From Bacteroidota bacterium (GTDB taxonomy: Bacteria > Bacteroidota > Bacteroidia > Bacteroidales > ML635J-15): 34,005 nt of DNA. How positions within the stretch are numbered: position 1 is the first letter of the stretch; each line of letters starts with the position of its first letter. The translations under genes were made by a program, and so were the position numbers. The notes under the pieces were generated by a model. The model ran no database searches, had not been told where the DNA came from, and worked only from the letters and a program-made list of their open reading frames with translations. This document shows, piece after piece, positions 1 to 34,005 of the stretch. The stretch is from assembly GCA_051748025.1 (NCBI GenBank), contig JBNJGX010000004.1:1-34005 (forward strand), in the 5' to 3' direction.

Positions 1-828
1 TCCGTCAGAACTGATTTTAACATCGCCGGAAAAACCAATGAGTTCAGATTGGGCAATATTTTCTACCGGATTGGTCCATGTTTGTCCACCATCTTCGGTA
101 AGCATTAGCCCTCTATTTGTGGCTGCGAATATGCGATTTGCATTGTTGGGATCTGCTGCCAGCTTATTTACATAAGAAAAGATATCTTGTGCATCTTCGG
201 TGTTATAAGTGGATTCAATATGTGTAAATGTTTCTCCATCTGTTGATTTCCAGATACCGGCTCCTTTTAACCCACGTTTTCCGGTTCCTGCCGGATATGG
301 TTTATAATGACCTTCGCCGGTGCCAAAATAAATATCTCCGTTTGCGGCCTGGCACATGCTGGCTATTGCAAGGTTTGGGAAATTACTTGTATGTTCATTC
401 CCCTCATAATGAATTTGATTCCAGGATGTGCCTCCTGTCGTGGATTTCCATAATCCCCCACTAACACCACCTGTGTACATAATATCAGGATTGTCTTTAT
501 CAATAACGATTGCCCTGGTACGGCCACCGATATTTGTAGGGCCAATATCTGTCCAGGACATATCAAGAGAGGATTTTTTCTTTTGCAGCGCTTTTATCTG
601 GGCTTTTGCTTTTTTGATATCTTTAATATCAACTCTCCCTGTTTCCCGGTTTGCTCTGCGCTCATGGATCCATTTGGCAGCTCCTTTATATCCGGATTCA
701 GATGCCGGATTTATATTATCCGGTGAATACTTTTTTTCTGCCTGTTTATTTGATGATATCATCAGGCCAATAAGCATTCCTGCCAAAACAATTGTCAATA
801 AACCAATAAATAAGTTCTTCATTTTCAT
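1..828 (-). CDS. BNR/Asp-box (sortilin/VPS10-like) repeat protein, N-terminal part; the 3' end runs off the window
   Basis: Absent from the supplied ORF track because it has no stop in the window. Reverse-strand reading from ATG at 828 (MKMKNLFIGLLTIVLAGMLIGL..., N-terminal hydrophobic helix) stays open for 276 codons to position 1. It contains repeated SxDxGxTW-like motifs (STTGGTSW, STDGETF, TEDGGQTW). Confidence 0.75.
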   Translation of the reverse strand, partial: MKMKNLFIGLLTIVLAGMLIGLMISSNKQAEKKYSPDNINPASESGYKGAAKWIHERRANRETGRVDIKDIKKAKAQIKALQKKKSSLDMSWTDIGPTNIGGRTRAIVIDKDNPDIMYTGGVSGGLWKSTTGGTSWNQIHYEGNEHTSNFPNLAIASMCQAANGDIYFGTGEGHYKPYPAGTGKRGLKGAGIWKSTDGETFTHIESTYNTEDAQDIFSYVNKLAADPNNANRIFAATNRGLMLTEDGGQTWTNPVENIAQSELIGFSGDVKISSDG

Positions 829-935
829 AATGTTAATCTTTTGTATGTGGCTGTTACCAGCTCAGTTTTTCAAGGCACTAATATATTATGTTCTGTTTAG
901 AATTCCAAGTTTTTTTTCTTTTTTACGCTGATTTT

Positions 936-1742
936 TTAATTTTCTTTCTTTTCTTCTTTTCTGAAAAATTTTCTGGCATCTCTTGAAATTGATGTACTGT
1001 ATTTAAAACCAAAACGGTATGAACAATACATGGCAAAAAATATTTGTTTTTCATGCTCAGCCAAAATGGTAATTTTTTTTGGGAAAGCTTCTAAATATGT
1101 ACCGATTTCTATGGCTTTTGTTTTGTATCTGTCATTGCTGAATTCAAAATTGAAGGCAGCACGGGCATAAACACCGGGTTTAACTTTTGTTTCTCCTATA
1201 CCTTTAAAAAAAGATTCCCTTGAAACGATATCTACCGGATTGTGGTGATTGAGACTGAATTTTTGGGGACTTGTGTAAAATATCTGTTGATTACCGATGA
1301 TTTCAGAGCTGTCAACTACCTGGTAATAGATGGGTTTTTCCAAACCAAGTACACAGCCACCGGCAAGTTGATAAGTAATGGATATGGAATTCTTATCCTG
1401 TTTGCTGAATATTTCTTTTTTTATGCCGCTGCCGATGTGCAGGTTAAAAACACTGTTTACCTTTCCGTAAATAAATTTTTTCTGATTATCAAAATACGGG
1501 TTATATACCTTTATTTCTTTAGGGTCCTTGACAAAACTAAACGATGCTTCGGCAAACCCCCGTGTTTTATTGGTATATCTCCAGCCAAAACGGTAATCAA
1601 TGCCTGCTCCACTCGAAATGAGTTTTGCACCAAAAGAATGTTCATTGTAATAATTGAGCGCTTTTTTTTCGATAATTTCTCCCTGAGATAAGCCCAGAAT
1701 TGGCAAAAATAACAACACCAATATTTTCAGAATCTTTATCAT
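936..1742 (-). CDS. hypothetical secreted protein, possibly an outer-membrane beta-barrel
   Basis: 268-aa ORF with an N-terminal signal peptide (MIKILKILVLLFLPILGLSQG). Alternating aromatic/polar strands, ending ...YRFGFKY before a basic tail. No family recognised. Confidence 0.7.
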   Translation of the reverse strand: MIKILKILVLLFLPILGLSQGEIIEKKALNYYNEHSFGAKLISSGAGIDYRFGWRYTNKTRGFAEASFSFVKDPKEIKVYNPYFDNQKKFIYGKVNSVFNLHIGSGIKKEIFSKQDKNSISITYQLAGGCVLGLEKPIYYQVVDSSEIIGNQQIFYTSPQKFSLNHHNPVDIVSRESFFKGIGETKVKPGVYARAAFNFEFSNDRYKTKAIEIGTYLEAFPKKITILAEHEKQIFFAMYCSYRFGFKYSTSISRDARKFFRKEEKKEN

Positions 1743-1786
1743 TTCTGATTTTATGGATTTTGCAGGGCCGGTTTGAATCCCAAATT

Positions 1787-1933
1787 TTATGCTGATTGTT
1801 CTGATTGTTCATGATCAACAATACTACTGCTGTCACCGTTATTGTATGCAGGACACTCTTCTGTGCTGCTACATGAAATCAGAAATGCTGCAATTGCTAC
1901 TGTCGTCAGTATTATTCCTATTATCCTTTTCAT
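1787..1933 (-). CDS. small putative lipoprotein (48 aa)
   Basis: Found by hand, below the ORF-track size cutoff: MKRIIGIILTTVAIAAFLISCSSTEECPAYNNGDSSSIVDHEQSEQSA. It has a lipobox-like LISC. It lies 44 nt upstream of, and co-directional with, the 936-1742 gene. Confidence 0.4.
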   Translation of the reverse strand: MKRIIGIILTTVAIAAFLISCSSTEECPAYNNGDSSSIVDHEQSEQSA

Positions 1934-2185
1934 AAAATATTGTTTTACTTTCAACATACAAATATAAACTAAAAATTGTTACACTTAATGTCTATAAAAA
2001 TAATTTTATTAACAATATGTTGAAAACATCTTACATGCAGATAATCAAATATATAAAAAAATTTTTCAACATGTTTTTGATGTTTTACTTTTAAAACGGG
2101 TTGATATATTTACATATTGTTGTGCTTGAAAATGCATGAGTAAAAATAAATTACCCGGAATCTATTACAGATAAATAAATATTTT

Positions 2186-2773
2186 TTATGCAAAATAGGT
2201 TTTATGTGGATAATCAAATCCCCACATCAATCCATGCAGAGGTTGTTTTGTTGGCCTGGGACTAACAACATTCCTGGCATTTTTGTTTAGTTGCTTTATC
2301 ATTGTTTCTATTTCATTGATCCTTGATTCATAAATTTTTGGTAGAATCCCGTTATTGTTACCCCATGCACAAATAATGTGATCAGATTTACGGATAACCC
2401 TCAATATTTCTTTGTCATTGTCGGGGCCTGTGATGTAGTCTTTACCATTTTTCTTTAGCAATTGATTAACCTCGCTGACATCTGTAGCCCTGATGGCGAA
2501 TATGTTCAATATGGTGAGTTTTTTAACCTCAGGAAAATGCTTATATACATAAGTCTCAACTTTCCTGATCGTGGCATCAGCTTTTCCGGCATCAGCCGAA
2601 CTGGGATTTTTCAGGATGACGCATATGTGGTCATCCTGGTCCTGCCGTAATAATGATGGCCGGTATTGCATTTCAAGGGTGTATCTGTAAAGCATATCCT
2701 TTGAAAAACCTGCTTTGATTGTATTGGGGTCTATCTCCTGAAAATGAGGTATCTGCCTGCCAATTCTTGCCAT
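2186..2773 (-). CDS. DUF1643 domain protein
   Basis: 195 aa. The pattern ...ICVILKNPSSADAGKADATIRKV...LTILNIFAIRATD...GPDNDKEILRVI...IICAWGNNN matches my memory of the DUF1643 signature (xLNPSxAD...D.T...; NLFA.RAT; AWG). Confidence 0.75.
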   Translation of the reverse strand: MARIGRQIPHFQEIDPNTIKAGFSKDMLYRYTLEMQYRPSLLRQDQDDHICVILKNPSSADAGKADATIRKVETYVYKHFPEVKKLTILNIFAIRATDVSEVNQLLKKNGKDYITGPDNDKEILRVIRKSDHIICAWGNNNGILPKIYESRINEIETMIKQLNKNARNVVSPRPTKQPLHGLMWGFDYPHKTYFA

Positions 2774-2797
2774 AATTTCTGATTCAGATGGTTTTGT

Positions 2798-2805
2798 TAA
2801 CTTTG
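2798..2805 (+). promoter_or_regulatory. Bacteroidota-type -7 box (TAACTTTG = TAnnTTTG) ahead of rlmD
   Basis: Exact match to TAnnTTTG, 20 nt upstream of the GTG start at 2826. The motif is short and expected by chance in AT-rich DNA. Confidence 0.35.
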
Positions 2806-2825
2806 CCGCAAAATATTAAATAATT

Positions 2826-4229
2826 GTGGCAAAACCTAATTTACCTTTAATAGAAAAATTACAAATTGTTGATATTGCTTCTGATGGCAAGGCGGTAGGA
2901 AAAGACGGCGAACGGGTGATCTTCGTTCCCAAGCTTGTGCCAGGAGATGTTGTGGATGTACAATTGATAAGAAAAAAGAAATCATTTTTTGAGGGTGTTC
3001 CTGTCAAATTTCATGATTATTCTGAATTCAGGACAGAACCTTTTTGTAAACATTTCGGAAGCTGTGGTGGATGTAAGTGGCAGAATATGTTGTATGAGAA
3101 ACAACTATATTTTAAAGAAAAACAGGTAAAAGAACAGCTTCAACGTATCGGGAACCTTGATTTTCCGGGACCTGAACCTATTCTGGCATCAGGAAAAATA
3201 AAGTATTACAGGAATAAACTGGAGTACAGTTTTTCTGACAAAGCCTGGTTTGAAAAAGAAGATATTGATTCCGGGAAGAAATTTGAAGTTACCAAGGCTT
3301 TGGGCTTTCATGTGCCCGGGCGGTTTGATAAAGTTTTGCAGGTGGACCATTGTTACCTGCAGGCCGAACCCACCAATGCTGTGCGGAATGCCATTCATAC
3401 TTATGCAGTAAAACACGAATTGTCTTATTATAACCCCAGGGAACATACCGGCTTGCTCAGAAACTTAATAATCAGGATTACAAGAAAAGGGGAGGTGATG
3501 GTTGTGCTTGTCGTTTCAGAGTTTTCAGAGGAAGTTAAAGCACTGCTCGAGCATATTAAGGCTTCTTTCCCTGAAATTAATTCACTTATGTATATTGTGA
3601 ATAACAAAAAAAATGACAGCATATTTGACCTGGACGTTACGCTATTTGCCGGGAATCCATACATCAGGGAAAATTTGGATGGTCTGGATTTTAAAATAGG
3701 TGCAAAATCTTTTTTTCAGACCAACACATGGCAAACAGAGGTGTTGTATCAGCAGGTCAGAGAGATGGCAGGTATTAACAATACACATATTGTGTACGAT
3801 CTTTATTCAGGAACCGGTTCTTTATCCCTGTATCTTGCAAGAGATGCCCGGAAGGTTATAGGTGTGGAAATTGTTGAAGATGCAGTTCGTGATGCACGCC
3901 TCAATGCAGAGATCAATGGTCTGAACAACCTTGATTTTTTTACAGGGGACATGAAAGAAGTGGTTACATCCCCTTTTATTTCACAACATGGCAGGCCGGA
4001 CGTGCTGGTTTTGGATCCGCCACGCGCCGGAATACACAAAAATGTGATAAAGGTTATTTTACAAGTATCTCCTGAAAAAATCATTTATGTCAGTTGTAAT
4101 CCTGCAACACAGGCACGAGACCTGAGTTTAATGAAAGATAATTATGATATAGGTCAAGTGCAACCGGTGGACATGTTTCCCCATACACAACATGTTGAAA
4201 ACATTGTGATGTTGGAAAAGAAGAAATAG
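2826..4229 (+). CDS. rlmD: 23S rRNA (uracil-5)-methyltransferase RlmD/RumA family
   Basis: 467 aa. N-terminal TRAM-like region, Fe-S cysteine cluster (CKHFGSCGGCKWQ), SAM-binding DLYSGTGS, and C-terminal DPPRAG...YVSCNP...DMFPHTQHVE. Confidence 0.9.
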   Translation: MAKPNLPLIEKLQIVDIASDGKAVGKDGERVIFVPKLVPGDVVDVQLIRKKKSFFEGVPVKFHDYSEFRTEPFCKHFGSCGGCKWQNMLYEKQLYFKEKQVKEQLQRIGNLDFPGPEPILASGKIKYYRNKLEYSFSDKAWFEKEDIDSGKKFEVTKALGFHVPGRFDKVLQVDHCYLQAEPTNAVRNAIHTYAVKHELSYYNPREHTGLLRNLIIRITRKGEVMVVLVVSEFSEEVKALLEHIKASFPEINSLMYIVNNKKNDSIFDLDVTLFAGNPYIRENLDGLDFKIGAKSFFQTNTWQTEVLYQQVREMAGINNTHIVYDLYSGTGSLSLYLARDARKVIGVEIVEDAVRDARLNAEINGLNNLDFFTGDMKEVVTSPFISQHGRPDVLVLDPPRAGIHKNVIKVILQVSPEKIIYVSCNPATQARDLSLMKDNYDIGQVQPVDMFPHTQHVENIVMLEKKK

Positions 4230-4317
4230 TTTTACAATTATAAAAGCATTGTAACCATACAGAAATAAGGTATATTCGTTATTATTTAATAAGGGTTAAA
4301 TTTAATTTTTTATTATT

Positions 4318-5091
4318 ATGGGTAAATTGGCATTAATTACAGGCGCTACAGCAGGAATTGGCAAAGCTACAGCAGAGTTATTAATCAAAAATGGCTACAG
4401 GGTTATCATTACCGGACGCAGAAAAGATCGGCTTGAAGCCATTGAAGATAAGTTAAAATTACAGCACAATGGCAGAGTGCATTCTTTGCATTTTGATGTG
4501 AGGGAAAAATCAGAAGTTGATAAAGCAATTGCAAGTTTACCTGATGATATGTCTGATATTGATATCCTGATTAATAATGCAGGGTTGGCTTCTGGTTTAG
4601 ATCCGGTACAATCAGGTGATACTGATGACTGGGACAAAATGATTGATACCAATATCAAAGGCCTGATGTATGTTACAAGGGCAGTGGTTCCCGGTATGAT
4701 TCAGCGTAAAAAAGGCCAGATTGTCAATATTGGTTCTATTGCCGGAAGAGAAGTTTATCCCAATGGTAATGTATATTGTGCCACCAAACATGCTGTGGAT
4801 GCACTTACAAAAGCCATGCGCCGTGATTTGCTGGAAGACGGGATTAAGGTATCGCAAGTGGCTCCGGGGGCAGTTGATACAGAATTTTCCGTTGTGCGTT
4901 TTCACGGTGATGAAGCAAAAGCGGAAGATGTTTATAAGGCTTATGAACCATTGCATGCTGCCGATGTTGCGGAAAGTATTTTATTTGTCATTTCACGTCC
5001 CCCGCATGTTAACATCAATGATATCCTTGTGATGCCTACCGACCAGGCTTCTGCTACAGCATTCAACAAAGATGAAGAAGATACCTGGTAA
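4318..5091 (+). CDS. short-chain dehydrogenase/reductase (YdfG-like NADP-dependent SDR)
   Basis: 257 aa. Contains TGATAGIGKA (TGxxxGxG), NNAG, and the catalytic YCATKHAV (YxxxK). Confidence 0.9.
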   Translation: MGKLALITGATAGIGKATAELLIKNGYRVIITGRRKDRLEAIEDKLKLQHNGRVHSLHFDVREKSEVDKAIASLPDDMSDIDILINNAGLASGLDPVQSGDTDDWDKMIDTNIKGLMYVTRAVVPGMIQRKKGQIVNIGSIAGREVYPNGNVYCATKHAVDALTKAMRRDLLEDGIKVSQVAPGAVDTEFSVVRFHGDEAKAEDVYKAYEPLHAADVAESILFVISRPPHVNINDILVMPTDQASATAFNKDEEDTW

Positions 5092-5092
5092 T

Positions 5093-5117
5093 ACACATTT
5101 ATGTGTCGCTCTTTTTT
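5093..5117 (+). terminator. weak candidate intrinsic terminator after the SDR gene
   Basis: ACACAT/ATGTGT short stem (5093-5106) followed by CGCTCTTTTTT. The stem is short and AT-rich. Confidence 0.35.
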
Positions 5118-5246
5118 AAATATCGTTTGAAATAATTAACTATCTTTGACATTGAACACAGTGATTCCTAAAAAACACAATTTGTTAAATTTATCAACCA
5201 TTTATTAGAATAAAGCCACATTGATCACAGGGCAGGCTATAGTGTA

Positions 5247-6128
5247 TTAATACTGTACCTCAAAATAACCGCCTGTTATGTTAATGGTTTGTCCGCCGCC
5301 ATCTTCTACATTAAAGAAAAATGATCCTTTTAAAATTTGGTTTTCTGTATCATGATGTGAAATTGTGGTAGAACCAACGGTAGCAGGTATTTCGGTTATC
5401 GATTCCTGATAATAAGCCATCATTGGGCCGTCATCGGGGTCAATATCATAATTGCCTTCTTGTGCATTTTCTGGGATCAAGAGTATAATTTTTCTAAAGT
5501 CTGTGTTGTTTGAACCAACAATTTTTAAAAAGTTTGCATTGTTGTATGTTGTATCAAAGGTATTTACTGTATTGGCATTAAAAGCTTCACCTTCTATATT
5601 GGCAGTGAAAACATTATCAATTTCTGTGGTATCAATACTATTAATAAACCTATACGGGACCTTGTTAAATTCACCGTTTGTAACATTTTTAGATGAACTT
5701 GAATTTTGTTTGTATGCCCTGAAATTAAAAGACCCCGATATTGTATTATCTTCATCATTAATAGAAGAAATCCTTACCTGGCCTGTCCCTGATTCATTGT
5801 TACTCGTGCTGTATAGATCGGCATGTGCACTTGTATTAGGGATAAGTACCCCTTCATGCATATTGCTGGCATTTAGGGTGTAAACACCTTTTTCTCCATT
5901 GTAAATGGTCAATTCAATGGTTTGTCCATCTGCTGATGTTCCATATACAAGTATTTGATTATCTGAAAGTCTGGCATGAGGATCAGGGCAACGCCACGTG
6001 CTGCCATCTACCAGTGCTGTCATTAGCGGACGGTTTCGATCGGTTGTATTCTCTTCACAAGAATTAAAAAACACCACTGCTAACAGGGATGCCATTATTG
6101 CTATAAGTGATTTTATTTTCATATTCAA
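5247..6128 (-). CDS. lipoprotein with two tandem similar halves (possibly DUF6252-like)
   Basis: 293 aa. Signal peptide plus lipobox (VFFNSCEE). Each half ends in an ...ISGSFNF.../...LKGSFFF... plus G.F.V.Y pattern. The family name is from memory only. Confidence 0.7.
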   Translation of the reverse strand: MNMKIKSLIAIMASLLAVVFFNSCEENTTDRNRPLMTALVDGSTWRCPDPHARLSDNQILVYGTSADGQTIELTIYNGEKGVYTLNASNMHEGVLIPNTSAHADLYSTSNNESGTGQVRISSINDEDNTISGSFNFRAYKQNSSSSKNVTNGEFNKVPYRFINSIDTTEIDNVFTANIEGEAFNANTVNTFDTTYNNANFLKIVGSNNTDFRKIILLIPENAQEGNYDIDPDDGPMMAYYQESITEIPATVGSTTISHHDTENQILKGSFFFNVEDGGGQTINITGGYFEVQY

Positions 6129-6314
6129 TTATTTTTTCGCTACAAATATACTACTTATATGACTGAAAAAAAAGTAAATTGGTTGCCTTTATTCAGGGGA
6201 ATATTTTAACTGCATTACTTTCAAATATGTACATAAGATACCTGTCATCTCAAAACATTCGGATAATAATACGATTATTTACAGGTTGTCAAAAATTTGC
6301 AGCAGATGATTCAT

Positions 6315-7190
6315 TTATAAATGTTTTTGTTTTTCAATTTTTTTAATACACGATGCCAGGGCATCTTCAATTTGGTCATACTTGTACCTGAATCCTGCTT
6401 CAAGTAATCCTTTGGGGATAACAATCGGGTTGTTTATAAGTGACATTAATCCGTTTCCATATAATATCTTTAACAGAGCAGGAGGGATGCTGAAACGCGC
6501 TTTTTTATTTAATGCTGACGCCAATGCTTCTGTAAATTCAGCATTTGTAATAATAGCGGGAGCAGTAAGGTTGTAAACGCCCTGAAAGCTTTCATCATTG
6601 ATGCTCTTTTCATAAAAAGCCAATAAATCTTCAATGTGTATTATGGGCATAGGGTACTCACCATGTCCGATTTTTCCACCAAGCCCCATTTTAAAAATCC
6701 ACATTATTCTTTTGAGAATACCGCCATTTCCCAGTACAACCCCCAGCCGTGTGATGATGGTCCTTGTTTTGTCTGTCTTTATTGATTTGACCGGTGTTTC
6801 CCAGTCTTTGCACACTTCCCCTAAAAAATTATCTGCAAAATCCTGGCTGCTTTCATCATGATAGTGGATATTGTTATAAATACCTATGGCGGAAGTGCTG
6901 ATAAAAACCCGCGGTGGATTATCCATTGAGTCAATGACATCGGCAATGTTCCGGGTGGTGATTACACGGCTGTTATATATATTTTTCCGGTTACGGGGTG
7001 TCCACCGCTTAGTAACTGGCGTTCCGGCAGTATGAATAACCACATCAATTTCCTGAAGATATTGTTCCAATGCAGTTTTATCATACAATACTTTTCTGGG
7101 AACACTGATGATTTTTTGTCCCCGCGTTAAAAAATATTGTTTAATATTTTGACCAAGAAAGCCACTGCTTCCTGTAACAGCAATTATCAT
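6315..7190 (-). CDS. TIGR01777/YfcH-like NAD-dependent epimerase family protein
   Basis: 291 aa. N-terminal Rossmann motif VTGSSGFLG and a DUF1731-like C-terminus. Its ATG overlaps the cdaA stop in an ATGA arrangement at 7187-7190. Confidence 0.8.
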   Translation of the reverse strand: MIIAVTGSSGFLGQNIKQYFLTRGQKIISVPRKVLYDKTALEQYLQEIDVVIHTAGTPVTKRWTPRNRKNIYNSRVITTRNIADVIDSMDNPPRVFISTSAIGIYNNIHYHDESSQDFADNFLGEVCKDWETPVKSIKTDKTRTIITRLGVVLGNGGILKRIMWIFKMGLGGKIGHGEYPMPIIHIEDLLAFYEKSINDESFQGVYNLTAPAIITNAEFTEALASALNKKARFSIPPALLKILYGNGLMSLINNPIVIPKGLLEAGFRYKYDQIEDALASCIKKIEKQKHL

Positions 7191-7966
7191 TGTCCTACCT
7201 CCTTAATAAGAAATAATTTAAGCCTTTCTTTTGTTGTGATTTTATAAATCTTTCCTTCTTTAGAAACACTAATACCACCAGTTTGTTCGGATACAATAAT
7301 TACCACACTGTCGGTGCGTTCAGTCATCCCTACACCAGCCCTGTGCCGCAAGCCCAGTTTTTTAGGAATATCAGGGCTTTGCGAAACCGGCAAAACACAG
7401 CTTGCAGCTTTAATTTTATCTTTTACAATGATAATAGCTCCATCATGTAGCGGGGCATTTTTATAAAAAATATTGTTTATTAACCTGTCAGAAATGTCAG
7501 CATTGATAATTTCTCCACTGCTGGCATAAGTTTTTAGATCAGAGTGCTTTGAAATGACGATCAACCCACCTGAATAATTTTCAGCCAGACTATAAACAGC
7601 TTGTACTATTTTTTCAATGTGGTTTTTACTAATGGGAGAAGTGGTTATAAAATAACGTATAAATGGTAAGTGTTGGTTAATGAAACTTTGATTGCCCAGC
7701 ATTAACAGAAAACGCCTTATTTCTTGTTGAAACACAATCAATAATGCAATAACCCCGACGCCGATTATTTGTCCCAAAATCGACCCAAGCAACTCCATAT
7801 TCATGGCTTTTACAATCAACCAAAAAAGGTAAATTGAAAACACACCAATGAAAATACGAATAGCCACTGTACCTCGTATCAGTAAATACAGTTGGTAGAG
7901 AAGAAATGCTACCAGAAATATGTCCACGATATCCAGAAAACGGATAGTGATAAATGCATGTATCAT
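7187..7966 (-). CDS. cdaA: diadenylate cyclase CdaA (DisA_N/DAC domain) with N-terminal transmembrane helices
   Basis: 259 aa. Three N-terminal hydrophobic helices, then LHDGAIII and GLRHRAGVGMTERTDSVVIIVSEQTGGISV, which are typical DAC-domain motifs. Confidence 0.9.
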   Translation of the reverse strand: MIHAFITIRFLDIVDIFLVAFLLYQLYLLIRGTVAIRIFIGVFSIYLFWLIVKAMNMELLGSILGQIIGVGVIALLIVFQQEIRRFLLMLGNQSFINQHLPFIRYFITTSPISKNHIEKIVQAVYSLAENYSGGLIVISKHSDLKTYASSGEIINADISDRLINNIFYKNAPLHDGAIIIVKDKIKAASCVLPVSQSPDIPKKLGLRHRAGVGMTERTDSVVIIVSEQTGGISVSKEGKIYKITTKERLKLFLIKEVGQ

Positions 7967-8005
7967 TTGTTGCCCGAAGATATAAAAATTTTATTATTAA
8001 AAAAA

Positions 8006-8878
8006 TTACCAATTATCATTTATGCTGTTTTTTGTTTTTTTAATGAGATTAATTACCTGTTTTGCAGTCGATACATCATGGACACGCAAAATATTTGCCC
8101 CCTTTAATATGGCCAGTGAGTGCAAAACTGAGGTTGCCGGCAGACTTTCTGAATCCGGAATTTCCAGGTACTTTGTTATCATGCTTTTTCTTGATATTCC
8201 AGTCAATAAAAGACAATCAAATATGTTAAACCTGTGGAGATAATTGAGCAGGGCATAATTGTGATACAGGTTTTTTCCGAACCCAAATCCCGGATCAATG
8301 ATGATGTCATGCAAATGCTTTTCACGCAGTATGGCAATCTGTTTGTGGAAAAATTCCAGAATATCCCCCGGAAAATCAGTATATACAGGATTTTTTTGCA
8401 TGTCGGCAGGTGTGCCCTGCATGTGCATCATAATATAAGGTATTTGTTTTTCTGCTACAAAATCAAACATCTCAGGATCCATGCTGCCGCCTGAAATGTC
8501 ATTGATTATGCCGGCATCGTATTTGTTAACGGCTTTTTGTGCAATTTCTGTGCGGAAGGTGTCCACAGATACTGGTATGTCAGATGATATATCCCTGATG
8601 ACAGATAATGCCGGTTCCAGCCTTTCCCATTCTTTTTTTGAAGAAATAATTTCAGCCCCCGGTCGTGTTGACATGCCCCCGGCATCAATTATGTCAGCCC
8701 CCTCATTAATGATTTTTTTTACACGTTTTTCAATGGCTTTTGGGGTTGTATAAAGTCCACCATCGTAAAAAGAATCAGGTGTTACATTCAAAATCCCCAT
8801 GAGGCGGGGATCTTCAAAATCCATGAGTTTTCCCTTTATATTGATAAACTGTTTTTCTGAAAACATATTTTTGTTCAT
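8006..8878 (-). CDS. folP: dihydropteroate synthase
   Basis: The MGILNVTPDSFYDGG, DIGGMSTRPG and ...NDISGG... motifs fit FolP. I moved the start to MNKNMF (ATG at 8878). The track's longer ORF (to 9025) adds an implausible hydrophobic extension and would abut the divergent tmk start. Confidence 0.88.
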   Translation of the reverse strand: MNKNMFSEKQFINIKGKLMDFEDPRLMGILNVTPDSFYDGGLYTTPKAIEKRVKKIINEGADIIDAGGMSTRPGAEIISSKKEWERLEPALSVIRDISSDIPVSVDTFRTEIAQKAVNKYDAGIINDISGGSMDPEMFDFVAEKQIPYIMMHMQGTPADMQKNPVYTDFPGDILEFFHKQIAILREKHLHDIIIDPGFGFGKNLYHNYALLNYLHRFNIFDCLLLTGISRKSMITKYLEIPDSESLPATSVLHSLAILKGANILRVHDVSTAKQVINLIKKTKNSINDNW

Positions 8879-9025
8879 CTTTGTTGAGCGAGATAAAATT
8901 AATACAAATAAAAACATTATGAAACCCTTTGCCAATAGAATTACAACATTAGAGAAACAGCGGCATGGCGTTCCCATTTTGGTATTCCCCTGTATAAATT
9001 GTGATAAACAAAAAATGATAAACAC

Positions 9026-9715
9026 ATGAAATTCCTTGTCATTGAAGGATTAGACGGATCCGGAAAATCCACCCAGGTCAGGATGTTAAAAAACTGGCTT
9101 TCAGAAAAAAAAGTGCCATACGAATACCTGCATTTTCCACGCATGAATTCTCCGGTTTTTGGTGAGCTTGTTGCCAGATATTTACGAGGTGAACTTGGTG
9201 AGCTTGAAACGGTAAATCCATATCTTGTTGCTTTACTTTTTGCAGGAGACCAGAAAGATGCAGCAGGGTTGATCCGTAAATGGCAAAATGAATCAAAATT
9301 TGTGTTGGTTGACAGGTATGTTTATTCAAATGTGGCATATCAATGTGCCAAATTTAAAAATCAGGACAAGCGCATTGAATTGATGAACTGGATTTTTAAA
9401 ACAGAATTTGAACATTTTCAGGTACCGGTGCCCGATTTGAGCCTTTTTCTTAATGTGCCCCACAATTTTATAAAATCACAACTTGGGGAAAATAAACGAG
9501 AAGGAGCGGACAGGAAATACCTTGAAGGCAAACAGGACATTCATGAATCTGATTTAAATTTTCAAATGGAAGTCAGAAAAGTTTATGAAATGATGCTGCA
9601 GAAACATGATGGATTGCAGGAATTATATTGCGGCGATAAAACCGGAAATATTCTTCCCCCGGACATAATATTCAATCAACTGATTGAAAGGCTGCAAAAA
9701 GAAAATATCCTGTAA
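9026..9715 (+). CDS. tmk: thymidylate (dTMP) kinase family protein
   Basis: 229 aa. P-loop VIEGLDGSGKST, a DRY motif (VLVDRYVYSNVAYQ) and a lid-like region. Confidence 0.8.
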   Translation: MKFLVIEGLDGSGKSTQVRMLKNWLSEKKVPYEYLHFPRMNSPVFGELVARYLRGELGELETVNPYLVALLFAGDQKDAAGLIRKWQNESKFVLVDRYVYSNVAYQCAKFKNQDKRIELMNWIFKTEFEHFQVPVPDLSLFLNVPHNFIKSQLGENKREGADRKYLEGKQDIHESDLNFQMEVRKVYEMMLQKHDGLQELYCGDKTGNILPPDIIFNQLIERLQKENIL

Positions 9716-9831
9716 AATATGATGAAAAACATACAGCCTTATTTTTTGACAATACAGGGATATGATAAAAATATCTGCATGTTATGTAATAAATTCTGAC
9801 TTTTGTCATTTTATATAATAAGCTGATTTCA

Positions 9832-9839
9832 TAACTTTG
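9832..9839 (+). promoter_or_regulatory. -7 box TAACTTTG (TAnnTTTG)
   Basis: Exact motif 30 nt upstream of the ATG at 9869. Confidence 0.3.
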
Positions 9840-9868
9840 GACACTTAATAAATAAAAAATAATATGCT

Positions 9869-11455
9869 ATGAAGGCTTTGTATAATGTATTCAGGATAAT
9901 TCTCGGGATTGTGTTTGTGTTTTCCGGATTTGTGAAAGTGGTTGATCCCATGGGGGTTGAATTTAAGTTTGTGGATTATTTCTTTGCCATGGGGCTGGAT
10001 TTTTTGGAGCCTGCAGCATTAACATTTGGTGTTTTATTGTCGGCTGCAGAGTTGTTAATAGGAATTTCCCTGCTTTTTAATCTTTTGCCCAAGATAGGGG
10101 CATGGGGAGTAATGTTGTTTATGATTGTCTTCCTGCCTTTAACATTGTGGATTGCCATTGCTGACCCTGTACAGGATTGTGGTTGTTTTGGTGATGCTAT
10201 TATTTTAACAAACTGGGAAACATTCTGGAAAAATGTTGTCATAATGGCAATGACAATCCCTGTTTTTCTTAAACGGAAAACATTTAAACCCCGTTTACCA
10301 CAAAGCATACAATGGCTTATGCTCTTGATTTTCGGTGGGGCTACCATTTGGTTTTCAATTTATTGCCTTAATCATTTGCCAATTATGGATTTCCGTCCTT
10401 ACAGAATTGGGAACAACATTCAGGAGGGAATGGAAATACCTGATTCAGAGAAAGATAATTTACCCGTTTATGAAACAGTGGTTGTTTATGAAAATACTGA
10501 AACAGGTAAAACCAAGGAGTTTGATAGCAACAACATTCCTGAGGGTGATAAGTGGGAATGGAAAGAGACTAAGAATAAGCTGATAGAAGAAGGCTACCAG
10601 CCACCCATTCATGATTTTAGCATTACCACTATGCCATTACAATTTGAAGATGAACACGAACAAGCATTCATTGAACCTGAAGTGTTGTTCGATGCCACTT
10701 ATATGTTTGATATTGACGGGCATACAGAAGAATTCCCCATAGATGAACTCCCAACTGCTGAATGGGAATTTATGTCTGTAAATTCCGACTATGATATTAA
10801 ACCCCAGAACATTGGGCTTATTTATGAAAGAAATGGTGACAGCAAAGAGTTTACCGTGTATGACCTGCCTGCTACAGAGGATTGGAAATTTGTTGATGCC
10901 ATTTATTATAATCCTGAAGATTCTTCTGATGAAACAAATAATCAGCAGCCCGAAGATATAACTGATCTCGTGTTGGCTGATGACAGTTATACCTTTATAA
11001 TAATAAGCTGGGATGTATTGAAAGTTAAAAATAAATACACCGAAAAACTTCATGATTTACATGATTTTTGTGATGTGAATGATATCCCATGCCTTTTCTT
11101 AACTTCCTCCACTGAAAATGATGTAAAAACCTTTGTCGAAGAAACCAATGCGCCTTTTGATTTTTACAGTACCGATCCAATTACCCTGAAAACAATGGTC
11201 CGGTCTAATCCGGGGATTATGCTGATTAAAAAAGGTACCATTCTTGACAAATGGCATATCAACGGTTTTCCGGATGTAAAAGATTTGGATGACCGCCTGA
11301 TTGCACGGTCATTGGAAAAACAGGTGGTGAAAAAAGAAAAATATTTTGTTTGGATGCTTGGATTTGGAATTCTCATTTTTTATGCCTTAATTCATATTTT
11401 TATTAATTATTTGAGACGTAAAAATATTATTGTTGAAAAAAGATCATGGGAATGA
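9869..11455 (+). CDS. DoxX/MauE-like membrane protein with a thioredoxin-fold-like C-terminal domain (BT_3928-like)
   Basis: 528 aa. Four N-terminal TM helices with a DCGCFG motif, an acidic repeat-containing middle, a redoxin-like C-terminal part and a terminal TM helix. It lies directly upstream of tpiA, as I recall for the Bacteroides BT_3928 family. Confidence 0.65.
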   Translation: MKALYNVFRIILGIVFVFSGFVKVVDPMGVEFKFVDYFFAMGLDFLEPAALTFGVLLSAAELLIGISLLFNLLPKIGAWGVMLFMIVFLPLTLWIAIADPVQDCGCFGDAIILTNWETFWKNVVIMAMTIPVFLKRKTFKPRLPQSIQWLMLLIFGGATIWFSIYCLNHLPIMDFRPYRIGNNIQEGMEIPDSEKDNLPVYETVVVYENTETGKTKEFDSNNIPEGDKWEWKETKNKLIEEGYQPPIHDFSITTMPLQFEDEHEQAFIEPEVLFDATYMFDIDGHTEEFPIDELPTAEWEFMSVNSDYDIKPQNIGLIYERNGDSKEFTVYDLPATEDWKFVDAIYYNPEDSSDETNNQQPEDITDLVLADDSYTFIIISWDVLKVKNKYTEKLHDLHDFCDVNDIPCLFLTSSTENDVKTFVEETNAPFDFYSTDPITLKTMVRSNPGIMLIKKGTILDKWHINGFPDVKDLDDRLIARSLEKQVVKKEKYFVWMLGFGILIFYALIHIFINYLRRKNIIVEKRSWE

Positions 11456-12213
11456 AACCAAAAATATTAGCTGCCAACTGGAAAATGAACACAGATTTGC
11501 AGCAGGGAATGAAGCTGGCTGCAGAAATTAATAATCATGTAAACGGCGCCAATATTGATCCCAGAATAAGGATTATACTTGGGGTCCCGTTTACGCATTT
11601 AACGGAAATCGCAGGTATCCTTGATTATCGCCGTATTTCTGTTGCTGCCCAAAATTGTGCTGAATATGACTCAGGTGCCTATACAGGGGAAGTATCCGCA
11701 GAGATGATAAAATCTACCGGTGCGCATTATGTAATAATCGGACACAGTGAAAGACGGCATATTTTCAACGAATCATATGAGGGCATAAAAAATAAAGTTG
11801 ATCTTTGTTTGCAAAATGCCATCCGGCCAATATTTTGCTGTGGTGAAACACTTGAAAACAGGAAAGCAGGAAAACATAAAGACATTGTTGAACAGCAACT
11901 CAAAGCATCACTGTTCCATGTTGATGAGGAAAATCTGAGGCGTAGTGTCATTGCCTATGAACCTGTCTGGGCTATTGGTACCGGCGAAACAGCCACACCG
12001 GAACAGGCACAGGAAATGCATGAATGGATCAGGACACTGCTGAAAAAACAGTATGCTGATATAGATGCTGATGAAATACCTGTTTTATATGGGGGTAGTG
12101 TTAAACCTGAAAATGCAACAGATCTGTTTGAACAAAAAGACATTAATGGTGGCCTGATAGGTGGAGCATCACTTAAAGTGGAATCTTTCATGTCCATTTT
12201 AAAAGCATTATAA
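11452..12213 (+). CDS. tpiA: triosephosphate isomerase
   Basis: Contains AANWKMN, IIGHSERR and AYEPVWAIGTG. I prefer the ATG at 11452 (MKPKILAANWKMN), which overlaps the upstream stop as ATGA. An ATG at 11446 is also possible. Confidence 0.92.
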   Translation: MKPKILAANWKMNTDLQQGMKLAAEINNHVNGANIDPRIRIILGVPFTHLTEIAGILDYRRISVAAQNCAEYDSGAYTGEVSAEMIKSTGAHYVIIGHSERRHIFNESYEGIKNKVDLCLQNAIRPIFCCGETLENRKAGKHKDIVEQQLKASLFHVDEENLRRSVIAYEPVWAIGTGETATPEQAQEMHEWIRTLLKKQYADIDADEIPVLYGGSVKPENATDLFEQKDINGGLIGGASLKVESFMSILKAL

Positions 12214-12225
12214 ACAGATAAAATT

Positions 12226-15200
12226 TTGCCATTTATGATAAAAACTGTTTATAAAATTGTTTGCCTCTCTATTTTTTTGTTTTCATCATGTTTATTGTTT
12301 TCACAGGATGTATTTCCTGAAAAACCCGATGCATTTTGTGAAGAATTTTGCAAAAGTCTGAAGAAAGTAAGGCTTGATGGTAAAGAAGGGAAAGAGCTTG
12401 CCGAAAGTTTTGAGTTTTTCTGGGCTTCAGATAGCCTGAGCCATGATGAAAAAGATGGTTTTATTGAAACAGCAAATTTACTTGTCAACAAAGGTGCCGA
12501 AGAATGGCCCCATTTGTTTATTTATGCCGAAAACATGATGTTGTTTTACCGGCACGGATTCGACAGCGGGCAATATCATGAATGGCGAAATGGATTAATT
12601 ACATTATTAAAAGAACGTAATTATATTAATGCAAAAAAAATATCCGAATACCAGTTTTATGCCAATGATATTTTACGTGATTCTGTAATCTTCAGGCATC
12701 CGAGGATAACCTGGATAGTGTCACAATTTCCTGATAATATTGGTTACAACGAAGAAGATGGGGTGTATATCCGCTTTTCAGATGTAAATATTTATGGTTT
12801 ATATGGCAATGACAGCCTTGTTATAAAGGGAACATCAGGAACAGCCTATCCCATGGATGAAATGTGGAAAGGGCAGCATGGTAAAGTAACATGGGAACGT
12901 GTTTTATTAAGCCCTGATTCTGTATATGCTAATTTGAAAAATTATCAGATAGACCTATCAAAACTGGAATATACTGCTGATTCTGCTAAATTAGTGAATT
13001 TGAATTATTTTGATGAGCCTTTGTATGGGGTTCTTGAAGATAAAGCAGTAAACCTTGATAATCCTGCAAAATCAAGTTATCCACGTTTTAGCACATATAC
13101 AAAAAAAATTAAAATGAAAGGTATGTTGCAAGGTATCGATTATGAAGGTGGTTTTACAATGAAAGGGCAGCGTTTTATAGGTACCGGCGTAAAAGATCAG
13201 AAGGCTAGCATAACCATTGCTAAAAATGATACAATAAAGCTTGTAGCAAAAAGCGAGTCCTTTACCCTTGATCCAAAACAGATTTTTTCCGATGATACAG
13301 AAATAATTTTACATCTTAGTAAGGATTCCATTTATCATCCAAATCTCAGAATGCGATACACTTTTGAAAATAAATTATTAACCCTTCAAAGAGAAAAAGA
13401 AGGGATGTCAAAAGTGTATTTTACAAATTCATATCATGAATTGCATATGGATTTCACATTATTACAGTGGAATATCGATAAATACAAAATGCATTTTGGT
13501 ATGTTAAAATCCATGTCCGAGGTTAATGAGGCCTTTTTTGAATCTGCTGATTATTTCTCAGAAAAGAAATACCGGGATATTCAGGTACGGGACCAGGTGC
13601 ATCCATTTGTTCGTCTCGAAAATTTTGTTCAGGAATGGGGGGGGTCTGAATTTAAGCTGAATGACTTTGCACGTTATATCAATTATTCACCCTATCAGGT
13701 TAAACAACTTATTTTACGTTTGGCTTACCTTGGTTTTGTTCTTTATGATACAGATACAAATCAAATTGAAATTAAGCCTGAAATGTGGGATTATCTCGAT
13801 GCCTTACGTGGAAATGTTGATTATGATGTGATACAACTTTATTCAAAAACCAAGGGAAGAACACCAAATGCAACGCTTAGCTTATTAAATTATGATCTGA
13901 ATATTAACGGTGTTCCGGATGTTCATTTGTCAGATTCTCAAAATGTTGAAATTTATCCCATTGATAAAAAAATTGTTATGAAGAAAAACCGTGATTTTGT
14001 TTTTAATGGTACTATGAAAGCAGGGCAGTTTTTCTTTTATGGCAATGAATTTTTGTTTGATTATGGTAATTTTAAAGTGGATATGCCACTTTGTGATTCT
14101 ATGAAAATGCTTGTAGAAAGCGGTGAAAGGATGGCCGATGGTGGGAAAGTTCTCAAAATTGTTCAGACAACCATTGATAATATTCAAGGGGAATTTTATA
14201 TTGATGATCCAAAAAATAAATCAGGGATAGAAGATATGGAACAATATCCCAAATTCATTTCAAAAAAACATAGTTACGTTTATTATGATGATAAAGAGAT
14301 TTATAACGGTGTATATGATAAAAATAGATTTTTCTTTAAGATTGATCCATTTTCTATTGACAGCCTTGGTGGTTACAGCAAAGAAAACCTTGAATTTGAT
14401 GGCACATTATATTCAGCGGATATTTTTCCTGATATAAAAGAAACCTTGAAAGTACGACCGGATTATTCGCTTGGCTTTAAACGTGTTACACCCCATGATG
14501 GATACCCTGCATATAAAGGAAAAGGGACATATACCAATGAGATAGACCTCAGTAATCAGGGCCTCAAAGGAGAAGGAAAAATTGAATACCTCAACAGCGA
14601 AACCATTGTTGATGATATTATCTTTTTCCCGGACTCGTTACATGCACATGCTACATCATTAGACATTCAAGCACAGACTACTCCGGTTGAGTATCCTGAT
14701 GTTCAGGGTGAAAATAACAAGATTAGATGGTATCCGTACAAAGATGAATATTATGCCAAAAGCATTGATGAAAAATTTGTGATGTTTGAAGATCAATCAC
14801 AGATGAAAGGAGAACTTTTGCTTACACCAGATAGATTGAAAGGGGATGGGGTAATAGATATTGAAAAATCTAAAACAACTTCGAATCAATTTACTTTTCA
14901 GCGTCATGAGATTGATGCAGATACAGCTAATTTTGAAATGTTGGGAGAAGATAAAATTGACATTGATTTTGCAACCAACAATGTAAATGCCCATATTGAT
15001 TTTCCTGAACGAAAAGGATATTTTAAAACAAATGGAGAAGCTTCATCCATTGATTTTCCAAAAAATAAGTATATGGCCTATATGAAAGAGGTGGTATGGC
15101 ATATGGACAAAACCCTTATTGATATTAAAAGTGATGCCAAAACAGCGGAAGAACTTAAGAGAGAACCTGACATGTCTGATGAGGCATGGGAAGATTTGTT

Positions 15201-16743
15201 TCTTGAAGGACCAAAATTTATTTCTGTTCATCCCGATCAGGATTCCCTGAATTTTGTTGCCCCGGTAGCTACTTATGATTTAAAAAATTATATTATTACT
15301 GCTAAAAATGTTAGGTTTATACGAGTAGCTGATGCCACCATTTATACAGGCGATGGCAAAGTGGTGGTGGAAAAAGATGCGGTGATGCAGCCATTACAGG
15401 ATGCAGAGATCATTGCGAATACTACAAACCGTTATCATACAATAAAGAATGCAACGGTTAATATTCAGGGACGAAAATCTTACACAGGATATGGTGATTA
15501 TGAATATGAGGATAAAGCTGGTCAGATTCAGATCATTGCAATGGATAAAGTTGGGGTAGATGAAACCGGGCAGACATATGCCAATGGATCTGTATCCGTA
15601 CCAGATGAATTTAGTCTGAGTCCGAATTTTTCTTTCCAGGGCGATGTGGAAATGTATGCCAGCCAGGAAAACCTCGTTTTTGATGGTGGTGCTAAAATTA
15701 AACATCAATGTGAAGATATTAAGTCGGAATGGTTGAAATTCAAATCAGAAATTGACCCTGAATATGTGGCAATACCTGTGGATAGTGCTCCTGTTAGTAT
15801 CAATCTTAATGAACTTGCTGTAGGCCTTAATATTTATCGTGATTCTTCATATGTGGCGATGTATTCTGAAAAAGTACGGCACACTGATAATAATTTATTT
15901 ATGGCTGACGGTTATCTGGTTTTTGATGAAAAAGACATGGCTTACAAGGTAGCCAATGAAGAAAAACTTGAAGAAGAAAACCTGCCCGGAAACCTACTGA
16001 GATTTGGACGTATCGACTGTACGATGAATGGTTATGGGAAGTTTAATTTTTCGGACAAATTCGGACTGTTTAAGCCCAATCCCATTGGGATGTTTTCTCA
16101 TAAACCGGAGAGTGATACCACACGTATGGATTTGGTGTTGCTTATGGATTTTCATTTTAATGATAAAGCTCTGGATATTTTGGCAGAAGATATAAACAGA
16201 TCTAAAGGCCTTACTGGCACTGACCTTGGCTCTGATATTTATGAACAAGCAATTCTGGAGTATCTTGGCCAGGAAAAAGCCGAAGAATGGTTTTCTGAAT
16301 TAAGCATGGGGAACGTGAAAAATGCTCCGGATGAACTGGAAGAACTGGTTGTCCTCACTGATGTCAATATGAAATGGTACAAAGAAGAAAGTATGTATAT
16401 CCATGAAGGGCCTGTCGGGATGTCTTCTCTTTATGACAATCCTGTAAATAAAAATGTGTTTAGTTTTATTGCGCTTGAGAAAAACCGGCGTGGTGATACA
16501 TATCATATGTATTTTGAACTTGATGAAGAAACCTGGTATTATTTCAGGTATGAATCCGGTAATATGGCTGCCATATCAACAAATAAAGAGTTTAATCAAG
16601 CAGTTTATGATACACGGCCGGGTGAACGTTTAATTAAAGCGCAGGGAGACAGGCCTTCATATAGATATTCCCTGGGATCAAAAACATACATGCGACGTTT
16701 TCTGAAGGATATGAATGAATTGTTTGGATATGAAGAAGATTAA
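12226..16743 (+). CDS. very large (1505 aa) secreted hypothetical protein, no family recognised
   Basis: Uninterrupted 4.5-kb ORF. It has an N-terminal signal peptide (VYKIVCLSIFLFSSCLLFSQD) and no obvious internal repeats. Coding-like composition throughout. Confidence 0.85.
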   Translation: MPFMIKTVYKIVCLSIFLFSSCLLFSQDVFPEKPDAFCEEFCKSLKKVRLDGKEGKELAESFEFFWASDSLSHDEKDGFIETANLLVNKGAEEWPHLFIYAENMMLFYRHGFDSGQYHEWRNGLITLLKERNYINAKKISEYQFYANDILRDSVIFRHPRITWIVSQFPDNIGYNEEDGVYIRFSDVNIYGLYGNDSLVIKGTSGTAYPMDEMWKGQHGKVTWERVLLSPDSVYANLKNYQIDLSKLEYTADSAKLVNLNYFDEPLYGVLEDKAVNLDNPAKSSYPRFSTYTKKIKMKGMLQGIDYEGGFTMKGQRFIGTGVKDQKASITIAKNDTIKLVAKSESFTLDPKQIFSDDTEIILHLSKDSIYHPNLRMRYTFENKLLTLQREKEGMSKVYFTNSYHELHMDFTLLQWNIDKYKMHFGMLKSMSEVNEAFFESADYFSEKKYRDIQVRDQVHPFVRLENFVQEWGGSEFKLNDFARYINYSPYQVKQLILRLAYLGFVLYDTDTNQIEIKPEMWDYLDALRGNVDYDVIQLYSKTKGRTPNATLSLLNYDLNINGVPDVHLSDSQNVEIYPIDKKIVMKKNRDFVFNGTMKAGQFFFYGNEFLFDYGNFKVDMPLCDSMKMLVESGERMADGGKVLKIVQTTIDNIQGEFYIDDPKNKSGIEDMEQYPKFISKKHSYVYYDDKEIYNGVYDKNRFFFKIDPFSIDSLGGYSKENLEFDGTLYSADIFPDIKETLKVRPDYSLGFKRVTPHDGYPAYKGKGTYTNEIDLSNQGLKGEGKIEYLNSETIVDDIIFFPDSLHAHATSLDIQAQTTPVEYPDVQGENNKIRWYPYKDEYYAKSIDEKFVMFEDQSQMKGELLLTPDRLKGDGVIDIEKSKTTSNQFTFQRHEIDADTANFEMLGEDKIDIDFATNNVNAHIDFPERKGYFKTNGEASSIDFPKNKYMAYMKEVVWHMDKTLIDIKSDAKTAEELKREPDMSDEAWEDLFLEGPKFISVHPDQDSLNFVAPVATYDLKNYIITAKNVRFIRVADATIYTGDGKVVVEKDAVMQPLQDAEIIANTTNRYHTIKNATVNIQGRKSYTGYGDYEYEDKAGQIQIIAMDKVGVDETGQTYANGSVSVPDEFSLSPNFSFQGDVEMYASQENLVFDGGAKIKHQCEDIKSEWLKFKSEIDPEYVAIPVDSAPVSINLNELAVGLNIYRDSSYVAMYSEKVRHTDNNLFMADGYLVFDEKDMAYKVANEEKLEEENLPGNLLRFGRIDCTMNGYGKFNFSDKFGLFKPNPIGMFSHKPESDTTRMDLVLLMDFHFNDKALDILAEDINRSKGLTGTDLGSDIYEQAILEYLGQEKAEEWFSELSMGNVKNAPDELEELVVLTDVNMKWYKEESMYIHEGPVGMSSLYDNPVNKNVFSFIALEKNRRGDTYHMYFELDEETWYYFRYESGNMAAISTNKEFNQAVYDTRPGERLIKAQGDRPSYRYSLGSKTYMRRFLKDMNELFGYEED

Positions 16744-18010
16744 AACATATTTTCTTGTATCATATCTTGTGTTTTTTTGGACATGTGTCAGTACAAATGT
16801 TGAAACTGAAAAACATTACAAGCAAAAAACAAATTATGCCTCACTGTATAATCCGGGAAGCGCGAATATCAATCCAAAGGTCAGGGCATACCATGCATCT
16901 CAAAATGAAACTTTCCTTTTCTTTGCTGTTAACCTTGACAATATGATGCCGGCACCGGGAAATGATCAAGAGCAGGGTGGGGGACTGGAGCTGGGATTTA
17001 AATATGCCATCAGAAATGCTGAAACCAGAGAAATTGCCGATTCTGCAACATATTATTACAGTTTTGAACCTGACGAAAGGGGTGTTTTTGTTAATTATGT
17101 TCCCTCAAAACTAAAAAATGACAATCATTATTTTGCTTCTGTTTTTTTTATAGATCAGGTTAAAAAATCGCATAAGCGTATTATACTCAATATTGATAAA
17201 GAAAACAAAAACAACAAAGGGTATTATTTCCCGGAATATCTTGAGCCGGAAAGGTCTCCGGTACTTGATAATTTTATTTCGGGTACCAGAAAAATGCGGA
17301 TAACCTCTGATATGATCAATCAAGACAGTATTTTCAGATTACGTTTTCCCGGGGATACCATTTTGCCTGCGCCACCATATAAAACCAATTCCGGGAAATC
17401 AGGAAAAACTGATTCCATGATTGTTAATTATTATCATTTGGGTGATACAATGACAGTGGATACGGCAGGATACTATTTTTTTACAACTGATACAGCATCC
17501 GGTAACGGCTTGGGTCTATATAAAGGTTCTGAATTTTTCCCATGGATAAAACAACCAGGGGATATGGTAAATCCCGTCAGGTATGTTAGCACCAAAAAAC
17601 AGTACAAAAATATTCTTGAAGCAGAAAATACAAAATTGGCAGTGGACAAATTCTGGTATGATTTGGCCGGGACAAAAGACAGGGCCAAAGAATTGATCCG
17701 GGTTTATTATAACAGGGTTCAATTGGCCAATAATTTTTTTACAACTGAAAAGCCCGGCTGGCAAACCGACAGGGGGATGGTTTATGTCGTACTTGGCGCT
17801 CCGCATGAAGTGTATAAAGATGCCGGAAAAGAAAAATGGGTGTATGGTGCCAGTGATAATTATAAGGGACTGGTGTTTAATTTTATAAATGACACATCAA
17901 CACTGAGCAATAATTCTTATTTACTAATGCGGGACAAGCGGTACAAAGAAGCATGGATGAATGCCGTGCAATCGTGGAAAAAAGGACATCCCTATTCGGT
18001 TCCGGAGTAA
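16730..18010 (+). CDS. GWxTD domain-containing protein
   Basis: C-terminal GWQTDRGMVYVVLGAP...KWVYG matches the GWxTD domain signature. I set the start at MKKIKTYFLVSYLVFFWTCVS (ATG 16730), which overlaps the upstream gene by 14 nt. The track start at 16715 is also possible. Confidence 0.82.
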   Translation: MKKIKTYFLVSYLVFFWTCVSTNVETEKHYKQKTNYASLYNPGSANINPKVRAYHASQNETFLFFAVNLDNMMPAPGNDQEQGGGLELGFKYAIRNAETREIADSATYYYSFEPDERGVFVNYVPSKLKNDNHYFASVFFIDQVKKSHKRIILNIDKENKNNKGYYFPEYLEPERSPVLDNFISGTRKMRITSDMINQDSIFRLRFPGDTILPAPPYKTNSGKSGKTDSMIVNYYHLGDTMTVDTAGYYFFTTDTASGNGLGLYKGSEFFPWIKQPGDMVNPVRYVSTKKQYKNILEAENTKLAVDKFWYDLAGTKDRAKELIRVYYNRVQLANNFFTTEKPGWQTDRGMVYVVLGAPHEVYKDAGKEKWVYGASDNYKGLVFNFINDTSTLSNNSYLLMRDKRYKEAWMNAVQSWKKGHPYSVPE

Positions 18011-18074
18011 GAATAGTATTATGCAACTATTCAGTCATAATTGTTTTGATAATAATGGTTAAAATCGGTTATTT

Positions 18075-18827
18075 ATGAAAAAAGAACCAGTAAAACATGA
18101 TTATATTTTTGGTACCCATGCGGTGCTGGAGGCATTAAAATCTGCTAAAAGCATTGATAAAATACAGGTGAGCAGGGATGTTGACAGTGATAATTATGCT
18201 GAAATCAGGCAACTTGCCAGAAAACAAAATGTTATCATCCAGAAAGTCCCGGTTGATAAAATCAATCGTGTTACCAGGAAAAACCATCAGGGTATTATTG
18301 CCTGGATGTCGCCTGTGGCTTTTTGTAAAATTGAGAATGTCCTGCCGGGAATTTATGAAAATGGATTAACCCCATTCCTCCTTGTCCTTGACGGAATTAC
18401 TGATGTCAGAAACTTTGGTGCTATGGTGCGTACGGCTGAATGTGCAGGTGTACAGACCATAATTATCCCGGATAAAGGAGCTGCAAGAATTAACGCAGAT
18501 GCCATGAAAACTTCTGCCGGTGCACTTAACAGAATTCCTGTGTGTAAAGTCAGTGTCCTCTCCGGTACTTTGAAATTCCTTAAAAATTCAGGCTTAACAG
18601 TGCTGGGAATCACAGAAAAAAGCGAAAATAATTTGTTTGATTCTTCGCTTGACAGGCCGCTTGCCCTTGTAATGGGATCTGAAGACACCGGTATTTCAAA
18701 TCAGGTAATGAAATATGCTGATACCCTTGTAAAAGTACCAATGAAAGGAAAAATAGCTTCGCTGAATGTTTCTGTTGCTGCAGGAGTGGCTATGTACGAA
18801 GTGCTCAGGCAAAGAAATTTTGTATGA
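18075..18827 (+). CDS. rlmB: 23S rRNA (guanosine-2'-O)-methyltransferase RlmB (SpoU/TrmH family)
   Basis: 250 aa. N-terminal substrate-binding domain (IFGTHAVLEAL), then SpoU motifs (LDGITDVRNFGAMVRTAE, LVMGSEDTGIS, SLNVSVAAG). Confidence 0.88.
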   Translation: MKKEPVKHDYIFGTHAVLEALKSAKSIDKIQVSRDVDSDNYAEIRQLARKQNVIIQKVPVDKINRVTRKNHQGIIAWMSPVAFCKIENVLPGIYENGLTPFLLVLDGITDVRNFGAMVRTAECAGVQTIIIPDKGAARINADAMKTSAGALNRIPVCKVSVLSGTLKFLKNSGLTVLGITEKSENNLFDSSLDRPLALVMGSEDTGISNQVMKYADTLVKVPMKGKIASLNVSVAAGVAMYEVLRQRNFV

Positions 18828-18936
18828 TTTTTGCCGGAAAAAAATGATTTTCTTACCATTTGTAAAATAAGTTAATCAGAACTGACGTTTATAAAATATT
18901 ATGTGATAATTAATGTGATGTTGAACCTAAAGTCTG

Positions 18937-19113
18937 ATGCGCATGAATGAAAACTCTACCTATTTTTTTGTTTATGAAAATGACAGTTTGCAGGTAAATG
19001 ATCTTCTTTTTTCGGTTTTTCAGGATTTTAAGGATGCAGAAGCCTTATTGCCTATGGAAAAGCCATCAGAGAATGCTGTTGATCGTTTAAATGATATGAT
19101 CAATCAATTGTAA
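18937..19113 (+). CDS. small hypothetical ORF (58 aa)
   Basis: Hand-found: MRMNENSTYFFVYENDSLQVNDLLFSVFQDFKDAEALLPMEKPSENAVDRLNDMINQL. A strong hairpin terminator lies about 30 nt downstream. There is no homology evidence. Confidence 0.3.
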   Translation: MRMNENSTYFFVYENDSLQVNDLLFSVFQDFKDAEALLPMEKPSENAVDRLNDMINQL

Positions 19114-19142
19114 TGCTCTGAAATTTTTAAGTTGCAAGCTGA

Positions 19143-19179
19143 TATACCAGCCCATTTTGCGGCTGGTATATTTTTATTT
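19143..19179. terminator. intrinsic terminator hairpin shared by convergent transcripts (small ORF on +, lgt on -)
   Basis: Perfect 10-bp stem TATACCAGCC / GGCTGGTATA (19143-19152 / 19161-19170) with an 8-nt loop, followed on + by TTTTTATTT. It begins 3 nt beyond the lgt stop on the other strand. Confidence 0.65.
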
Positions 19180-20016
19180 ATTATCATTTGCGTTTTGCGT
19201 CGTTTTATTACGAAGGCTGTACATCAGTAAGCCAATCCCGGCTGCAATAAACGGCAAACTGAGAATTTGTCCCATATTTAATGACATGGTTTTTTCAAAA
19301 TCCACCTGTACTTCTTTCACAAACTCAATAAAAAACCTGGCTATAAAAATCATGATCAGGAAAATTCCAAGATAAAAACCATGTTGTTGTTGTTTCCACC
19401 GTTTTTTGTAAAGCCACCATAAAACACCAAACGTAATAAGATATGCCAGTGCTTCATAAATCTGTGTGGGATGTGATGCCCAGGTGTCGCCGTTACGCAC
19501 AAATACAAACCCCCAGGCCTTATCAGTGGGATGTCCGTATATTTCTGAATTCATTAAATTTCCAAGCCTGATGAAAGCGCCGGTAAGAGCAGTGGGAATA
19601 GCCACCCGGTCGAGTACATACAGATAATTTCTTATGACAGATTTGCGCACAAAAATAATCAATGCAATTAATATCCCAATTGCACCACCATGACTAGCCA
19701 GCCCGCGAAAACCAATAAAGCGAAACTCAGGCTGAAATTGTACAGGAAGAAAAATCTCCAGGGGATGTTGAGAAAAGTATGCCCAGTCGTAAAACAGGCA
19801 ATGTCCCAGGCGTGCACCAACCAACCCCCCAACAAGCACATAAACAAGGAGGTTGTCAAGCTCTTTAACAGGCACCCCTTCTTTTTTGAACATATGTTTT
19901 ACAATGAAATAACTGACGATAAACCCCAATGCAAACAACAAGGAATAATACCGTAAACCAAAATTGCCTATTTCAAATATCACGGGATCAACATCCCACC
20001 TGATTGATGATAACAT
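19174..20016 (-). CDS. lgt: prolipoprotein diacylglyceryl transferase
   Basis: 280 aa polytopic membrane protein. Contains ...GLRYYSLLFALGF..., GARLGHCLFY, HGGAIG and HPTQIYEAL, typical of Lgt. Confidence 0.9.
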   Translation of the reverse strand: MLSSIRWDVDPVIFEIGNFGLRYYSLLFALGFIVSYFIVKHMFKKEGVPVKELDNLLVYVLVGGLVGARLGHCLFYDWAYFSQHPLEIFLPVQFQPEFRFIGFRGLASHGGAIGILIALIIFVRKSVIRNYLYVLDRVAIPTALTGAFIRLGNLMNSEIYGHPTDKAWGFVFVRNGDTWASHPTQIYEALAYLITFGVLWWLYKKRWKQQQHGFYLGIFLIMIFIARFFIEFVKEVQVDFEKTMSLNMGQILSLPFIAAGIGLLMYSLRNKTTQNANDNK

Positions 20017-20048
20017 GTCATTTTTTATTTAAATGACGAAGATAATGG

Positions 20049-20233
20049 AATTCCTCAAATCCGCAAGTGGTTTACTACTGCATCGCTAAACTATACGCCA
20101 TCTGCGGCAATGCTCAACATTGCGCGCTTCACCGTAGCTACGGCTACGATTACAGGGCTCATGTTGGCGCTTCCCGCATCTAACGTATAGTTTAGCCCTT
20201 CGTTACGCAAACCACTTGCGGATTTGAGGAATT
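20049..20233. repeat. 185-bp GC-rich imperfect palindromic element (long hairpin) with perfect 25-bp termini
   Basis: AATTCCTCAAATCCGCAAGTGGTTT (20049-20073) is the exact reverse complement of 20209-20233. There is a second 13-bp inner pair, GCTAAACTATACG / CGTATAGTTTAGC, and a central palindrome CCGTAGCTACGG. A T7 run follows on +. Confidence 0.7.
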
Positions 20234-20415
20234 TTTTTATTGATTTCAGAGAAAGGTTGAATTTGTAAATTTTCCTGTATCTGCTTGAATGAGTCGATTA
20301 ATTATCGCGTAAACCATCTGATTGTCAATAATTGATTGAAAGCAAGTAATATGGTTGAAAAAATTATTTTCGGCACAAGGTTATGGTTTTTTTGATTGTT
20401 GCTGTATGCCTTAAC

Positions 20416-21234
20416 TTACACAAAAATACGCCCGGGCATTTGTGTTATGATTTTCCGGTATAGTGCCAATTCTGCCAATTTTCGAATGGATTTTTCTACT
20501 GCCGGTTCATCTCCCGGTGAAAACCGGTTTACATATAAATTTATATGTTGTTTGATAACATCATCATCCATTGATTGCGCATATTTCCTGACAAATGACA
20601 TTACAGATGCGGGATCATCATTAGCCATTTTTATACTATCCTGGAGGGATTTATCAATCTTTTTGGCAATGTTTTCCGGGACCCTTCTGTGGATGGCAAT
20701 CCCGCCAAGAGGGGTTGGTAAATGATATGTATCCTCCCACAAGCTGCCCAAATCAACAATTTTTTTAAGGCCTTTTCTTTCATAAGTGAACCGGCTTTCA
20801 TGGATGATGAGCCCGGCATCACATTCACCGTCCATAACGATGTCTTCTATCTCTGAAAATACATAGCTTGTTTTCGATTTTACATCCGGGAAAAATATGT
20901 CCAGAAGTAAAGCGGCGGTTGTAAGTTTGCCGGGAATGGCAATGTGCATACCGGGAACTTCATCGGGGTACGCTTTGTAGCGCGATATTAGAACCGGTCC
21001 GCAATTTTCTCCCAATGCACCACCACTGTTCAGTAATTTGTACTTGTTATGTAACTTAAGCCATGTGTGATAACTCAGTTTAGTTATATCTGTTTCTTCA
21101 CGCAAGGCCATCTTGTTCAGGGTTTCAATGTCTTCAAAGCGTACATCAAAATCTGCAACAGGGTTTTTTAACAAATTGGCAAACATAAATGTGTCATTCG
21201 GACAAGGAGATATGCCAAGGATTACTTTTTTCAT
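20416..21234 (-). CDS. mqnD: 1,4-dihydroxy-6-naphthoate synthase (futalosine pathway MqnD)
   Basis: 272 aa. LGISPCPNDTFMF...FEDIETLNKMAL...DITKLSYHTW...LNSGGALG matches the MqnD signature as I remember it from Thermus and Streptomyces proteins. Confidence 0.82.
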   Translation of the reverse strand: MKKVILGISPCPNDTFMFANLLKNPVADFDVRFEDIETLNKMALREETDITKLSYHTWLKLHNKYKLLNSGGALGENCGPVLISRYKAYPDEVPGMHIAIPGKLTTAALLLDIFFPDVKSKTSYVFSEIEDIVMDGECDAGLIIHESRFTYERKGLKKIVDLGSLWEDTYHLPTPLGGIAIHRRVPENIAKKIDKSLQDSIKMANDDPASVMSFVRKYAQSMDDDVIKQHINLYVNRFSPGDEPAVEKSIRKLAELALYRKIITQMPGRIFV

Positions 21235-21884
21235 AACATCTTGTTTTTGAGATAGCTTATCAGGTAATTATGCAGGTTGTCCAAAGCGGTAGTGTTTTTC
21301 CATTTTGATTTGTCCCTTTCTTTTACATAGTTTGAAATTGCTCTTATCTCAAGAAACGGAATATTGACCTCATTGGCCAGCATAAAAAAACCGGCTCCCT
21401 CCATGTTTTCAATATCGGCATCAGGTTTTCCCTGTATCGCAAAGTTTGTTATGTTTACCGTGTTGGAATGCACATTTTTTAACCCGGTTTCATGCCTTAG
21501 GGTCTGAAAAGAATTGACCAAAACACCTTTTTGGTAATATGATTCCCATTCATCTTCTGTGGTAAGGCAGTGAAATTTTTGATTGTGTATATATCCGATA
21601 TCTGCTGTTTTTTCTGTTTCTACACAAACCAGGTCACACAATTTTATGTTAGTATTATAACTGCCGGCCAGCCCTGCCATAATAAGCAAATGATAGGGGG
21701 GATGCTGGTTTAAATATTTTATTGTATGTAGCATGCTGGCAGGCATTCCCGGGCCGCATATCAATATGTGAGCAGATAAATCCGGTATGTAAAATAAGTT
21801 TTTATTTACTTTGCATGCCCCTGTTTTATTTAAAAATTCCCTGGCTTCATAATATGTTGGTATGATGATGAGGATTTTGTTCAT
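21231..21884 (-). CDS. mqnB: futalosine hydrolase (MqnB), PNP/UDP nucleosidase family
   Basis: 217 aa. Nucleosidase-fold motifs (IIIPTYYEA..., ENMEGAGF, EIRAISNYV). Its stop overlaps the mqnD start (ATGA at 21231-21234). Confidence 0.72.
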   Translation of the reverse strand: MNKILIIIPTYYEAREFLNKTGACKVNKNLFYIPDLSAHILICGPGMPASMLHTIKYLNQHPPYHLLIMAGLAGSYNTNIKLCDLVCVETEKTADIGYIHNQKFHCLTTEDEWESYYQKGVLVNSFQTLRHETGLKNVHSNTVNITNFAIQGKPDADIENMEGAGFFMLANEVNIPFLEIRAISNYVKERDKSKWKNTTALDNLHNYLISYLKNKML

Positions 21885-21947
21885 GGTAATAATAAGTGTA
21901 AATTGTTTTAAAATTTGTTTCTTTGCACATTAAAAGTAATCAAAATT

Positions 21948-22574
21948 ATGGAATTTTCAATTAATGATGCAGATAAAGGTGGATTTATCAGGACTGACAA
22001 TTATGACCGGGAAGTCACAACCGAACTTGCCGGTTATTATTCTAAAATAATTGATCTGTTGGGTGAGGATGTACAGCGTGAAGGTCTAAAGGATTCCCCT
22101 GTGCGTGTGGCCAAAGCAATGCAATTTTTGCTGCAGGGTTACAATATGAATCCTGAGGAGATTTTAATGTCTGCCCGTTTTAAAGAGGATTATCAGCAAA
22201 TGGTAATTGTAAAAAACATAGATGTTTTCAGTATGTGCGAGCATCACATGTTGCCTTTTATTGGGAAAGCTCATGTGGCATATATCCCCCGGTATTATAT
22301 TACCGGACTGAGCAAAATTGCCCGTGTGGTAGAGGCTTATTCACGTCGATTGCAAGTTCAGGAACGTATGACATTGCAAATTAAGGAATGCATTCAGAAT
22401 ACCCTGAATCCCCTTGGAGTAGGTGTGGTTATAGAAGCCAATCACCTTTGCATGCAGATGCGTGGTGTGCAAAAACAAAATTCTGTTACCACAACATCTG
22501 ATTTTACCGGCGTTTTTCTGAAAGAACCAACACGTAAAGAATTTTTGCAATTGGTTGGTACCAAATTGTTGTAA
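21948..22574 (+). CDS. folE: GTP cyclohydrolase I
   Basis: Contains [20 protein letters not shown]...[10 protein letters not shown] and [10 protein letters not shown] moved the start to MEFSIND (ATG 21948); the 11 extra residues in the track ORF look non-native. Confidence 0.9.
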
Positions 22575-22595
22575 ACAAACTTAAAACAATATAGT

Positions 22596-23474
22596 ATGAA
22601 AGCATATGTATTCCCCGGACAGGGTGCCCAATTTCCTGGCATGGCAAAGGACTTATACGAAAATTATCCCGAAGCCAAACTCAGGTTTGACGAATCTGAT
22701 AAAATTCTCGGATTTCGCATTACGGATATCATGTTTAACGGTACAATGGAAGAGCTAAAACAAACCAAAGTTACGCAACCTGCGATTTTTCTTCATTCTG
22801 TTTGCCGTGTTTTGGTAATGGGAAATGATTTTAAACCGGATATGGTAGCCGGACATTCACTGGGTGAATTTTCTGCCCTTGTTGCCAATAAAACACTGGA
22901 TTTTAATGATGGATTGATGCTTGTTTATAAGCGGGCTCTTGCCATGCAAAAAGCATGCGAGGCAGAAAAATCAACCATGGCAGCCATCATTGGGCTTGAT
23001 GATGCAGTGGTGGATGAAATTTGTGCAGGCATTGATGATGTGGTGGTCTCTGCCAATTATAACAGCCCGGGGCAGGTTGTGATATCGGGTACTCAAACGG
23101 GCATTGAAAAAGCTATGGAAGCAGCCAAAAATGCCGGTGCCAAACGTGCCCTGCCTTTGCCCGTCGGTGGAGCCTTCCATTCTCCGCTTATGGAATCTGC
23201 CCGTGAAGAGCTGGCGGAAGCAATCAATGAAACCAAATTTAATAAAGGTTTATGTCCGGTTTATCAAAATGTTGATGCCCGGGCTCATACAAATATTGAT
23301 GAGATTCGTAATAACCTGATTGACCAGCTTACCAGTCCTGTAAAATGGACACAGTCAGTGAAAGCTATGATGGCTGATGGTGCAGATTCATTTACTGAGA
23401 TTGGTCCCGGCAAAGTGCTGAGCGGGCTTATTAAAAAAGTTGACCGGAAAATGCCGGTGGAAAACCTGTCTTAA
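22596..23474 (+). CDS. fabD: malonyl-CoA:ACP transacylase
   Basis: Contains FPGQGAQ, GHSLGEFSAL and GAFHSPLM, the canonical FabD motifs. Confidence 0.93.
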   Translation: MKAYVFPGQGAQFPGMAKDLYENYPEAKLRFDESDKILGFRITDIMFNGTMEELKQTKVTQPAIFLHSVCRVLVMGNDFKPDMVAGHSLGEFSALVANKTLDFNDGLMLVYKRALAMQKACEAEKSTMAAIIGLDDAVVDEICAGIDDVVVSANYNSPGQVVISGTQTGIEKAMEAAKNAGAKRALPLPVGGAFHSPLMESAREELAEAINETKFNKGLCPVYQNVDARAHTNIDEIRNNLIDQLTSPVKWTQSVKAMMADGADSFTEIGPGKVLSGLIKKVDRKMPVENLS

Positions 23475-23498
23475 ATTAAGATTATTGAAATACTGAAA

Positions 23499-24158
23499 TT
23501 AATGTATAAACATGCCACGGGAACCACGGTTGAAACCAGGGAATGACATGTGCGAATTTATATTATGAGTATTGTATCCGAAAGGACTGTAATACGGCGT
23601 GGCATCACCAAAATTAAAATCTGCTTGAATGTGTGCGTTATCGCCAATGCTGTAATCAAAACCAATATGACCGTTTTTGAGGGATTCACTATCTGAGCCT
23701 GGTAACAATGTTAATGAAGCGCCACCCCTGATATTTAAGTTTTTATTTACTTGATATGATCCGGATGCATACATTTGGTATGTTGCCATTTTTTCGAAAT
23801 AAGAATTTTCTTTTGACTCAGGCAGTAGGTTTGTCATGTAGTCAGAAAAAATCATGCTTGTGCCTATGGACATTGAAAACTTTCCCGGTGGATCAACACG
23901 TAAAGAAGGGCTCACATAACTGGAAAACATGTTAGAATTACCATGTGAATAAACTGAACTTCCCATTTGGAGCATTGGATGTAGCTTAATTTTATCTGAT
24001 GATAACTGGTGACTTGTGTTATTTTGGGTCCCTTCATTCAATGAAAAATCGTAACTGCTGTCACTGGCAGGTGTAAAGTAATCTTCTGTTTGGGCAAAAG
24101 TATTACTTGTCACAAATGAAATTATTATGCTTACTATTAATATTAATTTCTTTATCAT
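23499..24158 (-). CDS. hypothetical secreted/outer-membrane protein
   Basis: I set the start at MIKKLILIVSIIISFVTSNTFAQ (ATG 24158), a clean signal peptide. The rest is Ser/Asn/Gly/Tyr-rich, with beta-strand-like alternation. Confidence 0.62.
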   Translation of the reverse strand: MIKKLILIVSIIISFVTSNTFAQTEDYFTPASDSSYDFSLNEGTQNNTSHQLSSDKIKLHPMLQMGSSVYSHGNSNMFSSYVSPSLRVDPPGKFSMSIGTSMIFSDYMTNLLPESKENSYFEKMATYQMYASGSYQVNKNLNIRGGASLTLLPGSDSESLKNGHIGFDYSIGDNAHIQADFNFGDATPYYSPFGYNTHNINSHMSFPGFNRGSRGMFIH

Positions 24159-24440
24159 GATATTACAAAAGTAAAAAAAAATACGATAATAACAAATAAT
24201 AGCTTGCATTTTTTACGCGTTTTCTGACACATTTTTTTCGCCGGATTTTTTGCAATTTGTTGATAAAAAAAAACTCCCCACTTGTTAATATGTACATTCC
24301 CCGTTAGAAGAATTGAATGTGAAGCGGGACAAATGGCTGGAATCATAAGCTGCTCATTGTTAATAATTTGTTGATAACCTTGTGGAAATTATGTTAATTA
24401 AAAAATGCAAAAAAAATTGGAAAGAGGGGTACCTGTACTG

Positions 24441-24448
24441 TATATTTG
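24441..24448 (+). promoter_or_regulatory. -7 box TATATTTG (TAnnTTTG) ahead of the AT-rich small-ORF pair
   Basis: Exact motif. Only two tiny ORFs (5-6 codons) and the 24598 ORF follow. Confidence 0.25.
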
Positions 24449-24597
24449 TAAATACTAAGTGAGGTTAATAAATAATGATTAAAAATAAGTAAAATCTTTA
24501 AATTATGGCACGGTATATTCTTTAAGAAGAAAAATATTTAAATTCTGGTAATACGTTATCGTTATATACTAAAGTTGAAAACAATACATTATATTTA

Positions 24598-24852
24598 TTG
24601 CATAAATTTGATGATAAAGAATTAGGAGAAACAACTTTAAAAATTAAGGAGGGAATTCTTAGAACAACTAAGGATAGCTTTGATGCTTTAAGGATTATTA
24701 ATACTCGAGCAATTTTCGATCAACATGATGAAACAAAAGGAACATTAATTATATATACTTGTTATGGACAGGAAATTGGTTATGAATATTTCAATGTTGG
24801 AGCAGGTTTTTATTTTTACGAAACTTGTGCCAATTATGATAATTATGCTTAA
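24598..24852 (+). CDS. doubtful small ORF (84 aa) with no ATG or GTG start
   Basis: The frame is open only from 24526, and the only candidate start is TTG at 24598. Its stop overlaps the ATG of the next ORF (ATGCTTAA). It could be a gene remnant. Confidence 0.25.
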   Translation: MHKFDDKELGETTLKIKEGILRTTKDSFDALRIINTRAIFDQHDETKGTLIIYTCYGQEIGYEYFNVGAGFYFYETCANYDNYA

Positions 24853-25216
24853 TTTAGTTGTAAAAACTTTTTTATTATCTTTTATTTTTTTAATGTCTTT
24901 TCAATGTTTTGGTCAAAAAATAATAGACCAGCCTAGTGAGCTGGGTATAAAAATTAGTAGTGATACAACAATAAGGATAAAGGAAAATTTTAGATGGTGC
25001 ATTGATACTATAAAATATTTATCAAGTAATAAAAAATCCTTTTTTGTGATGCTTGACGATAAAAAGTTTTCTATTAATGAAATAAAATTTCCGGTTTGGC
25101 CCAAAAAGAAGGTTGTGATTTACTCTTTAAAAGATAAAATTAAAATTATAGGCCAGGAATTTAAAATAACCGAACAATATTTTCCGCTCCTGATAGATCC
25201 CCCTCCTGATAAATGA
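24845..25216 (+). CDS. small secreted hypothetical protein (123 aa)
   Basis: The internal ATG at 24845 gives MLNLVVKTFLLSFIFLMSFQCFGQ, a signal peptide. The sequence is Lys/Ile-rich. No family recognised. Confidence 0.45.
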   Translation: MLNLVVKTFLLSFIFLMSFQCFGQKIIDQPSELGIKISSDTTIRIKENFRWCIDTIKYLSSNKKSFFVMLDDKKFSINEIKFPVWPKKKVVIYSLKDKIKIIGQEFKITEQYFPLLIDPPPDK

Positions 25217-25260
25217 ATAAATTTTTTTGAAAGAGTCTTTTTCTACGGAAAAAGAAAATT

Positions 25261-25690
25261 CCGGAAAGGGTTTCAACAAGAAACGAAGCCGCAAGGCTTC
25301 GGAGATGAGATACTCACCGTTTGAAGCCAGGTGAAAAGCCAACCTCACAGAGATGTGACAAGGCGGCTCGCTCCGGTAAAAGCAGCAAAATGATTAAGTT
25401 CACAAGCAGCTTAAGCCGGCACCCGAAGTGCAGAGGCAAGCAACAGGTAAAACTGTTGAGAGCCAAAGCGAAACGGAAGGGCTAACGCCCGGAAGGCTTC
25501 GGGAGGACAAAAACCGGACAAAAAGGTGGCAACACCCACAACATCGGTTCAGGTTCAGTAATTTGATAAGCTCAACGCTTATTCAAAAAACTGAGCAGGC
25601 AAAATAACTGTAACCTGGTTGACATTGCAAAGCTACGGCAATGCAATGTTAAAAGGGGAATATCGTACAGATGTTCCCCTTTACTGTTTT
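25261..25690 (+). ncRNA. candidate structured non-coding RNA, class unknown (5' boundary uncertain)
   Basis: No ORF of 60 aa or more in this stretch apart from the tail of the rejected 25127-25348 minus ORF, with stops frequent in the + frames I read. Clearly higher GC than the flanks, and purine-rich on +. It has many compact hairpins, three of them with GNRA loops: CGAAGCC-GCAA-GGCTTCG 25284-25301, TCACA-GAGA-TGTGA 25345-25358 and GGTG-GCAA-CACC 25525-25536. Other hairpins are 25419-25431, 25435-25464, 25479-25490, 25550-25617 and 25622-25649. It ends in a terminator-like hairpin. Confidence 0.45.
25652..25690 (+). terminator. terminator-like hairpin closing the candidate RNA
   Basis: AAAGGGGAA (25652-25660) pairs with TTCCCCTTT (25674-25682), a 9-bp stem with a 13-nt loop, followed by ACTGTTTTAT. 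Confidence 0.5.
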
Positions 25691-25698
25691 ATATATAT

Positions 25699-25770
25699 AA
25701 GTCCGAAGTCGGAAGTCCGAAGTCGGAAGATAGAAGAAAAGATTGATTAACACCTTCCGACTTCGGACTT
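25699..25770. repeat. tandem plus inverted copies of a GTCCGAAGTCGGAA unit (hairpin just downstream of the cysteine synthase stop)
   Basis: GTCCGAAGTCGGAA occurs twice in tandem (25701-25714, 25715-25728). CTTCCGACTTCGGACTT (25754-25770) is the exact reverse complement of AAGTCCGAAGTCGGAAG, so either tandem copy can pair with it (17 bp). Confidence 0.7.
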
Positions 25771-25804
25771 ATTAATCACTTCTCTCAGATAGCGATCAGG
25801 AACT

Positions 25805-26692
25805 TTAAAAAACATCCATGCTCAGGTATTTTTCTCCCCGGTCAGGTAAAACAACAAGTAATTTCCCTTCATTGATGTTTTCAGAAGCTTTTTTGGCAGC
25901 GGCCATTGCTGCACCTGAACTTAACCCGGCAAAAATGCCTTCTTTGCAAGCCAGCCGCCTGCACCATTCAACCGCTTCTTCCCGGCTGACAGTTATTTCT
26001 TCACTAAGCAATGCCACATCATAAACACCTGGCATAAAATCCAGTTTGGGATTTTGAATACCCTGAATAACATAAGATGCCGGCGGTAATGCTGCTACCA
26101 TTTTTGTTTTCAATCCTGCTTCACTGAAACGTATGGCAGTGCCCATCAGCGTACCTGATGTGCCTGTACCGGCAACCACAGCATCAACGTGTGGAACCTC
26201 ATTGACAAGCTCACAGCCTAAGCCGTAATAATGTGCCCTTAAATTATCAGGGTTATTAAACTGATTTGTAAACCAGTATTTATCAGGATTTTCCTTTTTC
26301 AGGCTCCGTGCTTTTTCTATGGCACCTTCTGTTCCCAATGCCGGATCGGTAAGTACCAGTTCTGCGCCAAGCGCTTTCATCATTCTGCGTCTTTCCATGC
26401 TCATGCTTTCAGACATCACTATCTGTACAGGATAAGATTTTATGGCACCTATCATGGCAAGCGAAATACCCATATTGCCGCTGCTGGCTTCAAGAATGGT
26501 TTTACCCTGATGCAGGTCGCCACGTTTTTCTGCTTGTTCTGTCATGAATAAGGCCGGCCTGTCTTTTACCGACCCCCCTGGATTCAGCCCTTCATATTTG
26601 GCATAAACCTGTATGCCTTTTTTAAAACCTGTGTTTTTCAATGCCGTCACAGGTGTGTTACCAATATTATCCAAAATGCTTTTTGCTTTCAT
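25805..26692 (-). CDS. cysK: PLP-dependent cysteine synthase (CysK/CysM family)
   Basis: 295 aa. Contains NPGGSVKDRPA (the PLP lysine motif), SSGNMGISLA and GTGTSGTLMG. K versus M subtype cannot be decided by eye. Confidence 0.9.
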   Translation of the reverse strand: MKAKSILDNIGNTPVTALKNTGFKKGIQVYAKYEGLNPGGSVKDRPALFMTEQAEKRGDLHQGKTILEASSGNMGISLAMIGAIKSYPVQIVMSESMSMERRRMMKALGAELVLTDPALGTEGAIEKARSLKKENPDKYWFTNQFNNPDNLRAHYYGLGCELVNEVPHVDAVVAGTGTSGTLMGTAIRFSEAGLKTKMVAALPPASYVIQGIQNPKLDFMPGVYDVALLSEEITVSREEAVEWCRRLACKEGIFAGLSSGAAMAAAKKASENINEGKLLVVLPDRGEKYLSMDVF

Positions 26693-26744
26693 CTGTTTAT
26701 TGTTTTATTTTTAGCTCAAACCCCTCGCAGATTTGAGGTTTTAC

Positions 26745-26777
26745 AAAAAAAAATCCCGGCAATCCTACCGGGAATTT
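26745..26777 (-). terminator. strong intrinsic terminator between the Cys-rich small ORF and cysteine synthase (attenuator candidate)
   Basis: RNA sense: AAAUUCCCGG-UAGGAUUG-CCGGGAUUUUUUUUU. The GC stem is CCCGG/CCGGG, extended by A-U pairs, and is followed by a U9 tract (26745-26753). It lies 52 nt upstream of the cysK ATG. Confidence 0.75.
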
Positions 26778-26809
26778 GAAACCTTACATTACTGTATCAT
26801 AACCTCATA

Positions 26810-26926
26810 TTAATAACAACAGCATGCAGCCCCCGGCAATGCACCGTGGCCACAACAACATTTTATCTGTGTTTTATTTACCAGCCTGTTGCCTGTGTAT
26901 TTTGCAAGTCGCTCCAATAATTCCAT
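26810..26926 (-). CDS. 38-aa cysteine-rich small ORF: candidate Cys leader peptide (alternatively a RiPP-like precursor)
   Basis: Hand-found: MELLERLAKYTGNRLVNKTQIKCCCGHGALPGAACCCY. It has two CCC triplets (TGT TGT TGT and TGC TGT TGT). ATG at 26926, TAA at 26810-26812. A -7 box lies 24 nt upstream and a terminator 33 nt downstream. Confidence 0.55.
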   Translation of the reverse strand: MELLERLAKYTGNRLVNKTQIKCCCGHGALPGAACCCY

Positions 26927-26950
26927 TTTCCAAATTGTTTTGATTTTTTA

Positions 26951-26958
26951 CAAACATA
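26951..26958 (-). promoter_or_regulatory. -7 box TATGTTTG (TAnnTTTG) for the Cys-rich ORF / cysK leader
   Basis: The + strand CAAACATA is TATGTTTG on the minus strand, 24 nt upstream of the small-ORF ATG. Confidence 0.4.
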
Positions 26959-27120
26959 CAAAATATTCAATTCCATTTGAAATATTTCCTGTTTTATTGA
27001 TTTTTTCAATTTCATTTGAATATTTTGGCTTTCTGATGCAATGCATCCTGGAAAAATAACAAAATATGTAGCCGTGTTTACATACCATTTTCAGATAAAA
27101 CAACCCCGCCATAAAGCATC

Positions 27121-27891
27121 CTAACCAATTATTTTTCTTCCCACAAAAATGGTTTCTTTTTCGGGAAGTCTGTAGCGCTCTTTCTCATCTTCAGTAAAAT
27201 CATCAACAAAATGGTTTTCCTCCACTACAAAACCAACGGATCGCAACCTGTCGGCATAATCCAGACCGTGCCAGCGCACATGGTCGTATTGGCCAAAAAC
27301 CTGCTCCCGTTTTTTGGGATCGGTGATGCTCAGGTCTTCAATGGTTTCTTTGTTATTGTAATTGATTGGCACCTGCATTATTGCCCATCCACCGGGTTTC
27401 AGCACACGTAAAATTTCTTTCATGGCTTTGATGTCACTTTCCACATGCTCCAGTACGTGGTTACATATGATGGCATCAAATTGGTCGCCTTCAAACGGCA
27501 TATCCATGATGTCCATTTTCACATCCGCAATGGGGCTGAATAGATCACCGGTAATGTAATCCAGGTTTTCAAGCTTCTTAAAACGTTTCAAAAAAGGCTG
27601 TTCTGGTGCAACATGCAACAATTTCAAATTTCCGGTAAACAAATCGGTTTCTGATTTAAAAAACAGCCACATCAGACGATGGCGTTCTAGCGACAAGCAT
27701 TTTGGGCACAAACGGTTATCATCTCCCTTATTCCCGTATGGCAGCATTTTGCGGAACTTCCCGCCACATACAGGGCATTCGTAATTATTGCCACGGTAAA
27801 AGGGAATTATCAAAAAACGAAATACATACGAAAACCTTATCAGCAAAGGCCGGGGGATTTTTCTTACCAAAAATCTCATAAATTTCCGCAT
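27121..27891 (-). CDS. class I SAM-dependent methyltransferase with an N-terminal Cys4 zinc-ribbon-like motif
   Basis: 256 aa. Contains CPVCGG...CPKC, then Methyltransf_11-like motifs (LLHVAPE, DAIICNHVLEHV, LKPGGWAIMQVP). Confidence 0.82.
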   Translation of the reverse strand: MRKFMRFLVRKIPRPLLIRFSYVFRFLIIPFYRGNNYECPVCGGKFRKMLPYGNKGDDNRLCPKCLSLERHRLMWLFFKSETDLFTGNLKLLHVAPEQPFLKRFKKLENLDYITGDLFSPIADVKMDIMDMPFEGDQFDAIICNHVLEHVESDIKAMKEILRVLKPGGWAIMQVPINYNNKETIEDLSITDPKKREQVFGQYDHVRWHGLDYADRLRSVGFVVEENHFVDDFTEDEKERYRLPEKETIFVGRKIIG

Positions 27892-27960
27892 AACATTATT
27901 TTTTGTAAAAATATGAAATTAAGTTGAGACGGAAAATTCCCCTATTTATTATGCCATATC

Positions 27961-28617
27961 TTACGCTTCAACTTCAGTTGGACCTGACCCTTGTTTTTGT
28001 AATTCTTTATCAGTTTTGAAGGTAAAATATGCAATAATGTGCAGAATCCAACCAATTAACATACATATCCCTCCTATAAGTGTGATGAATAATAAGAATG
28101 GGGATGCAGAGCTGGATGATAAAATCATCATAACAATACCCAAAATAATTAATGTTATAATTGGAGTTATAAAATACAGTAACCCGGCAGTTTTAAAAGT
28201 TTTTATGCCACTTTTTTCAGCAAGTAATTTCATTGCTTTAAATAGCAGATAAAACCCAATAATATAAGCGGCAAACATGATAATTTGAGCAATAATGAAA
28301 CCTGTACTTCCCTTTATGAACATATTGATAAAATCATCAATTTTTTGCAAATATGGCCGTGATAGTGCTGAACTTGCTATTGTAACAGCAAAGATTATTG
28401 TACTGATTATGCCTCCTGCAAGGGGGATAATAAAACCAACTAAGGCATTTTTAAAAATACCCGGGGTTTCATAATAACTGGAAAAATTGTGAAAAGAAAT
28501 CAATAAAAAGATCAATGTCCCTAATGCAGCAATCCCCATTAAATAAGGATAAGGAATAATAAAAGCTATTGGTAATAAAATTCCAATACGACCTAAATTT
28601 ATAGCTTGTTTCTTCAT
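27961..28617 (-). CDS. multi-pass membrane protein, unknown function
   Basis: 218 aa. About six hydrophobic helices and a short polar C-tail (TDKELQKQGSGPTEVEA). No family confidently recognised. Confidence 0.68.
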   Translation of the reverse strand: MKKQAINLGRIGILLPIAFIIPYPYLMGIAALGTLIFLLISFHNFSSYYETPGIFKNALVGFIIPLAGGIISTIIFAVTIASSALSRPYLQKIDDFINMFIKGSTGFIIAQIIMFAAYIIGFYLLFKAMKLLAEKSGIKTFKTAGLLYFITPIITLIILGIVMMILSSSSASPFLLFITLIGGICMLIGWILHIIAYFTFKTDKELQKQGSGPTEVEA

Positions 28618-28864
28618 AATTCAATAATTTTAATGATACCTACTCGTAAGGCTTTTCGGTTTTCTCCCCGTTATATTTAACGGTAAAACTTCTAAAATAG
28701 TAATTTTTTTATTTATTCAAATTTTGCAATTTATTATTACATAACCAAATAATACGTCAAAAATTCTGTATAAAAATAATCAAAAGTTTCAGGCTGTAGG
28801 CATAGACATTTGTTTTGCACTCAATTTTCCAATTCATCCGGTTTGCAAATTAGAACAATATGCC

Positions 28865-28872
28865 TACCTTTG
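28865..28872 (+). promoter_or_regulatory. -7 box TACCTTTG (TAnnTTTG) upstream of the KamA-like gene
   Basis: Exact motif. It would imply a 5' leader of about 160 nt before the ATG at 29037. Confidence 0.25.
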
Positions 28873-29036
28873 TGTTTATATTTCGGTTTGACACGAAATT
28901 TATTTAGGTTAGAAACAATGCATGTCGTGTTAACCAACCCTTGTAAATGAGCATTTTAACAAATGATGAATATACCCTGGATACGGGTTGAATTTTGATA
29001 AAATATAAAAACAGGAGGAAAAATACCGTTTGGATT

Positions 29037-31223
29037 ATGGAACAAATCAACAGATTAAACAAAATTGCGCTGAATATGCGGGCCCATAAGTTGTTGACCC
29101 GATTACTGGATGAAAATCCCCGGTTAACGGAAATATTACGTGAATCAAAAGATGTTGAAGAAGCTTCAAAACGCTTGCAGGACATGGCTTTATCTACTTT
29201 GGAGAAATCAGAAACAGCCATGGCTTATTATAAACATAAAATAAAAGGCCGTAAATATTTTAATCAGCTCAGATGGGATGATTATGCTGCTATCCGTTTA
29301 CTGGATTATATTGACAATGCCGGAAAAATATGTAAAGACGCTAACCTTCGCGGTGAAAACGTTTTAACAGACCCTGTACGTATGTTGTATCTGGCTTATC
29401 ACAAAGGCGTTGGTGGAGCCAAGCCTGATTTTTTTACAGATATGATATATTTATTCAGGCAATTGAGTGGCAAAACATCCCGGCTTGAGTATGCGGATGA
29501 AAAAATCAAAGAATGGATGAACCGTTGGCCTGACGGGCTTCAACAAGAAATCATTGAATTACGGAAAAAAAATAAAGACCGTATCATTAAAACCTTTATA
29601 AAACACATTGATGCCGGGGAAATCCAGGATAAAAAATACAAATTCGGGAAGGAAATGTCATTTGAGAAAAAATACAATAAAATGCTGGAATGGTGGGATG
29701 AATCAGTATTTCACCTGCGTTTTGCTGTACGCAGCCCTGAATTTTTAAATGAGATGCTTGACCATTCGCTCGATAGCGAAACCCTCGACTTACTCGAACG
29801 TGCCAAAAAATCCGGTATCCCATTTTTTGTTAACCCTTATTATTTATCACTTGTTAATGTCCATGCCCCTGAATTTGCCTTTGGTGCAGACCTTGCAATC
29901 AGGGAATATATTTTATATTCTGAAGAACTTGTAAGCGAATTTGGCCATATTGTAGCATGGGAGAAAGAAGACCTTGTAGAAGTTGGCAAGCCCAATGCAG
30001 CCGGATGGATTTTGCCTTCAAAATATTCTGTTCACCGCAGGTACCCTGAAGTAGCAATCCTTATTCCGGAAACCATTGGCAGGGCTTGTGGCGGTCTTTG
30101 TTCAAGCTGCCAGCGTATGTATGATTTCCAACGTGGTAACCTGAATTTTGACCTTGATAAACTGAGGCCCGATGAAACATGGCATGAGAGGCTTGAACGT
30201 TATATGGAATACTGGGAAAATGATACACAGCTCAGAGATATCCTGATCACAGGAGGTGATGCCCTGATGAGTACTGATAAATCCCTTGAACGAATTCTTG
30301 ATGCTGTGTATCAAATGGCTAAACGCAAACGTGAAGCCAATAAAAACAGAAAGCCCGGAGAAAAATATGCAGAATTGTTAAGGATCCGACTCGGTACTCG
30401 GCTTCCGATATATCTGCCACAACGGATCACTGATAATCTGGCAAAAATCCTTAAAGATTTTAAAGAAAAAGCTTCTGAAATCGGCATTAAGCAATTTGTC
30501 ATACAAACCCATGTGGAATCACCCATGGAAGTTACACCAGAATCCAAAGCTTGTTTTGAAAAACTTATTGGTGCCGGCTGGATAGTCACCAATCAACTGG
30601 TATTCACAAAATCAGCATCCAGGCGTGGGCATACAGCAAAACTAAGAAAAGTACTGAATGATGTCGGTGTGTTGCCGTATTATACCTTTACAGTAAAAGG
30701 TTATATGGAAAACGCTTCACAGTTTGCCACTAACGCCAGGGCTGTACAGGAACAAATTGAAGAGAAACGACTCGGTGCAATTCCGGAAAAATATGATAAC
30801 CTGATTAAAGAATTTCCACTCAATGCTGAAAATATGATCGAGCAAATTGAGGGTTTGAGAAAAAAAGAAAATATCCCGTTTCTCGCAACAGACAGAAATG
30901 TTCTCAATCTGCCGGGCGTGGGCAAAAGTTTGACCTACAGGACAATCGGAATTACACGGTATGGACGGCGTGTGCTCGAATTTGATCATGATGCCACGCG
31001 GAATCACAGCCCCATTATCAATAAAATGGGTAAAGTAACCATCATTGAATCAAAATCAATACAAAAATACCTGGAACAAATGGCAGATATGGGTGAAGAC
31101 ATTGAAGAATACAACAACATATTTGGTTATTCAATCGGTGAAACCGAACACCGTATTCCCATTTATGATTATCCGGAATATGATTTTGATATCACCAGCG
31201 AGATAAGTAACCTGGAAGCTTAG
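29037..31223 (+). CDS. KamA (lysine 2,3-aminomutase) family radical SAM protein with a long N-terminal extension
   Basis: CX3CX2C cluster (RACGGLCSSCQRMYDF) followed by ILITGGDALM, as in KamA-family enzymes. About 320 residues precede the cluster. I prefer the ATG at 29037 (MEQINRLNK) over the track's TTG at 28995. Confidence 0.82.
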   Translation: MEQINRLNKIALNMRAHKLLTRLLDENPRLTEILRESKDVEEASKRLQDMALSTLEKSETAMAYYKHKIKGRKYFNQLRWDDYAAIRLLDYIDNAGKICKDANLRGENVLTDPVRMLYLAYHKGVGGAKPDFFTDMIYLFRQLSGKTSRLEYADEKIKEWMNRWPDGLQQEIIELRKKNKDRIIKTFIKHIDAGEIQDKKYKFGKEMSFEKKYNKMLEWWDESVFHLRFAVRSPEFLNEMLDHSLDSETLDLLERAKKSGIPFFVNPYYLSLVNVHAPEFAFGADLAIREYILYSEELVSEFGHIVAWEKEDLVEVGKPNAAGWILPSKYSVHRRYPEVAILIPETIGRACGGLCSSCQRMYDFQRGNLNFDLDKLRPDETWHERLERYMEYWENDTQLRDILITGGDALMSTDKSLERILDAVYQMAKRKREANKNRKPGEKYAELLRIRLGTRLPIYLPQRITDNLAKILKDFKEKASEIGIKQFVIQTHVESPMEVTPESKACFEKLIGAGWIVTNQLVFTKSASRRGHTAKLRKVLNDVGVLPYYTFTVKGYMENASQFATNARAVQEQIEEKRLGAIPEKYDNLIKEFPLNAENMIEQIEGLRKKENIPFLATDRNVLNLPGVGKSLTYRTIGITRYGRRVLEFDHDATRNHSPIINKMGKVTIIESKSIQKYLEQMADMGEDIEEYNNIFGYSIGETEHRIPIYDYPEYDFDITSEISNLEA

Positions 31224-31305
31224 GGTTGCTTGATTAATAAAAATGATATTACCGGGTATAATAATAATGTAAAATTTTTGAGATAATTACTTGAAAACAA
31301 TGACA

Positions 31306-31333
31306 ATTACCGGAATTATATTTTTCCGGTAAT
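31306..31333. terminator. hairpin between convergent KamA-like and glycosyltransferase genes
   Basis: ATTACCGGAA (31306-31315) pairs perfectly with TTCCGGTAAT (31324-31333), a 10-bp stem with an 8-nt loop. No clean U-tract on either strand. Confidence 0.45.
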
Positions 31334-31351
31334 GTAGCATAAACATAATCA

Positions 31352-32533
31352 TTAACTTCTTTTCTGTACCAAATCTTTGATTAATTCACAAAAAGACTGA
31401 TGTTGAATGTCTTTGTTAAATTTTTTCATTGCCATTTTTTTGCCTTCTATCCCCATCTTTAACCGTTTCTCATCATTTTCCATGAGCAGCATTGCTTTTT
31501 CGGCTAAGGTATTCACATCAGCTAAAGGTACCAGGTATCCGTTTTTTTCATCCAATATAAGTTCAGGGTTGCTACTCACATCAAAACCGATAACAGCTTT
31601 CCCTGCATGCATGGCTTCAGCGATAGAAAATCCAAAGCCTTCATACAAAGATGTACATACATAAATATCTAGTTCGTGCATAAATGATCTAATGTCTTCC
31701 ACAAAACCAGAAAATTCCACATAATCATCCAGTTTTAGATCAGCAACTTTATGCTTTAATTCTGTTTCTAAAGGCCCTTTACCGGCTATACGTAAAATAA
31801 AATCTTCCCGGGATGCCTTTATGATGGCAGCCATTTCCAGCAGGAAATGCAGGCCTTTTTGTTCCACAAATCGTGAAGCATTACCAAAAACAACCTTTCC
31901 CGGATTTACATCCATTTTTTTCCGGTCATCATGTGGATGAAGACCATTATACAACAGATGCACACGGCTTTCTTTTTTTTTAAAAGAGATATTACTGAAT
32001 AATTGTTCTGCCGTGGCTTTTGAATTAACAATAAAATCCGTAACCACATGATTAAATAGAAAATGGTTCAAAAAACCGGGATGTGGAGCCTTTGCCAACC
32101 CCCGGCGATATATACGCAGCGGGACACCGGCACGCCTTGAAGCAATACCAGCCGTTTTTAAATCAGCAGAACCATTGAACACCACTGCATCAATTCCATT
32201 TATTTTAAAATACTGCCAGAGTTTCTGCAGTTTAAAAGGGTTAAGGAAACTCAATCCAGACAGATTAATATAATAACAATTTATCCCGGCTTTTGCAGCT
32301 TGTTTTGCCAAACTACTCTCTTTTGTACAAACAATGCCGACATTAAAACCATGATCCCGGGCAAAAATTGCATTTTCAAAGTGCCATCTTTCCCCACCAC
32401 CCCATGTTTTTGTGGTATTCACAAAACACAAATTTATTGTATCCTTTCTTTGTGCGTTTCCGGCATTTTTACGGGAAGCCATCAACGTATCAAGTGTTTT
32501 TTCCAATTCCTGATGTGTACTTTTCTTGTTCAC
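31352..32533 (-). CDS. GT4-family glycosyltransferase
   Basis: 393 aa. The C-terminal domain has RFVEQKGLHFLLE and EGFGFSIAEAMHAGKAVIGFDVSSNPELI (an EX7E-type motif). The start could be an internal Met. Confidence 0.87.
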   Translation of the reverse strand: MNKKSTHQELEKTLDTLMASRKNAGNAQRKDTINLCFVNTTKTWGGGERWHFENAIFARDHGFNVGIVCTKESSLAKQAAKAGINCYYINLSGLSFLNPFKLQKLWQYFKINGIDAVVFNGSADLKTAGIASRRAGVPLRIYRRGLAKAPHPGFLNHFLFNHVVTDFIVNSKATAEQLFSNISFKKKESRVHLLYNGLHPHDDRKKMDVNPGKVVFGNASRFVEQKGLHFLLEMAAIIKASREDFILRIAGKGPLETELKHKVADLKLDDYVEFSGFVEDIRSFMHELDIYVCTSLYEGFGFSIAEAMHAGKAVIGFDVSSNPELILDEKNGYLVPLADVNTLAEKAMLLMENDEKRLKMGIEGKKMAMKKFNKDIQHQSFCELIKDLVQKRS

Positions 32534-32675
32534 AAAAATATCGTATTTATATTAACAAATGTAACAAAAAATCGTAGTTTAATTTTTTATTTTTCTGTTT
32601 TCTTTCTTTGGGCAGCGGGGATAGTTGTTGCATCCAGGAAAATGGTCACCGCCTATGCCTCCTACCTCCCACCGT

Positions 32676-32766
32676 CTATGCCTGTTTTTGCTAAACTGCA
32701 GAACAGGAGTAGAGACGCGATTAATCGCGTCTCTACTCTGCCTGCAGTGCAAAAAACAACGCATAG
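32676..32766. repeat. GC-rich nested long hairpin with a perfect 32-bp palindromic core
   Basis: GAGTAGAGACGCGATTAATCGCGTCTCTACTC (32707-32738) is a perfect palindrome. It is flanked by the paired blocks CTGCAG/CTGCAG, TTTTTGC/GCAAAAA and CTATGC/GCATAG. Weaker pairing extends to about 32661-32779. Confidence 0.7.
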
Positions 32767-32897
32767 CCGGCGGCAGGGTATTCGGCGCCGGCGGGCTGCA
32801 GGGAATAATAATTTGTATATACCAGAAATAAATCTAAAAATATGCTTTCTATAATTATTCTATATTTTTAATTTAATTCATTATTCTAATAATTAGC

Positions 32898-32938
32898 CGT
32901 TGCTAACGGTTATTAACCGTTAATAACCGTTAGCAACG
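32898..32938. repeat. 41-nt perfect palindrome (20-bp arms, 1-nt centre), terminator-like on +
   Basis: CGTTGCTAACGGTTATTAAC-C-GTTAATAACCGTTAGCAACG, followed on + by ATTTTGTTTTTG. It is built from CCGTTA/TAACGG words. Confidence 0.75.
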
Positions 32939-33299
32939 ATTTTGTTTTTGATAATCAGAACTTACCAATTTAACATAAGATTCATTATTTTGAATGATTT
33001 TTATGATTTTGTGTATCTTATCCCATTACATATATTAATTTACTAATATATTTAAGCAGCAACAAAGGATATTAACATTAAACAGTGTATATACCATGTT
33101 TGATATAATAATTTAAAGCATGATTATCGTTCAAGCCAATCAGTTGTAATTTCAAAATCTAATCTGAGAAATTTTGTGCAAATGAGTGCAGCCAATATTA
33201 TGAAAAACTGTGGCATCCCCTTCTGGGGCTGTCAGGTGTGGCATTCACTAATCCATTAAATAAGGCGCTTTACCGGTAATAATAACATCAAAAACCGGT

Positions 33300-34005
33300 T
33301 TACCACTCATATTTCAATCCAATATTGCTGTGAACCACAGCGTAAGTGTAAGTGTCAAGTTCCGGGATCACAAAACCATTTATACCCGGCCGCATTTCAA
33401 AAAACAGGTGCATTTCTTTCCAAAAAGACTTCTCTTTTCCTAACCGGAAATCAATGCCCACAGGAATAAAAATTGAAAAACCATAATTAAGCTTATTCGT
33501 ATGAAACTCAATATCTGAATAGCTTTCTCTGAAATAATCATATGAATAACTGGAGCTGTTATCGAATCCTGCTTCAACAAATTCAGAATAATCATACCTG
33601 ATTTTTGTGGAAGTATTAACAGACATCCCGGCTGTTATACCGGCGCCGGCATAAAAGACACACCGCCTCTCAGGGGAGGTGCGGTAAACCAGTGAAGCAT
33701 CAAACCGAACTTGCTCAGACATGTATTCCATTGAATATCTGTGTGAATTCACTGAATCAAGGTACATTATTTGGTCTGTATTATTTGAGACCAGGGTATC
33801 ATACCGTGTTTTATCTTCATATAAAACATTTAATTCTTTATTGGTCCCGGCATGATAAGAAAAACCAAGCCGCAAGTGGGGATTGGCATATTCATCATTT
33901 GATGCGTCAAAAAAATCAATGCCGAGATTTACTGACATTGTGCTTGTTTTTTCTGATCCATAGGGAAAACCATAATATTCCAGTTCCGGCAGGGTTAATA
34001 TTTCT
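33300..34005 (-). CDS. hypothetical outer-membrane beta-barrel-like protein; the 5' end probably lies outside the window
   Basis: The track ORF starts at Met 33938, but the same frame stays open to the window edge (…EILTLPELEYYGFPYGSEKTSTMSVNLG…). Aromatic-rich alternating pattern, with C-terminal ...NIGLKYEW. Confidence 0.6.
   Translation of the reverse strand, partial: EILTLPELEYYGFPYGSEKTSTMSVNLGIDFFDASNDEYANPHLRLGFSYHAGTNKELNVLYEDKTRYDTLVSNNTDQIMYLDSVNSHRYSMEYMSEQVRFDASLVYRTSPERRCVFYAGAGITAGMSVNTSTKIRYDYSEFVEAGFDNSSSYSYDYFRESYSDIEFHTNKLNYGFSIFIPVGIDFRLGKEKSFWKEMHLFFEMRPGINGFVIPELDTYTYAVVHSNIGLKYEW

Follow-up and report, generated by a model that had tools for sequence, protein, structure and literature searches.

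A probable family of large structured RNAs in uncultured Bacteroidales, with an apparently chimeric copy joined to a two-gene cassette

The locus

The DNA considered here (the window) is a stretch of 34,005 nucleotides from a Bacteroidota bacterium (assembly GCA_051748025.1, contig JBNJGX010000004.1). It contains a block, 25236-25690, that an initial annotation made from the letters alone had described as ORF-free, purine-rich and dense in hairpins, and had proposed as a candidate structured RNA of no recognized class. The gene on its 3′ side is cysK, which lies on the opposite strand (25805-26692, -) and has one relative at 99% identity, four more at about 75%, and others at 57% or less. On its 5′ side are two short reading frames, a predicted promoter and a conserved non-coding module, which are listed with the RNA features in Table 1.

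The sequence of the block is as described in that annotation, and its GC content (0.50-0.53) is indeed above that of the DNA upstream (0.23-0.31). The AT skew in the block reaches +0.4 to +0.47. With regard to composition, the + strand is A-rich, A making up 35% of the RNA body overall and 56% of its unpaired positions, but it is not generally rich in purines. The limits first given hold to within a few bases for the block as such: homology to other copies spans approximately 25225/25231 to 25694/25696, and the RNA body together with its terminator occupies 25231-25696 on the + strand (466 nt). What did not hold is the notion of a self-contained element of 430 nt, since these 466 nt are the 3′ part of a gene of about 530 nt. 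Nor is the block strictly free of ORFs; frames of up to 59 aa (+) and up to 73 aa (-) overlap it, none of which is conserved across homologues. The remark that there is no + strand gene downstream that could be regulated in cis applies to the window and to most other copies, where no co-directional gene follows the terminator.

Table 1. Coordinates of the features at the RNA locus (positions are those of the window).
Feature	Position	Strand	Description
Conserved non-coding upstream module	24205..24415	+	AT-rich; repeated (A)TTGTTAATA / TGTTGATAAC boxes; ACGCGT site
Bacteroidota-type promoter, predicted	24416..24448	+	-33 element ATTG (24416-24419); -7 element TATATTTG (TAnnTTTG; 24441-24448); 21-nt spacer
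Leader and left junction	24449..24504	+	First bases GTAAATAC of the RNA-gene type; from about TGAGGT onwards of the operon type
ORF1 of the cassette	24505..24852	+	Homologue in relatives has 116 aa; codon 7 is an in-frame TAA
ORF2 of the cassette	24845..25216	+	123-aa hypothetical protein of the small secreted type; signal-peptide-like N-terminus
Right junction, cassette to RNA body	25199..25230	+	Degenerate resemblance only to the 5′ block
Structured RNA body	25231..25651	+	About 20-24 helices; 84-87% identity to seven full-length copies; consensus of 131 pairs
Intrinsic terminator	25652..25696	+	12-13 bp stem (25652-25682), then ACUGUUUU; from terminator scan
Long palindrome of GTCCGAAGTCGGAAG repeats	25697..25780		Separates the terminator of the RNA from the stop codon of cysK

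The terminator-like hairpin and U run that had been noticed at the 3′ end of the block were also found by the terminator scan, and the stem and the UUUACUGUUU that follows it are kept in every copy. The palindrome beyond the terminator is missing from the other RNA copies and therefore lies outside the RNA family unit. Palindrome-like sequence is also encountered in L020 (1496-1528), a locus of a relative, and in L019, and the Rfam microRNA models that matched the palindrome scored far under threshold.

Homologues and their distribution

On the contigs of relatives whose cysK is 74-75% identical to that of the window, the gap 3′ of cysK aligns to approximately 25231-25696 at about 85% identity, and the sequences flanking this gap are unrelated. 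Further copies were collected by means of one conserved exact 20-mer, with one genome searched for each GTDB species. Homologues were found in three metagenome-assembled genomes (MAGs): JAYENB01 ('Bacteroidota MAG066', copies L008 and L010), CAZTNS01 ('uncultured Bacteroidales', copies L009 and L017) and CAZGPW01 ('uncultured Bacteroidales', copies L016, L012 and L015). There are thus two to three copies per MAG, either full or truncated by the end of a contig. A set of JGI metagenome contigs (L002-L005) adds one further locus of the family. All of these are 84-87% identical to the body in the window, whereas the neighbouring cysK DNA is 74% identical. The homologues are close to one another (84-99%) and amount effectively to six lineages.

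The contexts of the copies vary, and include Aldedh/cysK, ppk-ppx, sulfotransferase/flippase, ABC-2 and DHO dehydrogenase neighbourhoods; in four genomes one RNA copy is convergent with cysK. No gene for a nuclease, transposase, recombinase or reverse transcriptase was found in the flanks of the copies, and among the copies no partner protein or conserved neighbour points to a function.

Several other searches were empty or returned matches that were discarded. Three candidates from the 20-mer collection (L011, L013 and L014) were rejected as family members, their similarity being limited to the 20-mer itself. A scan of metagenomes with a pattern taken from the 5′ block of the full-length gene (described below) gave no matches, and the one candidate from a metagenome scan with a two-block 3′ pattern (L018) was a chance match with no other similarity. 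Two scans of viral contigs gave no matches. BLAST searches of phages and plasmids yielded either nothing or chance matches of 32-38 nt to the downstream palindrome. In an exact-protein look-up, the window cysK and a 150-aa ORF were not on record as called. As far as these searches extend, all members of the RNA family that were detected come from a narrow clade of uncultured Bacteroidales, as judged from genome and metagenome sequences.

Relation to known RNA families and to protein genes

The block does not correspond to a catalogued RNA. Rfam 15 (4227 models, among them RNase P, tmRNA, SRP, 6S, OLE, ROOL, GOLLD, raiA, HEARO, group I and group II introns, riboswitches and the Bacteroid* motifs) gave no match at the gathering score anywhere in the window. 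At permissive settings (E ≤ 10 for 25100-25850 and E ≤ 5 for a full-length copy) there were chance-level matches only, at 11-24 bits compared with thresholds of 41-110. ARAGORN predicted neither a tRNA nor a tmRNA gene in the window. The earlier view that the RNA is unclassified is thus borne out by both the gathering-score and the permissive searches. A search of the literature turned up no account of an RNA of this kind; it retrieved a single Bacteroidota RNA, which is a ribosomal-protein leader.

Two further kinds of RNA were considered and rejected on the grounds of gene context. A riboswitch or other cis-regulatory leader does not fit an element that ends in a terminator and whose downstream gene is convergent in the window, in L010, L016 and L017 and in the cysK-linked copies. 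An RNA belonging to a mobile element (omega RNA, bridge RNA or an intron) does not fit flanks that encode Aldedh, PALP, PP_kinase, Ppx-GppA, sulfotransferase, ABC2 and DHO_dh domains, that is, metabolic or envelope genes.

It is highly improbable that the block is instead a decayed protein gene or the source of a small protein. Short ORFs are present on both strands, and in all full-length copies the 5′ block is spanned by an open frame of 34 codons that begins with GUG, which would be in favour of coding. Against this, no frame stays open across the homologues of the body, where indels of 1-2 nt are tolerated and shift the frame, and such substitutions as the 34-codon frame shows are few and, on a reading of the alignments, mostly non-synonymous, so this frame was rejected as coding. 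A six-frame pseudo-protein query, aimed at spurious gene calls over homologous RNA loci, found no match among 5.8 billion proteins. With neither protein homology nor a conserved frame, the possibility raised in the initial annotation that the block might prove to be a decayed pseudogene was not borne out.

Fold of the RNA body and evidence of selection

The + strand of the block has a minimum free energy of -170.2 kcal/mol, as compared with -113.4 ± 6.0 kcal/mol in dinucleotide shuffles (z = -9.5), and none of 100 shuffles was as stable. The - strand gives z = -7.5, and the full-length copy L010 gives z = -6.7. The predicted fold consists of short helices, several of which are closed by tetraloops: GNRA loops are located at 25291-25294, 25350-25353 and 25529-25532, and UACG loops at 25244-25247 and 25634-25637. 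A hairpin with an internal loop is present at 25435-25464.

All of the hairpins that had first been picked out by eye are present in the sequence at their coordinates, yet one of them, GCAC-CCGAA-GUGC (25419-25431), did not survive comparison across homologues. This hairpin would contain an A.C mismatch in three homologues, whereas an alternative pairing of 25422-25429 with 25496-25503 is maintained by way of G-U and C-G changes. In the comparative model the hairpin is replaced by this predicted long-range helix.

A consensus structure of 131 pairs was derived by RNAalifold from seven body sequences. Standard pairs fill 97.5% of the consensus pair cells, versus 33-43% in slid controls, an agreement that is inflated because the structure under test came from the same alignment. 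Five pairs are changed on both sides, and none of 500 shuffles reaches the observed covariation score, a result to be read with the use of the same-alignment structure and of some six close lineages in mind; most of the covariation consists of one-sided wobble changes. The frequency of variation in paired columns is half that in unpaired ones (p = 0.0013), and of the 43 alternative pair states 28 still form a standard pair, where 27% would be expected for single substitutions (p = 2e-7). The alignment contains 78 G-U cells and 2 A-C cells, an asymmetry which indicates that the + strand is the functional one.

The loops are conserved as well. At 25291-25294 the loop reads GCAA, GUAA or GUGA depending on the copy, so that it is GNRA in all of them, and both UACG loops and the other two GNRA loops are invariant among the copies. 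The copy in the window forms 126 of the 131 consensus pairs and carries compensated changes of its own, for example a U-A pair at 25391/25402 where the other copies have G-C. The proposal that homologues would retain the helices found provisional support, with substitutions that tend to preserve pairing and a signal for the + strand (from about six close lineages, and with a structure drawn from the same alignment). The RNA fold appears to be under selection, as far as comparison of these sequences allows.

The full-length unit

Among the copies other than that of the window, similarity reaches about 290 bp further upstream, so that the repeat unit is about 755 bp long. The normal order within this unit is an upstream module of about 190-220 nt, a Bacteroidota promoter, a 5′ block of about 65 nt, and the 466 nt of body plus terminator. 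The 5′ block is strongly conserved, 40 of its roughly 65 nt being invariant in six of six full-length copies.

The upstream module is characterized by repeated boxes (TGTTRATAA repeats), which occur as three to five copies of (A)TTGTTAATA / TGTTGATAAC and can be seen as direct repeats in L016. The module of the window is 75-79% identical to the region 5′ of the RNA copies in L008, L009, L010 and L016 (BLAST E 1e-14 to 1e-19), and an nhmmer profile matches it at 24276-24461 (E 2.6e-39). A small divergent ORF within the module was considered and rejected, as the reverse-strand frames are interrupted early in two of four copies. Since this non-coding module is itself conserved, part of the family's conservation could operate on the DNA.

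All full-length copies keep the arrangement TTTG-N21-TATATTTG; in the window the -33 element reads ATTG instead of TTTG. The -7 box and the bases on either side of it show no difference between any of the full-length copies and the ORF1-ORF2 loci of relatives, which are described in the next section. That these elements would function as a promoter is suggested by the published Bacteroides consensus, and the predicted start of transcription in the window would lie near 24454-24457. In every copy outside the window the RNA has its own predicted promoter and there is no ORF upstream of it. The multiplicity of the gene and its dedicated upstream module recall stable-RNA genes that need a high or tightly controlled output.

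The copy in the window and its two-gene cassette

The copy in the window departs from this order. Its module and promoter are present at 24205-24461, about 770 nt upstream of the body. Even with up to three mismatches allowed, the window contains no match to an invariant 36-mer taken from the 5′ block, and the nhmmer match to the family profile begins at profile position 59, which corresponds to window position 25225. Occupying the interval are the reading frames that had been described as an AT-rich islet of small ORFs beside the block. The islet is there, but it is not merely a neighbour of the RNA; it is a two-gene cassette lodged inside the RNA gene.

The cassette has counterparts of its own. 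In relatives, ORF1 (116 aa) and ORF2 (122 aa) are found together at other loci, for example beside AhpC, with no RNA after them, and window positions 24491-25198 are 81% identical at the nucleotide level to the L020-L024 loci. An exhaustive protein search found one clear homologue of ORF1, at 45% identity; matches of ORF1 to large HEAT/NACHT proteins look spurious and were set aside. The in-frame TAA of ORF1 (24523-24525) stands where L020 has AGA, and judging from the reading frame ORF1 is likely to be a pseudogene or to be re-initiated at a TTG codon at 24598. Homologues of ORF2 (P0122-P0124) are 66-72% identical (E 1e-36 to 1e-46), and the last five codons of ORF2 in the window (PPPDK) and its stop lie past the point, 25198, at which homology ends. 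Neither ORF1 nor ORF2 belongs to a Pfam or PADLOC family, and the AlphaFold model of ORF2 (pLDDT 42) is unusable.

The same module and promoter precede the ORF1-ORF2 loci of relatives (nhmmer E 1e-44), and in approximately 200 kb that were compared the module was found only at RNA genes and at ORF1-ORF2 loci. The left junction of the cassette was called from an alignment of three kinds of sequence: the window, the RNA-gene copies, and the loci L020, L021 and L024. On the strength of these alignments the unit in the window is read as chimeric, with the cassette placed between the module and promoter on one side and the RNA body on the other, and with the 5′ block missing. The left join may have arisen by recombination between homologous promoter modules, and the right join may be illegitimate. 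Such recombination would have put ORF1 and ORF2 between the RNA promoter and the RNA body and would have deleted the 5′ block in doing so. Transcription from the family promoter would then run through ORF1 and ORF2 into the body, which would form a long, structured 3′ tail of the operon mRNA with its end at 25690. The copy in the window is re-wired and possibly impaired. Complementarity between the RNA and the ORF1-ORF2 mRNA was also looked for; the best duplex, at -32 kcal/mol, falls within the range obtained with shuffled sequences (minimum -35.6 kcal/mol).

Interpretation and alternatives

The block is probably part of an unclassified, multi-copy family of structured non-coding RNAs of about 530 nt, of which the window holds a chimeric copy and whose members normally act in trans. 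The transcript, its ends and any processing of it are predictions. The normal RNA would be abundant, stably folded and trans-acting, and may serve as a scaffold or as a component of a ribonucleoprotein in the manner of the orphan large bacterial RNAs. The RNA genes, and with them ORF1 and ORF2, would be controlled by a factor that recognizes the repeated boxes. A more speculative and rather unlikely extension is that the body is a portable, self-folding module of a new class of ornate RNA and is used in two settings. In one it would be an abundant RNA in its own right, produced by several gene copies with a common promoter module under the control of a dedicated transcription factor; in the other it would be a 3′ domain on the mRNA of a small secreted protein of the same regulon, where it would have a stabilizing, localizing or assembling role and would possibly oligomerize via an invariant self-complementary UUAA loop.

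The alternative with the most claim to attention accepts that the family is real and holds that the copy in the window is a dead relic, whose essential 5′ block was removed by the insertion of the cassette and whose body is decaying but has not yet diverged. This is possible, if on the whole doubtful. The copy may be a non-functional relic because it is without both the most conserved block of the gene, with its 40 nt that are invariant in the six full-length copies, and the 5′ strand (UCCGG) of a helix predicted for these copies; in addition, the nonsense codon of ORF1 in the same transcript suggests a decaying locus. Yet nearly all of the consensus pairs (126 of 131) still form in the body, the -7 box of the promoter and the terminator are intact, and the body is better conserved than the adjacent cysK DNA. 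The window-specific compensated changes and the re-paired terminator and hairpin also speak against decay, with the qualification that these changes could predate the rearrangement. An improbable reading is that the RNA acts in cis, either as a stabilizer associated with a 3′ UTR and its terminator or as an antisense or 3′-end regulator of cysK. In the window the body does lie 3′ of ORF2 in the same transcription unit, and the convergence of an RNA copy with cysK recurs in four genomes. Every other copy, on the other hand, has its own promoter and no ORF upstream, and copies are located beside ppk/ppx, a sulfotransferase, an ABC-2 gene and DHO dehydrogenase; moreover, the RNA and cysK each stop before reaching the other, and a separate palindrome stands between them in the window.

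Quite improbable, too, is the idea that the 755-bp unit is a repeat at the level of DNA, such as a non-autonomous mobile element or a substrate for recombination, in which the hairpins are incidental. The multiple copies, their varied contexts and the contigs that break inside the unit (L012 and L015 end at the same position) are what such a repeat would produce, and about 220 bp of the unit lie outside its transcribed part. Copies within a MAG are 94% alike, compared with 87% for orthologues, which suggests gene conversion. The edges of the unit tell against this idea: no terminal inverted or direct repeat pair common to two copies flanks it, its 3′ edge is a terminator, and a canonical promoter directly precedes the conserved transcribed part. 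A DNA repeat would also not account for the strand-specific use of G-U pairs, the conserved GNRA and UNCG loops and the substitutions that tend to preserve pairing; no transposase or recombinase is present in any flank, and collections of phages, plasmids and viruses hold nothing similar.

Comparison with other bacterial RNAs

In kind, the RNA is closest to the orphan large bacterial RNAs OLE, ROOL, GOLLD and raiA, although it is a member of none of these families. Like them it is hundreds of nucleotides long, consists of many short helices with A-rich linkers between them, carries several tetraloops of the GNRA and UNCG types and is much richer in GC than the genome. It also shares with them a terminator of its own, the lack of coding capacity and of an obvious target in cis, and the occasional presence of more than one copy per genome. 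It differs in that it matches none of their Rfam models, comes from another phylum and is very narrowly distributed, and in that there is no evident associated protein such as OapA and no association with prophages or tRNAs. The conserved upstream DNA module that is common to the RNA gene and a protein operon is a further difference from these RNAs.

With RNase P RNA, tmRNA and 6S RNA the family has in common a stand-alone gene, a strong promoter (here predicted) and terminator, a conserved structure and a length in the range of 350-550 nt. Those RNAs are single-copy and universal, whereas the present one is multi-copy and confined to few genomes. Bacteroides species possess paralogous families of small RNAs, for example the FopS family, which have several copies per genome, each with a Bacteroidota-type promoter and an intrinsic terminator. 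RNAs of the FopS type are about 100 nt long and act via short seed pairing. The RNA described here has the same multiplicity of paralogous copies and the same kind of promoter and terminator at each, but it is about five times longer and is conserved over the whole of its fold. Finally, it is like the omega RNA of IscB/TnpB (or HEARO), the bridge RNA of IS110 elements and group I and group II introns in being large, structured, multi-copy and of a sort that often goes unannotated. Unlike these, it adjoins no gene for a nuclease, transposase, recombinase or reverse transcriptase, it gives no match to the HEARO or intron models of Rfam, and its unit is not inserted in a host gene.

Conclusions

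Large structured bacterial RNAs of no known function are rare, and each of them is informative with regard to RNA architecture. In the present clade of Bacteroidales a large RNA of such a size appears to have been uncatalogued so far, and we rate it as a new RNA family within a known kind, that of the orphan large structured RNAs. There is also a lesson for annotation: what look like two neighbours, an 'AT-rich islet' and an 'RNA block', belong to a single transcription unit that has been rearranged. The copy in the window, a natural variant in which the best-conserved part of the gene, the 5′ block, is missing and the body is joined to an mRNA, offers a ready-made domain deletion. The module that is common to the RNA genes and the two-gene operon points to a regulon to be pursued.

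Repeated and flanking sequences

The features surrounding the RNA are collected in the table below.

Coordinates of the features discussed (window positions unless a locus is named)
Feature	Position	Strand	Description
236-aa ORF	23499-24209	-	directly upstream of the RNA promoter module
In-frame TAA	24523-24525	+	codon 7 of cassette ORF1
TTG	24598	+	candidate re-initiation codon of ORF1
Apical hairpin	25391-25402	+	loop UUAAGU, inside GAUUAAGUUC
Palindrome	25697-25780		~80 nt, GTCCGAAGTCGGAAG repeats; between RNA terminator and cysK stop
cysK	25805-26692	-	convergent with the RNA
Palindrome relative	L020 1496-1560		3′ of ORF2
GC-rich dispersed repeat	L020 1290-1440; L019 about 4190-4260		TTTGTGCAAACGAGGGCAGAGCCAAGC...TTGCTTGAGCTTTGCCGAGTGC...AGCCAAAATTAT

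The start codon of the 236-aa ORF adjoins the 5′ edge of the promoter module, and no Pfam family was found for its product. On the other side of the RNA, among the nearest relatives of cysK past about 75% identity are many Patescibacteria, Peregrinibacteria and Gracilibacteria proteins, together with Bacteroidales proteins, a mixture that suggests either that this type of cysteine synthase has been transferred laterally or that the lineage is sparsely sampled. Within the cassette, the ORF1 homologue of L020, a related-genome locus where ORF1-ORF2 is not followed by the RNA, has AGA in place of the TAA. Downstream of this codon ORF1 runs for about 108 further codons without a stop although its GC content is about 25%, which indicates that the stop is a recent nonsense mutation or a sequencing error, or that translation re-initiates at the TTG.

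The window palindrome, which also has a relative in a further locus (L019), resembles either a dispersed, REP-like palindrome or a bidirectional terminator; in related genomes, contig ends tend to lie close to it. The GC-rich dispersed repeat, in whose L020 copy GCGATGTATTGAGCGCAGTCGAAAT is duplicated in tandem, is probably a MITE-like element in the genomes concerned.

The RNA copies

The apical loop UUAAGU of the RNA body is unchanged in all RNA copies and includes a self-complementary UUAA; speculatively, it could serve as a kissing-loop contact. Paralogues were compared within two genomes, MAG066 (L008 with L010) and CAZTNS01 (L009 with L017). The MAG066 copies share 93.8% identity with each other versus only 87% with the orthologous cysK-linked copy in another MAG, which suggests that the RNA paralogues have undergone gene conversion or were duplicated recently.

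Follow-up and report, generated by a model that had tools for sequence, protein, structure and literature searches.

The window, i.e. the whole stretch of 34,005 nucleotides analysed here, carries on its minus strand a gene for a 295-aa, PLP-dependent protein of the cysteine synthase family (CysK/CysM-like, 25805–26692), assigned from NCBIfam models and homologues. It scores 316 bits against cysKM (cut-off 344 bits), 291 against cysM and 282 against cysK, all under the curated cut-offs; its homologues contain PF00291 and bear the source name cysteine synthase. We refer to the gene as cysK hereafter.

A sequence-only reading of this DNA had described a −7 box, a 38-aa ORF with two CCC triplets, a hairpin with a U9 tract and, 52 nt on, the ATG of cysK; each of these parts lies on the minus strand where it had been placed. 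The candidate Bacteroidota-type −7 promoter box is TATGTTTG (26951–26958), read from the sequence against TAnnTTTG, which we take to be the consensus of Bacteroides promoters. It is separated by 24 nt from the leader AUG, and a sigma-70 scan returned nothing specific at its position. The leader ORF, taken from the ORF list, has 38 codons plus a stop (26810–26926) and encodes MELLERLAKYTGNRLVNKTQIKCCCGHGALPGAACCCY. Codons 23–25 (UGU UGU UGU, 26852–26860), at which the ribosome is proposed to stall, show little or no variation across the 13 leaders compared below, and codons 35–37 form a second Cys cluster (UGC UGU UGU, 26816–26824).

Four regions of the leader transcript can pair in alternative ways. 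Region 1 (GUGGCCACGGU, 26843–26853) starts within the last Cys codon of the first run and is the 5' half of a 1:2 anti-antiterminator hairpin (26853–26826) identified by RNAfold and covariation. Region 2 (26826–26839), recognized by its fixed spacing from the Cys run and its pairing with regions 1 and 3, has two overlapping parts: UUGCCGGGG (26839–26831) pairs with region 3 as the antiterminator, and GCCG..GGCUGC (26837–26826) pairs with region 1. The leader stop codon lies 18 nt past region 2. Region 3 (UCCCGGUAG, 26765–26773) comprises the terminator 5' arm and the first loop base, and its partner is either region 2 or region 4. Region 4 (UGCCGGGA, 26754–26761) is the terminator 3' arm, supported by a terminator scan and by covariation. 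The terminator hairpin, UCCCGGUA-GGAU-UGCCGGGA (26773–26754), has eight pairs, five of them G-C, and runs directly into the U9 tract (26745–26753, terminator scan), from which the cysK ATG at 26692 is 52 nt distant.

The coordinates reported earlier for a duplicated 9-mer also hold: AUUGCCGGG occurs inside the ORF (26840–26832, codons 29–32) and on the 3' side of the terminator (26763–26755). A 9-mer repeated within ∼270 nt is not improbable by itself. Furthermore, the window contains ten runs of three TGY codons against ∼1.7 expected from shuffling; the other eight runs are at unrelated positions and none is in a short ORF before a terminator. It is because of comparative data, i.e. the same layout at related cysK loci and a covariance model, that the leader element can be considered more than a chance arrangement.

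Conservation of the leader across cysK loci

We compared 13 distinct retrieved cysK loci, i.e. the window and 12 others, with a protein identity to the window CysK of at least 53% (range 53–99%). In all 13, the DNA immediately 5' of cysK contains a short Cys-run ORF and, after it, a hairpin with a U tract. The sources are labelled Bacteroidota/Bacteroidales, Peregrinibacteria and Krumholzibacteriota, and the element is, on these sequences, not confined to Bacteroidota. By contrast, none of 14 negative-control loci with a CysK identity of ≤48% carries the leader, either by eye or by the covariance model; these were obtained from a metagenome scan with a CysK alignment, which yielded only homologues of ≤48% identity. 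The related loci are not assembly copies of one sequence: their CysK proteins diverge from that of the window (53–75% identity) and their leaders differ throughout. Upstream neighbours vary from locus to locus (an OMP beta-barrel protein, Rho, an aminotransferase, ApbA and an RND component on the opposite strand), and cysK is the sole constant neighbour. Since the upstream genes differ or face the other way, the terminator is not that of a preceding gene.

A leave-one-out covariance model, built from the 12 other leaders with the window excluded, finds a single match in the window (26866–26741, minus strand; 75.5 bits, E ∼3e-13), with a runner-up score of 14.9 bits. An Rfam scan of the window at permissive thresholds (E up to 10) returned no family, including Trp_leader and T-box. 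In the 12 related loci the only Rfam match is a sub-threshold one to Trp_leader in leader L021 (36.1 bits, gathering threshold 41), in which the UGG UGG of the model falls on UGU UGU and both hairpins are matched. The element matches no Rfam, Pfam or NCBIfam family, and we found no description of it in the searchable literature. The sequence-only reading knew of no such case for cysK in Bacteroidota and the literature yielded none; a Cys-codon terminator attenuator has, however, been described for cysS in Rhodobacterales (PMC8632094). A degenerate DNA pattern of the leader also hit six stretches on viral contigs, which we regard as chance: all lack a start codon and a U tract, and none is matched by the covariance model.

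All 13 leaders retain an in-frame start codon, the Cys run and a stop codon, but conservation in the peptide alignment is restricted to the first Cys run (CCC in 12 leaders, CRC in one). The number of residues before the run ranges from 5 to 22, and the C-termini are unrelated. Ten leader peptides searched against NCBIfam and Pfam (E up to 10) gave no match, including SCIFF and other Cys-rich families. Spacing is regular. All leaders share one register, with region 1 opening in the last Cys codon and region 2 opening 12–15 nt past the run; the region 2 core lies exactly 15 nt past the run in 13/13, in agreement with the ∼15 nt first estimated from the window. Downstream, the leader stop codon follows the region 2 core by 9–36 nt, and the cysK start region is A-rich, 25–117 nt beyond the terminator and without conserved structure; an extra hairpin between the U tract and the cysK start occurs in the window only. 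In several related leaders an apparent −10-like box stands just 5–9 nt before the AUG, so these leaders may be leaderless.

The second Cys cluster is less constant. It is translated in 8/13 leaders and absent, reduced or cut off in 5/13: L024 and L037 lack it, L031 keeps a single Cys of it, and in L001, L021 and L022 a TGA stop codon comes before it. We set aside selenocysteine at these TGA positions as less simple than a stop codon. Also rejected was an RNA role, in which the cluster would persist because it forms one side of a hairpin in the spacer, nested within the antiterminator: folds of the spacer do not exceed shuffled sequences in stability (z −2.0 to +0.9). Judging from the alignment, the second cluster is not a required part of the element; the sequence-only reading had noted that the role of the second triplet does not fit the simplest model.

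Pairing, covariation and predicted folding

The antiterminator helix had been read as five Watson–Crick and two G-U pairs; in the window it in fact comprises nine pairs out of nine (six Watson–Crick and three G-U). Across all 13 leaders, 88% of antiterminator cells are paired compared to ≤55% for slid partners, as counted on a 90-column alignment that was spliced by hand and in which regions 3 and 4 were found by a hairpin-seeking pattern, region 2 alone being placed independently of structure via its distance from the Cys run. The antiterminator covariation score is 0.444 against ≤0.184 for slid partners, none of 500 shuffles scores as high, and double changes occur at five of the nine pairs. 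For the 1:2 and terminator helices together, 74.6% of cells are paired versus ≤54% in controls, with double changes at 17 pairs. Covariation is thus seen in the alignment of all three helices (1:2, 2:3 and 3:4).

The bases over region 2 track each leader's own terminator arm, while the residues that they encode vary (PG, PR, SG and TG). In L028, L030 and L032, for instance, CCGAG has CUCGG as its partner, and L025 pairs UAUUCGGG with CCCGGAUA. At the region 2 site, Pro is encoded 11 times, always by CCG, in sequences of 33–47% G+C. These patterns support a constraint that acts on the leader at the RNA level rather than at the peptide level.

Several features temper these counts. The CCGGG/CCCGG cores are nearly invariant in the 13 leaders, so that much of the pairing is uninformative, and the informative pair changes come from 13 related sequences. 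The core change from G-C to A-U is limited to one subclade (L023, L028, L030 and L032) and possibly reflects a single event. L022 has a central mismatch in its antiterminator core, and L002 and L031 form only six of the nine antiterminator pairs. Where region 2 differs from region 4, its pairing with region 3 barely exceeds the cross-sequence null overall (0.47 versus 0.43), with the three inner positions doing better (15/22 paired with region 3). An outward extension of the antiterminator to region 2 positions +2 to +4 was tried, but pairing there is no better than chance and the helix was therefore trimmed to nine pairs.

RNAfold gives energies in the window of −14.9 kcal/mol for 1:2, −21.7 for the 2:3 state and −13.8 for 3:4. 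Terminator hairpins range from −11 to −26 kcal/mol over the 13 leaders. Full leaders are predicted to fold as 1:2 plus terminator. When region 1 is masked and region 4 is absent, the minimum-energy fold pairs the region 2 core with the region 3 core in 13/13 leaders. Three leaders (L024, L031 and L037) have terminators of −24 to −26 kcal/mol, far more stable than their 2:3 state (∼−17 kcal/mol), so that read-through in them would rest wholly on folding order.

Proposed mechanism and competing explanations

We propose, with a probability of roughly 85%, that the element governs a single-gene cysK/cysM-like operon by ribosome-mediated (leader-peptide) transcription attenuation, with charged tRNA-Cys as the signal sensed. 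The leader combines tandem Cys codons, an intrinsic terminator, an antiterminator that excludes it and a 1:2 anti-antiterminator that could be disrupted from the stalling site. Transcription would start upstream of the 38-codon leader ORF, presumably from the candidate promoter. Without a stalled ribosome, region 1 (26853–26843) would pair with region 2 (26839–26826), leaving region 3 to pair with region 4, and RNA polymerase would terminate at the U9 tract before cysK. If charged tRNA-Cys were scarce, a ribosome translating the leader would stall on UGU UGU UGU (26860–26852). The footprint of a stalled ribosome, taken to reach ∼10–13 nt downstream, should cover region 1 and leave free region 2, which begins just past it. 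Once region 3 is transcribed, the free region 2 would pair with it; this pairing would prevent the terminator from forming, so that cysK is transcribed. The cysteine synthase gene is thus very probably switched on when charged cysteine-tRNA is low.

The earlier reading as a Cys-codon leader-peptide attenuator is upheld by the contrast between 13/13 related and 0/14 distant loci, by the fixed spacing, by covariation, by the masked folds and by the lack of peptide conservation beyond the Cys run. Its proposal to look for Cys-run ORFs and covarying helices before related cysK genes likewise bore fruit, with such ORFs at 13/13 loci and covariation in all three helices. Its classic region 2/3/4 layout stands, but it had missed region 1, and the full scheme is 1:2/2:3/3:4. 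It had also put termination down to a ribosome that covers region 2 on reaching the stop; with the stop 18 nt past region 2, re-formation of 1:2 explains termination in the replete state better.

Among other explanations, translational attenuation in the style of the mycobacterial polycysteine sORFs, in which a stalled ribosome would expose the cysK start and the hairpin would hardly terminate, seems quite improbable. Such a mechanism has been shown experimentally for Cys-run sORFs in Mycobacterium smegmatis (bioRxiv 10.1101/834739; restated in PMC13236596), in line with the mention in the sequence-only reading of Cys-rich uORF control in mycobacteria. Moreover, the −10-like boxes close to the AUG suggest that several leaders may be leaderless like those sORFs, and the window has its extra hairpin before the cysK start. 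That hairpin is, however, peculiar to the window, the distant, A-rich cysK start region has no conserved structure, and the alternative helix competes with the terminator 5' arm rather than with the start region. In addition, all 13 leaders bear the hallmark of an intrinsic terminator, namely a G+C-rich hairpin that leads straight into a run of U. We consider it very improbable that the ORF encodes a functional Cys-rich small peptide (e.g. a RiPP precursor, or a metal/thiol-binding or CysK-binding peptide) for which the hairpin is merely the terminator. The six Cys in two clusters, the retention in 8/13 leaders of a second cluster that attenuation does not need, and the presence within 3 kb in the window of a KamA-family radical SAM protein (28995–31223, plus strand) and a methyltransferase (27121–27891, minus strand) would fit this explanation. 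Yet these two neighbours recur in none of the related loci, where cysK alone is conserved, and we therefore rejected them as RiPP maturases. Neither a conserved peptide family with a maturase nearby, as expected of Cys-rich RiPP precursors, nor a match to SCIFF or another Cys-rich family in NCBIfam or Pfam was found; peptide length before the Cys run varies, C-termini are unrelated, three leaders end at TGA before the second cluster, and the region 2 residues follow RNA pairing rather than peptide conservation.

Conserved and covarying helices alone do not prove that the ribosome is the sensor, and they would also suit a structured, metabolite- or protein-binding RNA (riboswitch-like or a protein-dependent attenuator), with the short ORF incidental. 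This explanation is very hard to sustain given that start codon, Cys run and stop are kept in 13/13 leaders despite diverging peptides and that the Cys run always directly precedes region 1, the place at which ribosome stalling would take effect. The leader alignment contains two simple hairpins and no conserved loops or junctions for a ligand pocket, and the window matches no Rfam family. A fortuitous short ORF beside the ordinary terminator of an upstream gene, with no regulatory role, could draw on the facts that the repeated 9-mer and the short ORF are each unremarkable alone and that the window is rich in three-TGY runs. It is already contradicted by the comparative data and scarcely credible: the element is conserved where upstream genes differ or point the opposite way, it is found at E ∼3e-13 by a model built without the window, and all three of its helices covary.

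The leader-peptide attenuator in its simple form leaves one point unaccounted for: stalling at the second Cys cluster, 2–4 codons past the region 2 core, would place the ribosome over region 2 and so promote termination. A joint reading, which we regard as doubtful, takes leader and cysK as a regulator-free sensing cassette moved between phyla, with the second cluster as a functional checkpoint. If so, transfer would have occurred among Bacteroidota, the candidate-phyla-radiation group Peregrinibacteria and Krumholzibacteriota, and a ribosome leaking past the first run would stall at the second cluster, on region 2, enforcing termination. This would sharpen the threshold, so that the gene is on only at severe Cys-tRNA shortage. 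We know of no description of such a two-checkpoint design for amino-acid attenuators.

If the attenuator operates as proposed, cysteine synthase would join the short list of targets of leader-peptide transcription attenuation, in lineages (Bacteroidota, Peregrinibacteria and Krumholzibacteriota) whose cis-regulatory RNA and transcription–translation coupling are little studied. Bacterial cysteine control is usually credited to protein regulators (CysB and CymR) or T-boxes, and in mycobacteria to translational sORFs. A Cys leader that works through a terminator before cysK would fill a gap in this picture, and the annotation of a below-threshold CysK/CysM-like clade as a cysteine-supplying enzyme would gain functional support from its leader. 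A compact, regulator-free, cysteine-responsive switch of ∼125 nt could also be a tool for Bacteroides genetics, and the covariance model built from the leaders can be used on genome collections to map the distribution of the element.

Comparison with known systems

Classical amino-acid leader attenuators of Proteobacteria control trp, his, pheA, thr, leu and ilv (Rfam Trp_leader RF00513 and relatives). The element described here shares with them a short ORF with tandem codons for the end product, mutually exclusive 1:2/2:3/3:4 helices, an intrinsic terminator and a default fold that is the terminated state; the pheA leader also has two runs of its regulatory codon. It differs in its Cys codons, its cysK target, its hosts (Bacteroidota, Peregrinibacteria and Krumholzibacteriota) and its leader ORF, which runs through region 2, whereas proteobacterial leader ORFs stop before or in region 2. 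Despite the same architecture it is not a member of RF00513: it has no UGG codons, the window gives no match and L021 stays below the gathering threshold (36.1 against 41 bits). Within Bacteroidota, the Bacteroid-trp leader motif (Rfam; Weinberg et al. 2010) is a predicted leader-peptide attenuator, so this mode of control is used in the phylum. That motif has Trp codons and precedes trp genes, and neither the window nor the 12 related loci match it in Rfam.

Cysteine-specific T-box leaders of Firmicutes (e.g. PMC2566862) likewise read tRNA-Cys charging and set a terminator against an antiterminator before cysteine metabolism genes, but they do so by direct RNA–tRNA contact without a translated ORF, and the Rfam scan found no T-box match here. 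The mycobacterial polycysteine leaderless sORFs, termed the 'Cys ribulon', have an experimentally shown cysteine response (Canestrari et al. 2020; bioRxiv 10.1101/834739), and actinobacterial cys leader peptides were described by Seliverstov et al. 2005 (PMC1262725). As in the present element, Cys-codon runs in short ORFs precede cysteine metabolism genes, and ribosome stalling is the sensor there as it would be here. However, the mycobacterial sORFs act on translation by unmasking the RBS and have no conserved terminators, whereas terminator and antiterminator occur here in every member; with 13/13 leaders bearing a terminator, and an alternative helix that competes with it rather than with the cysK start, the element falls outside that class. 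The window has ∼24 nt between its −7 box and the AUG.

A further counterpart is the uORFC-8-2 motif before cysS in Rhodobacterales, a predicted terminator-type Cys-codon attenuator (Brewer et al. 2021, PMC8632094). Both have tandem Cys codons in a uORF, two stems, a terminal U run and charged tRNA-Cys as the presumed signal (PMC8632094). In contrast to the cysK leaders, uORFC-8-2 controls a tRNA synthetase gene (cysS) and is confined to one alphaproteobacterial order, and its two Cys codons lie within the first stem (∼codons 14–15), whereas the first stem here is directly preceded by three. The element is thus set apart from uORFC-8-2 by description, and nothing in Rfam 15 matched it. On these comparisons the type of device is a classic form of bacterial control rather than a new one, and what appears to be novel is a conserved example of it for cysteine.

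Leader ORF, terminator and cysK in the window

On the minus strand of the window (read over 26500-27200), a candidate -7 box (TATGTTTG, 26958-26951) is followed by a 38-codon leader ORF (26926-26810 in the ORF listing; product MELLERLAKYTGNRLVNKTQIKCCCGHGALPGAACCCY), a hairpin found by the terminator scan (UCCCGGUA-GGAU-UGCCGGGA at 26773-26754, then nine U) and, 52 nt past the U tract, the ATG (26692) of a 295-aa cysteine synthase family protein (NCBIfam: cysKM 316, cysM 291 and cysK 282 bits, all somewhat below the curated cut-offs). Sequence reading places the 9-mer AUUGCCGGG both within the leader ORF (26840-26832) and in the 3' arm of the terminator (26763-26755). The sequence-only reading had listed these elements, and each is present as it described. 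An Rfam scan of the leader region (E up to 10) matched no family, and no large ORF was found on its opposite strand.

Other features surround the leader and cysK. A 9-bp hairpin (CCUCAAAUC...GGGGUUUGAG, ~26737-26715 on the minus strand), with no U run behind it, separates the U9 tract from the cysK start; only the window has one, and the terminator-to-ATG gap is likewise longest in the window. About 120 nt past the cysK stop lies a palindromic hairpin of 13 bp that resembles a terminator (AAAGGGGAA...TTCCCCTTT, 25652-25682) and could serve both strands, suggesting that cysK forms a transcription unit of one gene. On the leader's own strand, immediately 5' of it, are a class I methyltransferase gene with an N-terminal CxxC...CxxC zinc-ribbon (27121-27891) and, adjoining it, a gene for a 218-aa multi-pass membrane protein with no family match (27961-28617); neither is kept beside the other leaders. 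On the plus strand, 28995-31223 encodes a 742-aa protein with a KamA-family radical SAM core (CGGLCSSC), which scores 157 bits against TIGR00238 (cut-off 199) and extends far at both its N and C termini relative to aminomutases (~330-420 aa). Runs of three TGY triplets occur 10 times on both strands of the window against ~1.7 expected from mononucleotide shuffles; those other than the leader's two lie in unrelated frames and positions, and the excess is probably a composition effect.

Related leaders and their distribution

Species-representative genomes scanned with the window CysK protein yielded two close relatives (75% and 73% identity, labelled as Bacteroidota and Bacteroidales MAGs); in both, a short ORF with a Cys run, followed by a terminator, directly precedes cysK. 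In a protein search, the close clade proved very small, and beyond it came a large group at 50-57% identity; contigs fetched for eleven of these proteins all carry a Cys-run ORF and a terminator before cysK (11/11). The distinct leaders number 13 including the window, each with a Cys-run ORF before cysK. Their peptides are ...IKCCCGHGALPGAACCCY in the window and, at the related loci, MMRYLVNHNICCCSKGCYPGAVCYCC (L002), MNHINCCCSSVLLPGTA (L001), MMFFPNHTSCCCSSLFLPGTA (L021), MRFVLNHINCCCNSVLLPGTA (L022), MKQTNIYNHINNCRCGLGFVPRSACLCL (L023), MEYINTYKQINNCCCGLGIVPRSACLCL (L028), MKLANTYNQTNNCCCGLGFVPRSACLCL (L032), MKPLNTYNQANNCCCNLGMIPRLYCLCSCR (L030), MIKRYNHIICCCGPETITGSFILLCVLQTD (L031), (GTG)KNSVTYSFSAGCCCGDRMSPGTVPSYI (L024), (GTG)QIFYYILKNCCCDTEIYSGIAYLCCNH (L025) and MKKVIIYVNCCCNPDKYPGYVY (L037). 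Neither a Cys-run ORF nor a covariance-model match was found at 14 loci with CysK identity <=48% (L003-L016). Trained on the 12 other leaders, a covariance model has one match in the window (26866-26741 on the minus strand, 75.5 bits, E ~3e-13), where the runner-up scores 14.9 bits.

By the MAG labels of their CysK proteins, L024 and L025 are Bacteroidales, L030 is Candidatus Peregrinibacteria and L037 is Candidatus Krumholzibacteriota. The leader is a conserved cis-regulatory family that crosses phyla as these labels define them, and spread of a leader-cysK cassette between phyla is possible. Only cysK is constantly linked to it: the gene 5' of the leader varies (e.g. outer-membrane beta-barrel protein, Rho, aminotransferase, ApbA and RND component) and is sometimes oppositely oriented, so the terminator is not part of the upstream gene. 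In the closest relatives (L001, L002 and L017-L022), a same-strand gene for a 207-aa outer-membrane beta-barrel protein (PF13505) ends ~0-25 nt before the leader AUG, which places the promoter within that gene or implies co-transcription of leader and cysK with it; the window has another gene upstream, at a gap of ~194 nt. Five leaders not labelled Bacteroidota, i.e. L023 (~1440-1460), L028 (~290-310), L030, L031 and L032, have a -10-like box (TATAAT, TATGGT, TACTAT or TACCAT) 5-9 nt from the AUG without a Shine-Dalgarno sequence, unlike L037, which has a clear AGGAG. From these motifs, the five leader ORFs may lie on leaderless mRNAs, like mycobacterial polycysteine sORFs.

Competing helices and the proposed mechanism

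When the leaders are aligned on the Cys run, the following 33 nt are gap-free, and the region 2 core (CCGGG, CCGAG, UCGGG or ACGGG) begins exactly 15 nt past the run in 13/13 leaders. Folding of each leader reveals a hairpin that starts in the last Cys codon and has region 2 as its 3' half (1:2, the anti-antiterminator), e.g. GUGGCC.CGGU / GCCG..GGCUGC in the window (26853-26826, -14.9 kcal/mol), GCGAUACCGAA / UUCGGGUAUCGC in L025 and GCGGUCUUGGAA / UUCCGAGAUCCGC in L028. The sequence-only reading had recognized regions 2, 3 and 4, which are present, but missed region 1; with the 1:2 hairpin the layout is fully classical (i.e. Cys run, regions 1 and 2, spacer, regions 3 and 4, and U tract).

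Covariation was assessed on a gapless 90-column alignment (A3), still gapless after MAFFT, whose rows each join three segments: (i) the Cys run with 6 nt ahead of it and 33 nt behind it; (ii) region 3, -9 to +3 relative to its core; and (iii) region 4, -3 to +17. Region 2 was positioned solely by distance from the Cys run and regions 3 and 4 by hairpin pattern, so the terminator counts are biased and the region 2 position is not. The antiterminator (2:3; nine pairs, columns 28-36 with 57-65) has 88% of cells paired (best slid control <=55%), a covariation score of 0.444 (controls <=0.184) and five double-change pairs; the 1:2 hairpin plus terminator (3:4) has 74.6% paired (<=54%), a score of 0.329 (<=0.177) and 17 double-change pairs. 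For both sets, 0/500 shuffles score as high. A core pair changes from G-C to A-U in L023, L028, L030 and L032, and the three inner antiterminator pairs, which draw on terminator-loop bases without a copy in region 4, vary among G-C, A-U, U-A, U-G and G-U. Region 2 positions +2 to +4 were dropped from the antiterminator because they pair with region 3 no better than chance. In the window, UUGCCGGGG pairs with UCCCGGUAG at 9/9 positions; the competing helix that had been proposed can form, with six Watson-Crick and three G-U pairs rather than about five and two. The sequence comparison thus shows the leader's helices, spacing and covariation.

Unmasked leaders fold as the 1:2 hairpin plus terminator. 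When a stall was simulated by masking through 10 nt beyond the Cys run, with region 4 omitted as untranscribed, the region 2 core paired with the region 3 core in the minimum-energy fold of 13/13 leaders (5/5 core pairs in 11, 4/5 in the remaining two). The window's 2:3 state is at -21.7 kcal/mol, including a nested spacer hairpin, against -13.8 kcal/mol for the 3:4 terminator.

The conserved layout, fixed spacing, covariation and folds support the attenuator originally proposed. Judged from sequence, we consider it very probable (roughly 0.85) that the leader is a ribosome-mediated transcription attenuator that senses charged tRNA-Cys. We infer that the leader is translated and stalls ribosomes, in what order the helices fold, and that cysteine supply sets the outcome: a ribosome stalled at UGU UGU UGU would cover region 1 and free region 2, the antiterminator would form and cysK would be transcribed; without a stall, the 1:2 hairpin would form, followed by the 3:4 terminator, and transcription would end at U9. 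The sequence-only reading had a ribosome at the stop codon masking region 2. This holds poorly for the window, where the stop is 18 nt beyond region 2, too distal for a paused ribosome to cover much of it; in L001, L021, L022 and L037 the stop is near enough. Termination at plentiful cysteine more likely comes from the 1:2 hairpin re-forming behind the ribosome.

Could the peptide itself be functional? Its conservation is confined to the Cys run; residues over region 2 vary (PG, PR, SG and TG) while the bases follow each leader's own terminator, and ten leader peptides matched no Pfam or NCBIfam family, all of which argues against such a function. Pro codons over region 2 are CCG in 11/11 cases, in sequences of 33-47% G+C. 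In most of the 13 leaders, the 4-8 codons just ahead of the Cys run also form an A-rich stretch with many Asn, His and Gln codons (e.g. N-x-Y-N-Q/H-x-N-N and AAUCAUAUAAAUAAC), which may reflect a need for unstructured RNA, a nascent-peptide effect or mere common descent.

A second Cys cluster lies 2-4 codons past the region 2 core in 8/13 leaders. It had been said not to fit the simplest model, and indeed stalling at this cluster would place the ribosome over region 2, to the advantage of the terminator. L024 and L037 have none, L031 has a single Cys, and in L001 (2915-2929), L021 and L022 a TGA, read as a stop codon, replaces the cluster's first Cys codon and cuts it off, with remnants recognizable beyond (TGA TGT TGT TGA, TGA TGT TAT TGA and TGA TGA TGT TGA, respectively). 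The cluster is dispensable in the family; it could be a vestige, or serve as a second checkpoint to sharpen the threshold. A test for a role at the RNA level, as one strand of a spacer hairpin, gave no support.

Comparison with known leader attenuators

Three forms of control by Cys-codon uORFs have been described. In mycobacteria, as the sequence-only reading had mentioned, there is Cys-rich uORF control: polycysteine leaderless sORFs act on translation (10.1101/834739; PMC13236596). Actinobacterial cys leader peptides are without terminators (PMC1262725), and uORFC-8-2 before cysS in Rhodobacterales is a predicted attenuator that combines a terminator with two Cys codons (PMC8632094). Papers on the transcriptomes of Flavobacterium psychrophilum and Bacteroides thetaiotaomicron treat leader-peptide attenuation in general terms only, and our literature search, in an incomplete collection, found no Cys leader before cysK described for Bacteroidota or candidate-phyla-radiation bacteria.

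In its architecture the cysK leader corresponds to the leaders of trp, his and pheA. Rfam Trp_leader (RF00513) gives a sub-threshold match to L021 at 2831-2937 (36.1 bits, gathering score 41), with UGG UGG aligned to UGU UGU, because these codons resemble each other and the two hairpins fit; cysK leaders like this one could thus be mislabelled as trp leaders by automated annotation. In brief, the cysK leader is a newly described instance of the already known leader-peptide attenuation.
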